Source of the DNA: Lophium mytilinum
Lineage: Eukaryota
Reading direction: 5' to 3'
Length of the DNA: 64,000 bases
NCBI GenBank assembly: GCA_010093605.1
Contig: MU004194.1
Span: 1,464,323-1,528,322 of the forward strand
In this document: positions 1-64,000 of the stretch, piece by piece
How the letters are laid out: the number at the start of each line of letters is the position of its first letter
How positions within the stretch are numbered: the stretch's first letter is position 1
Notes under the pieces: generated by a model
What the model saw: only the letters and a program-made list of their open reading frames with translations
The model's database searches: none
What the model was told of the DNA's origin: nothing
Translations under genes and position numbers: made by a program

Positions 1-199
1 CTAATAACCTCTATAAGTATTATAGCCTTCTTAGTATCTACTATATCTACTACGCTAGCCTTAGTAGATAGTTAGATTAGCGCAGTGCGCTATATAGACA
101 CGGATTAATATATTATTATTACGCTAATAGCGCTGTATAGCTACTACTATATCTATAGCTCTAGTAAATAGCTTTCCTATTATAGCGCCTTTATTAACC

Positions 200-1770
200 T
201 AGATAAGTTCTTACTCTTAGATAATAGTTATTATATTATTCTTATTCTACTTAGGTATTATATTAGCTTGCTCTATAATACGGCTCTAGAAATTATCTAT
301 TAATTTATTTTATTCTTAGAATATCGTGCAGATCTTATTCCAGGCTATATTTTCTATATTAGGGTTAAGGAATTAATTATCTAGAAAGGCCTAGGCGTCC
401 GCTAGGGTAATAAGCTTATTCTTAGACATCTATTTAGACATTATAAATTATTCTATAACTAAGTTAAGCTTAATTTAGAAGATTATATATCTAAGCTATA
501 GATAGTTATTTTAGAACTTATAGCCGCCTCTAGAAATCTTAAGTATAACGCGGGCCTTCTAGCTAGAATACTATACCTTATTACCGGTGAATTCTAGGGC
601 GTCCGCAATGTAGTTGCGCGTGTATAATCTTAAGCGCGAGCGTAAGCGCAAGTAGTAGCGCTTAGAGTAGTATTAATTACAACTATAACTATATTAGTTA
701 TTATCTAAATTAGACGAGCTAGTAGAGCTATTAGAGCTGCTAGAGTTATTATCGCCGTATAGCTTATTTTAATAAGATTTGCGCTTCTTAGAGCGCTTCT
801 TACGCTTATATAGATTCTTATTATTATTATAGCTATTACTACTAAGTAGAGGTTGTATAATAGGAAAGAGGCTATTAATAGCATTAGGCTGGGCGTGTTT
901 ACGTAAAGTTGTGGCTAAAATTTTAACTAGTATAGCCTGTTATTTAGAAGTAGATACTATAGCGTTAGTAGTAATTATCTAGCATTAAAGCTTTATAGCT
1001 TCTTTCTCTAGCTTTACTACCTTACTTACTTAAAGTTTATAAGCTGCCTTAGCTTTATAGTAGTTATCTTTATATATAGCTAGGTTCTTAACCTAGCACT
1101 TAGCCTACTCTATAGCCTTTTATAGCTTTTTCTTAGTCTCCTCTAGCTTTTTTTTAAGCTTCTTGCTCTTTATTAAGAGATAAAGGAGTTTATTAGCTTT
1201 ACTAGCAAGTTTAACCTTCTGCGCAGCTACTTTATCTTTATAGACTTATACTTATTTATTAGTAGTAGAGGCGGCCGTAAGTTTATTAAATTTACTCTTA
1301 GCTTCTATTAGTTCCTTCTAGAGTTCCTCTGCTTATTCTAAGAGTTCCTAGACTTTATCCTTCTTATCTTTAGTAGCATCTTCTTATTCTTTTATAATAT
1401 TGCGCTTAAGATTAACCTTAACTTATAGTGCGCGGTAACGCTCTTTAGCGTCTTTGCGTGTAATCTCCTTGCGCTAGGCTTATATCTTATATCCCTGCAG
1501 AATCTAGAACTGCTTTATAGGGTTTACTTTAATAAGCGTAAGATAAGTATTAGTATTATTAATCTAGATAAGGCTAAGTTGCTTATCTTTACTAATAGTA
1601 GAATAGTTAATAAACGTAGAGTCTTTAATAAAATTGCCCGGGGTTTATACTATAAGGCGTAATAGAGTTTTACTAACTTATTTTTTTTCTAGGGTATTAA
1701 TTACTTCTAAGGAAGGCCCGTTAACGTTCTTAATCTTATTATTAAGGGCGACCTGCTAGCTCCGTCCTAT
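200..1770 (-). pseudogene. RIP-inactivated ORF encoding a K/E-rich coiled-coil protein (boundaries approximate)
   Basis: Minus-strand translation of 1321-1500 gives LQGYKI*A*RKEITRKDAKERYRAL*VKVNLKRNIIKE*EDATKDKKDKV*ELLE*AEEL. This is one frame with TAA/TAG stops typical of RIP changes from CAA/CAG. Confidence 0.5.
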
Positions 1771-2355
1771 AGTAGCGGATGTAAATTAAGTATTAACTAG
1801 GGTGTTAGGGTCTTAGGTAAATTATTTAGGTTTATCCCCTTAGGAGGACTAGTGCTTGCGCTTAAGGCGAGCCTATAATAGAGAGACTAATATAGCTAGG
1901 TTATTACTAGAGGTAGAATTACTATTATAGTTGGAGTTAGGCTTAGATTTAATAAAGATAGGGTTCTTAGCAGTGCTTATAGTGGGGCGGTGCGCTAGTA
2001 AGAGGAAATAGTAGCTGTAGCGCGCAACTAATATATTACGCGGAATAATAGAGGAAATATTAACCTATAGGTTATATAGGATAATTAATAGCTATATAGA
2101 ATAGTATAGAAGTAGGCCCCTTATAGCTTTATAGGGGGGTAGTAGAAGTTATAGGTAGAAGGTAAGTAAGAGAGAGAAAGAAAGAGGATAAGGGCGGCTA
2201 GTTAAAGTGGCTACGTGGCCGGTCCTAAGTTAGGTTAGCGTATAGTAAATTATATAGAAAAATCTATGCAGTCTTATATAAGAACTATATAATATAGAGA
2301 AGAAAGTTATTTATATAGTAAGTATATAATAGCCTATAGCAAGGCTATTTAGATT

Positions 2356-2646
2356 TACCCGCAGGCTGTATAACTAAGTAGACCCGCAGGCTGTATACTA
2401 AGTAGACCCGCAGGTTATATACTAAGTAGATTAACTAAGCTAACCCGCAGGCTGTAGACTAGGTAGACCCGTAGGCTAATTAATAAGCGGCCTGTAGGCT
2501 TATTAGCTAAGCAGCCCGCAGGCTATTTAACTAAGCGGCCCGCAGGCTATTTAATTAAGCGGCCCGCAGGCTATTTAACTAAGCGGCCCGTAGGCTATTT
2601 TAACTAAGCGGCCCGCAGGCTATTTAACTAAGCGGCCCGTAGGCTA
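2356..2646 (+). repeat. Tandem array of ~12 copies of a ~24-bp unit (taactaagcggcccgcaggctatt); probable subterminal repeat
   Basis: Head-to-tail copies are directly visible, with RIP-type variants (cgcagg/cgtagg). Confidence 0.9.
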
Positions 2647-2799
2647 GTAGCTTATTTTTAAAGAAATTAGTGCCTATAGGCCGTGTAATTAAGCTAAGGG
2701 GCTATACTACTAAAGTAATAGTATTAAGGCTGCTGGCGGTATAGTCTAGCGTAACTTTGCAATAGGTAATTAGGGCTTGTAGAAAAGAAAATTATATAT

Positions 2800-3900
2800 T
2801 TAGGTAGCACGTAGTATTATAGGTAGTAAGGTACGGAGGTATATTAAATAAGAAGTAGAATTATATTATAAGACGTGCTATAAGAAGCTGGAGTATAAGG
2901 CTGCTCGCGATCTATCTAGAGAGACACGCTGGTAGCGGAATAATAATGTTTCTAGCAAGCACGTAACTATTAGGCACGTGCTAGGTTTATAGCTAGAAAA
3001 GAGGCCTAGATCTATTACATTATTTAATATAGATAAAAAGATAAGATTTAATATATACTCTACTACGCCTAAAAAAGTAATATATACTATAGCTAAGCGC
3101 CTAGTATACCTAGAGAGGTACTACTTACACGTAATGCGTATAGAGTGGAGTAGATTCTAGATATTAGAGGTTTTTAATAGCTTAATTAAGCGGCTATATA
3201 ATAAGTAGAAGAACCTACTATATTAGAGGCCTTAGCTTAATAAGTATATAATACTTAAGAGGTACGCTAGAGCTCTCTAGAGGTAGAAGTATAGTAGAGG
3301 GCGAGTATAGGGCTCTATAGATAGTACTTTCTTTAGGTTCTATAGGCCTAAGAATAGTTAGCGCTAGCTTACTATATACTCTAGATATTATAAAGGAAAC
3401 GGGCTAAAGTATTAGTTAATTATAATACTAGATAGACTCGCCTCTTATATATCTATACCCTTCTTAGCGCTAAGTAATAACTAGAACATCTATTTATAAT
3501 TAGAAGTAATTAAAAGGCTCTAGGATATCTTTATTAGTAAGCCTATATTATATTTATATAGTAATAATATATATAGAGAGAGCTATAGTTATATTTCTCT
3601 ATAGAGTAACTAGAAAGAGTTTAGATAGTTAATATATAAGTAACTACAGTTAAATTATAAGCTTAGTAGCGCTAGAATTATAGTAGAGAATACCTTTAGA
3701 AAGATTAAATAGCTATTTACCTATAATTACCTTAAATAGAGCCTCTAGTATAGTAGCTAGCCTCTTGCCGCGTATTTTATAGTATTAGTACTCTTCTATA
3801 ATATTTTAACGTGCCTCTAGGGCATAATAGATCTAATTACAAAGTAATTTAAGTGCAAGCCGCCGTCTATAATAGAGTATCTAGGTATAGAAGTAGTAGA
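2800..3900 (+). pseudogene. PIF/Harbinger DDE transposase, RIP-inactivated (start approximate)
   Basis: The frame from 3302 reads V*GSIDSTFFRFYRP...IYSRYYKGNGLKY*LIIILDRL...YLYSNNIY...NYKLSSARIIVENTFRKIK*LF...LTCL*G...KPPSIIEYL. This matches the family motifs WGxIDGT..CRP, YSGxxxxxGLKYQ..PDGL, YLYGDxAY and LSSARIxVENAFG once G>A/C>T changes are reversed. Confidence 0.85.
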
Positions 3901-4049
3901 AAATAGGCCTAAAAATAAGGCTATAGAAAATAGGTAGTATATAGAAAATAGGTTATATATAGAAAAATAGGTAGTATATAGAAAGTAGGTAGTTTCTAGG
4001 CTATAGAATAGAATAGAAGTATTAAAATTACGCTAGTATATACTAATAG

Positions 4050-5500
4050 CCTCTTAGTAATTTACTTAATTTAAACTCTACTAATTAGAATATATAGATT
4101 CTTGCTAAACCCGCTACTACCTACTATTACCTAAACCTTATTCTTGCACCTGCCTAGCTTAGTAGCTACTAATTAGTTAGATTCTCTTATTAAAGCTCTT
4201 TTAATATACTTAAACCTAACCTTCTATACTAACCTACTACTTATTCTATCTACCTCCGCGCTTTAATAGCTGCCTTATTATTACCTATAGGTTGTTATTT
4301 ACCTTCTACTACTTAGCACAGTTCTTCTATATCTTCTAGCGAAGCCCGGTAATATTAGCTAGCCTAGAAACTATCCTCTTATAAAGTTTAAGCTTATAGC
4401 GCCTTATTTCTAGTTTCTTCTTTCTCTCTTTATATTAGATAGCCTTTTAAAACGCTATAGCATTAAAATAGTAGTTAAATAGCTAGTTTATAGCCTCTAT
4501 AGAATACTAAGCATCTACTATAGCTTAATAGTAAGAAGTATCTAGGTTTATACTAGTATATAGCACTACGCGTCTCTCTCTATTTTCTTTCTCTCCTCTC
4601 TTCCTCTTTACCACGCGCTGGAGGCAGCTAATAGCTACCTTATTCTTCTCTCTCTTCTCTCTATCTAGCTCTTCTATTAATTTCTTTTTATCTAAAGCTT
4701 TCTAGTTTACTATTGCAATAATATTATCTACGCGCGCGTTAAATTAATTAGGATTCTTACGCCCTATACCTTTATTCTAGCCTATAAGATAGGCCTCTTA
4801 GTACCTAATCTAGCCCTTTAAGTAGATCTACTTACTATCTAAACCTATACTATTTTTCTAGCTAAAAATTATATAGTAGAGGTTTATAGGTTTAAACCCT
4901 ATTTTCTTCTTATATTCTACTATTATATCTCTATAGAAAGTCTTATTACTCTTAGCCTTTATATATAGCTCTTTACAGGTAATAAAAAGAGTAGCTACCT
5001 CTAGCTTAAGGCTATCTTTCTACTCTATAGCTTTACTACGCGTCTTCCGCTTTCTATATATAGTTATATAAAACTTCTAAATATAGCTAGTAATTAGTAT
5101 AACATTCTTATCTATAGATGCCTTAGCGGCCTTCCTAGCGGTAGCTTATTTCTTTAGCGCTACTATTTTAGTAGGGGCAGGAAAAGGTAGGTTCTTCTTC
5201 TTATTCTTCTTATTATTATCTATTATTATAGGCTTATTCTCTTTAGTTTTCTTAGCCTTGCTATTATTCTCTATAGCCTTTTTATTCTCTTTTCTCTTCC
5301 TCTATAGTGTAGCCTTTTCTTTACCCTTTAGCGCGGCTACTTCCGCAGCCTAAGGCGCGCCCAGTTCCGTAGCCTAAGGCGCGCCTAGTTCCGCAGCCTA
5401 CGGCGCGCGCGGTTCTATAACTAGAACCGGCGGCGATAAAGCTATTATAATAGGCGGCCGTAAGGGCGTTAATATAGTAGTTAACTATAGAATATACTAG
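4050..5500 (-). pseudogene. Harbinger second ORF (Myb/SANT-like DNA-binding plus coiled coil), RIP-inactivated
   Basis: Minus frame ~5050-4900 reads KRKTRSKAIE*KDSLKLEVATLFITCKELYIKAKSNKTFYRDIIVEYKKKIG, followed by an R/E-rich segment. It is convergent with the transposase, as is common in this superfamily. A 24-bp x3 repeat lies at ~5340-5412. Confidence 0.55.
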
Positions 5501-8500
5501 AGAGAAACTAGATAAGTTTAATACGTCTTATAATATAGCGGTAGTGTTAGGGCTAGTAAGCTTATAAGTGTTAAAGTAATAGGTAATAAAGAGATTATAT
5601 ATACTTTTAGCTAACTATTATTATAGTATAGTTGCGGCGCGTACTACTACTACCTCTATAGAGGACTTAAATTCTATAGCGTAATATTATATATATTACT
5701 ATACTTATAGCCCGTACTATTATAGATAGAAGGGGGGCCTTATAGCTAAGGTTAAGGCAGGCTACAGGCCTAAGGTTAAGGCAGCCTACAGGCCTAAGGC
5801 TGCTAGCTAAAAGGTGTAGAAGGATTATATACTAGCCGCGTAAGGTAAAAAGAAGGTAATTAGGTAGCTATAGGTATATATAGGTTACGCCCTATATATA
5901 GTAGCTATTTTAGATTATTTAAATTACTATAAAAACTTATACTAATAAAAATATAGGTGTAAATTTAAATAGTATACGCGACGCGTTAATATATAATATA
6001 TATAATATTAATTCTACCTATATACTAAGCTACTATATTATTCTACTAAATCTTATACGGCCTTCTCTCTATATAGGTAAGCTGCCTACGTTATAGGTAA
6101 GCCACCTACTACCCACTAATTTATAAAGGAGTTGTGTAAGCCCCTTTATTTCTATGCTAACGTGTTAATTTAGTGGCGTACAGGGGCCTTAACACCAACC
6201 TTTCCTCTCACGGGCGAGCTAGCCCGTGCGGGGTATGGGCGGCGTGTGGGCAGCCGTGTGGGTGAGGGAGAAAAACCGCTATAATGCTGGTAGCTCGTCA
6301 GTGATGATCGCCGGCTTTGGTGCGCGATGGTGAGTGCGGCACGGAACCCAATCTGAGATCAGGGCCGGCCTCAGACCCTTTGGGCGGGGGAGCGGGGAAT
6401 CGGCTGCGCTTGCCGCGACTGCAGGTACGGTACAGCGAAGGACCGGACAGTGCAGCCTACCAGCAGTTACGCAGACGGGCGGAGCGGAGGGAGGGTGGCC
6501 AGACGAGAAGCTGGAGCGGTTCCACAGCAGCTGTAAGAGACGCGAAGCGAATGTATGTAATGTGCCTAATGTGCCCTGGCCGTTGAGGCAGAACCAGGTC
6601 CAGCGCTGGTGGTACCCCTGCGGGAGATCGTACTGTATTACAACCACATGTTGATGCTGTTTTCATTGCTGCGAGGCCAGATGAGCAGTGGAATCTTTGA
6701 AAGATGGGGTATTGGGAACAGAGTGCTGGGTAGGAATTTCAATAGAGCGTCTAGCTGAGGAACGAATGACGGCTCCGCCGAATCCTCCATCGCTGCCAGA
6801 GAAGGCGAGCTGGTGGCCATTCAGAAGCAGACCGTGTCGTCGGCCGATGCCACAAGACCCAAGCAGGCGGGCGTGGCAGGCCGATATCGCCCACGCCGCA
6901 GACGTGCAGACGCGCATTCTGTGAAGGTTAGTGTGCCCCTGCGGAGAACATGGCAATCGAAACAGCCTAAGACGGGCCCTATTTCGCGGGCTCCGAGTGT
7001 CCTGATGCCGCCACCTGCGACTGCAAGTCAACGCGGAGTCTGAACGTCGTCGACTACTCGTCCGGAGTTTGCCAGTGTCATGCGTCCTTCGTGTTACCGA
7101 CAGAATGGGAACAGACTCACCACCCTGACGGCAGTCGTCTGCCGTCTGTTGGAGGCGCCTGGCCTGCTCCAGCGGTTCCCAAATGCCCTCCAGCGAGCGC
7201 CACGAGGAGTCGTGATAGTGATCCAGTTGCAGGCGAAGAACTTCCTCGCCGCACCCTAGCCGCCTCGCCGCACCCTCGCTGCCCTAAAGCCCCTATGCCG
7301 ATTGCCTCGCCCTCGCCAGCGGCCGCCTCCTGCGACGAACTGCTCGTATCTGCACGCTCCCCAGACGAAGATCATGATCGTCAACTGCAGCGATCTACCC
7401 GGTGGTATCTTGCCTGAGCCTGAGCAAGAAGCGTCTAGTTGGCTGCCAACTTGTCAGAATGCTGTCCACTACGCTAGACGATTCTTCGGTATCCAATTAT
7501 GGGTGTCCGTCCCGAACATGCCGCCCAGAACAGGTAGGTATTGTAGCTCAGCACTCTTGTTTCGGCAAGCCGAGAGCGCATCGAAGGCAGTGCCGGCAAA
7601 CAGAAGTCCTGTATAATGCCGGCAGAAGCTGCTCAGCACGGACGTGGCACAGCATGCGCTTGGCAACCGTTATCGACTAAGCTCGAATCGTGTTCTGCTT
7701 CTTGGACGCACAATTCCACCTTCTCTTTGCATTCCTGTGCTGCCACCTCCTGAACCGCTCATTGGCCCACACAATGGCCGCGGAGTGGCCTCCATGACGC
7801 CTCATGGTTGAACGACGATGTCTTTCACGAGTATCAGACTCCTGTGGGGTGCAGACAAGCAAGCAATAGCTGCCGGTGCATATGCAGGTCCGATTGCGGC
7901 TTGCTGAACCATCGCTGGCCTATGCTAATCCTCATTAGGATGCGAGGGAGACCCCTGACGGCCGCTATCCAGTAGTTGTGAGGCTGTTGACACTGGGAAC
8001 TGGGGCAGTCTGGATCAATGTGGCTGTTGGCACGGCGCCGGCTGGACGGTAGGGTGTCATTCTTAACTCCAGAGAGGCGCTGGAGGCTGACGTTGCAGCG
8101 ATGCTCTGGGCAACACACCTTTAGGCAGTTCCCCCAACGCTCTCCCAGTCCTCTGGGTTCAGTCTGTTAATCCACGGCTAGGTCAGGCCGGCTTGACGTT
8201 GGACGCTTAAGAATGTCTGGGGCTCCTCGTCTTCTCTCGCACTCTCGTCAAAATAGAACCGGGCGGCCTTGCGTCTCAAAAAGCAACTCTTCCAATCTCT
8301 TGAAGTTCGTGATAGTCTGCAAGGCAGCTCGTTCTGCCGTCCAAACCGTCCCTTTGCCGAGTCCTCCGGTTCCTGAGCCGTCGACGAACTCAACCCAGCC
8401 CCTTGCATACCTTGCACAATCCAGGCCATCATTCGGTATATTACTCGTCTGGTCTTTCCTGGATTCCAGTATCCCAAGTTCAACAACTGGGTAAAGCTGC

Positions 8501-8977
8501 TTTCACAGCCGCATCAAGTTCGCCATCTGGCGAGTACTTCCAGATCGTACGCGAGTCCACCCACCATTCCAACGCAACGCCATCGCGTTCGCGACCGCGC
8601 CGCTGATCTGTAATATGTTGCACAGCGGTTAGTACAAGACTTTCGATACTCACTTGGATACAAGTTTCAAACTTCTTTGCTGGCTGCGTGTCGTTTCCAA
8701 GCCCACTTCAAAAGCCCAACCGAGGACCCCTTTTATCGTCATTCTCCAAAACGAACTTGACGATTCTTGTTTGATCTTTCTGTACCTTCCTTTTCGTCAA
8801 CATTCCTTCCTTTGTGAGTCCATTTCTTGGCTGAAGATGGCGATGTCTTTGGAAAGATTTCAGCCGTTCCATCCCTCGCTCCGTTTCGCTCAGAACTTGG
8901 CAGTAGAGAGATCGAACTGACAATGACGACTAGATAATACACCGTCAGCTTTACTCTACGATCCTAGAACATCAGTC

Positions 8978-10435
8978 ATGGAGTTCTCACATGATCCGAA
9001 AGACATCTACCATTCCCAGAGCAATTACCTATCATCTGGGCTACTCACGCCATCGACACCTGTGTACGAAGGGCGACGGGATTCGATCGCCTCGGCCCAA
9101 TCATCCATGTCGTATGCCCCTAGTTATAGCTCGGGGTCATTTTACTCTCCCAAAATGCCCCCAACTCCCACGTCTCAAAGAGATCATGCAGCGGATGATT
9201 TTACCTTCGTCCATGCTACGTCAAGTTTCGATGGTACGGCTGCTAGTGTCGGCGAAGATGCCTTCGGCGGATGCCTCGTCGGGGTTTCAGCATCAATGTC
9301 GCAGTCCATGCGAGGCATTGATAGTCATTCGCCATTTCCCAATGACTGGGTCTTCGTCCGACAGGAACACCAGCACCCCATACGACAGGAGACACTGCAG
9401 TCAAATGTCAGTTTACCTGCGGCTGGAGACCTTCCATCAGCTTTCAACGCACTGCTAGGCCCTCAAGCACAATCTCCATCCAGTGTCAGGGGCCTGTCAG
9501 ATTCGAATTCCTGGTCAATATATTCGAACAATGTTCACGACATCCCCGATGTTGCACCCCATGATTTGGGATACTCGTATGCCCCTCCACTGGGCGCCTC
9601 AAATGATGTTCATGTCGATCAGTGGCCGACCAGCACATCAGGGCAAATATTCTCTTGTATTGGTGCCACCGAAACGATCCGACCGGCGAACGCCGTATTC
9701 GATATGGAACCTTCATTAATGCAAATGGATTCTGACAGCTTTGATGAAAGCTTCGACTCGTATGGTACCTGCTCCTCTCCGATGCTTCATTCTCAGCAGG
9801 ACTCGTACCCAGATATTCCGACAGAAGATTACGCTCCGGTCAAGAACGAGGATTCGGACGCGGACGAACATGACGTGAAACTGCCAAGGAGAATGTACGT
9901 ATCGCCTACCGGTGGCAAAGGTGTGAAGAAAGAGCGCGGCATCTCCAAAAAGAAGTCGCTGAGAGGGAAACATAAATCCTTCATCTCCAAACTTCATTCG
10001 GGAGACGTGCAGGTAGATGTGGAGTTCGAGAGAGACAGCGAGGGTAATTACTATTGCCCCGAAGGTAGAGGTCAAAAGCAGAATTTTTGCGAGCATGCTG
10101 GGTGTGACAAGAAGTTCGCGCGACCGGAGCATTTGAAACGACATGAGCAAACGCACGCCAACGAGAAACTCTACTGCTGTGTAGTTTGCGAGAAACCGTT
10201 CAACAGGAATGACAATTGCCTCGCGCATTACCTTACACACGTGCAAAAGAAAGATGGCAAAGCGAAGCGAAATAAGCAATATCCCCTCTCGGAGATGGAA
10301 AGGATGATCCGACAATCGATGCGAGAGAGGAGAAGCCAGGAAGAAGGGGAGAAGATTATTGAATGGATCCAGAACAAGATTCTGGGTGAGGGAGACCAAA
10401 AGCCATCAAAACTGGCGGTTCGAGCGTCTCTTTGA
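8978..10435 (+). CDS. C2H2 zinc-finger transcription factor, BrlA-like
   Basis: 485-aa ORF with an S/P-rich N-terminus and two C-terminal fingers (CEHAGCDKKFARPEHLKRHEQTH; CVVCEKPFNRNDNCLAHYLTH), followed by KKDGKAKRN. It resembles the BrlA finger pair; orthology is not established. Confidence 0.85.
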   Translation: MEFSHDPKDIYHSQSNYLSSGLLTPSTPVYEGRRDSIASAQSSMSYAPSYSSGSFYSPKMPPTPTSQRDHAADDFTFVHATSSFDGTAASVGEDAFGGCLVGVSASMSQSMRGIDSHSPFPNDWVFVRQEHQHPIRQETLQSNVSLPAAGDLPSAFNALLGPQAQSPSSVRGLSDSNSWSIYSNNVHDIPDVAPHDLGYSYAPPLGASNDVHVDQWPTSTSGQIFSCIGATETIRPANAVFDMEPSLMQMDSDSFDESFDSYGTCSSPMLHSQQDSYPDIPTEDYAPVKNEDSDADEHDVKLPRRMYVSPTGGKGVKKERGISKKKSLRGKHKSFISKLHSGDVQVDVEFERDSEGNYYCPEGRGQKQNFCEHAGCDKKFARPEHLKRHEQTHANEKLYCCVVCEKPFNRNDNCLAHYLTHVQKKDGKAKRNKQYPLSEMERMIRQSMRERRSQEEGEKIIEWIQNKILGEGDQKPSKLAVRASL

Positions 10436-11389
10436 GCAGTCCTGCGCCTGTGGAGGTAATTTAACGCATTTTCGGATACCCTTACTGTTTTCTGTTTCCG
10501 CTATTACTTGGAACACGAAAAACACTCTTTCGCTTTCGGGTAGGTGGCTTTGGTGGAGTTCTTCATGTATTGGACTTTGGTTTCGGATATTTGTACTCAA
10601 CGATTCACGGAGACGCGACGGATGTTAATGGTGTCCATGATGGAGATACGATAATGTAACGATTGAATTGGGTGGCTCGCGCAATAGCAGATAGGTTTCT
10701 GATGCAGGTGCTGATGCAAAATCGTGATGGTGAGGGGCGCGTGCGGAGATTGTATGGCAGGGTTTCACGACGTTGACGTTGGAGAATCTTCAACTCTGTA
10801 AAACAGCGCTAGCTCTGCTTAGTCATCTGCAATACTCAAAGCAACACCTGCAAACAAAGGAGTGGCGCCATGATTTACATAGGGCATTTCTTCTTCTTCA
10901 TTAAGGTAGCCTCATGCCACCACGCAGTCTCGTAATCGAAAGCATGCAAGTCTCCTTGGGAAGCTTTCACTTTCCTAAGCAATTAGGGGCCAGGATGGGG
11001 AGGTCACGCTACTTTAAAGTAGAGCACCAGAAGTATTATCTCCTCTTTGATAATCCTCGTCCCTAAACTGAATCAGATAGATGGATATCATCTACAAGAA
11101 GCAGTAATGTCGTCAGGAGACCTCTTCAAGCAGTGGCAAAAAGGGGTACACAGCATTCAAAGTAGTCCAGATTCTTAAGATATATTATCCTCGCTCGAAT
11201 AGGGGGTTGAAACCCCCACGTCTCCTCCCATGATGCCAGTATGAAAGGACTCCTCCCTTTGATCTTAACAGCGAATTCCCAGCCGGTTCCCCTTCGTAAT
11301 TTGCCGAAGGGTGAAATGAAGACAAAAAAACCAGTCGCCCTTTTTTACGCCAACGCTGATGGATTGGTAATACAAACAACCCGAACTTC

Positions 11390-13345
11390 TCAAACTTCGT
11401 TACTCTTCAACCTCGCCAACGTCCGCATGAGCGTCTTCCGCTCCTTGCCGTCATAGTCAAGCACGTGAATAATATCTCTGAGCTGGATGCCGCGCCCCTT
11501 GCTCTCGTCCTCTCTGAAGCTGCCGAACTTGCGATCCCTGGCCACGAGCAGCCTGTCAACCACTGGGCCTGTGCCACTACCGCCACCACTGCTACCACTA
11601 GCTCCCACACCCGTGTTGATACGGCTAGGCGTAGCAGCCTTTGCACCACCCGTCATCCAACTGTACTTTTTCTTTCCGCCGCCGAGGGCCAAGCTAGCTG
11701 TAGCATTGGCGTTACGGTGAAGAACATCTTGGCTCTGGTCGATCTTGCTGAGGCGGTCACGCTCCTTCTTCGACAAGGGCTTCATATCCGCCATGACGTC
11801 GGCAGATGGTGTACCAGGGACGGTGGGAGAGGCACCGGCAGGGGTAACAGAAAGCTTCTGCCGCTTCGCGCGGCGATCGAGACGCTCCTGCTCGTGTCGG
11901 CGATCGCGGGAGGCCAGTTTTTTGAGGGTGGAGGCAAGATTGTTGGGGATTTGGACCGTAGCTTTCGGACTGGGCGGCGATTCGGTTGGCGGGGAAGGTA
12001 GACCGCCAGCGCTGGATGCTTCTAGAGAAAAACTCATGTCAGTAAATGTCACAGTAGACAAACTGGGTTCATGAAACGAACGTCGTTTACGCTTAAGGCC
12101 TGGCACCGTCATAGGGCTGACGGCACTGTCCGGCACCTCCCATGCGCTCTTTGTGAGATTGGTAGGTACCGCTGTGGCTGGCTCCGCGTTGGCTCCGATA
12201 GCGACGTCGGCCCACTCAGGCGGAACTAAGCCGTTGGAACCGACCTGACGTCCACGGGCTAGACCATAAGCATCATCGAGGACCGTGCGAACGCGCTCTT
12301 GGGCTGCGAGAGATATGAGGGTAATGACGTCGACCAAGGGGGCGTTTTTGTTTAGAACACTGTCTGCTTGGCGTATGGCGATGGATTCACCGTTCACACC
12401 AGTGGCAACCCGCTGCTGCACATTAGTAGCGTTTTGGGGAAGCCGATCAAAGAGCCCCTCGACATTGACATCAATTCCATGCTCGTAACCTCTGGCGTGA
12501 AGCTTGGTACGAACAACGCTTGCAACAAGGAATGGGTCGTTTAGATGATATTGCTGGGCATCGTTGAGAGCTCGGGCAGCCGATCGATGCGCTTCTTCAA
12601 GCTTCTCCTCGAGGGTCTTCTCCGTCACAGCGGGCTGGCTGAGGGGCCCGGTTCCCTGGAATGCACCATGTGTGCCTTGCGGCCACTGGAAGCTACCATT
12701 CGGTGAGACGGTTGAAGACGACTGCGAGTTGAAGGAGCCGACAAACGATGTGCTGTGTTGGTTTCGGTAGTTCCTAGATAGATAATCCTCCTCCTCACGC
12801 TCGTCAATACCGGCAGCTGTAATGATATCGCTCAGATCGTTGATGTTCGTAGATCGGTCCATCTTGTCCAGGCCTGAACTGTCGGTCGTCTTGCTATAAG
12901 GGACTTTCGGTGGTCCCATGGATCCAGTTGGAGGAGCACGGGAGGCGTTGTCGTTCGGCTGTTGGTGGTAGAAGGGCTGTGGCTGGTGAAAATGCGGCAT
13001 CGGAGGCTGCACGCTCGTGGGAGGAGGCCCATGCGGCGATAAATGTGGTGACAGATACTGGCCCGTGGGAGAAGTAGCGTATGGCGACGTGGCATATGGT
13101 GAATTCGAGTATGGGGAAGGAGTCGGCGAGAGGCGTGCCCGCTTGTTAGGAGGTCCTGTAGCTCCTGCGAGTCCGCCAGGAGGAGACATGCCGCCCGGGG
13201 GTGACTGTAGGCCTTGATACGGTGAGTATGTCCGCTGTGGAGGCTGTAGAGGCGGCAGCGGCGGGTACTGCTGCGGTGGCTGTACTGGATGATGCATAGT
13301 GGGTGGTGAGTAGCCCGACGGCTGTTGTCCTGGTGGTGAAGCCAT
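11390..13345 (-). CDS. TAF4: TFIID subunit TAF4
   Basis: Motifs INDLSDIITAAGIDEREEE, histone-fold QERVRTVL..A..LAR.R, HRNANATASLALG..KKYSWM and IQLRDIIHVL. Probable 69-nt in-frame intron 12022..12090 (GTAAAC...TACTGAC...TAG). Confidence 0.9.
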   Translation of the reverse strand: MASPPGQQPSGYSPPTMHHPVQPPQQYPPLPPLQPPQRTYSPYQGLQSPPGGMSPPGGLAGATGPPNKRARLSPTPSPYSNSPYATSPYATSPTGQYLSPHLSPHGPPPTSVQPPMPHFHQPQPFYHQQPNDNASRAPPTGSMGPPKVPYSKTTDSSGLDKMDRSTNINDLSDIITAAGIDEREEEDYLSRNYRNQHSTSFVGSFNSQSSSTVSPNGSFQWPQGTHGAFQGTGPLSQPAVTEKTLEEKLEEAHRSAARALNDAQQYHLNDPFLVASVVRTKLHARGYEHGIDVNVEGLFDRLPQNATNVQQRVATGVNGESIAIRQADSVLNKNAPLVDVITLISLAAQERVRTVLDDAYGLARGRQVGSNGLVPPEWADVAIGANAEPATAVPTNLTKSAWEVPDSAVSPMTVPGLKRKRRSFHEPSLSTVTFTDMSFSLEASSAGGLPSPPTESPPSPKATVQIPNNLASTLKKLASRDRRHEQERLDRRAKRQKLSVTPAGASPTVPGTPSADVMADMKPLSKKERDRLSKIDQSQDVLHRNANATASLALGGGKKKYSWMTGGAKAATPSRINTGVGASGSSGGGSGTGPVVDRLLVARDRKFGSFREDESKGRGIQLRDIIHVLDYDGKERKTLMRTLARLKSNEV

Positions 13346-13859
13346 GTCCAGGCTGCTCCCGTGGCGCTCCTATCGCTGGGTCATCGGCTGGGAGCGGCGC
13401 GCGCAAGACGTGCGGATGTCGTAGAATATGTGGCGGTCAATCACCAAGAGTATGCGCTTGGGCGGGTTGCTGTGTCGGTAGTGATGTGTCGATTTGCGGT
13501 CGTGGCTGGGATGATGAAGAGGAGGAGTTGCATCACGGTCTGCGAAACAGCGGCCAAGAGCGGCCGGAGATTCGTCGGGCCGGGCAAGCCCAGAAATGAA
13601 GTGAAGCCTCGCGTTGCGCGCTCAACAAAGCACTCCAATTCTCCACCGTCCGAGGTGATGTTGTAGCCATCAGACCGATCGCTAACCCCCCAAGCTGGTC
13701 GGAGGATGGATTAGGGCTTGATGAATGTAACCCTGTTGCGCATTCCTGCCTCGACACTTCCACAAAGACTACGACAACCACGCGTACTCACCGTCTTCGA
13801 CCTCCCACTCGATCGTAGGATCTATTTAACCTTTTTGGACGCTATCCAAGCCAACAACT

Positions 13860-16843
13860 ATGGCAACCAAGCGGAAAGCAGCTGCCATGGGCAGTGATGA
13901 AGAGCCTGTAGACCCGTCAGACGAGCTCCTGTTCTTCTGTCTTGGTGGAGGCAATGAAGTTGGACGCTCATCGCATATAATACAGTACAAAGGAAAGACA
14001 GTGATGGTAGGCTCAAACCACGGTTGTTTGCTTAGAATGGATGCTGATAGAGGATAGCTTGATGCTGGCATGCATCCGGCCTTTGAGGGTCTAGCCGCAC
14101 TGCCTTTCTACGATGAGTTTGATCTAAGCACCGTAGACGTGCTACTTATCAGCCAGTATGTATTCTCGCTTCTCCAGAATCGGCGACCAAGGATGGGAGA
14201 GCATTTGTCACTGTTGAACGGGCATGGAACATCATCGCCGGGACGTGTGCGTTTGCACCGTTGCAGCCCTGCAAACTGTCTTCCGCGGCAACACTTCTTG
14301 TATATGAGAATCAATCGAAATATATCTTGTATACTACATGTCCTAGCTCGTCCTGGTGAAGTGCGCTCCACCAGGAACCCTCTCGCAATCGTGTACATAG
14401 CAATGCTCTCCCATCCGCGTCAGTTTACTCCATCCCTCATGCAACGGTACTAACTGCATACCAATAGTTTCCATATCGATCATGCCGCCTCATTGCCATA
14501 CGTCCTCTCCAAGACCAACTTCAAAGGCCGTGTCTTCATGACCCATCCTACGAAAGCCATCTACAAATGGCTGGTGCAAGACAGCGTCCGTGTTGGGAAC
14601 ATCTCCTCTTCTGCCGAACAGAAGGTGCAACTATACACCGAAGCGGACCATCTATCAACCTTCCCGATGATCGAGGCCATCGATTACTACACCACCCACA
14701 CCATCTCATCAATACGAATAACTCCCTACCCTGCTGGACACGTACTGGGCGCAGCCATGTTTCTCATCGAGATTGCTGGCCTCAAGATCCTCTTCACAGG
14801 CGACTACTCAAGGGAGGAAGACAGGCACTTGATCTCTGCTGAAATCCCCAAAAACATCAAAATTGATGTCCTCATCACTGAAAGCACTTACGGTATTTCT
14901 CGACACACTCCTCGAATGGAGCGTGAAGCCCAACTCATGAAGAGCATAACCAGCGTGCTGAATCGTGGTGGCCGTGCCCTGCTACCAGTTTTTGCCTTAG
15001 GCAGAGCGCAGGAGCTATTGCTGATTCTGGATGAGTATTGGGGAAAGCATCCAGAGTATCAGAAGATCCCAATATACTACGCCTCAAATCTAGCGCGGAA
15101 GTGTATGGTGGTCTATCAAACATACATCAGTGCCATGAATGACAATATCAAGAAGCTGTTCCGGGAACGCCTCGCGCAAGCTGAAGCTGCTGGAGACGTA
15201 GGCAACGCGGGCCCGTGGGATTTCCGCTTCGTAAGGAGTTTGAAAAGCTTGGAGCGGTTTGACGATGTAGGTGGATGCGTTATGCTGGCTAGTCCTGGGA
15301 TGATGCAGAACGGCGTGTCGCGGGAGCTGTTAGAACGATGGGCACCAGATCAAAGAAATGGTGTCATCATCACTGGTTATTCAGTTGAAGGGACAATGGC
15401 AAAGGAGATTATGCATGAACCGGAGCAGATAACAGCCATCATGACAAGAGGTAGTCAGACCGCCCGAAGGCCAGGCGGCCCTCGAGAAGGAGAGAAGGTT
15501 TTGATCCCACGACGATGTAGCGTGCAAGAATACAGTTTTGCAGCTCATGTTGACGGACCAGAGAATATGGACTTTATCGGCGAAGTGAACGCTCGTGTTG
15601 TCGTAAGTTTTTCGCCCTTTGAATCAACTACGATGTGTATATTAACGAAACATGCAGATCCTCGTTCATGGCGAAAAGCACAACATGATGCGACTGAAAT
15701 CCAAACTCCTCTCCCTCAACTCCGACAAAACCGTCGCCGCAAAAATCTACTCCCCCGCCAACTGCGAAGAGCTCCGCATCCCCTTCAAAGCAGATAAAAT
15801 CGCCAAAGTCGTCGGCAAGCTCGCGCAGATTCCACCACCACTCCCCTTCCGAGGAAAAGACGACCCAGAAGGTCGCCAAGAAGACTCAGACAACTCGAAA
15901 TTCATTACCGGCGTCCTCGTCCAGAACGACTTCAAGATGTCTCTCATGGCCCCCGAAGACCTCCGCGAGTATGCCGGCCTGACCACCACGACCATTCTGT
16001 GCCGACAGCACCTTAACCTCAGCGCCGCGGGCATCGACCTCATCCGATGGGCGCTTGAAGGCACGTTTGGCGCGATCGAAGAGATCACAATCGAAGACGA
16101 GGCCGTCAATGGGAAAGTACAGGCCAACGGCAACGCCCACAAACACGAAGACGCTGACGAGGAAGTCTCGCGCTCCACAACTGCGCTAAAGGTCATGGAC
16201 TGCGTGACGATCTACTGTCGACCCGGCGGCTCGGTGGAGGTGGAGTGGGAGGGCAATATGATCAACGACGGCATCGCGGATGCGGTGCTTGCGGTCTTGT
16301 TCACCGTGGAGAGTAGTCCTGCAGCTGTGAAGCGTAAGTGCCCCGAGCCTTGCCATTGAACGGCTGTGAGAATCTATATACTGACTGCTTGAAACAGAAT
16401 CATCTCGCTCCCACAGCCACAGCCACTCCCATACCCCTCTGTCCAGCGCCCTCCCCACGCGTCTCAAACCCTCTCACAACCCGCACGCCTCCTCTGACCC
16501 TTCTACCCGCTTCGCCCGCCTCTGCATGTTCCTCGAAGCGCAGTTTGGGCCCAATGTCCACCCTATCACCCACCCGCGCCTTGGCACCTCGGACCCCTCC
16601 TCCACCCCCGAGTCCGCCGACGCAGATCCAGAGAAGTACACCAAAGCCGAAATGACGGAGCTGAAACGCCTGCACAACATCGGCATCCCCGTGCCTGGCG
16701 TGGAGATACGGTTCGATAACCACGTCGCGCGAGTTTGGCTGGAGGATCTGAGTGTAGAGTGCAAGGTGCAGGCGCTCAGGGATCGAGTCAGGGCGGTGGT
16801 GGAGAGGGCTGTTGAGACGGTGAGTGGGCTGTGGGTTGGATGA
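13860..16843 (+). CDS. YSH1: mRNA 3'-end endoribonuclease Ysh1/CPSF73 (metallo-beta-lactamase/beta-CASP)
   Basis: Exons 13860-14006, 14058-14155, 14468-15602, 15658-16333, 16398-16843. Motifs [25 protein letters not shown] (spliced), [45 protein letters not shown] and NDGIADAV. Confidence 0.97.
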
Positions 16844-18122
16844 GTCAATCAATGGCAAGGCGAAGGAAAGGATGTGGAAGGGAAAGAGGCATTTGGAGTA
16901 GTGAGCTACGGCGTGGCGTTTAGCATCTGGCCTGCCTATCAGGATTAGGGATATCAGGGATAGTCTGGGTGGCATATCATAGATCCTAGGACAGCTCATG
17001 CCAATGGAAATATTGACATTTTGAGACTAAGGCTCGCATTCTATATTGCACGATGTCATGAGAGACACTGGTATAACGCATGTCCATGCTTCATGCGCAA
17101 TTCTTCTAATCCTCTACTAATTATCCGTGATGTTTATAGAGCTAAACGCGCTTAGTCTCCCACCTCCCTACCTACCTACCTACCTCTCACGTGTTCCCAT
17201 ATCCCCCGGCATGGCCCTCACGTGCCAATAACATCTGCCAGTTATAAAACCTCCTCTCCCGAGGCCCCGAATCTAGAAATCAGAGGTTTGATGGCCGTCT
17301 GAAACAGGCGGGGTATCAACTAAAGAAGCTGGATCACAAGACGAACATGGGAGGAGGGAGATACTTCTAGCGAAGTGATGACGCGTATCATCTCTCCAAA
17401 TAGCAGCCCATAAAACTAGGTCCACATATCTACTGTGCCCAATGTCAGGCTCCGCTATCGTGCCATCGCCCTGCTCGTCTTTAGCAATTCCCAGAGGTGA
17501 TGATTGAATACGCAAATAAGCAGCCCGCACATGACGAAGGACGAAGTTGCGTTTGAACGCTCCATTGCTCGTCTTGCTCGGATTCTTTGCTCTGCTGTCG
17601 TCGTCGAGGCTTCTGGTCTCTTGGAACTTCGTGGAAGGGGTATTTAAGGCATGGAAACTGAATCTGGTAGGGTCACGAGCCTGGGATCGAGTTGCTCGTG
17701 ACGGGTTTCAGGTAGACGCATATCATGGTTGATTAAGGAATGCTCTTAGGTTTCTTGAGTTGCGCGTATGTACTACCTACGAATTGGACCATATAGAAGC
17801 TTTTTTGGGTGTCCGTGGTGTGGCACATGGAGCCAGCTTTAACCCCCTCTTTCTCATTTAGTTGCAGGTAGTCACAGATTTGACCGCGTGAAATCATTTT
17901 TGGTAGCCGTGAAGTGACACGCATTGCTCTGGGTAGAACGAGACGACAGCAGCATACATATCCTAGATGTAGTTGCTGCAGATACTTGCTAATCAAACAC
18001 ACAGAATCATTTTGCCAGACGCAGAGTAGACGCGGAGGGGATGCCAACCTAAGATGTTATTATTCCATCAACCTACATATCTACACGAAACCAAGGATGT
18101 TGTATTTTTCGTAACCCACCGT

Positions 18123-19499
18123 CTACGCCTTCAACAGTTTCTCTAACTCGACTACGATTGCGTCGCCAACTTCTGCCGTCTTGGCCTGGCCGCCAATATC
18201 CTTCGTCCGTACGTTGTTGTCAATGACAATCTTGACCGCCTCATCAATCTTCTTCGCCAGAGCGGGCAGATTGAAAGAGTATTTCAGCATCATGCTCATC
18301 GACAGCACCGTCGCAACCGGGTTGACAATACCCTGTCCCGCAATATCCGGCGCGGACCCATGAATCGGCTCATAAATGCCAAAGACCTTGCTCTTCCCAT
18401 CCGGAATGCCGCTCAAACTCGCCGACGGCAGCAGCCCCAGCGAGCCCGGGATCACCGACGCCTCGTCGCTAATGATATCTCCAAACAGATTGCTCGTGAC
18501 AATAACCCCGTTCAGCGCCCGCGGATTCTTGACCATCAACATTGCCGCGCTGTCAATCAGATGCGTGCCGTGCTTCAAGTTCGGGAACTCCTTCGTCATG
18601 ACCTCCTCAAACACCTTCCGCCACAGCCGACTCGTCGCGAGCACGTTCGCCTTATCCAGACTCCACACAGGCGCGGGCGGGTCCTCGGCCAGGGCGAGGC
18701 GGCCAGCCAGCCGCACGACACGCTCGATCTCGGGCCGCGAGTAGGGCTCGATGTCCCAGGCGGTGCCGTCTCCATCATCTTCCTTCCGGTCGCCGAAGTA
18801 GATGCCGCCGGTGAGCTCGCGCACGATGTTGAAGTTTGTGCCGCGGCAGACGGATTCTTTGAGCGGGGAGGCGGAGACGAGGGAGTCGGAGGCGAAGAAG
18901 CAGGGACGGAGGTTGCCGAAGGTGGAGAGTTCTTTGCGCAGGCGGAGGATGCCTTGCTCGGGGCGGACGGCGCCGGTCCCCCATTTCTAGGTGCTGTTAG
19001 GAGATGGTGGTGGTGGTGAGGGAGGTGATGGTGTTGTGGAGAGGTACATACAGGGCCTCCTACAGCTCCGAGGATAACGGCATCAGAAGTTTTCGCGGCG
19101 GCGAGGGTCTCGTCTGTCAGAGGGGTGCCGTTGGCGTCGATTGAGGCCTGTTTGAGAGGGTTAGATGTCTGTGTCGAGCGTTAGGCAAAGGGTATACGTA
19201 CCCCTCCGAAGAGATGGTCTTCGAACTCGAACTTGACATCTGGAGTTCCTTTCTCGACGACTTTGAGAATCTATATCAAGGTTAGCAATCGAGGACCCTT
19301 CAATTGATCTAATGGGTGAACTGACCTTGACAGCTTCTGCAATAACCTGTGGATTCGGCTTAATTATTGCTTATAGAAATAGTGCGGGGAGCTTACTTCA
19401 GGTCCAACTCCATCGCCTGGAATGCTGTTAGCTAGGACCATAGTAACAAGGTACAATTAGCAACTTACCTCCGAATACTACAATCTTGAAAGTAGGCAT
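18123..19499 (-). CDS. LEU2: 3-isopropylmalate dehydrogenase
   Basis: Six exons (19469-19499, 19397-19416, 19326-19346, 19202-19270, 19052-19147, 18123-18986) join to 366 aa. Motifs [46 protein letters not shown] and [13 protein letters not shown]. Confidence 0.97.
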
Positions 19500-19629
19500 A
19501 TTGGTACAATGGTGTTCGTGGTGTTGCAAGAGAAGGTCCGTCGCGCATCAACTCTGGAGTAATAAATTTAAGCTCATCGGTTGACGGCGGGGATGGACGG
19601 TCTAAGCTGCGATGTCGGCGACTGCTCCG

Positions 19630-19639
19630 CCGACGTCGG
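19630..19639. promoter_or_regulatory. Leu3/LeuB-type site CCG-N4-CGG (CCGACGTCGG)
   Basis: Perfect palindrome matching the Leu3/LeuB consensus, ~130 bp upstream of the LEU2 ATG. Confidence 0.65.
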
Positions 19640-21190
19640 ACCGCTGCATCGCTGTGGCATGATGGTGACGGGCGTGATGGGAATCGTGTGTCTCGCGACT
19701 GGTCGAAGGGGGCCAAAGGGGGCCAAAGGAACGACTGCAGGAGAAGACGCAGGCTGTGCAGAAGCAATCATATCTTGGGCTGCATGCCTCGATGCCCGAA
19801 CCCTCCATCTCTTCTCCAGCCTCCTCCAGTTTACCACCCTCAGCTGCTATCACCACCCCGCATTGGGATGACTGACCTCACCGATCAGGGGTCCCCTTTT
19901 CACGCCTCACTACTTGCTTACCATGTTCGTACCATCTGGCGGCGTTGTGGCTAGTAGGGCGGACTGCTGGCTGCTACGAAGGGCTCGCCCTGTTGCCTCC
20001 GGAGTGAGCCACGGCGCTTGAACGTCGTCACGGCCTCCTAATGAGTAGACCGCTGGCAATTCACGGTATACTGTTTCAAGACCGGGATTTCTCTTTTCTT
20101 TTCCTATCGGCAACTCAATCAGGACCACGGTATTCGGCCGAACGCACCGTTCTGCTATTTCTGGTCTGCAGTTGCAGATGGCTGCAGCGGAAGCGGGCAT
20201 TGCCCCATCCGGCGTGTCGTGGCTGGGGCCATATGCGAGGCTACGGGCGAACGATGAAGATAGGACGGATAGGGGCATCACATCAAGGGGGCTGGAGGCT
20301 TACGAGCGCGTGAGTGTTGCAGAGTTTTTCTTCGTTTCAAACATGTCGCACGTCGGCCGTCTTGCCTCTTCGAAGGGCAAATCATGTCCAGCTGTTCATG
20401 TTCGTCGTGTTGTTGCCTTGGGAGTCAGGCGAGGCATTGCTGGGCACTGGCGCTCAGGGCATAGAGAGGTCTCGGTGCTCCACGGCTTAAACACCATGAC
20501 GACACCTGCATTCGTTTTACGCTCCAGTCTTCTCTTTACAGACGACTCTTGCGCGTGCCTTCTGGCCCGGCGGCTACAGTTGAATTCATGCTGCAGTCAA
20601 ACGCCCGGGAGTGTTGATCGTACCCTTTTCTAGGGTGTTTATATTGGTGGCGTTCATACAAGCGGGGTCTCCTACTCAGCTCTCAAAGCTCAATTATCAC
20701 TCTATGCCCAACTCTCTAGACCTTCCGACGAAACTGCTCTCTTCCTTCCTAAGCGCTTCGCGCGCAGTTATTAATGTGGATACCCTTTCGTCGGCCATGG
20801 TCCCTTTTGGACGACACGGCTGTGCACAGTCACGTTCACCGCTGCTGCTCGTGAACCGCCACACAGCCACACCCTTACTATTGCAGCCTTGGGAGGCCGC
20901 ACCCACACGACTCTCCCAAATGGCGACGAGAACATGCTTACTGGCCGACAGCTCCGTTCATAATATCAGCAGCCCCGTCGTCCGCTTGGAGTGGGCAACT
21001 TAATACAGCGTGATCACCACTTTGCACCAGGCTCCTCGCATCAATCGCCCTACAGCCTCGTGCCCTCACCGACTGTACCCTTCACATTTTTTCCATCCTT
21101 TGCCTTGTGTAGGCATGCGACAATAGCACGCTCTCCTTTCTGTCTGATATAACAGTGTTGGATGTATTAGCGTGAGCATGAACGCTGGCC

Positions 21191-23230
21191 ATGCACCAGC
21201 CGATACTAAGGGCAAAGCAGTATTTCCCTCTGATGTCTGACTCACTGCCTGGCCGAAATCAACCCAACATGGAGGAACAGAACACCACGGCTCCAGGAGA
21301 GGGGTGTACAGGAGAAGTACCGGCCTCTGACACAGCCCCCGAGGCTGCCTCGCAACCACCAACAGCCCTGCACTATCCCCTTCGAAGACAAGATAGTGCT
21401 TCCACCACCGGCAGCATGGCCTTACCCGTGTCCCAACTTCCTCCTGGTCTATACAAGATCCGCATCCAAGGCAGCTGCCCCTACTGCAAGCACTGGCATA
21501 GAACCACGACGGCTCGAATCTCCTTAAACCCTGCCATTTTCACTGGTGTCCGCTGCGAGAAGTGCTCAAGGAAGTGGTTCGGCATCGGAGGAAACGACTC
21601 ACACGCTTCCTTTGCATCCCAGGAGACACTTCCGGATTCTGACCGCCCGATTCGTTCTGCGTTACACACGGCTCTCTTACAGAACGTGCGTTCCTTGAGC
21701 GCAGTAGGTAGTCCCACCTTGGCCGTCTTGGAAGAAGATACCACTCCATCGCCACTTAGGACTAGACCGGACAATCCTTTCCCTTCTCATTCTCGTTCTA
21801 CATCGCAGCGCAGTGCTGTTCATACTCCATCAAGTGCTACCAAAGTAACCATGGCCGCGGATGAACCCACTACCCAGGAGATGACTCACCCGGAGCCCGA
21901 GGAGCATCTAGTGGAACCATTCCGGACGACTCATACTCCGACTCAAGACTCAAATGGTCCCCAAAAGCTCGGCGTCCGGAAGCGACTGGCGAAGCGAGTT
22001 AGCAAAAAATGGCCGAGGATGACCAAGAAGTATAAGGACGTCAAAGACGTGCTCAAGAATACGCTCAAGTCTCCGAGATTCCACTTCAGGAAGACCGACA
22101 AGGTAAAAGCGACAGCCGTTGAGCCCCAAAGTTCCCAGGAGCCACATCAGGAACCACCGCCGGACCAGAAGCTCGAATACAGGGTAGATGACGATACCAT
22201 CAGCGAGCCAGAAGCTACACACGACAAGGAGATAGAGAGTGGACAACCCCAAAACCGCCCGTCAGACAAAGGGAAAGGGACTGCCGAAGCGGAGCAGCCC
22301 TCTTCTGCTACAAACGAGCGCCTAAGGTCGTCCAGCAATGATAGGAGTTCTCCATCATCATCCCCAGAGATAGAAGGACAAGCAAGCCGTGAGGAGGCCA
22401 TCAGTTACTTGCGCAAGAAGCTGACGGAAGAGCGCGCGTGTACCTGTGGACCAAATTGCGGGCCCGAATGCCGTTGCCGACATCACGGTCGAGAGAGGCA
22501 CACGCCTCGCGCTGAAGACGACTCCTCGGTCCGCTACTTCCATCCTAATGACGCCTCGGATGTTCACGTACCACGCCTTCGCCAAGGGGACTCAAGGACC
22601 TCACGCAACTCATATGAGTTTCAACACATGGGCGGCCATTTAGGCCAACAACCGGAGTCGATCTATGCTCCCAGCCTCAACATCAGCGCTGAAACAATGT
22701 CCAATCGTTCAAACCGCTTCAGCATCATCACCACTGTTTCAACGGCCAGCAATTTTTCTACGGCAATAACTGCTGTAGAAAGTGAACGCGGTCTCACTGC
22801 GATGTCGCCCCCGCCTGGCCTGCCCCGCCCGAGGCCTCAGTCTCTTCCACGTCCACAGCCTCATTACGCACGATTTGGCCCCGCGTCGCCCCCAATGTCT
22901 CCTCTACGTGTTTCGACTTTCGCGACGGCCCGTAATAGTTATGCAAGCTCTTCGGACGACCGAGACGATGGCGAGCGCACTCAGGATGACCTCGACGATC
23001 TCGGGACTACACCGACACAGCATAATTACAGACAAGAAGCACTTCGAAGCTTGCAGGAACTCGAACGAGGACGTTCGCCTGTCCAAAATCATGCTCAAGA
23101 CAATGATGGCCAGCAAGGAGATGCTATCGCAAGACAGGACCATGCGCCAGTTGTCGACGGCCACACGCCGATGGTCAACGGGCATGACTACGAGCGAAGG
23201 TTGAGTGAGCCGACGAGCAGCACTGCATGA
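21191..23230 (+). CDS. Hypothetical, largely disordered protein with an N-terminal CxxC...CxxC zinc-ribbon-like motif
   Basis: 679-aa ORF (the true start may be a downstream Met). It has CPYCKHWH...CEKCSRKWFGIGGN and a second Cys cluster CTCGPNCGPECRC. Confidence 0.75.
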   Translation: MHQPILRAKQYFPLMSDSLPGRNQPNMEEQNTTAPGEGCTGEVPASDTAPEAASQPPTALHYPLRRQDSASTTGSMALPVSQLPPGLYKIRIQGSCPYCKHWHRTTTARISLNPAIFTGVRCEKCSRKWFGIGGNDSHASFASQETLPDSDRPIRSALHTALLQNVRSLSAVGSPTLAVLEEDTTPSPLRTRPDNPFPSHSRSTSQRSAVHTPSSATKVTMAADEPTTQEMTHPEPEEHLVEPFRTTHTPTQDSNGPQKLGVRKRLAKRVSKKWPRMTKKYKDVKDVLKNTLKSPRFHFRKTDKVKATAVEPQSSQEPHQEPPPDQKLEYRVDDDTISEPEATHDKEIESGQPQNRPSDKGKGTAEAEQPSSATNERLRSSSNDRSSPSSSPEIEGQASREEAISYLRKKLTEERACTCGPNCGPECRCRHHGRERHTPRAEDDSSVRYFHPNDASDVHVPRLRQGDSRTSRNSYEFQHMGGHLGQQPESIYAPSLNISAETMSNRSNRFSIITTVSTASNFSTAITAVESERGLTAMSPPPGLPRPRPQSLPRPQPHYARFGPASPPMSPLRVSTFATARNSYASSSDDRDDGERTQDDLDDLGTTPTQHNYRQEALRSLQELERGRSPVQNHAQDNDGQQGDAIARQDHAPVVDGHTPMVNGHDYERRLSEPTSSTA

Positions 23231-23899
23231 GAATAAGAGTTCTCAGCATTCAGCTTTCGACACGATCATTAGCAGCATCAATAACTCGAACACACCTCAC
23301 GGTTTCCACGGTCTTTTACGACGATGAAGACATGCTTCCCGACATACCCACCTTTGACCTACACCGCACCACGCCCGTCACGCCCCGCAACGCCTTTCTC
23401 GCCATTTCGCGCCTCCATTTGCATTCACCTACCGACCTTCGCATCTACCTTGCGGCACATGTACATTCTCCTGTATCTCTACCAACACTCACCAACATTT
23501 CTCAACACGACACATAGGGGACCTCTCGGACATTACTAGGCTGGACGGACGGACGGAAAGATACCCACACCTATAACCTTACCTTCATCATCCTTCACTA
23601 CCTACCATCTATTTCTTCCGTTATGCTGTACTACTTCTCGATTTCGGCTTCTTGGATTGCGGTGCTCGGTTCAGTCCTGTTTCAGACGTTACGGAAGTCC
23701 CCCGCGTTGCTGTTTGGTCATGGCACGTGTATTATATACCCCATTTCATAGTTGTGATATAGACCAGGAAGGCTTAGAGGCTGCGCTTTTTTATTAGACA
23801 CAAGCTCCAATGCTTGATTTTGTACCCATGATTTCCCGTGCTCCATACGTCGTGATTGTCCACCGTGCCTATACTACCTCTAGTCCATCCTACTACCCC

Positions 23900-25320
23900 T
23901 TACCTGATGTCAGGCAATCTCTCCCACTCTGACATCGTAATCCTACTCCTCCCCTTCGTAGCCCCCTCTACCACCCCTCCGCCTGCACCCCCACCCAAAC
24001 TCGCCCTCGCACCCGTACTCTGCCTCCCCGCCTCAACCACCTCCTCCTTTTTCCCCCGCCTAACCCCCCGATCCCGCGCAAAAATCTGCAACCCCCTCAG
24101 ATGCGTATCCTTCCCATTCTGATGATTCTCCAGAATCTTAACCTGCACCAAATGCGCCCTCAACTCCGGCAGCCGCGCGCGCCTCCGATGCCGTCTTGGC
24201 CGATCCAGCTGCATCAGATCCTCCTCCTCCCTGCCCCGCTCATCCTCACCAGAAGAGTTCCCATCGCTATCAGACGAGAAATCGTCGTTGTCGTCGTCCT
24301 CGTCGTCGTCAGAGCCGGACGCCGAGGTTATCGCATCCTCCACCACCCTCACCGGCCCCGGCCCGCCCTCCCGCCCGTGCGCAGCAACCGCGTCGCCAAC
24401 GTCCCCGACGCCTTCGAACCCTACCCATACCCAGCCCCTCGGCTGCTCGAGCTTCAGCTCGCCCCACTCTTGCAAGTCGTTCGGCCCCGTGCCGGCCAGA
24501 AACAGTATCCGAGTCGGGGTGTAGGACTCGTCGGCTTCGAAGTCGAGATACAGGCGCAGGCCGACGATGCGCACGCGCTTGAAGAAGTGGATGTTGAGGA
24601 GGTGGGGTTGCGGGCCGTCGGATTGCCAGAAGTGTGCGGTTAGGGGGGAGCGCAGTTGGGGGATCGAGCAGCCGGGTTTGGAGCTGGAGACGGTCCAGGA
24701 GGCCAGGCTGGAGATTTCTTTGAGGGAGGGGGGGAGGGGGGGGGTTGGGGGGCGGGTGTCGGGTTCGTCTTCTGTGGGGGGCTGTTAGTTTAGGTAGGAG
24801 CGGGGCAAAAAGGCAGGTAATTTTGATATTATGCGTGTGCTAACAGGAGCTTAGAGTGTGGTTGGATTGAAGTGATATGAGGGGAACGACGATGGAAGCA
24901 CGTGATTTAGGGGTATGAAGACGTAGGGGTTGAAGGCTAAGGAAGAGATGCTTGAAAGTAAGGAGATTAGAGAGTGGAAAGAGGGGAAGGATAGGTCTTG
25001 CGTGTAGAAAAAAGAATGTGATATGAGCGATAACTGTAGAGATCGACGTATGAAAGAAAGATAGCTCGCGCGGAAAACAACGAGGTTGATGATATATCAC
25101 ATTTCAAAGGCGAAGCATGTTGCTTACCTAACGGCTCTTCCTCCTCCTCCTCCTCTTCCTCTTCGCCATCAGCCCCCTCAACTAGCTCGTCGTCCTCATC
25201 TTCGTCCTGAGTAAGATCGCTGTCCTCCTGCGGGTCTACGAACTGCTGGGGCGGCGTAGGCTGGGGCTGCACCTGGTGGCGGCGCGCTCGCGAGAAGCTG
25301 AAGTCTGCTCTTGGAGGCAT
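23900..25320 (-). CDS. APC10: Anaphase-promoting complex subunit 10 (Doc1)
   Basis: Exon 1 is 25128-25320, intron 24772-25127, exon 2 23900-24771. Motifs LKEISSLASWTVSSSKPG, FWQSDGPQPHLLNIHF, DESYTPTRI, ILENHQNGKDTHLRG and a C-terminal IR tail. Confidence 0.95.
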
Positions 25321-26728
25321 CGTGGTGGTGGGGGTTTGCAGACGCGGCGAGGAGTGTTGTTGACGCGCTAGGTTCGCGTGCAGGGGAAGGCAAGTGAATT
25401 GCGCTCGGCATGCCGACCCGGGCTAGCGTCGATGTTCCCGGGAGGATTTCGGGTCGCCGGCCACCGCAGGGGCAGCCTGCTGGTCTTAGGCCTCACCTCC
25501 CCATCTAAAAAGCATCTAAAAAGACATCAATTTCCCGACTACGGACGCCACAGAAAATTACGGTAGCTGGGCTCGGGTTGAGCTGCTTCTACGGCGAGTC
25601 AGTTATCACCGAGAGATCTAGGTTCGCCCCGCATACAAGGGCTCCACAAGGGCTGCTTTTTCTGTCAGAAGCATGCCGCCCTGTCTGTGTACATACGTAC
25701 AGCGCGCAGCAACGCTGCTGCATGACGGCAGCCGTGTAACATTTGTTCTTCGCACTTTTCAGTCAATTCCCCGCCTGCAAGAGCCTTGGACACACGTCTC
25801 TAAGGAATCGTTTTCAGCTGAGGGCATCCGCCCCAGGGACGGGTGATTCGCAGATCACCTTCAAGGGGCCCTATCGGAAAGGAGATTAAGCTGATCTGGA
25901 CGTCAACCCAACGATGCTGGAGGCGCGCCACCAGCAAGCCCCATAAGCCAGCATTGGCCGTGGCGCGCGCCTCCGATATTGCGTTCCACGTAACAGATTG
26001 AGCTTATGAAATCCATGGGCGACTTCTTACGAGGAGTCCAACACTGAGAGTATGCTACAAGGTACGTCCATACACACGTAGCTAAAGAAGCAAATCTTTC
26101 AAATCCTCATTGAGTGTCTACTGTGTAACAAGGACCACCTCCCTGCTGTTGATCGGCGTGGCCCAAAGAAGTGCTGTCGATAACTGATGATGGCGTTTCT
26201 CCGCCTGTCACAGCTGCGGTGGGCGCCTGATCTAGCAACTTCTCCCTCTTCTCGTCTTACTGGCCCTGCGGTGCCAGCAGTAGCCACTCTACAGGGCAGA
26301 GACATGGACCGAGTGGAGTCCCGTTGCGCGATCTACCCCCATCCGGCCCCAGTCCCCCGGGGCCATGCTTGTATACTGCATTTCGACCTGAACCTCTTTC
26401 GCTCTTTTGTACCTCCGGCTCCCTGCACTGTCCATTCATTTTCATTTTGGCTTCCATGCCGTCACATCGAACCTCCGTCAAAATCGATACTTGACATCGT
26501 CGTCGGAGCTTGTGTTAGACCCCAGAATTACCCAGTTTCATCATCCTTACGTGTATTGCCCTCATAAACAACACCCTGCCCTTGCTTTCCTATTCTGTCG
26601 TCCTGCCACTCAGCATCATTCGTTCATGTCAACCACTATCCAATATTGAGTGACTGCTTGCTCAGTTCGGCGAGCGTCTTTAGGGCTTGTTCGAAGCTTG
26701 TCATTGTCGATTTACAGACGCGCACACA

Positions 26729-28235
26729 ATGCCTCATACGAATCAGGACGTGGCCAGCCGTGGTCTTGAGGAACGGAACGTGGCCATCTCCTTCCTAGTA
26801 GCCACCTGGATATTTGTGCTATTGCGCATATACGTCCGAGGATATATGATCCGCAACTTCGGCTGGGATGATTCCATCATGATATTAGCAAATGTGAGAC
26901 TTCCTTGCCTCAGTACTAGCATCGCATGCTGAATTTCTCTAGCTCATCTTTACTGGATACTGTGCTGCTATTTTGCACATTGTAGCAAATGGAGGTGGCA
27001 CCCATCTGTCTGACCTCGTTGCCATCAATAAGATCATCGACGTGAGTGAAGCATTCCTGCAAGGCCGTCTAACTTATCTCACATACTTTAGTGGACCATC
27101 GCCTCCGAAGCACTCTACGTTGTCACCATATGCTTCCTGAAGATCTCCCTCGGTATATTCTTCAACCGAATAGTTGTCAAGCCATGGCAGAAAACTTTAG
27201 TCCTCGTAGTGGTCATCGTCAGCACCGTTCAATGCACCGCCAACTTCTTCTTTGTTATTTTCCGTTGTGGAACGCCTGTGGGAGACTATCTGATCAAACA
27301 ACTCGCAGGCGAATGCGCGACTCGCCGCACTAACCTCATCTTGCTGTACATGCACGCCACTGTGACCACTGTAACCGACTGGATATTCGCCGGGTTACCC
27401 ATCGCAATTCTATGGAACGCAAAGATGGACATACGCACAAAGTGTTCTGTCGGATTCATTCTCTCTCTAGGCGCATTGTAAGTGTAGTCTTCATCCGCTA
27501 TGTCTCACTCCATCTAACATTCCCTAGCGGCAGTATCTGCTCCATCATCCGCTTCTTCTCCATAGACGGCCTCACGCGCACCGACGACTTCTTTTGTAAG
27601 CTCCTCCAATATGCCCCGGCCCAATTTCCAGTCTTGTAACTACTAACACAAGTCAACCATTAGGGAACGCAACCAACAACTCCATCTGGTCCGCTATCGA
27701 ACCCGGCGTAGGCATAATCGCCGGCTCTCTCGCAACCATGCGCCCGCTCTTCAAAAGCTTCTTCACCAACGTCCGCGATTTCACCACCAGCGCCTCGCAG
27801 ATATCGAAGCGCATGTCACGCTCCTTCCGCTCACCCCCTGCATCCGGTGCCGAGAACAGCGTCCTCGAGAGCCAGAAGCACGGCTCCGCCTACCTCAAGC
27901 CATATAATCATAGTGGTACTGATAGCCAACACACCCGCACAACGGCTACGGCGGCAAGCAAGGACGGGAGATCAACTGAGATGAACTCGGACTTTTCGGC
28001 AACCCAGACGGGCATGAGCTCCGAGTATATTATGACGAGGAACGAGGATCGGGATGGTCCTTGGAGCTTTGATCGCAATATGCTCGTCACTCACAACTCT
28101 GGAGGCTCTGACGACGGGATTGAGGTGGATCGGCGGAGCTCCCATACGCTCGGGGAAGAAGAGGGGAAGGACATGCGGATGAGTTTGAGGTCGCCAATTG
28201 AGGGCCGGAGGCGGAGCCAGGATGAGATGGTGTAA
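26729..28235 (+). CDS. PTH11-like (fungal rhodopsin-domain) integral membrane protein, no CFEM domain seen
   Basis: Multi-exon gene. Motifs FVLLRIYVRGY..RNFGWDD, FLKISLGIFF.RI, TDWIFAGLPI.ILW...M..RTK.SV..IL.LG, WSAIEPGVGIIAGSLATMRPLF. Confidence 0.88.
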
Positions 28236-30129
28236 CCTGAGGCCGATGCATCTCGGAGACCTTCAAATTGCATTTGATGGCCGACATTCATTTCTTGGAC
28301 CTGGATCTACCGGGAAATTTACTACTTTGTAATACCCTTACCACTCACGGCATCTTACGACGTTAGTTGCGTTTCGGCGTTTATTGGGGGAATGGGAAGA
28401 TACCACCGATGCGCTGCTTTTGGTTTCGGACTCGTTTGGAGAGTTATCCTATCTTTATTTTCGAAAGTTCACTAGATCGCTTGTGCTCGGGAGCTCTTTT
28501 CGTGTCCTTCATTCTTCTTTGTTGACAATACGAGAGATTCGACAGTAAGTACTCCTCAGTCGAGAAATGGTTGGGCTCACTGGCAAGCCCATATGTACCC
28601 TAGTCACGCGCCAAGCGTTTCTATCAGTCCATGACCTTCTAAGTGACTTGCTTTCCCTAGCCATCATAACGGCCTAAATCACTCTTGGTGAAGAGCGCTG
28701 TTCTTCGGCGGGCACATCCCACACGCACATGCTCTGTCTTACTGTCTTAGTGCTGTCAAGCTCCACCTTCTACATATCCCTATTATCGCCATCCAACACC
28801 GCTGCCCACCACCACTATCACTGAACTACACCTCCACCAGCGCCTCCTCCGCTCCAACCGTTGTTGTCCGTGATCCCTGGTTCTGACTCCCTCCCTCTCA
28901 TGAACCTCTCCCATTTCTCGGATGCCCTTTCCCCCAACCATTCGGTTGTTTTTCCGCTTTTTTTACTCTGCTGATGTCAACATACACTCCTCCAGCATCT
29001 AGGGGAGGGAGAGGATATTTAATAGTTCGCGGATGTCGGTGGCACGTGAAGGTCATGCGGGAGGAGTCGGGAACACACGTGAGAGGTAGTTAGATAGGTA
29101 GATAGACGACTCCCCGACATGTGCAAGCCGCCACGCTATTCTGGATTACATCTCGTGATCAAGCAAGATTTCACTTCCAGCCCTTAAATCCCCTTCCTGT
29201 GTGAGACTCGGGGAACCAACAGTGCGGAGGGAAATAATGAAACAACAACACGGCATTGGACACAATATGGGCAGCTGAACTTTCCCACTTAGATCTACAT
29301 CATGTGGTGGACGTATGCTTTGCGTTTACATCGGCACTTTTAGAGGTGAATGGAGATGGGATGTAGTCACGACTTGCTGATGGACTTCGAGATTGGATAT
29401 GTTTCAGGGTCGTTCTTGCGCGAGTGGTGGTAGAGACTGCTGCTGTAGGAGGAGGTGATGAGCGTCATCATTTCGCAGTAGCAGTTCCCATGAGCCTCCA
29501 AATCCTTGCGATTTAAGCACTACCGCCACTCCCACCATATAGGCGTCCTTGTTGTTGTGATTTTGATCCCACCGAGCACGACTCCAGACATTCGAAGAAC
29601 GGGTGTGTCTCGTTGATATTCCCACCAACTCTCCGACCATAGACACCTATTCCGAGCCGTTTTGATCTGCCAGGCAAGACCAAACTTCCTCCTTGCTTCA
29701 AAAAGACTGGGCTGATGGGAGACTTTATACTCAGAGAAAAGCGGGAGCACGTGAGTAGGGAGCGGTTCACGTGATGGTCACCTATTAGGCGCAGGCGTTG
29801 TGTGAAGTCTGAAGTAGTCGAGAGTAAGCCGCGTACTCATAGAGAAGACTGATATGTGGATGGCTGAGCCACCAGCTATAAGGTGCCTATAACTTTGAAT
29901 GAAGGATCGAGTTCTGATGTTGATTCGAGTACTTGAAGGTATTTCTGAAGGTCCAGAAAGATCGAGTGATTGCTGTGTAAAGAAGAGAGCTCGTTTTTGA
30001 AGGACATATACTACGTCAACTTACATCTTCATCCTACGGTGCTACGGCGAATACTCTCCGAATTCCAAATGGTATCCCATCATACATCCCAAGATAAGCC
30101 GCTCACCTCAAACAGTCCTCCCCGGTTAC

Positions 30130-30971
30130 TCACCCACTTCCCAGCATTTCCACCCCAATCTTCTGATACTTACCCCCCCTCTTCCCGACCCACCACGCCC
30201 ACACCACCGTCGCCAACGAAACAATCTCCACCACGCTCTCCGCCAGCGCCCCCCACCACGACGCCCGCATCTGCGCACACAGATTCCCCAAATTCCCCAC
30301 CGCATTATCCAGCACCTGGTCATGGCGTCTCGCACACGTATACGACAGGAAATCGTAGTGCTTCGTCTTATCAAAGTCGTCGATCTTGAAGTACACGGCT
30401 GCAGCGACCCAGATGGCGATGCAGAAGGTGGAGAAGAGGACGGTGACGACGTTGCCGACTCTGGTTATATGGCGGACCTGATGATTCATTCGTTAGCTGA
30501 TGCGTTACTTGTTTTGGCTCGCTATAGGAAAGGAAGAGGGACAAGGAAAAGGACGTAACTTACCGCCTTGCTAAAACTCGCCACGCCCAACACCGCACTT
30601 GCCACCGTCGCGGCCACCGACGCCCCCAGCATCACAAGCGTTGGCTTCATGTTCAGACCGCGCGGCCAGAGCCGCAAGTCCGGGGTGCCGTTGTGCTTGA
30701 CGACGTAGTCTTTGTGCTTGTAGTAGACCATGACGGCCTGGCCGAGGACGATGAGGATGCCGCTGCATAGGAGGAGCGAGAGGATGCGGAGAACGAGGCG
30801 GATGCGGGCGATGACGTTCTCTCGTCGGCGAAATTTCTGGGCCGCGATGGAGACGATGCGGGAGTGGTTTGCGGAGGCGATCAGGTGCGCTTTTGCTTCG
30901 TCGTGGACGGGGATGTGCGAGCGGCTGTAGCTGTGGCCGTGGCCGGGGGCGTTGGGGTGGATGGGACGCAT
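30130..30971 (-). CDS. Four-TM (MARVEL-like) membrane protein
   Basis: Exon 1 starts MRPIHPNAPG at 30971, intron 30478-30563. Hydrophobic helices RLVLRILSLLL, PTLVMLGASV and TVLFSTFCIAIW; DFLSYTC...LCAQM Cys pair. Confidence 0.75.
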
Positions 30972-31935
30972 GGGGGTTGGGTGATGGAGATGTTGGATGG
31001 GGGGCGTATGCTCTGAATGCGGAGAGATGGAGATGCCAGGGAACGGGAGGTACTGTGAGCTTTGCAGAAACAGTTGGAGGGACACGACTTTGTTGTTTGA
31101 ATAATGAAAAACTGAGAGGTATCGAAATAATGCTTGTAGAGTATAGAAGAAAGAATCCACTTACATAGGGTTTGGCAATAGCCCTGTTTCTCATCTAGAC
31201 TTGTCGATGCAATATCTATTTCAAGACCTCTCATTAAACAGATGCTGACAGATACAGCTAACGGGATTTTCGGGCGCGGCTGAATCATTGTTGGCTGCTT
31301 GACCGGTCTCAATATCAAGCTTGTCTCTTGGCAGGGTGGAGAAATATCGACGCGAGGAGATCTTCATGGGGGCCAGAATGGCAGTGGGAGTGGCTGAAAT
31401 CTAGTACAGACTCTGCAGCTAACTTGGAAGAGTACAAGCTTGACGCAAAAGAGTGAAGTGTACAGCTGCTTCATCCGTCGAAGCGTTCGTTTCGCTGGCC
31501 AAGAATGGGAATTGTGGTTGAGTTGGTGTGGCTGAGGAGGAAAAGGGGGCGGCGTTAGGCAGGATTTTCTTATTAAGCTCCACAAGCTTTCGTCTTCTGT
31601 AACCACGGCGCACGATGATTAGCTCTGATTAGATGCGAAAGCAAGGCTTAAATGTATAGTACTTGGCGCCAAGTAAAACTTTCCCATAATTTGACATAGG
31701 ATGTTGCTTGGCGTGCTTTGTCAACGGCGAAGCGTAGTGGCTATTGTTACAACCCCCCTGAAGCGGGGATTGGTAAGTCCTAGAGTGGTACCTGAATCAG
31801 TACTCTATTTTTGCGCAAGGCTGCGATATAGCAGTTTCACTATCATGTCTTCTTCCATTGTATATGTAGTGGTGGCAGGAAGTACAGCTCTTTGTACCCC
31901 CTAAATTTCACTCTCGCTTTCATCTATCCTTCATC

Positions 31936-33575
31936 ATGCTTCGTCCTAGACTTTTCATCTCGCCACTCCTCCTGCTTCTCTCGACACACGTATCCGCACA
32001 ACTCGATCTCCAAGGCGGCGATCCAAAAGATTCCGACGCCTGCCTCAGCCTAAGCTCCGTTAACGAGCTAGGATTCCTCTCTAACGGCGTCGACATATGG
32101 AAAAACCTCAATATCGACAGCATCCTCACAAACTTCGTATCGGGCGGTCTGTCGCAGACATGGGTGAAAGACTTCTATCTCAACGAAGCTCTGACCTCCG
32201 ATGAGGCTGCCAACGCTGGCGACTTCGATTGCACGAACGAGAACTCGCCGTGTGTCCCCGTCTTCGGCAGCTGCGATAAGTACCAGTCGGCGCAAGCGAT
32301 GTCAATCACGTTTGCGCTTGTCAATGCGCATCGGCTGTTGAGCATTCAGATTAAGGCGTATGATGAGGCTGTCAATATATTCTCAGCGGAGTATGTGTTC
32401 CAATGCTTTCACAGCAATCTAAGCAGCATCTTCTAGATGGAATCGCCCCATTAACGCATCCTCGTAGTGGTAACTCAGTCGCCAACGACCTATTCAACCA
32501 CGTAAGCATGGGTCGCGACCTAGGCAAATTCGACGTCGGCGCGTTCTTCAGTGGCTTCGAGTTCGGAGTCGAGCTAGCCCTGCCAGCCTTAGGAGGCGTA
32601 TTTGTGGATGCTCTGAAAGCGGGTCTAAAGAAGGGTCTGAAGGTATATCTCCAAGTCAAACCGCCCGGCGGACCCGCAAAGCCCCAGCTAACAAGCAATT
32701 TCCAACAACAGACCGTCGTCGAGAACGCCGTCGAGTCAAACTTCAATCTCGGCGACAATCCCGCCAAAGATCCCGGCCCCTTCATCGATTCACTGCGAAC
32801 CGCATTCAAATCCAACCAAGACGCGCTGCGTGCCGTCATGGCCGGATACTTCAACCAAGGAAATACCGATCCAACATTAACGTCTACCCCCGAAGACACA
32901 GTCGCCTACCTCCAACAAGGCCAATTCCTCGCCGGCTTCCTCACAAACGGCGCAACCGAGGCCTCAGCCACCACAGACGCCGCACACGAGATCGTGAAGC
33001 AAGCCGTAAATCTCCCAGACCCTTTCTCTCATATCCAACTCAGCTAACCCGCGAGCCCAGGCCGCGCCCATCATCGCAGCCACCTGGCGGGCCGAAGGCG
33101 TGAAAGTCATTCTCTTACCAGAAGTAAGCTCTCACCATTCAACCCACCAATCCCAACCTTCTTAACCAGAATCCTCCGCACAGGCCGGCTGCGATCCCAC
33201 AAACTTTGCCCAAGGCTGCCAGAGCGGCAACGGCCCCTGCGGGCCCTTCGACTTCGTCGCGAACCAAGACCAGCTCGGCAGCGTGGACGGCAAGAACCTG
33301 TGCATTGGGGTCGGGCGAGGGTTCGACCGCGAGGCGGACGCGAACCCGAAGCTGCAGTCGTTCTTTATGAATCCGCAGGATGTTTTGCTCAATGCTGTGA
33401 GTCCATTGCTTCCCTAGTTCGAGACATGGTTGGGATTAAGAGGGTGGATCGAGTGACTGACGGATGATTCTAGGCGAAATGTCTCGTGTCGGGGAAGAAT
33501 AACGATGTCCCGCCTGCGCAGACGGAGGATATGGCGAATGGGTTCCCGCTGTGTACGTTTGCGCTGAAGTCGTGA
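31936..33575 (+). CDS. Secreted Cys-containing hypothetical protein (multi-exon)
   Basis: Signal peptide MLRPRLFISPLLLLLSTHVSA. Canonical short introns link ORF segments 31936-32436 and 32403-33047 to downstream exons ending GFPLCTFALKS*. Confidence 0.7.
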
Positions 33576-34457
33576 AGGAACTAAGCTGTAACAGGGCTTC
33601 GACGATAAATTGTTTCTCTCTACAGTAAAACAACTAGAATACATCAACTACACATCCATGAAATCATCGCACGCACCACAAAAACCGTGATCAATTCTCA
33701 ATCCAATATATTCATTCCAACCTCCCACCTCTATCTTTCATATACATATACAGACCACCCCTCCCCCTCACCTCAAACCATCACTCCGCTATCGAATATC
33801 CAATCATTAAGATACGCACACGCATTAACCCGCCATAAAATCATCAAACCACAACGAGTAAATTACGCAAAATAGAAGAACGAGTGACCGACATCTCAAG
33901 CGCGTCTTGGATCTAAGAAAGCCATCGTCCCAGCCGCGAAGTTCGGAGATACAGAGGAGGGGACCGAAATGTCTGATTATTGCAATAAGTGGGGTTGAAA
34001 ATGAGGTAGAAAGTCTGCAAGCGAGAGTCATGAAATAGTAGTAGTAATATCTTTGGGAAACACGTTTTTTGATCTGAAGATGGAAAGATATCTCATGCAA
34101 AGTTTGGAACGGGAACGCTGGATGCAAGAACGCTGTCAAAATAGGACGGATGGGGAAAGAGCACAGGGTAAGGATGTGGGCGATAGGGTTGATTTACGGA
34201 AGAGATGCGACGATTTAAGGTTTCTTAAGGGAGAGAGATCAAGGTAAAATATGGTGTATCGTTGGCGGAGTAGCAGGTAATGTGCCTCCTCAAGATCAGG
34301 CCGTGCGATTGGGTAGCCGAAGTAATTACTAGCTTGTTGAGATGTTGACGACTTCTTTGGTCTTTCAGAACAAATGAAAGCTAGTTCGATGGTATGGACG
34401 GGTAAAGCAGCCTTAACGTGAAGCATAGATGGCAGTGCAAAGATGGTTCGCCAGGGG

Positions 34458-37073
34458 TCACCTCCGAAACGCACTCTTATGCCCCAGCGGACTATCCAAC
34501 TGCGGCGCCAACGACCGTATCGGCTCCCTTATCCTTCCCCCTCTAGCCACCGGCGTCGTGCCCGTGCAGAAAATACACAAGAACGTCGACGGGATGTTCT
34601 GGTGGTTCAGTCCCAAGCAGCGAACATGCAGCCACTTGATGCACGACTCGCACTGCACCATTAGCTGTCCGTCGTACTCCATCGAATTGCATACGCAGCG
34701 GATGCCCTCGTTGGAGACGGTGCTGCGGTCGGTGCTGGGAGTGTTGAGGTCAGGATCGGCGATAGTAGAGGGTGAGGAGTGGTAAGAGTTGGGATTCCCT
34801 GTGAAGGGGTCGTAGGAGAGTTGAGGGCTGATTCCCGGTTTGGAGAGCTCAGCGGAGGCTTGGGCCCAGCGTTGGTTGTGGGCGAGGAGGGTGCCCTGGG
34901 CGGAGCGTTCTGAGAGCGGCGTTAGAAGGATAGTGTGTAAGTACGTGTCCCTTGTACTTACCACTTCGTTTTAAGCGATCCTCCACCACTTGCTTCAGAG
35001 CGCCTTGCGCGTCGCCTGCACTATCGAGAGGGGTTATCTGTGGCTCCTCGGTTTTGGTCTCGCCAAATGAACCGCCGAAGCTGGACATGCTGTACCTCCG
35101 GAAAGGGTTGTTTGAAGTCTTTTGGGTGTTCATTTGTTGATTGAGGTTGCTGCTAGAGCGGGAGAACCCAAACGGAGTTTTCTCAAATGACATTACATTC
35201 GGCCTGGGCATCTTGAACGAGTCAGAACGGTCCAGCGTGCTGTCCGCCCTTGCATGTTTCGGAGCGCGGCGTGACGGTGCAGGAATATTGAAGGATGTGT
35301 TTCGACTGAGAACGGCATGATCAGAAGCAGACTCGGTGTCCTCGTCCTCATTCCACAGACCAGGATACTGTGGTTGGTGGTCTTCACGAGTGTCCATTTC
35401 CTCCTGTACAGGATCCGTCTCAGTCCTGGCGTGGCCGGATTCGTCAATGACTAGACGAGTCCGGGGTCGTGCCCTTATTTTCTCCGGTATAGAGGTAAGA
35501 GAACCTTGGCTTTGACGCTTGAGTGGTGATGATTTCCGAGGTATGTGGTACCCTGCACCACTACTTCCTAACGACCTTGAGTCGACGACTGAGGGCTTGT
35601 CCTTTCGAAATCCGCTGTCCGTGTTGCTCCGCTGTAGCCCAGGCCTAGCAGCGGCTGGATTGGACCCCGACGATGAAGACGTATTAGTTCGTGAGTGTTG
35701 GCCTTTCGCTTTCCTAGCAAGCTCCTTTTCTCTATGAGACTCTCGCACCTGATGCTCATACGGCTGCCTATTTTCGTGACCGGCACTTGAATCGGAGGAT
35801 AGACGGTTGAAAGATTCGCTCGGAGTTATTTTGGTTGGACTTGAGAAGCTGAATATTAGCGTTGGGTCAACTCCTGCAGTAGTCGACATGAACGAGTTTG
35901 GCCTTGAGTTCGTAGGCTTGCTGTCATTGATATTACTGGTGGCGAACGCCGCGAAGGCCGGGCTATGAGTACTCGCAGGTAGTCCAGTCAAGTCGTGGAA
36001 TGCTTGCATGTTCATCTGAGGGGTTGGCGAGTTGAACGATTGCCAATTGACAGACGTATCAATCTTGTGGGGCGTTGGGCCAAACGGGTCTGACGCATAG
36101 GGCATATCCACATCCATCCCACTTCCATCATTGGACTGGTCCCAGAATAAGCGTGAGTGTGGCAGTGCGGGTGCAGACATGGGGCCTGAGTTTGGGAAGG
36201 GTGCAACGTCTGGAGAGAACTGCAAGTTCGAGAATTGGAAAGGGGTAGGCGTATAGAAATCACCACCATGCTGTTGACCAGCAGCAGCAGGCGTCGACAA
36301 TCTTTGTTGCACAACTGTAGAAGGCGTTGGAATTTCCGCCCCTATTCTCCTCCTCGACGACGCATCTCGTGTCGGTGGCGGTGTCTGCATCTGAGGCATG
36401 TCCATGGTCGCAGTCGTCGAACACGGGATTGACGAGAGTTTACGTTGTGTGCCGGTAGGGTTCCCCCTGAAGCCTGATAGGACAGGGGACGAGGAAAGCC
36501 TCCGGGATGGCTCTACCGGAGGCAACGGCAAATGGGTATTCGGGGTGAAGTGGTTGACATGAAATTGAGGATCGTCTGGCGACGGCACTTTCGGGCTCCT
36601 GGAGCTGGAAGGTCTGGGTGTCAAACGAGAATATGTTGGTGTTTGTGCAGGTGTACGGCGCCCATTGACTCGCGGAGTAGCAAAAGCGTCTAAGAAGTGT
36701 GATTGATAGGCTTCGGCTCTGGGAGTATGGAGAGCCCCTTCGGGAAAGGTAGCCGTAGTCGGGGTCGAGGACGGGCTTGGTAAGTGCCAGTCCGTGTATC
36801 TGAGGGGACATCATGCATGTTAGCTCTGAAATCTGAAAGTTGCTTGTGGGTAGCTAGTCAGAGATGACTAGATTGGCGGGACAGACGAAATGTTTGCAGT
36901 TTTACAGAGTGGATGCCTGGGGATAAAAATTGGTGGGGCCGTGAAATTTGTAGAGCACTGGGAAGCCTTCGCCGGGGTGATGGATGAAAAGTCATCGAGG
37001 GGTGACACGAGACAGGAGGCTATGGGCTATATGAAGGAATTCCATACCCATATATGTGCTGTTCCGTATTCAT
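34458..37073 (-). CDS. PHD-finger protein (C-terminal PHD)
   Basis: Exon 1 37048-37073 (MNTEQHIYG), intron 36800-37047, exon 2 34962-36799, intron 34910-34961, exon 3 34458-34909. The PHD reads IRCVC...MVQCESCIKWLHVRCLG...FLCIFC. Confidence 0.85.
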
Positions 37074-39002
37074 AGCAAACAGGCAGGGCCTCTACTGTTC
37101 CCTCAATGGTCACACACTCCTATCAAGGCCAATATATGATTTTCGGGGGTCGGTAAAAGGTTCGAGGGATTCGGCAATTGGGACAGGCGGAGGGCGTGTC
37201 GAAGGACGAAGAGAGGAGGCCGATCTCTCCAAGAGGTGTGGGAATAGTGCGGCTCGAAGTTCGAAGGCGAAGCTTTCGGTGTGGTACGTTGTAAAACGGC
37301 GAGGGTAGGATGCGGCAGATATCAAAGCTGTGAGACCTCGTGGCTGCAGGTACGGCGCGACGGTCGAATGGCGGGAGAGCTGCAAGACCAGAGGGGTTCA
37401 GGTTAGAGCGGATCGGTACGTGGTACTCGATGGAGCTTGGCCAGAATGCGATGGGCGAGGAGAGCCGGGAGAGAGGGTGGAGGTATGGGGAGGGCACGTT
37501 TTGGGAGATACAATAGAACTGGAGATGACATACCGGCGCCCAGCAACGTTGGCTGCAGGAATGCTCCTCCTGAGCGTGGAGCTCTCGCCAGCCCGTGCCT
37601 AGCTATCCGTATACCAGCTGTTTAGGGAGCTGGCGCGGGCGTAGCCTCAGCATGGCGGCGGGCATGCATCATGGGAGAACAGCTCTGGGGCCGTTATTGG
37701 CAGGGAGTAGTCTGGCACGGCACAGGGACAGAGCGACGCCGCCGGGAGAGGTGCCCAGGAACGTTATAATTGCAGCCGTTCACGCCGTTCTGTGCCTTGC
37801 GCGCCGAAAGCTTGATAGACGGGATGGGAGAGGAAAGGTGCTAGCTGAAGGCAAGGAATTCACTGCTTGGCCGCGACTGCCCCTCAATCATGCCCGCCAG
37901 TGGACACCCTGACACCAACTTTTAGGCTCCTCGAGATCTCGCAGATCATGCTGCTGTTCACGCCAGCCGTTCTCCCGCTCTGGACCAATCGCTGCCAGAA
38001 TGCTCGCTGGGAGGCGGCGGAAGGAGCTGCACTCCTGAGCGGCCATGCCGCGATGGCGAAATAGCAGACGTCAATCCAGGCCTCGAAGCAGCAAGTGGGC
38101 GCACCCTACGCCGGCCGGGCTGCTGCCAGCTCACCAGCTTAATCTGCCGTCTGATGCCTGCGGTTTGTCCATGCTCCCTCAAGCGAGGTCGCATATTGCT
38201 GCCCGCGGCCTTATGCAATTGGCTCGCAGGCGCCGCACTACCGCCTGTTCACCAGAGTCAGCCCGTCTGGAGAAGCCTCCACGCCGAGTTCCGTGATACC
38301 GCGCTGGATGTCACTGAGACTGGCCACGGTTGCTGGGCTCGCCACAACCTCGGAGCCTTGAGCGACTGCATCGACAGCTGCGGTGGGCGAGGCCGTTTCA
38401 GCAGCAGCAGAAGTCGCTTGACGTAGAAATCCTCCGCTGTCCTCTGCTGTCGTGTGCTTCAAGCGCCCTGGCACTAGGGTCGGCGTGCCCTAGGCCAGAT
38501 GCAGTGACGCTCAGGACGCAGAGCCAGACTTGCAGATGGTGGGACATGCGCTGACTAACTCAGCATTCTCACTGACGATTATCTCCACACCAAACTACCA
38601 GGCCATTTTGACACCGTGAGAGAATGTACGCAAGTAGCAGACGAAGCTAACCATACACACAGAACGCTGTCAATATATTCATTAAAATGGAAAGCGTTGA
38701 AGTGATGTGCACGGCCCAATTCTGACTTGTCCCACAGTCCTGCGTCCTCGGCGGCTCCTGTCTCTGTGCATTCGCTACGATGTACCTTGCTGCAAGGTAC
38801 GCCCACTCTCCCCAATCGAAGCCAAGTCTGCATTCCAGCGGAGGCCGCCGTTGGGGCCTTCCAAGGGAGCTGCCTGTAATCTTGCCGCTCCACTATAACG
38901 GCTCACTTCCGAGCGTGGTGCAAGAGGAAATATTGATGCTAGGGAGTGTCATCTCATCATCACGGCTCCATACGTGCGGGTTGTCGTGTTTCCAGTGGGG
39001 GC

Positions 39003-39200
39003 CGAAAATTCTTCAGCTTCACCGCTGGTGGGGACATGAAGACGTAGTGGGGATATTAGGCTCACAACGGTTCCTTTGGGTTAGGGGTGGCTGCTGGAAT
39101 TTTCTTCGTTTTCACCGCTGTGGGGATATTGACGATGCAGTAGTGGGTATATTAGGTATTTGAGAAGATCCTTTGGGGCAGGGTGACTGCTGGAATTTTC
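39003..39200 (+). repeat. Degenerate tandem duplication of a ~95-100 bp unit
   Basis: ttcaccgctg(g)tgggga...gtagtgg.atattagg...tcctttggg...ctgctggaatttt occurs twice head to tail. Confidence 0.75.
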
Positions 39201-39466
39201 CACGCTATATATATCCGGTTCATGCCTGAGAAACCATACTAGGTAATCTGTTGACACTCGCTTAGGTTGCTTCGATATATTCCAGAATTTTGGAGACGTA
39301 TCGAGCTATCTCAAACGGTATTATGAACGTGTGAGCACGCCGATGTCCTAGTACTCCATCCATTACAAACGCCAAGCTGCCATGCGGGAAAGAAATAACG
39401 GCTAAAAAATACGTCTTTTTCGCGTGATGTCATATGCTACAGGGAATAAAAGAGAAGCGCGTCCCA

Positions 39467-40495
39467 TCATACTGAAGGTCGGTTGACGACTGGGTCTTGC
39501 TGGTAAGAAAGATCTGAAACTACAGAGAGCTCGTCCACTGCTCTTCGTCCATAGTGTGGTGCCGTAGCCGAGAATTCGGAGATGTTATCGTCGTCGTGCG
39601 GGTCACTAAAAGGTGAAAGGGTGTGCTCCTGTGCAGCCATTAGGTTTGTTTGAGACAATGCTGCAGGAGGCGGGCTTCGAAGGCTCGTATTTCGTGAGAG
39701 CGGCGCTAGACTACGAGGTCGATATGGGGGAGGTGGCTCTTCGTGTTGCGGGTCAACGAATGGATTGCCGAGGCCCGTGGGCTGAGGCGGCGGATGAGCC
39801 TCATGCATCGATACTACATCGGAAGTATCGATTCCCGTATAGTACGCTCCATTTGAATTCGGAGAGATCGGTCCCAGAATGACAGGCTGAGGTGGCATAG
39901 GCGAAAGCCCTGGCGGAGGTGGGCCTGATGGTCGATGGTAGTATGCCTGCTCCACCGCGGGAATGTCCCTCTTCATCATCTCCTGCTGCGCAAGAGCCTG
40001 GTTCTTGTGGCGCCGACGTCTTCGAATATACAAGAACAGTATTACTCCGAGGATAGCCAAGCATGCGAGCGGGATAACAGCCGCAGCGACATGCTTTACG
40101 AGCTTGGAATGCTGCGACCCGTCGTCGTCTTGAGGCAACGTAGTAGAGACAGGAACAGGCGATTTTGTGGTGCTTGAGCCATCAGTGCCCGACGGATTCG
40201 GACTTGTCTCCCAAGGCTTTGGTGGACCTGTTGTCTGGAGCAATGTAGTTGCTACCGTCTCTAGCGCCGGAACTGGATCGGTTGTTGATGGAGTCGGCGA
40301 AGAGTATAGTCCTCCAAGAAGTGGATTGGTGGGATTCGGTACTGGCGGAGTAGGATGGAGGTGTTCTGTCCAAATAGACCCCATTGGGTTATCACTGACT
40401 ACAGGAGCAGTCCAGACGGCGTCGTCGCTTGAGAATGGCCAATTGTTCCAGTCATCGGATTCGCGGGGCTCACGAATCTCGACACCAAAGGACAT
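39467..40495 (-). CDS. Single-pass membrane protein with a S/T/P-rich N-terminal region and PPPPY motif
   Basis: 342-aa ORF. TM segment AAAVIPLACLAILGVILFLYI is followed by RRRRR; the cytosolic tail has EEPPPPY. Confidence 0.8.
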   Translation of the reverse strand: MSFGVEIREPRESDDWNNWPFSSDDAVWTAPVVSDNPMGSIWTEHLHPTPPVPNPTNPLLGGLYSSPTPSTTDPVPALETVATTLLQTTGPPKPWETSPNPSGTDGSSTTKSPVPVSTTLPQDDDGSQHSKLVKHVAAAVIPLACLAILGVILFLYIRRRRRHKNQALAQQEMMKRDIPAVEQAYYHRPSGPPPPGLSPMPPQPVILGPISPNSNGAYYTGIDTSDVVSMHEAHPPPQPTGLGNPFVDPQHEEPPPPYRPRSLAPLSRNTSLRSPPPAALSQTNLMAAQEHTLSPFSDPHDDDNISEFSATAPHYGRRAVDELSVVSDLSYQQDPVVNRPSV

Positions 40496-42479
40496 GGCGG
40501 ACAGACCAAGAAATAGGTCTTCTGGGGATGTCCGTCAACCTTGGTGAGGCGTGCTGAGCGGATGAGTAGGCTGACACACAGCCCCGGGCGTCGGACTTGG
40601 TACGGTGTAGGAGGGCGGTGATAGGAGCCTGGAGTTCCTGTGTGGAGCGGATCTGACTCGTTTTCCACTTGTCTATCAGACACGTCGTAAGCACTGTGCT
40701 CGATTTCTGAGAGATGGTGGGCGAAGCAATGGTTGTGGATGGTGGGGCCGACGTCGGGAACTCACTGAGACAGCTTATGCAGGCAAGAACATATCCAAGG
40801 CTTGTAGAACCGACAATCTGGTCGCGCTAGAGGAGAGACTTTTAAGGCGTCTGGTGGTCTCTATGGGACCCAAAGTTGCCGTAAGGGTTGCGGAAAGGTG
40901 TGAGGCTCAAGTACCCACGAGAGAACGAGGTGACTATCTGAAGGACGGAAGAGAGTGCAAGGTGGCATCTCTTCGTACGAAGTTGGCCTCTCTCTCGACA
41001 TCCCGGTGGCCAACAGGAGGACAAGGCCGGAGCTGAATGTTGGTTTGGACGAAGCATCTTCGAGGATTCCAGCATAGCCTCAGAGGATGCAGCACAAGTC
41101 GCGGAACACCACCCCACCCGCTTGGACTTGGGATATTTTTAGCCGGCCCTAGCACGGCGATCATGAGCTTGGCCTAAAGTCTCCTCGCCGCTCAAATTGT
41201 TCAAGAGTTTCGCATGATACGCGTTTCAACTTGAACAGAACGCTGGGCCTTCGCAGCTCTCCCCGTCTCTGCACAGATGCTGGATGCTACCACCCACCGC
41301 AGCCTCAGTACAACACAGCAACGTTGACCACCAGAAAGGCTAGCCGACACACGTTACACTAGCCGCAGCCGGCTGCACTGTGCCGATCTATCCCTCTCTA
41401 GACCAGCTGCAACACCATGTAGGCTGTGAGCAATCATAGTCGTAGGCCGACATGCCGAGTCGTCGTGAGCGTCACCGAGCCACCGCCTAGACTCAGTATT
41501 CTCTTTCTCGAGCCAATGGGGAAGTCAACCCAAGTCTGGGACCTGGGCGGCTTTCATTTGTTGTACGGCTATTAATTTACTTACCTCTGTACAAAGGTAT
41601 CTGTCAGTCTTTTCACCCACGGTTGAATGATACATTCGTATCTAGTCGTGATGTCACATCTTGGAAGCCGCATCAGGGCATCCACGTTCTCTGCTCGGAG
41701 CGCTTATCTATATGCTGCACAACTGGATGACTCTCGAATGTGGCACAGCGAGATGCGGAGGCTCTTCCGATTGCGGGTGTATGCTATCCTTGCAATTAGT
41801 CGACAATTTGATCAGGCTCTTGAGGTACAGAAAGAGTGGAATGTAAGGAAAGTCCACGTTAGTACTTGGATGGTTATGAATAATAGTCGTCATTGCACCT
41901 GCTTTTGCCGTTCACGAGGTGCTCCAGTTATTAGGCTATGCCTCGCGTGATATAGAGTACATCGATGATCTGTCATATTATTGTATTATATCGATCTACT
42001 TACAAGACGATATCTAGACACGATTTGTAAATGGCCAATCACTTCTGTAGAGCCTGATAGTAGCAGCTAGTGATATTGCTCGTTGGACGTTGTAGCTGTC
42101 ACGTGCATTATTCCATCCTAGGCTAGCTCTATCGCTTACTAAGCGCGCAAACCGCATATCCTTCGCGAAATCTCAGACTCTCTTCTCTCCGCAGAAAGTT
42201 GCACCCAGATTCTCGAAATTTGACTCCTCACCCTTCTTCCATGGGCGTGGAGTTGTATTAGCTGGGGAGATCGAATCGTTGCTCCCAAGAACCCAAGCCC
42301 CTCCTACGTGGGTTGACGTGGTCCCGTAGCTCCGATACAAACCTTCCGGAAGACCCAAACCTCTTCGCGCACCCACAAACACCGCCACGATGGATGCATA
42401 AACCCCTTCTGAAGCAGCCTTTGCGCTCGCTTTGGAGCCACCCTCAATCCTTGACATACAACCGCGCCCGTGAAAACCT

Positions 42480-43205
42480 ATGGACGCCGTGTCCGTATCG
42501 CGACCTCGCCGTCGTCCGGAAGCTAAGCCATTCCGCTTCTTCGACCTCCCCGCCGAGCTGCGTCTAAAGATCCTCGACTTCGTCCTCGTGCTGCCCAATA
42601 CGATCGACCTTGATCCTGATAACTATCGCTATGTTGCGCCGCGCCTCAGGCTGTTCCTCGTGAGCCACCGCATGCACTTGGAGGCAGCCGCGTGCTTCTT
42701 CGGCAGCAATACCTTCCGAATTTTCCCTATCCACGGCCGCTTCTTCCACACCAAAAAGCCACTCCTCGTCCGCCTCTCCCCACGCTACCGCGCCTTCATA
42801 AAGACAATAGAGCTGAGGCTTGGGCCGGGTTGGACGAAGCCACCCAAGTGCTGGGTTGTGGATGCGCGGCTGGGGTTGGGAGAGATGACGAAAGGACGGC
42901 TGCTAAAGATATTCGTGGAGTGCGACCCAGCGTCAGATGAGATATTCGAAGGGTTCCGTGCCGGCCAGGACTTCTACACGTTCTTCTGCAAAGACTTGGT
43001 GCAAAATGTGCTGGAACAAGTTCCGTCGTTGGCGGAGGTCCAATTCGATGCTTATCCGTCGGTCACCAAGGGGTCTCCGCTGATGCAGGCTCTAATCAGC
43101 GAGGGGAGGGCGAGGCATAAGAGGATCACATATGGACCGCTCCGAGGGTGGCGCGGTACGGACATAGGTAAGGCAATGGCGGCGCTGCGTATTGCGGCAC
43201 CGTAG
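42480..43205 (+). CDS. F-box-like domain protein
   Basis: 241-aa ORF with FRFFDLPAELRLKILDFVL and LFLVSHRMHLEAAACFFGSNTF. Confidence 0.8.
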   Translation: MDAVSVSRPRRRPEAKPFRFFDLPAELRLKILDFVLVLPNTIDLDPDNYRYVAPRLRLFLVSHRMHLEAAACFFGSNTFRIFPIHGRFFHTKKPLLVRLSPRYRAFIKTIELRLGPGWTKPPKCWVVDARLGLGEMTKGRLLKIFVECDPASDEIFEGFRAGQDFYTFFCKDLVQNVLEQVPSLAEVQFDAYPSVTKGSPLMQALISEGRARHKRITYGPLRGWRGTDIGKAMAALRIAAP

Positions 43206-43264
43206 GCTGTATATAGGATTGAAATCTTACATAATTCTACTTCATACTTCATTCAAAGTTTGGA

Positions 43265-43680
43265 AAATGTATTGAGGCACTTCAGGCAGTAGTAGTCCCG
43301 TGTCACAAACCCGTTTCGCTCGGGACTCTGAAAACCTATTGAGGCACGTCAGACGCCGTCAAACCGGTGTACACATATGCACATTACACCAAGATCTCTA
43401 GAAGCTTATTGAGATATGTTAGACCTCCTCAAATCGGTACACATAGATGCACGTTCTGACAGAATCTTTTAGGATGTATCAAGGCATCTCATACGGTGCT
43501 ATGAAGATTGCAATCCAATTTAGAAGCCCAGCCAATTCGCCCGCTCCATTACAACTACCTGGGCGAGCTCATCATTCCTAGGAATGTACTCTGGGGCTTC
43601 AAATTGGGCGTACGCAGATGCACGTTTTACTCAACACTTTTAAGATGTGTTGAGGCGCTTCAAACGGTGCCATTCAGGTT
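43265..43680 (+). repeat. Degenerate ~70-bp tandem repeat (4-5 copies)
   Basis: The motif (a/g)ttgaggca.(t/g)tca.ac recurs at ~43271, 43338, 43408, 43478 and 43649, with linked gcac(a/g)tt...atct.t motifs. Confidence 0.6.
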
Positions 43681-43812
43681 ACAATTCAAGAGAAGAACCT
43701 AGCCAATTCACCCATTCCATTACAATTACCGCGGTAACCCCACCGATCCTGCAGAAACTCCAAAACAACCCATTGTTCCGCCAACAGTCACAATTAGCTC
43801 CCAAAGTCACAA

Positions 43813-44644
43813 CTACTCCCTCATCGCCCGGTACCCAGCGGCACGCTGCTTCACCAACCGCTCCACCTCCTCCTGCGCCCGCGCCAACGCTTCCGCCTGT
43901 TGATCCCACTTTTTGTACATATTGTACATCATCTTCTCTCGGGCCTCCGCGTCCTCCATCTGCTGCTTCTTTATGGCCTCGATCTCCCTATCCTGCTCAC
44001 AACAAGCCACGCTGAGCCGCTCCACCGCCTCCTGCACGCTCCCTAGCTCCGCGTTGAACCTAAATGTTAAATAAAGTGCACAAATGGTAGGGACTTCCGT
44101 GATACCTCTTGGTAATAGCAACGATAACGTTACGCTTCGCCACACACTTCCGGTCCTTTTCCTCACAGATCTTCCCAATGCGTTCGACCTCCGCCTGCTT
44201 CGTCTCGACCTCCGCGTGCGCCTCCACCAGACGCTTCGCGCTCTCCTCCTGCTTCTTCTCCTCCTTCTCCAACTTCTCCCCGATGCGTTCGACCTCCGCG
44301 TGCTTCGCCTCGACCTCCGCGTGCGCTTCCTCGAGACGCTTCGCGCTCTCCTCCTGCTCCTTCTCCATCTTCTCCACCATCTCCCCCAAGCGTCGCACCT
44401 CTCCCTGCGCTTCTTCAAGCGCTTTGGCAGCCTCCGCGTGCTTCCCGGCCAAAAAACCGGCCTCGGCGTCCTTCTCCTCGCACGCGGCGTGCAGCCGCGC
44501 AAGCTCGTTGTCGGCGCCGAACAGGCGGAGCTCGAGGCTGATGGCGGTCGCGGCGAGGGCCTTGGTGGGGCGGTTGAGGGCGGCGAAGAGGGTGGAGGTT
44601 CCGGTGGCGGCGGCGTGCGCGGTTGTGTTGGATGATTCGGACAT
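43813..44644 (-). CDS. Coiled-coil hypothetical protein with an internal 35-aa duplication
   Basis: Exon 1 44148-44644, intron 44060-44147, exon 2 43813-44059. EESAKRL.EAHAEVE.K.AEVERIG is repeated at 105-nt spacing. Confidence 0.7.
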
Positions 44645-45254
44645 GGTGGTTTGATGCGCGAGAGTTGTGTGTGAGATGTGACGATGTGTGGTACGCTTTG
44701 TGAAGCTTTGGTGTGATGTGTGGGAGGTGTGGTGCGTGGAGGGTGGAGGGTGAGAGCCGGACGAGGTTTTGTTTACGTTTTTTGGAGGAGGCTTGGCGCG
44801 GTTTGTGTGGTGTGGGATGGCGATGGCTGGGTGGCTTCAGTGGGTTGAGTTGGTGCGGAAAAGAGATGGGCGGGTGGTTTGGGTTGATGGGTTGGGGGAC
44901 CTCAGACGGCGGTAGGATGGTGTGTGCAGGTGGCCATCCTAGCAACGGGGCGTCGCGATTGAGGGTGGAGGGGTGATAATAGAGAAGAGGGTTGCGAATT
45001 GGAGGCCGCTGCAGAGGATGATGGACTGAATATGCCGGCGTCTGAGGTGCCCCGGCGAGTTTTCAAACCAGTCAATACGATTTACTTCGGGTTTTTGATA
45101 GTGAGTTGAAGCACTCATGACGGCGGCAAGACGGTGTACACAGACGAATGGCTAAGTACTGGAATTGGGGATTGATGGTAGTAGATTATAAGGATGGGAG
45201 AAGAAGATGAGGAGAGCTGAACAGAAGCGGTGAGGTTGGGATCTGCGGTGAGTG

Positions 45255-45690
45255 ACCGTGATCAAAGACACCCCCTGACCTATTGACAGCTTCGGATCAG
45301 AATCACATGTCAGCAGTGTGATTTGCGAGCTCTGGAGATCGATATCACAGAACCTTGGTATTGCTGAAGGCATTTTCAGGAACTTCATATCAGAAGAGTG
45401 AGGTTTTGAGTTGGGGTAAGAGGACAATGACTACAGACATCTCTCAACAAACCTGAAGTTGTGGGAACAATATCACATGACGAGGGTGTGATTTGCGAGG
45501 CCTTGGAATGCTCATTGACCATTGGATGTGAAGGCAGCATGCATATCCACAAAGCCTCAAATTAGGGCGGGGAGGCTGTGAACTGGGGGTATATGACAGT
45601 GACTAAAGACACCCATGACCATACTCACAATTTTGGGAGCCAACTAACTTAATAGCAGCGTGATTCGCGATGCCTAACAAACAAGATCTA
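45255..45690 (+). repeat. Degenerate ~170-bp tandem repeat (~2.5-3 copies)
   Basis: gtgtgatttgcgag at ~45316 and ~45486, gcgtgattcgcga at ~45658, and aaagacacccNtgacc at ~45264 and ~45605. Confidence 0.6.
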
Positions 45691-45815
45691 CATGACATAC
45701 GTTATTAGCATGCATGGCCTCATGATTTTGAATCTGACTTGAATTTCTCCGATAAAGACGTACATATTAGTGCACGACGAGGTGGCCTTCGGAGACGTGA
45801 ACGACATCCCAGAGC

Positions 45816-47090
45816 CTACAGCTTCGCCGCCAGACTCTTCTGCTCCTTCGCTTGCTCAACCAACTTCCAGCATATCTCAGCCGCGGGTTTCATTTCCTCT
45901 CCGACCTTCTTCGCCTGTTCGCTACTCGCCTGGCGCACGGCATACCGCGCCGCAATACCTTGGAAAATGACGCTGTCTCGCCACATAGCAAAGGCAGTCC
46001 CCCAAGCAATTTCGGGAGCGGGGTCCCAGCCAGCAACATCGCGATACCAAGAAATACATTGAGCGCGAGATGGAAGGCCTGCGGGATGATTGAAAGGGTG
46101 GAAGGCGGGATGGGAGTTCCGGCGAGAGGTATCGAAGGCAGTGATTGTCCAGGGCACGATGAGATTCGAGAGATCAGAAAGCGGGTGACCAATAGTTGCC
46201 ATCTCCCAGCTATCAGGGTCAGTATCGGACCTTTTCAAAAGAAGAGTAAGGGCACTGGCTTACTCTAATATCCCAATAACGCGAGGCTCTGTCCTGTGGT
46301 ACACCAGGTTATCAATTTTGTAGTCTCCGTGGATCGGGTTGCCTCGATCTTTCGGTTGGCTTTTGGGATCGCTGAAATACTGAACCAGTTCGTCGAAGCG
46401 TGGGACTTTGCCGACTGCCTGGCCTGTCTCGACATCCTTAGCAACGCTCTGGGCGTCTCCGAGTTGTGTGAAGGTGTTAATTTGGCGATTGTAGAAGCCA
46501 GTTGGCTTTCCGAAAGTCGAGAGACCAATTGAGGCCGGATTTAACCTGTGAAGCTTGGCCAATGTTCGTACTGCGTCGTGCCACCTGGGATACGCGTTAG
46601 TACCAGTCTCGCTTTGGCATTGGAAGTTGAGCAACCCTACATCTCATTCCTCTCCTCGGGCGAGACTCCAGGAAAGTGCGGCTCCGTCACAATCCTACCG
46701 TCCAAGAATTCCATGATGTAAAATGGTGTTCCGACCACCGAGTCGTCCTCGCATAGCCCATACGTCTTGGGTACTGGGACGTCCGTGTTCTGCAACGCGT
46801 TTATGATCCGATACTCCCGCTCGACTTTGTGTGCACTCTTTGATACCAGCTTCCCCGGCGGCTTTTTGCGCATTACAAACTTGGATCCCCGCGCGTCGGT
46901 GATTTGGTATGTGGGGTTGGACTGGCCAAAGCCGAACTGAAGTCATATTGTCAGCATTCAGGTGTCCGAGAAGGGATAATGGCATACGCACCTGCTTGAG
47001 AGTGATTGGAGTCTTGATGTCGGCGACATTCTTCTCAATGTACTTCTCCAGTGAGGAGATATCAATGGGCTGTCGAACTGGCCCCGCCAT
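45816..47090 (-). CDS. APH-family phosphotransferase (ACAD10/11 kinase-domain-like) with peroxisomal PTS1 -AKL
   Basis: Multi-exon gene starting [10 protein letters not shown]. Motifs [71 protein letters not shown] and QGIAAR; ends AKL*. Confidence 0.93.
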
Positions 47091-47614
47091 GATTCGCTCA
47101 GGAAACAATGTATGTAGTTGTGAAAGGTAGGGTGACACTGAGAGCTCCAAAGCTATGAAGGATGAATCTTTTGGTAGCCACCTGCTAAAGCGAGGTCAGG
47201 GACGCGCATGGCTGGACCCAGGCTCTGCAGCTCCGTTGTCTGTTGCTTTGGTCCCCTCGACTTGCTCACCTCGGCTTTTGGTGATTCAGTTCCCGCGACT
47301 GGCTAGGCAATTCTGGGCTTAGTGTGGTGGTGTTTAAACAGACGTGGAGATGTCGTCGGGAGATCTTAACCGTTGCCATCAAAATCCTAGCCATCTGCCC
47401 ATGCAGACTGTCCTAGAAGTATAATCAGCTCGCGAGTTACCGTGAGGCTTGATGCTGCATTGAAACAACGCCTCGCTGCGATTGATCTCTTTCGAGAACT
47501 AACACTTTTCACGACCACTAAACTTCTGTTAAAGCAGCTTACAATCGCAGTTCTAGTCATCAGAGGCACTTCCCACAGTGCTGATATGATTCGCTAGCAC
47601 TCAGTTCAGCCGAA

Positions 47615-49566
47615 GTGATTGAATCTTCGTTCGCGCCCTATGAGTCCCAATGTGCATCAATCGCCCTTTGCGTGCTCTGTTCCTATTTCTGGGAGGAAGG
47701 GAAAGGGAAAAAGAGAAATCCGATTCGCATTTCGCTTGCCAGCATCAAGCAACGCACAGCTACTATTCTTCTACATCGCGTGGCGCCTCGGGGTGATAAA
47801 CCCATCGCAAAGGTCGTCATATCTATGGGTAAGTGTCTACTCAAAAATCGTCTGCTTTTTATGGACATGGATATGCTCAAACCTAAGCTACGTTCTTGGT
47901 ATCGGAAAGACAGACTTGTGAGCAACAACAAACATCGGCCTTACGCTTTTGCAAACAGGAGTTTGACGAATGCTCATCATCTCACACACATTGCTTACCT
48001 TATACTGGAGATACAACTCTTTTACCAAAGAGAGTGATTGATGTCGGACGTGTGGATTCCCTTGATGAGCCTCATCTATTGGTCACTGAAGAAATGTATG
48101 GCGATTATCTTGCGCTGTCTCACTGCTGGGGCCAATTTCCGCAATTCACTACGACTTTGGAAACGCTCTTACAGAGAGTTCACAGCATTCCCATCGCCGA
48201 GCTGCCGAAAACCTTCGCCGATGCAGTCTTAATTACACACTCCTTGGGATTTAGGTACTTGTGGATTGACTCACTTTGCATACTTCAAAATCTGGACAAA
48301 AAAGACTGGGGAGTGGAGGTTGGCAACATGTCCTCTATTTACCAAAATGCACGCATGACTATTGCCGCAACATCTGCAGCTGAAAGCCGCGAAGGCTGCT
48401 TTCCTTCCCGAATTGCGCCCTTTGCGAGCGATCGGACTGTATTGAAGATACGCATCGATAAATCGTCATGCGAACGAGTAACCTCGGAATGGTTCCCTCA
48501 ATTCCTCGTGCGCTTTGCAACCGGAGGTGCACAAGCACTGTCTGCATATACGGATACCCCTCTCCGTCAAAGGGCTTGGGTGCTTCAGGAGATAATTCTT
48601 TCCCCACGCGTTCTATTCTTCGCACAAAATCTAGTTTACTGGATGTGTGCGGAGTGTGTTGCGTCCGAGGATGGGCTTTACAAAGACGAAGACTGCTCTT
48701 CAATCATCCAGCGCCCTCAGACTCTCAAATCTGAGCTTTATCAACGGGTAGAAGAATCGTCCTTGTTTCTCAACGGGACTCCTGCTTTGATTGCTCTCTG
48801 GTACGACTTCGTCGAGGACTACAGTTCCAGACATCTTACCCATAGTAGCGATAAGCTTGGGGCTATAGCAGGCATGACTCGTCATTTCCGGAACGAGATG
48901 TGCAATGAGATGCCTGCTATGGGACTGTGGGAATCGGACCTACGCCATGGCATCCTTTGGCTTCCGAATACTCATCTGACTTCTAAGCGAATATTTGGTT
49001 TCCCTTCCTGGTCATGGCTGTCCTTTGATGGGCCGGTCTTGTTTTCTATCCGTAACTTCGTTTCCGATAGCAATGACGCAGAGTTCTTACCAGTGAGCAT
49101 CGATTGGTCCGGAAAGGAGCTCACCTCAAACCTTCGACGAGCCAGCATCCAGATAAGAGCAAAAGTGGTTACCGTTACCTCTGTCGTAGTATGCAGGCAA
49201 GGTATTGAAGATGCACAGCTATGGAGAAAACCAAACCGAGCAATCCATTCGTTCCAAAAGGTTGATGGTACACTATACGGCGAGGCTATTTTTGATAACG
49301 AGCCAGAGACTATCAACGATACCTTCCCAGAGGTTTTTATCTCTGAACCTTTTGTCGGCACCCAAGATCTCACGTTGCTCAACATTTCGCAAGAACAGCG
49401 ATTTTGGGGTAAAAAATCTCAGGATGAATGTAATAACTTTTTCATAGTTGTGCGGCAGGAAAGCGGCTTTTATCGCAGGATAGGGGTGGCGTTCGTTCGA
49501 ACTCAACTCGTCACCAAACTCTCACCTATGGTGACCCTACCGAAAGTGCTAGTTGAGCTAGAGTGA
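47615..49566 (+). CDS. HET-domain (heterokaryon incompatibility) protein; 5' end uncertain
   Basis: Motifs LPKRVIDV, YLALSHCWG, LPKTFADAV, RYLWIDSLCILQ, MSSIYQNA and PLRQRAWVLQE..LSPR. A probable phase-1 intron (~47829-47888) joins the 47615 ORF to the 47896 ORF. Confidence 0.9.
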
Positions 49567-49865
49567 CAAGGGGGCATGAAATACGTGGCACTCGTATTCA
49601 TTCTAGAAAGCCGCAACGGATGTGAGCGCGTGTATAGCACCACTGCTTGGGTTGCTTCAATGCATTTCCAGAAATCTAACGGGACAGAAACCGGCCACTT
49701 CGGACTATATGAAAAGTCGTTGAGGCATCTCAAGCATTAGCAGACATGGGTCCTTGCCCTAAAATACAATGCAATAATTTCTTTCTAGGCTGTCTTCATC
49801 GAGTGCCTCATCAGATCAAAGTACATCCCCTCTCAACCATCCTTCTCGCAGCTAGTCTCGAGTTC

Positions 49866-50285
49866 CTCTTCACTCATCTCGTAGATTCAAACCATCCCTC
49901 AACGTCACCAGCGCTTACACTCGCAACGGCCTCGCCCTCCCCATTCAGGCTCTTCAACAGGTTCCCCATCTACCAGTCCGAGAGATTGGAGTATATAGCC
50001 CCATAACACTAATCATCGTTAGGGTTAAACATCCAATCCGCACGATACGGCATATCCTTGATATTCCCACAAAGACACATCACAGTCTTCTTCCAGCAAT
50101 CCGTGCTGCCCCCACAAGTCCCATCATCCTTCCCCGCACGCTTTAGATACGCCGCGTTGATCGGAATCACCTTCGTCAAATCGCACATGGGAAGGTTGAA
50201 GGCCGTAGACAATTCCGCTGTGCCCTGGGCTTCCCCGTTCGCCTCGAGTCTCGACACCATATCATCATCCGACAACTCCGACCTC
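49866..50285 (-). pseudogene. Cys-rich gene fragment with two in-frame TAG stops
   Basis: The frame reads ...FNLPMCDL...CGGSTDCWKKTVMCLCG...NPNDD*CYGAIYSNLSDW*MGNLLKSLNG...FESTR*. No 5' exon was found. Confidence 0.45.
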
Positions 50286-51064
50286 TAAGCCTTTGTGACA
50301 CTCTGTGTGCATTTGCAATGAGGTTGACGCAAAATTAGGAAGTTATCTATGCAATTGCGCAATGTTCGATCACCATGCTTGAACTGCTTGGTGGAACTAA
50401 CAACGCCATCCATGATGTGATTAATGAGAGGCGGAACTCAACGAAATGATAGAGAGTGTGCGCACACGAGTGAACGAGAGAGGGAGAGAGGGAGAGGGAG
50501 AGAGAGGTGTTGCTTTGACGTGGAGATGCAATGTCGTCTGGCATGACGAGATGAACACTAGGTCTGATGAGGAAAAACGACCCATCACGTGATCTGAACT
50601 ACCATTTCAACTATATATTTGGATCTGTCATTGTTGGCTGAAAAGATGAAAGCCCTTCACCTAAATATAATAACATGCCATAGAAATTCGTACCCTTCTA
50701 GTCCTCGTAGAGCTACATCAGGTTGCCACTGTCTGGTCTACTAGTACACCAAGATGCCGAAGTGGTCTTTTGTTTAGAGGGCCGAGAATACTCCAAAGCT
50801 CCTCATGTGGCGGTATACGAATACGAGTGTACGGAATTGTATGACGAGTTATTGTAGTTTTCACTCTCTGATTGTAGGGCTTAAAGGTTTTCAGGCGTTC
50901 ACTCTGACGTGAGATCTTAGTGCCAGGATTTACCGCCAACTCATCACAAGTCGCTTGCATTGCACATTAGATATTCAGGGCGGAAGCGAACACTGCATAT
51001 AAGATGGAGTAAAGGCATACCAGACCTCATGAATTCTTCCAACTATCCAGTTTCAAGCTTCAAC

Positions 51065-51508
51065 ATGACCGTCAAAGCACAAGACCCTCCCTCCTTCAAT
51101 AAGCAACACCCTCTCTATGCCTCCTTCACCTCCGTTCCTCTCTCGCCTACAGCTACACTCATCACTGTAGCTGGTCAGGTTGCCGAAGATCCAGAGACGG
51201 GCGAAACACCATCCGACCTCTCCGCCCAGGTTGATCTCTGCCTGCGCCGCTTAAAGATCATCCTCGACCATGCGGGCGCCGGGAAGGCTGACATCACTCG
51301 CTTCATGTACTACGTTGCCCAGGGCGGCGTGGATCAGGTAGAGGCTGCTAAAGGCAAGGGCGCCGCAATAAAGCTTGTAGGAGGCAAGGTTGGAGAGTGG
51401 CTCGAAGGAAACCGACCTGCTAGCTGTTTTCTGAGAGTCTTTGGGATGAGTGATGAACGCTTCCTGTGCGAGTTTGAATGCATGGCTGTTGTAACAAAGG
51501 GCACCTAG
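51065..51508 (+). CDS. RidA/YjgF/UK114-family protein
   Basis: Starts MTVKAQDPP. Motifs LITVAGQVA, QVDLCLRRLKIILDHAGA, NRPASCFLRVFGM and LCEFECMAV. Confidence 0.88.
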   Translation: MTVKAQDPPSFNKQHPLYASFTSVPLSPTATLITVAGQVAEDPETGETPSDLSAQVDLCLRRLKIILDHAGAGKADITRFMYYVAQGGVDQVEAAKGKGAAIKLVGGKVGEWLEGNRPASCFLRVFGMSDERFLCEFECMAVVTKGT

Positions 51509-51622
51509 GACAGGAAAATGAAAGGGACTTTGAAAGAAGTAGTTGATGGACGCTATACAAATTCTAATGAACTATACATATAAGAAGACCCCTGATGTAT
51601 ATATGTTAAGATATAGCGATGA

Positions 51623-53031
51623 CTATACAATTCCCCAGAACTCCTCTGGCTCCAACGCCCACTTCTTACATAGCTCCTTATACTTCTTCGTGTACTCCTC
51701 GAACCTCGTCCGGACACCCTGTGCCGTCTTCATTTGGTCCCTCCCGACTTGATGCCGATGCGCCGCGTCCGGTCCATCCGCGACACGCACAAATCGCGCA
51801 TACGTCCAGATCTCCGGCAGCGGCGTGTGTTGGGTAAGGCCCTGCCCACCATACATCTGCATCGCCTCGTCGATCACCTTCAGCAACGCATTCGGAACAA
51901 GGATCTTGCTCTGCGCAATCGCGTACTTGCCCGCCTTGTTACCGGCGTAGTCCATCGTGTCGGCAGCGTTCAGCACTACTAGTCGCATACTGTCAATCGT
52001 CATGCGCATGTCCGCGATACGCTCGATGTTGCTGTCGAATTGGCCGATGAGCTTCCCGCGCGGCTTCTTCCTGGGCTCGATGCACCGGACGAGCGCGAGC
52101 TCATAGGCGCGCTCGGCTTGCCCGATCAGCCGCATGCAGTGGTGGATGCGGCCGGGGCCGAGACGTCCTTGGGCGATTTCGAAGGCGCGGCCCGGGCCGA
52201 GGATGATGTTCTCCTTGGGTACGCGCACATTGTCGTAGATGTACTCGCCGTGGCCTTCAGGCGCACAGTCGAAGCCCATAATGGTCAGGTTCCGCACTTG
52301 CTTTAGGCCGGGTGTCCGTGCTGGGACGACGAGAGTCGTGTGGCGGTTCCAAGGGTTAGGGTTCTCGGGGTCGGAGCAGCCCATGAGGATGTAGATGTTT
52401 AGGTCTTCGTTGTACTGGCAGTTGGCGTAGAGCTTGCGGCCGTTGATGATGACTTCGGTGTCCGTGATCTTCATGCTGCAGGCGATGTTGGTTGCGTCGG
52501 AGGAGGCGACATCAGGCTCGGTCATGGAGTAGGCAGAGCTCATCTCGCCGTTCATGAGGGGTTCCAGCCACTTCTTCTTTTGCTCCGGGGAGCAGTATTT
52601 GGCTAGTAGCTCGATGTTTCCAGTCTCGGGGGCGTGGCAATTCATTGTCTGGATATTTCTTAGTACATGTTTCGAGGAACGATTGAGGGCGTAAGTACCT
52701 GCGGAGCCCAGTACACCTTTCCCATGATCTCAGCACAGCAAGAGTATTCGAGGTTGGTCAGACCAGGGCTCTCTTTGAAGTGGTTTGGCAGAAAAAGGTT
52801 GAAGAGACCCTGTGCCTTCGCCTTTTGCCTCAACTCGTGGATAATCGGTGGGTTCTTCCACCGGTTGTCTTTTATTTGCGCTTTGAAGATTCTCTCTGCG
52901 GGTATACATTCTGTCTCGACCCATTCGTAAACTTGCTTGATCTTCTCGATAGCAAAGGGTCGTAGCTTGGCCTTCACCCACGGGGGAGTGCGGGCAAAAG
53001 CTGGGTGGTCCATTAGCGATTCTGATGACAT
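51623..53031 (-). CDS. Acyl-CoA dehydrogenase of the ACAD10/11 (LvaC/FadE2-like) subfamily
   Basis: Intron 52649-52698. Motifs AKAQGLFNLFLP, LTNLEY, MNCHAPETGNIELL, MTEPDVASSDATNI, AQGRLGPGRIHHCMRLIG and RVADGPD..H. Confidence 0.93.
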
Positions 53032-53177
53032 GGTGATGTTGGGTAGGTTCAGGGAGGAGGATTGAAATTATGAGAAAGATGAGGCTTCACATAAAAAGAC
53101 CTCAATTGCTTTTGATCACCACAGACGCGTGTTTTTCGGTCCATGGTTAGCTCGAATATGGAGTGATAGACCTGGGG

Positions 53178-53183
53178 CCGAGG
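53178..53183. promoter_or_regulatory. FarA/FarB-type motif CCGAGG in the divergent ACAD/esterase promoter
   Basis: CCGAGG (= CCTCGG) lies ~150 bp upstream of the ACAD ATG. A second CCTCGG at 47269-47274 is ~180 bp upstream of the APH kinase ATG. It is a short motif, so chance occurrence is possible. Confidence 0.45.
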
Positions 53184-53384
53184 TGGTTTGCGGGGAGAGC
53201 TTCAGGCGGCGCGGACGGAAGTCGTTAAGCGTTGGAGCTCCCCAGCCTTTCGTCCCCCACCGACGTTCGACCATCACCGGAACTGATGATTCATTGGTTG
53301 CTTGGTGTTGTAGAGGTTCCTTTATGTGCCAATCAGTCATAATGAAGGTAGCTTTCATGCTGCACCTACCTTTCTGTCGTGAAA

Positions 53385-54509
53385 ATGGGAGACTTCGCAA
53401 AGCCCTGGATTGAGGTAGGTACTTCCACAGCTAGCTTCTCAAGAGCTTCACACTGACTTTCTTCAAGTTTGAAAAAGAGTTCGGTCAACGTCCTATCCTT
53501 CATGGCCCCCTCCAGAACTGCCTCGATGGCTTTGCAGGCATTGGCGCCGCGCTGGTAGCCAAGTACGAATTCCCTCCGCCCGATGCATCTATCACGACGG
53601 AGGACAAGGTGACAGAGGAGGGGCTAGGAGTCCGTGTCTATACTCCGCCTGGATATGCTGGAGGCAAGCCTGTTGGAGTATACTTCCATGGCGGAGGGTG
53701 GGCAATGGGCGACATTGATGGGGACGACCCCTGGTGCCGGGCCATGTCGAAGATGGCTGGAGTGGTCCTCGTCTCCATCGAGTACGGCCTTGCTCCAGCA
53801 AACAAACATCCTGGCCTACTAGATGATTGCTTCAAAGGCTTCCAATGGACCCTGAAAAATGCGGCTTCATTGGGTGGCATTGAAGGCAAGATCTTTGTGG
53901 CTGGGATATCTGCGGGGGCAGGCCTTGCTTTGGGAACCGCTTTGAGAGCCATCGATGAAGGCTACGGTAGCTCTCTGGTTGGAGTGGTAGCTCAGGTGCC
54001 GGCAACCTGCCATCCCGATGCTGTTCCGGAAAATCTCCAGTCGAAATACACTTCGTACACAGAGCATGCTGAAGACACGATTGATTCGGATTCAGCTATG
54101 AGAGCATTTTGGGGTAGGCCATCACCAATGTCTTGTAGAGTAGATTCGGCGATACTAAATGTAACTCTAGGTGCATTCGGAGCGCCCCCTACTGATAAAT
54201 ACGCATCGCCGCTTTTACATGACAAGATCAAAGATTTGAACAAGGTGTATCTTACAGTCGCTGGACACGACACGCTTCGCGACGATGGCCTCCTCTTCCA
54301 GCAAGCACTTGATGAGAACAAGTGAGTCTTCTTATGCGAGCCATAACTCTATCGGGATATTCTAATACCCGTACAGAGTCCCTAATAAAATCGATTTCTT
54401 CGCGGGCTACCCACACTACCACTGGACTTGGCCATCGAAACATCTCGATGAAGCAAGGGCGGAATACCTGGGAAAAGTGGCAAAGGGAATCGATTTTGTC
54501 ATTTCATGA
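53385..54509 (+). CDS. Alpha/beta hydrolase, HSL-like esterase (possible lactonase)
   Basis: Four exons starting MGDFAKPWIE. Motifs YFHGGGW, GISAG nucleophile elbow, GHDTLRDDG and GYPH. Confidence 0.9.
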
Positions 54510-55343
54510 TCTCTGGGCCATCTTTTCTGGCAAAGTCATACATGCAAACCATATCTTCCATGCCAAATATCTACAATATCGGCATACTGCATTAATTCCT
54601 CGTTGCCAAGTCATCTCAGCTTCCCGCGGGCATGCTTTCTCGTGACTTGAACTCCCCGCGAAAGTTTCTCCGGGTCATACATGACTCGCCAAACCAATAT
54701 GAAAATGGACCCATGCGTCAGGCCTCGCTCAAGTTGGCAGCCCAATCGCAAGAACAACATTAGAGAGATTACAGCGAGGACTCTATATTCAATATGGCGT
54801 GCCTGGACGTCAAAAAGATAATGTGTAGACCAGCAGCTAGTACAAACATTAGAAAAGGGCCGTAAACCGTGTTACTAAGCACTATTTCATCGCTCCCACT
54901 TCTCCACATATTCGACCTCCACGTCTCACTTCAACCCCGCTCCAAGCATCATGCCCCACCACCACCTGACGTCCTGGGGGGACCTGTATCTCGTTCTCCG
55001 GTCTCAGCCAGAGCTCATCCCAGCCAATCACTTTGCGATGTTTTCTGCGAGTTCATAGTAGCCATGGCACCGGTGGGTGTTTTCCGCCCGCGACTGCTGC
55101 TACGGCAAAGTGCTGGCAAATTGTATGGGATGGCTAGGCTAGACTGACGGAGCTCTCGCCGAATATTCCAGTCCGTACCTACTGTTAAAGCTCATATCAG
55201 ACACAGAAGATATTCCTGCTGAGACTAAACACCCTCTTCTATTACTCCCTCAAGCGTTCTCCGAACATCACATTGCATAATCCGAGCACCCTCTCGGACA
55301 TCTTGAGTACCATACCAGACATTTCCAGCACACGCTCGTAACA

Positions 55344-56459
55344 ATGAAGGCCGGCCAGTGGGATCCGGTATGTATATACCTGAAATACAACCGCGACTGC
55401 GCTGATACTCGTCGTCTAGAAACAAAAGAAGGTTGTCATCAATGACATCCCCAAGCCGGAGGCCGGTCCGGGCCAGTTCCTCGTAAAAATACAATCAGCT
55501 TCACTATGTCATTCCGATTTGATGATGGAAATGCGGCCAGACTACAATGTTACGCTAGGTCATGAGGGCGTGGGACACATCGAGACAGTAGACCCCGCTG
55601 CGGAAGGGAAGGGCTTCAAAGTGGGTGATGCTATTGGGTTCAACTACTTTATCGGCGCCTGCTTCGAGTGCGAAAACTGCATGGTTCACAACATGTGGTG
55701 CAAGACGGGAAACTCGCGCCTCCAAGGGTTCATGGTGGACGGGTATTTTGCGGAGTATGCTGTGGTGGATTGGCAAAACGCCGTTCTTCTGCCGGAGGTA
55801 TTGGATATGTCTAAGACCGCACCACTGTTTTGCGCCGGGATTACAGGTTAGTTTACCGGCCGTTCGATTTACCCGCATAACCGCTAACGAAATTACTAGC
55901 CTTTCATGCTGTCGACAGCTGCGAACTGAAGCCAGGTCAGTGGCTCGCCGTTGTCGGATGTGGAGGACTGGGACAGTATGCAACTCAATACGCAAAGGCA
56001 ATGGGTTTCAAGGTCATTGGAATCGACATCAGCGACGATCAGCTAGCTATGGCTAAGAAGGTCGGCGCCGATGCCACCTTCAACTCCATGACAAACAAGG
56101 GGTATTTGGACGAGATCAAGAAACTTACAGACGGCGGATGCCATGCTTCGGCTGTCTTCGCCGCGTCCAACCCTGCGTATGCTGGAGCAACAAAGGTCCT
56201 TCGCGTAGGAGGTTTGTTGATGGTTATTGGTATCGCACCAAAGCCCCTTGAGTTCTCTACATTCGACCTTACTACAGGTGTATACCGTGTGAAGGCAGAC
56301 AGCACGAGTATTCCTCAGCGCATGAAGAAGGCCGTCGATTTCACCGCGAAGCACAACATCCAACCTGATGTTGACTTCAGGAAGATCGAGGATCTCCCTG
56401 CTATGGTTGACCAGATGCACTCCGGCAAGGCTGAGAAGAGATTGGTTGTCGTCTTTTAA
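55344..56459 (+). CDS. Zinc-dependent medium-chain alcohol dehydrogenase
   Basis: Three exons. Motifs SASLCHSD, GHEGVG, CFECENC...C, APLFCAGIT and GCGGLG. Confidence 0.93.
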
Positions 56460-56773
56460 GCTCGATTTCCACCCTTGTAGAATTACCCTGGTTACGTTAA
56501 TATATAACCAACATAAGAAGCTCCCCCTCGATGCCGCCCTGAATTTGGGTCTTTCCCGTACTGTCAAACCCCCAAGAATGCCACTAGCCAGGCACATATG
56601 ATCTTCTTTCATGATATCTAATCTGGAAAGGGTCATGACGATAACCCCGCTCTTGAACTCGGTATCTCATTCCGCGTAACTGGATTAGTGCCCCTTCCCT
56701 TCGCGTATAAGACCATGCTGACCATGAGTACGACTTTGCGGCATCCATCATGTAAAGTTCATTTCTACTCATC

Positions 56774-57468
56774 ATGGTCCACAAAAAGATTGATCACCAG
56801 TTCGCCTTCAAAGAGTTGGAATATGAGACGGAAGAGAACTATCAACGTGAGAAATCATTCCCAAGTTATAAAGGTCTGTACTGACTTCCACTAGCATGCA
56901 TCAAGCTTTCCTTCTTCTTCAGCAAGCTGCCACACGTCTCTTATGAGCACTTTCACAAACACTACGCTCACGTACATGCCGATTTGACAGTAGCCTCAAA
57001 AGACTTCAATGTTTGCAAGATCCAGAGATATGTACAGGTATTACCATCTTCCAGCATGGAACGTCACCAAATTCACCATTTTTCAGACACACCAAACGCC
57101 CGAGATGAAGGAAAAGGTCAAGTCATTGGGAATGGACCTGCTCGACTACGATGGATGCTCTCAGATATGGGTTAAGTCGTGGGACGATTGGGAGAAGTTT
57201 TTCACAAGTCCACAGTACGCTGCAGGCAAGTCATTCGCCAACAATCATCCAATAATACACAGTGTAACCCATCGCAGCTTTGGGCCCTGATTGTGCTAAC
57301 TTTATGGACACCTCGAACGGAATCAAGGTTATGGCCGGGTACGCTCGGCGAGAATCCTGGAGGATTGAAGCTATAACATCTGCTGACTCCCAACACAGGA
57401 ACGATCTCATTGTCTTCGGGAAAGCCATTCCTGACTGTGATGCGAAGGATGGACTCACTAGCACTTAA
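56774..57468 (+). CDS. EthD-domain protein
   Basis: Multi-exon gene: CIKLSFFFSKLPHVSYEHFHKHYAHVHADL...IQRYVQ...DYDGCSQIWVKSWDDW...LGPDCANFMD. One intron (57226-57277) has a GC donor. Confidence 0.85.
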
Positions 57469-58252
57469 ACGACGTCAATCCTTCGTAAGTATTTCTCATT
57501 GATGTCGATAACCGCAACCGACGAGCATTGTCATCGAATGAGTGTTCACAATAGACCACTTTGGATCGAGTCCCAACGTGGAGGACGTTGGTAATTCCTC
57601 AAACCTGAAGAACTATGTTTCACGTCAGGGGAAACATTACAAGCGAGGTTTAACGTGAAGAACTTCATTTTTCACTCATCTGACCTCTCGCCTGTGAAGA
57701 ATGATAGCAGGCAAGAAGCGGATAATGGCCTGGATGTCCTCGCTTCTCGCCTATCCCCTCTCCACCAATCTCAAAAATGTACAAATGTTACTCTTCGAAG
57801 TTAGTCCACATAGAAAAAGCCTTATCCGCCACTATTCGATCTCAAGCCAAGAGTTCTAGCCCCATGGACCTCCAGGCTCGTAACAACTGACCAATAGCAC
57901 TCGAATCATACTTTAGCTCGGTCCAGATGCTTAATCTTCCAGCAACCGGGTACCGTGATCCTGCAGGAAAAGGGCACCCGTACCCCAGATCTGGCCCAAA
58001 TTCGGCAAAGCGCCCCAGCCTCGCTACCCCAGACATACACAAGCTTCCGCGTCCTCCAACCAACGGAGCGGCGGATGTAGTATTTGTGGGGTCGGGCACG
58101 TTTGGAGGGCGGGGTCCCGACCCGCTGGGTTAGGGTCATGTGGAGAGGCATGGCAAGGCTGTTGTTGCGGTGATCAACATAAAAACTCCTTTCTGTCGAC
58201 AGGTTTCGCTCGTTCTTTCCTGTCATCATTTCTGATTCTACTCTTCATCGTC

Positions 58253-60340
58253 ATGGCTATCGCAGAAGAACCTTACAGCCGCCCCTCCTCTACGGAGAAG
58301 GGCGATATCGAGAAAGTGGAGGAGATCCATGGGGACATCGCAACTACCGCTGCCCCAGATGTTCCCGTGGAAATGACATGGAAGACTTGGGCCGTTATTT
58401 TTGTAAGTTTGATCTGTAATCTTCAAGCTAAAGACGGAGAAGCTGACAGCTTTTAGGTTCTCTCTTCGACATTTGGGCTCAGTTTCTGGCCTGTACCTAC
58501 CACAGCTGCGCTCCAAAGCAAACTTGCTGCACAGTGGCTATCTCCCTTGTCTTCCGCCTGGTTTATCCCGGCCTATACAACGGCCAATGCCATCGGGTTC
58601 TTACTTGCTGGTGCGAACTCTGATCTATTTGGCCGTCGCCTGTTTCTCCTTTTCGGAAATGTCACATGCTGCGTTGGATTCCTCGTTGCCGCGACATCAA
58701 AAGGTCCCACTCAGTTCACTGCTGGATTGGCTATCGGTGGATTTGGAGGTGGATTCTGCCAGATGGCGATGTGAGTAGATCCAAAGTATCGAATGCTCAA
58801 GTGCCTCTTCTGACATTCTACGCCAGGTGCTCGATTCCAGAGCTGATGCCGAATAAATTCCGTCACATCGGTGTCTGTCTTTCGGATGGGTTCGTCTTTG
58901 TGATTGTGGTCATCGGACCTGTCGTCGGAAGAGTAAGATTTACCTCACTACTTGAATGCTGGAGATGCTAACAAATACTAGTACGCCATCGATGACGGAA
59001 ACTGGAAGTACATCTATTACGGAGGATTCGTCGCCCAGTTCATGTCCCTGACTGCCCTCTTCCTTTTCTACAAGCCACCAAAGCACCCCAAGGGTATTCC
59101 GTGGCACGAAGCCCTCCCTGGCTTGGATTACGTTGGCGCTTTCCTTGTCGTTCCAGGAATATGTCTCACGCTCGTTGGCATCATCAACACCACCGTGAGT
59201 CATGATACACCCTCAGTTTCCAGCTTCTTCTGACAAAACCTAGTACAAGAAAAGCACCGACATCCTCGTCATCGCCCCCATGTGCGTCGGCTTCGGCGTC
59301 CTGATTCTCTTCGGCCTCTGGGAGACCTTCTCCAAGTACGCCCCTTCCCCCTGAATTACCTCAACCTCATTCAACTTCTAACACCCTCACAGCGTCAAAT
59401 ACCCCCTCTGCCCACCGCGCATTTTCCGCAGCCACAACGGCCGCGAGTTCACCGTCCCCTTCGTAATCGCCTTCATCGTCACTATGTTCTACTACGGCAT
59501 CAACGTCATCTACCCGACTATGATCAACGTCTTCTACATCACCCCCACCACCTCGCGCGCTGAGACCCTCCTCCTTACGCTCCCGGGTAACCTCGGCCTC
59601 GTCTTCGGCGCCCTCCTTCTCATCGCTTTCGGCAATCTCGTCGGCCACTGGAAATGGAGCCTGATCGCCTCATGGTCCGGCATGACGCTCTTCGGCGGGC
59701 TGATGGCGCTCGTGACCCCCTACAACAAGGGCATGATGATCGCCTTCACCTTTATCATGCAGACGTTCTTCGGCTGGGCGCAGTACGAGAGCGTCGCGTT
59801 CACGCAGCTGGGCGTCGCCCAGCAAGATCTGGGCATGAGTGGCGGGCTGGCGGGCGTCGCGCGGTATGCGGGAGGCTCGCTCGCGCAGGCGATCTATGTG
59901 AGTGTGTTGGCAAATACGCAGGCCTCAAAAGCAGCGGTAACACTGCCGGCGGCGGCGATGAAGGCTGGGTTAAATAAGGCTGCGGCCCAGCAGTTGTTGG
60001 TGGCGTTTCCGTTGGGTGCAGAGGCGATTATGAAGGTGCCTGGTGTGGTGAGTTTGCCCCTTTCTCCTTTTCCTACCCTCTGTAACTTTCAATACCTATG
60101 ATGGCGAACTTGTACTAATCTTGTGGTGCGTAGAACGCGGATATCATTGCAGCAGCCAGCACGGCGTTCAAGTGGTCATACGCCCATGGTCTCAAGATCA
60201 CGGCGCTGAGTTCGCTGGCGTTTGGTGGGCTTGGGCTTATCATGTGTCTCCTGGTTGAGAACATTGATGCCAAGATGAATAACAAGACGGAGATCTATCT
60301 GGAGAATGATGTTTATGGCGAGCGCAACGAGTTCCATTGA
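58253..60340 (+). CDS. MFS transporter, TRI12/fungal trichothecene-efflux-like family
   Basis: Multi-exon gene. Motifs GANSDLFGRR, IPELMPNKFRH, FLFYKPP, LDYVG and DLGMSGGLAGVARYAGGS. Confidence 0.9.
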
Positions 60341-61438
60341 TTGGAATTGGCTGTGTGAGTAGATAGTAATATGCAGCACGAATTATGACCAGATATGGTA
60401 TTGATATGTTAATATCCCGCATGGTTCCTTGCTACATCACTGGTTGTTACCCTGAGTTGGGTTTACCATTAGTGAGTAGTGATTGATCACGAGGTGAAAG
60501 AGGGAAATCTTCACATTTTCATGCTCTTCCAATTTGAAGACCGTATGATCTTTTAAACTGCAGGTCATAGCATCTGCTGCCGGCGGTGATTAGTGTAGGT
60601 GATTGTCATTATTCCACCGCTATAACTCCCTACAATAGGTTTCCCTGTTCACTGTGGTCATTCTATCATGGCTGTACTGTAATGGATGCGACGAATTCGT
60701 CTCCAAGAGTGTTAAGCTTATACACTGAGAACAAAAGCTTCGAGAACAAAAAGCATGTCATACTCATGATGTGTCGAGCTTGGCATAGTGTATGCTGCGA
60801 TAGACTCTTTGGTAACTAATCTATTAGAGTAGACCACTGATTATGTCGATCAAATCTCTCCCAAACATCCGGTTCGGCCGGTCGTAATGCCCGAAGACTG
60901 ATCTAGATCCAGACTCATGTTTGTCATTGTCACCTAGTATCTCAAATCGCCAAAGCTAGAATCGCATGTTGTGGCGTCCGGAGTTTGATATCCCCGCACA
61001 GATCTCCAACCCCAGATCTTCGCTATTCTTTCTCCGCGTCCCAATCATGCAACCTTATTTAGTACCATGCGGAGTAATGAATCAGTACAGGGATACCCCA
61101 CAGTATGCTTCATTTCTGATACGCTGACCTACCACACAACACGCTACGATGTGCCCAGCTGTCAGTGCCATGTGCCTCCCCGGGATCCATCGCGCGAAGC
61201 TCAAGCTCAAGCCCAAGCTCAAGCTCAAGGCTACGCGAAGACGCGAAGACCGAAAATTGCGTACACGTGCGCTTTCCTGACCGACAGTTCCACCTGGGGA
61301 ATCTGGGGCACTTAACTTGTCGGTACCTCCCCCAGATTATCTCCACATTCCCGGATTCTGGGGTCGTTTTCCCTCCCTCATTCCCCAATAACCCCCATTA
61401 CCACTCTGAGGCTAAGAGACCTCCCATCTACCATCACC

Positions 61439-63527
61439 ATGGAAGAATCTCCCGAAAAAGCCCAAGCAACCCGCTTCTCTCACGAGTCCCAGCTCGAGAA
61501 AGCCACTCCCGACGCCACTCACCATGTTATGACCGGCTTTGATACGAGCCTCGAAAGCCTTCCCGATGGATACTTTACTAGCTCCTTTTTCATCGGCACA
61601 ATGCTAGCGGCCGCTCTGGGTCTGCTTGCAGGTGTAGCTGGGTTTGGGTATGCAGCGCCCGTGCTCGCCATCATCAACGCGGATATCGGCCCGGACCCGA
61701 ATCTGGCGTGGGTTGGGCTTGTGTATACGCTTATGTTAGCGGTGTTTTTGACGCTGGTGGGGAGAGTGAGCGATGTGTTCGGGAGGCGCTGGGTCTTTGG
61801 TGAGTGGCCGGTTGCTTGCTTGCTCTTTGATCGGAAGTGACTGACGGCCATGTAGCTGGTGGTAGTTGTCTCGGAGTAATTGGGAGTATAATCTGCGCTG
61901 TAGCAAAGGACATCCCTACGCTCATTGGAGGAACTACGGTGATTGGTGAGTACCTTGGGGAAGTCAAGCTGAAAAGTGGACATGAGTATTCTGACTAGCA
62001 CAGGCATTGCGGCTGCTACACAAGTTTCGTTCCCCATCGTAGTAGGCGAACTACTACCTATGAAATACCGCTTCTACGGGAATGCACTCATTTTCATCTT
62101 TGCGATACCCGGATCTGGGTTTGGGCCTGCTGTTGCGCAAGGTTTCATCACGCACACAAGTGTAGGCTGGAGGGGTATCTACTATCTCGTAAGTATTAGG
62201 TCATAAATCGCTAAAACTGTCGTACTGACTGTTTGGTAGTTGATCGCAATCAATGGCACCGCAGCGCTCTTCTGGATTCTCTTTTACCATCCTCCAACTT
62301 TCCATATGAAGCACCGATCCGGAAAAGTGATGGAATATGTCAAAACGTTTGATTACGTTGGAGCCTTCTTGTTTATTCTTGGGCTTCTGCTGTTCCTGAT
62401 GGGTAAGATTCCACTCGGCAAGTAATCTTAACTCTTACTAATATGCAACAGGTCTCAATTGGGGCGGCAGCACTTACCCATGGAAGTCCGCGCATGTCAT
62501 CGCCGCTATCGTCGTCGGATTCATGCTTATGGTTGCGTTTGTACTATGGGAGAATTTTGCCCCCGCATCATTTCTCAAGGATCCTCTGGTTCCTATGCAT
62601 CTTTTCAGAAATGGGCCATGGGTCATGTCTACAATCGTGCTCGGTGTCGGTGCGGGAATGTACTACGCTTTTGCCATAATCTGTGAGTTTCTCTCAGCCC
62701 TATGCGGCGTTGAACGCTTACTTACCGTCCATTCTAGGGCCCTCTATGGTAGCAGTCCTTTACACGAACGGCGACCCAATGTACGCCAGCATCCTCGCCA
62801 GTCTAGTGGGTCTCGGACTCCTAGCAGGCGAGATCATCGGCGGTCTCCTGGCCACCCCTCTCGGAAAGACGAAGTTCCAGATGATGTTTGCTGTCCTTTC
62901 CGCTGGTATCTTTTTTGGCTGTAAGTCTTCGCAATTCGATTCAGCTTACCTAGATACTGACCTTCAAAAGGCGTCGCAGTCTGCACCCCAGACACCAAAG
63001 CCCTCGCCTGCGGTCTCGTATTCATGGGCTGCTTCTTCGTCGGCTGGGTCGAAAACGTCTGCCTCTCCCTCACCACCATCGCACTAGACGACCAAAACGA
63101 GATCGGTACCGGCGCTGGTGTGGCTGGATCCGTCCGCGCTGCTATCTCAACCATCTCGCAAACCGTCTACGTCGTCGTGCTATCCAATCGCCTTACTTCA
63201 ACCATCTCATCTCAAGTGCCGCCAGCGCTCGTCGCTGCGGGTCTGCCTGCAAGCAGCGTCGTTGACTTCCTCACTGCCATCACAGTTGGCACACCGGCTG
63301 CATTTGCCGCGGTGCCGGGGATCTCGGCGGACATCACTGCTGCTGGGCTGAGGGCGTATAAGGTTGCTAACGCAGACGCGTATCGTACGGTCTTCTTGAC
63401 GACGATTGCGTTTTCAGGGCTAGCTTTAGTGTTGAGTTGCTTCGTGCCGAATGTAGAGGACCGGATGACGGACGATGTGGCAGCGGCGTTGCATAATCGG
63501 AACGATGAGAAGACTGTGGGCTCGTGA
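61439..63527 (+). CDS. MFS transporter, TRI12-like family (second, divergent member)
   Basis: Multi-exon gene. Motifs INADIGPDPN, GRVSDVFGRRW, GELLPMKYR, FYHPPTF, FDYVG, EIGTGAGVAGSVR and AYRTVFLTTIAF. Confidence 0.92.
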
Positions 63528-64000
63528 GAATAGCAGAGGCTTATATCACTGGAGGAAATCTAGCATACTGTTGAGAATATATAAGAAAATAAATTCGCAT
63601 TGAGTTCTTACCTGTCGCGTGGAGGTCAAATGAATATCACGTGATCCTCCTTTCCTACGTCGTGAAGCAGGTATAAATGTCCGATTTGAGCGTCGGATTC
63701 CTGTTCTGCAGAGAGAACGGGACCTTCGGTGGCACTGTTCAATAATCCAGGCCCTGTAAAGCCATGCTCTGTCGACTGTGGAAGATTTCAAGGTTCAAAC
63801 ATACTTCGATGGATGGAAGGTGGCACAGAAACTATGATGTACGTGCGTACGATGGAGTCGGAGTATCTCCCTCTTCCTAATGCTGTTCTCCACCATCAAC
63901 TTACTCACTTGATAATGGCCGGTTCCTTAGATCACTCCTACTCACTTTCACTTACTTTAGACATCTACCACCACCATTTCCCTACAAATCCCTCATTTCC

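Follow-up and report, generated by a model that had tools for sequence, protein, structure and literature searches.

At the catalytic heart of mRNA 3'-end formation stands Ysh1/CPSF73, an enzyme whose level needs to be tightly set. Autoregulatory intronic poly(A) sites are found in the genes of other 3'-processing factors, as is the case of PCF11 and, reportedly, of CstF-77/su(f). YSH1 resembles these genes in that it also encodes a core 3'-end processing factor and in that a truncated protein, if made, would be without the catalytic motif, while it differs from them in being a fungal gene and in encoding the nuclease itself.

A second group of related systems is provided by the zipper stems of long Saccharomyces cerevisiae introns, such as that of RPS17B/RP51B (Rangan et al. 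2025, PMC12350175; Rogic et al. 2008, PMC2536676), where, as would be the case at the locus described here, a long-range helix links a segment downstream of the 5' splice site with one upstream of the branch point and so brings the two sites effectively closer. In the present case the host is a filamentous ascomycete, a group whose introns typically measure some 50-60 nt, and the stem, a candidate zipper stem by its geometry, is lineage-specific, while the long intron appears to be ancient. In RPL7B and other yeast ribosomal-protein genes, the zipper stem is described as a splicing enhancer within an intron that senses the product of its own gene, the protein blocking splicing through an alternative RNA structure (bioRxiv 10.1101/2025.03.14.643126; PMC13232506); the core of the intron considered here, in contrast, has no conserved structure. 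Finally, in the same gene family, a conserved intron of YSH1/SYC1 in Saccharomycotina is reported to vary the product by means of alternative 3' splice sites, its 5' splice site lying in the 5' UTR and one isoform being devoid of the nuclease (Hurtig et al. 2020, PMC7491326), whereas the present intron lies inside the HxHxDH motif.

The long intron of YSH1 and its splicing

The gene starts with an ATG at position 13860 on the forward strand of the window, that is, the whole 64-kb stretch of DNA analysed, and its features are collected in Table 1. For the protein encoded by exon 3 (P0001), the match to Ysh1 of S. cerevisiae (6i1d_A) has an E value of 1.3e-123, and Pfam assigns it the domains Beta-Casp and Lactamase_B. 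The first-pass annotation had described an intron of 312 nt among others of 51-64 nt, interrupting the codon of the first His of the catalytic motif; direct reading of the sequence confirmed both points, since the remaining introns measure 51, 55 and 64 nt and the codon of the first His of ISHFHIDH is split as CA|T. Positions 14156-14467 thus constitute a real GT..AG intron of YSH1/CPSF73, which is usually removed by splicing.

Table 1. Features of YSH1/CPSF73 and of its long intron (positions in the window)
Feature	Positions	Strand	Remarks
Exon 1	13860..14006	+	49 codons; joint 14005/14057 (cut +1) in X1 and X2 contigs
Intron 1	14007..14057	+	51 nt, ordinary short intron; joint in X1 and X2 contigs
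Exon 2	14058..14155	+	last letters are the CA of the first HFHIDH His codon
Long intron	14156..14467	+	312 nt, phase 2, GTATGT..TAG; joints in X1 and X2 contigs
Stem, left arm	14191..14205	+	15-bp inverted repeat
Block 1, UCUUGUAUAUGAGAAUCAAUCGAAA	14296..14320	+	UGUAYA, then A-rich stretch; 19/22 identical to L002, L012, L009
Second copy of TCTTGTATA	14325..14333	+	pairs with block 1 in the window's fold only
Hairpin, TCCTGGTG..CACCAGGA	14351..14376	+	8 bp, -13.4 kcal/mol
Block 2, TGTACATAGC	14392..14401	+	TGTACATAG identical in window, L009, L002, L003 and L012
Stem, right arm	14402..14416	+	15-bp inverted repeat
TACTAAC, taken to be the branch-point consensus	14448..14454	+	branch A at 14453; 31 nt past the stem; by eye
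Exon 3	14468..15602	+	metallo-beta-lactamase and beta-CASP core
Intron	15603..15657	+	55 nt; joint 15602/15658 in contigs
Intron	16334..16397	+	64 nt; based on public protein model P0002

Splicing was followed in RNA-derived contigs of two coded runs, X1 and, from a relative, X2, both available as assembled contigs, and those stretches left uncovered in X2 were given no evidential weight. The first three introns are backed by exact joints in the contigs of both runs, that of the long intron (14155/14468) reaching a depth of 325.7 in X1 and of 9.18 in X2. One X1 contig is unspliced across the whole long intron (14126-14497, depth 20.8), and the resulting unspliced share of about 6% is a ratio of per-contig mean depths which cannot be set against values for the short introns: their unspliced forms may have been lost during assembly, and their absence is no evidence. 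No second YSH1 isoform appears among the contigs, and those of X1 contain neither internal joints within the long intron nor loose ends, RNA ends being something that assembled contigs cannot display. A nested intron or poison exon, in which block 2 would provide an internal 3' splice site and block 1 a 5' one, was also considered and rejected: a conserved upstream branch point is lacking, there is no G at +5 (by eye), and the internal joints it calls for are missing from X1.

Conservation of the intron and of its fold

In all of the 22 metagenome loci holding both exon 2 and exon 3, a GT..AG intron is found at the same CA|T(C) codon, a finding which is new here. Its length ranges from 289 to 408 nt, while the neighbouring introns are of about 32-58 nt and intron 1, in the same loci, is of 49-58 nt or absent. 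Two further loci, L001 and L015, end inside the long intron, of which L015 retains 284 nt or more, and L025, which is 44% identical, was left out, having an interruption of approximately 85 nt roughly one codon upstream and without a canonical GT. In the Cladosporium-like loci the long intron is the sole one remaining, as deduced for L017 from a tblastn alignment which yields just two pieces (aa 1-83 and aa 80-839). Moreover, in 22/22 relatives, reading through from exon 2 meets a stop codon after one codon, so that any unspliced or truncated YSH1 RNA would be unproductive. These comparisons are best explained by a long intron that is ancient and fixed in position in the YSH1/CPSF73 gene of filamentous ascomycetes.

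As regards folding, the perfect 15-bp inverted repeat which had been predicted to loop out some 200 nt is indeed there, its two arms being 100% complementary over 15 nt and separated by 196 nt, and the small hairpin proposed inside the loop was also found in its place. In 300 dinucleotide shuffles of the intron, the longest perfect inverted repeat averaged 7.3 nt, with a maximum of 12, and none reached 15. The duplex energy of the stem is -27.4 kcal/mol, and the minimum-energy fold of the long intron includes it, with z scores of -3.58 (100 shuffles) and -4.15 (60 shuffles). When compared with the zipper-stem definition in the Methods of Rangan et al. 2025 (PMC12350175), the stem has 15 perfect bp where at least 6 are called for, and its linkers of 35 and 31 nt, the right one running from 14417 to 14447 up to TACTAAC, add up to 66 nt, inside the 42-85 nt range; all four positional criteria of that definition agree with this stem.

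Unlike the long intron, the strong fold is lineage-specific. In fact, the sequence of the 15-bp stem is not conserved in relatives, and strong folding is limited to the lineage of the window and, more weakly, to the Cladosporium-like loci, the Gloniaceae-, Helotiales- and Lecanoromycetes-like introns giving z scores between -0.97 and +1.09; a stem is therefore no general requirement. The Cladosporium-like introns (n=8) have an unrelated long-range stem of their own, in which 90.8% of the cells are paired, compared with 31-47% when the arms are slid, with compensatory changes at three pairs and with G-U pairs, possible in the sense RNA alone. In L017, the linker of this stem is about 113 nt and hence falls outside the 42-85 nt of the zipper criterion.

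The conserved core and possible functions of the intron

The sequence elements previously noted in the loop (TGTATAT at 14299, AATATAT at 14319, TGTATA at 14328 and TGTACA at 14392) were all located at these positions. TGTAYA occurs three times in the 196-nt loop against 0.16 expected (0/1000 shuffles), while plain TGTA, with 3 occurrences against 1.19 expected, is not significant (108/1000 shuffles). Two of these regions belong to blocks which are common to the window and to the Gloniaceae- and Helotiales-type loci (0/200 shuffles), block 2 (UGUACAUAG) lying about 90 nt downstream of block 1. The best 22-mers of block 1 are 19/22 identical to L002, L012 and L009 (0/100 shuffles each), the Smith-Waterman score of the window's intron is 32 against L002 and 59 against L009 (0/200 shuffles each), and the 17-mer TGTAYAYGAGAAWCAAT has a single occurrence in the window and likewise a single one per locus in 8 of the 26 loci, each time within this intron. 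By sequence comparison, then, the core of the long intron is conserved in three lineages and between two classes.

Of the conservation that had been expected for the stem or the UA-rich core, that of the core was borne out in the Gloniaceae- and Helotiales-type loci, while the 15-bp stem, as a sequence, did not stand. The core has no consensus structure, RNAalifold giving 0 pairs for 8 sequences, and a local hairpin between block 1 and its second copy (14300-14309 / 14325-14334) forms in the window's fold only. With the Lecanoromycetes-like loci the scores are 17 to 21, matched by 24 to 152 of 200 shuffles, and with the Cladosporium-like loci the score was matched in 21 to 137 of 200; the core, not being demonstrably shared there, thus offers no established explanation for the length of the intron in these two groups. 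The similarities to their introns (AUCAAUACAA; ACAUAGCCA) are suggestive by eye and were discarded, as they do not rise above shuffles, ungapped or gapped. The same applies to block 1 in Aspergillus-named and other read-through models, where the back-translation is similar and the tblastn matches (E 0.45-0.53) are not significant.

When nine sequences from five groups of loci, five of the nine sequences sharing the ancestry of the block, were anchored on the UGUA of block 1, an A-rich stretch from +2 to +22 was followed by a U-rich one from +25 to +40. This is the same order as in Neurospora poly(A) sites, described as A-rich at -30 to -10 and U-rich around the site (PMC5869017), and PMC12667328 counts UGUA among the upstream poly(A) elements. 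Words of the TGTATAT type had also been noted 3' of stop codons in the window and do occur at 43208 and 51596; in the 300 nt that follow long ORFs, a crude proxy, the density of TGTATA (8 occurrences) exceeds that in the rest of the window by a factor of about 2.5 to 3. As a separate, post hoc observation, the YSH1 3' UTR contains UCAAU-type words in the window and in both L003 and L012, and the less strict form UCAAUAAG occurs in that of L002.

The long intron is a concrete candidate for the RNA-level control of Ysh1/CPSF73 in filamentous fungi, plant pathogens and industrial species included, since several classes have kept it at one and the same codon, two of them have its core in common and, in some lineages, it is the last intron. 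The results support its being functional and probably regulatory. We infer that the largely unstructured core, ordered as UGUAYA, A-rich and U-rich stretches (block 1) and then block 2, would act as a cis-regulatory element tuning the amount of productive YSH1 mRNA, most likely by offering a second fate which competes with splicing. This fate may be premature 3'-end cleavage and termination at the poly(A)-signal-like site, or else retention and decay. In the lineage of the window, the 15-bp stem would close the core into a loop and, working as a zipper stem once the whole intron has been transcribed, would tip the balance in favour of splicing. Taken as a whole, this combination of conserved intron, regulatory core, competing fate and zipper stem is advanced tentatively, its chances being judged somewhat below even.

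Within it, autoregulation of YSH1 by intronic cleavage, as put forward in the first-pass annotation, is a plausible hypothesis, while the specific notion of the CPF complex itself carrying out a cleavage that competes with splicing is considered rather doubtful. If true, intronic cleavage would extend the feedback logic of CstF-77 and PCF11 to the nuclease itself. No report of such autoregulation was found in the literature on fungal YSH1. Neither a 3' end inside the intron nor a poly(A) tail or a truncated form came to light in the contigs or proteins, and lysine runs at protein ends, a possible trace of intronic polyadenylation, were seen in 0 of the 26 proteins fetched from 944 matches, a source which shows such ends poorly. 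Besides, the splice signals (GTATGT, TACTAAC) are strong, in contrast to those of many regulated introns. In its broadest form, Ysh1/CPSF73 would, in much of Pezizomycotina, gauge its own activity through cuts made in its own pre-mRNA, at an intronic poly(A)-like site that is conserved and lies just ahead of the catalytic motif, with lineage-specific zipper stems setting the race between splicing and cleavage; such self-measuring, thus widely spread, would therefore be some hundreds of millions of years old, a proposal which we regard as possible and, on balance, unlikely.

The strong splice signals, together with the efficient splicing (325.7 versus 20.8 in depth) and the agreement of the stem with all four positional zipper criteria, would suit an intron which is long for historical reasons, with the stem as a zipper and the blocks as splicing enhancers or sites for general splicing factors, and with no YSH1 feedback; zipper stems are, in fact, described as frequent in long S. 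cerevisiae introns (PMC12350175; PMC2536676). Nevertheless, a mere splicing aid gives no account of an intron of 289-408 nt at one codon in 22/22 loci with its neighbours short or lost, nor of its being the last one in the Cladosporium-like loci; its length has been kept although most lineages fold no better than shuffles, and a 25-nt block conserved across two classes is unusual for a mere enhancer. This explanation is accordingly seen as a minority option, on the doubtful side. The length could also be due to a stable non-coding RNA which is set free once the intron has been spliced out, be it an atypical snoRNA or a small RNA of some other kind, since snoRNAs are often lodged in long fungal introns, an intronic H/ACA snoRNA of another gene being described as conserved across Pezizomycotina (PMC8216456), and ANANNA-like and ACA words are present in the blocks, one ACA of the window lying 6 nt upstream of the right arm of the stem. 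A known snoRNA, whose exclusion by Rfam had been suggested, was not found: up to E 10, no match lies inside the window's long intron on its sense strand, nor inside those of 9 relatives' loci, the best match in the 1001-nt region of the window being an antisense C/D one (E 0.23) that overlaps the intron's 5' end; the weak SNORD74-like matches in L002 and L003 lie within a coding exon and are spurious. The core yields neither RNAalifold consensus pairs nor a conserved hairpin-hinge-hairpin-tail fold with H and ACA boxes, the fold z scores are near zero outside two lineages, CCAUGA takes the place of ACA in L004-L008, and conserved C or D boxes are absent (by eye). Furthermore, in a study which screened the introns of N. 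crassa and A. fumigatus (PMC8216456), YSH1, CPSF and polyadenylation are mentioned 0 times in the main text, and structures 01-15 of the 17 in its Table 1 belong to other genes. A hosted RNA is thus held to be improbable.

Conservation without structure suits DNA-protein binding as well as RNA-protein binding, and the blocks might act at the DNA level, as an intronic enhancer or as an internal promoter for an N-terminally truncated, catalytically dead isoform, echoing Ysh1/Syc1: in budding yeasts a nuclease-less Syc1 is described as arising from alternative splicing of YSH1 or from a duplicate gene (PMC7491326), and many public models start past the long intron. Such truncated models are, however, put down to gene callers failing at the long intron, Syc1 is described in the same source as corresponding to the C-terminal domain, far downstream, and the G-U pairs of the stems are valid in sense RNA only. 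Moreover, the unspliced X1 contig, since it starts in exon 2 (14126), represents pre-mRNA and not an internal start, and control at the DNA level is accordingly thought very improbable. As for a MITE or foldback element inserted into a short intron, with the stem arms as its terminal inverted repeats, the stretch of about 200 nt flanked by perfect 15-bp repeats has the corresponding shape. Against this, the looped-out segment is itself conserved with other orders and another class, and the long intron is present in 22/22 relatives; no further copy of the arm (up to 2 mismatches) occurs within the 64-kb window, no direct target-site duplication is seen at the arms (by eye), and the left arm is identical in a public model named Mytilinidion resinicola. 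With nothing in its support, the transposon reading is close to refuted.

Public protein models at the long intron

The long intron breaks public gene models widely, giving rise to 83-aa orphan proteins and to YSH1 models that are N-terminally truncated or read into the intron, a fact which ought to be taken into account in annotation pipelines and by those who use the proteins concerned. Matches to exons 1-2 amount to 944 short public proteins, those among the best 120 being mostly of 83-85 aa, and their records are named as Leotiomycetes, Sordariomycetes, Eurotiomycetes and Dothideomycetes; many public YSH1 models, for their part, begin downstream of the long intron. Among the 26 short proteins fetched, 10 end in Q and a stop directly after exon 2, eight of these also showing read-through of intron 1 or extra N-terminal residues, while 13 others read deeper into the long intron. 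In the model named Mytilinidion resinicola, the left stem arm itself has been translated, identically, as RMGEHL.

The long intron in the window and in its relatives

The window gene, read from the sequence, lies on the + strand with its ATG at 13860 and four introns. The protein encoded by exon 3 (P0001, 378 aa) has matches to S. cerevisiae Ysh1 (6i1d_A, E 1.3e-123) and to human CPSF73, and carries the Lactamase_B and Beta-Casp domains. The first-pass annotation had placed an unusually long intron inside the first His codon of the catalytic motif, and this was borne out, the split codon being CA|T for the first histidine of ISHFHIDH. This intron begins with GTATGT, ends with TAG and contains a perfect TACTAAC at 14448-14454.

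Features of the YSH1 gene in the window
Feature	Position	Strand	Length or sequence
YSH1 intron	14007-14057	+	51 nt
YSH1 long intron	14156-14467	+	312 nt
YSH1 intron	15603-15657	+	55 nt
YSH1 intron	16334-16397	+	64 nt
Stem (inverted repeat in long intron)	14191-14205 / 14402-14416		15 bp
Block 1 (conserved, in long intron)	14296-14320	+	UCUUGUAUAUGAGAAUCAAUCGAAA
Block 2 (conserved, in long intron)	14392-14401	+	UGUACAUAGC

Removal of the intron was visible in contigs of two coded sequencing runs, neither of them recorded as RNA. Those of X1 show the joints 14005/14057, 14155/14468 (depth 325.7) and 15602/15658, and X1 therefore derives from RNA; X2, which comes from a relative whose exons differ at about 2-4 of every 100 bases, shows the same three. 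One X1 contig stays unspliced across 14126-14497, at a depth of 20.8 or about 6% of that for the spliced form, and, since it begins in exon 2, represents precursor or retained-intron RNA. Unspliced contigs of the two short introns were absent, an unfair comparison since assembly may drop short low-depth bubbles. The X1 contigs had no reported loose ends, and contigs by nature do not display RNA ends. Also, over 14468-14572, record 7 of X2 differs at 16 of 105 nt: it is a further YSH1 messenger, from an organism less closely related, and its more upstream sequence resembles exon 2 of another species; the X2 sample is therefore mixed.

Relatives were sought by scanning metagenome contigs with P0001, which gave 26 loci (L001-L026), grouped by best named protein as Gloniaceae (L009, L010), Helotiales (L001-L003, L011-L014), Lecanoromycetes-like (L004-L008, L015) and Cladosporium-like (L016-L024). 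L001 and L015 end inside the long intron, L026 comprises the C-terminus only and L025 (44% identity) was excluded. All 22 loci with exons 2 and 3 have a GT..AG intron of 289-408 nt at exactly the same codon, CA|T or CA|C. Intron 1 measures 49-58 nt where present and is missing from the Cladosporium-like group; in L017 (2433-5286) no break separates exon 1 from exon 2, and a single uninterrupted tblastn match runs through aa 80-839, which leaves only the long intron. The long intron is likewise the sole remaining YSH1 intron across L016-L024. The Lecanoromycetes-like loci have one more short intron, in exon 3 after about 45 codons (in L005 at 3141-3183), which is absent from the other lineages. 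The long intron is fixed at one YSH1 codon in filamentous ascomycetes, and the initial observation is confirmed, as a local instance of something far older.

Public gene models tend to break at this point. Among public proteins, one named Lophium mytilinum is 100% identical to P0001 and one named Mytilinidion resinicola 99%. The Mytilinidion resinicola-named model (870 aa) translates 38 intron residues, including RMGEHL, the translation of the left stem arm, and the Lophium mytilinum-named YSH1 model (785 aa) lacks exon 1. Moreover, exons 1-2 are matched by 944 short proteins. Of the best 120, most are 83-85 aa long, and the source records bear the names Glarea, Lachnellula, Sordaria, Apiospora, Aspergillus, Phyllosticta and Friedmanniomyces; in 10 of 26 fetched from these 944, Q and then a stop directly follow exon 2. 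Since such proteins end at or read into the intron, YSH1 is widely mis-modelled there, a pattern consistent with a long intron across the whole subphylum. Broken models correspond to window 13860-16843 and include P0002, P0003 and P0227-P0346.

A conserved core and a lineage-specific stem

Blocks 1 and 2 are common to the window, L009/L010, L002, L003/L011 and L012-L014. A single copy of the 17-mer TGTAYAYGAGAAWCAAT is present in the window and in each of 8 of the 26 loci, always inside the long intron. The best ungapped 22-mers were identical at 19/22 positions (0/100 shuffles as high), and local alignment of the window scored 59 over about 60 nt with L009 and 32 with L002 (0/200 shuffles as high in each case); intron 1, by comparison, shares at most 5-6 letters. 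Spacing is also kept, with 87-102 nt from block 1 to block 2 and 65-80 nt from block 2 to the 3' splice site. By these similarities, the core is conserved in Mytilinidiales/Gloniaceae and Helotiales at the least. Conservation among relatives had been proposed as a check, and it held in part: the core is kept in the Gloniaceae and Helotiales loci, but likeness was not above shuffles in Lecanoromycetes-like (AUCAAUACAA; 24 to 152/200 as high) or Cladosporium-like introns (ACAUAGCCA, UGUAUCAAA; 21 to 137/200), and the strong fold is not general across lineages. Back-translated Aspergillus-named read-through models had no significant resemblance to the core (E 0.45-0.53). The motifs listed by the first-pass annotation were recovered at their positions; TGTAYA is enriched in the stem loop (3 vs 0.16 expected; 0/1000 shuffles) and plain TGTA is not (108/1000 shuffles as high).

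The inverted repeat noticed at the outset is indeed 15 nt and 100% complementary, a length reached in 0/300 dinucleotide shuffles of the intron (mean 7.3, maximum 12). Its duplex energy is -27.4 kcal/mol, and the minimum-energy fold of the intron includes it (z -3.58 and -4.15 in two shuffle tests). The latter z compares with -0.34 to -2.75 in six Cladosporium-like introns and with -0.57 (L009), -0.43 (L002), -0.97 (L003), -0.58 (L012), +1.09 (L005) and +0.27 (L016); perfect inverted repeats exceed chance only in the window, L017, L018 and L022, L023 being borderline. RNAalifold found no consensus pairs in the core of eight sequences. The window's linkers of 35 + 31 nt total 66 nt, within the 42-85 nt given for zipper stems (Rangan et al. 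2025, PMC12350175), and by this geometry the long intron of the window's lineage is predicted to bear an added zipper stem. A separate long-range stem, unrelated in sequence, occurs in the Cladosporium-like group; its linkers of about 113 nt lie beyond that range. In this stem, 90.8% of cells are paired vs 31-47% with partners slid, and compensatory changes occur at three pairs, the covariation score being reached by 15/500 shuffles; the eight sequences are close kin, so that this support is modest.

Possible roles of the intron

In a genome-wide intron screen of N. crassa and A. fumigatus (17 structures, PMC8216456), the host of the intronic H/ACA snoRNA is a gene for a vacuolar sorting protein. 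That paper's main text contains none of the terms YSH1, CPSF and polyadenylation, and its Table 1 places structures 01-15 in other genes; a term search of the fungal snoRNAome paper did not return YSH1. Rfam E-value scans, which the first-pass annotation had advised, covered 13800-14800 and nine whole loci and gave no match in any of these long introns; moreover, not every lineage retains the H and ACA words and there is no conserved hairpin pair, which makes a canonical snoRNA unlikely. Weak SNORD74-like matches (L002 3726-3788 and L003 4395-4457; E 0.17 and 2.3) are spurious, being located in YSH1 coding sequence. A transposon insertion is all but excluded: it is the looped-out part that is conserved, relatives carry the long intron, no further copy of the stem arm lies in the window and no target duplication was seen.

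The best reading is a regulatory role of the long intron, held tentatively. No report on this intron was found in literature on ysh1 intron autoregulation, intron retention, ysh-1 snoRNA, fungal intronic polyadenylation autoregulation or Rbp35/UGUAH. Among 3'-processing factors, CstF-77 and PCF11 are autoregulated. In budding yeasts, alternative splicing of YSH1/SYC1 involves another intron, located in the 5' UTR (PMC7491326). The most interesting version of a regulatory role, self-cleavage by the 3'-end machinery, is rather doubtful. With nine sequences from the five groups of loci anchored on the UGUA of block 1, positions +2 to +22 are A-rich and +25 to +40 U-rich, the same order as at Neurospora poly(A) sites (PMC5869017); UGUA counts among the upstream poly(A) elements, and Hrp1 binds UA repeats (PMC12667328). 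Within the window, the 300 nt that follow long ORFs hold TGTATA at about 2.5 to 3 times its density elsewhere, on a crude proxy with small counts.

The observations are in keeping with a kinetic switch. Transcription passes the core about 150 nt before it reaches the right arm of the stem and the 3' splice site; were the 3'-end machinery, or some other factor, to act first on the core, the transcript would be lost, and otherwise the stem would close, bring the splice sites within about 66 nt and let splicing win. Read-through from exon 2 meets a stop after one codon in 22/22 relatives, and only in the window does the frame stay open, for 99 codons (14156-14453), to a TAA within the branch-point motif; any RNA failing to splice would therefore be unproductive, without the catalytic motif. 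We take the open frame, unusual at an estimated chance of about 1%, to be a side effect of GTATMT vs GTAAGT. As a post hoc observation, UCAAU-type words in YSH1 3' UTRs (GAGUCAAUCAAUGG, GAGUCAAUACAGAGG and UUAAUCAAUCAAG; window 16844-16860, L012 ~5360, L003 ~5327) resemble each species' own block 1.
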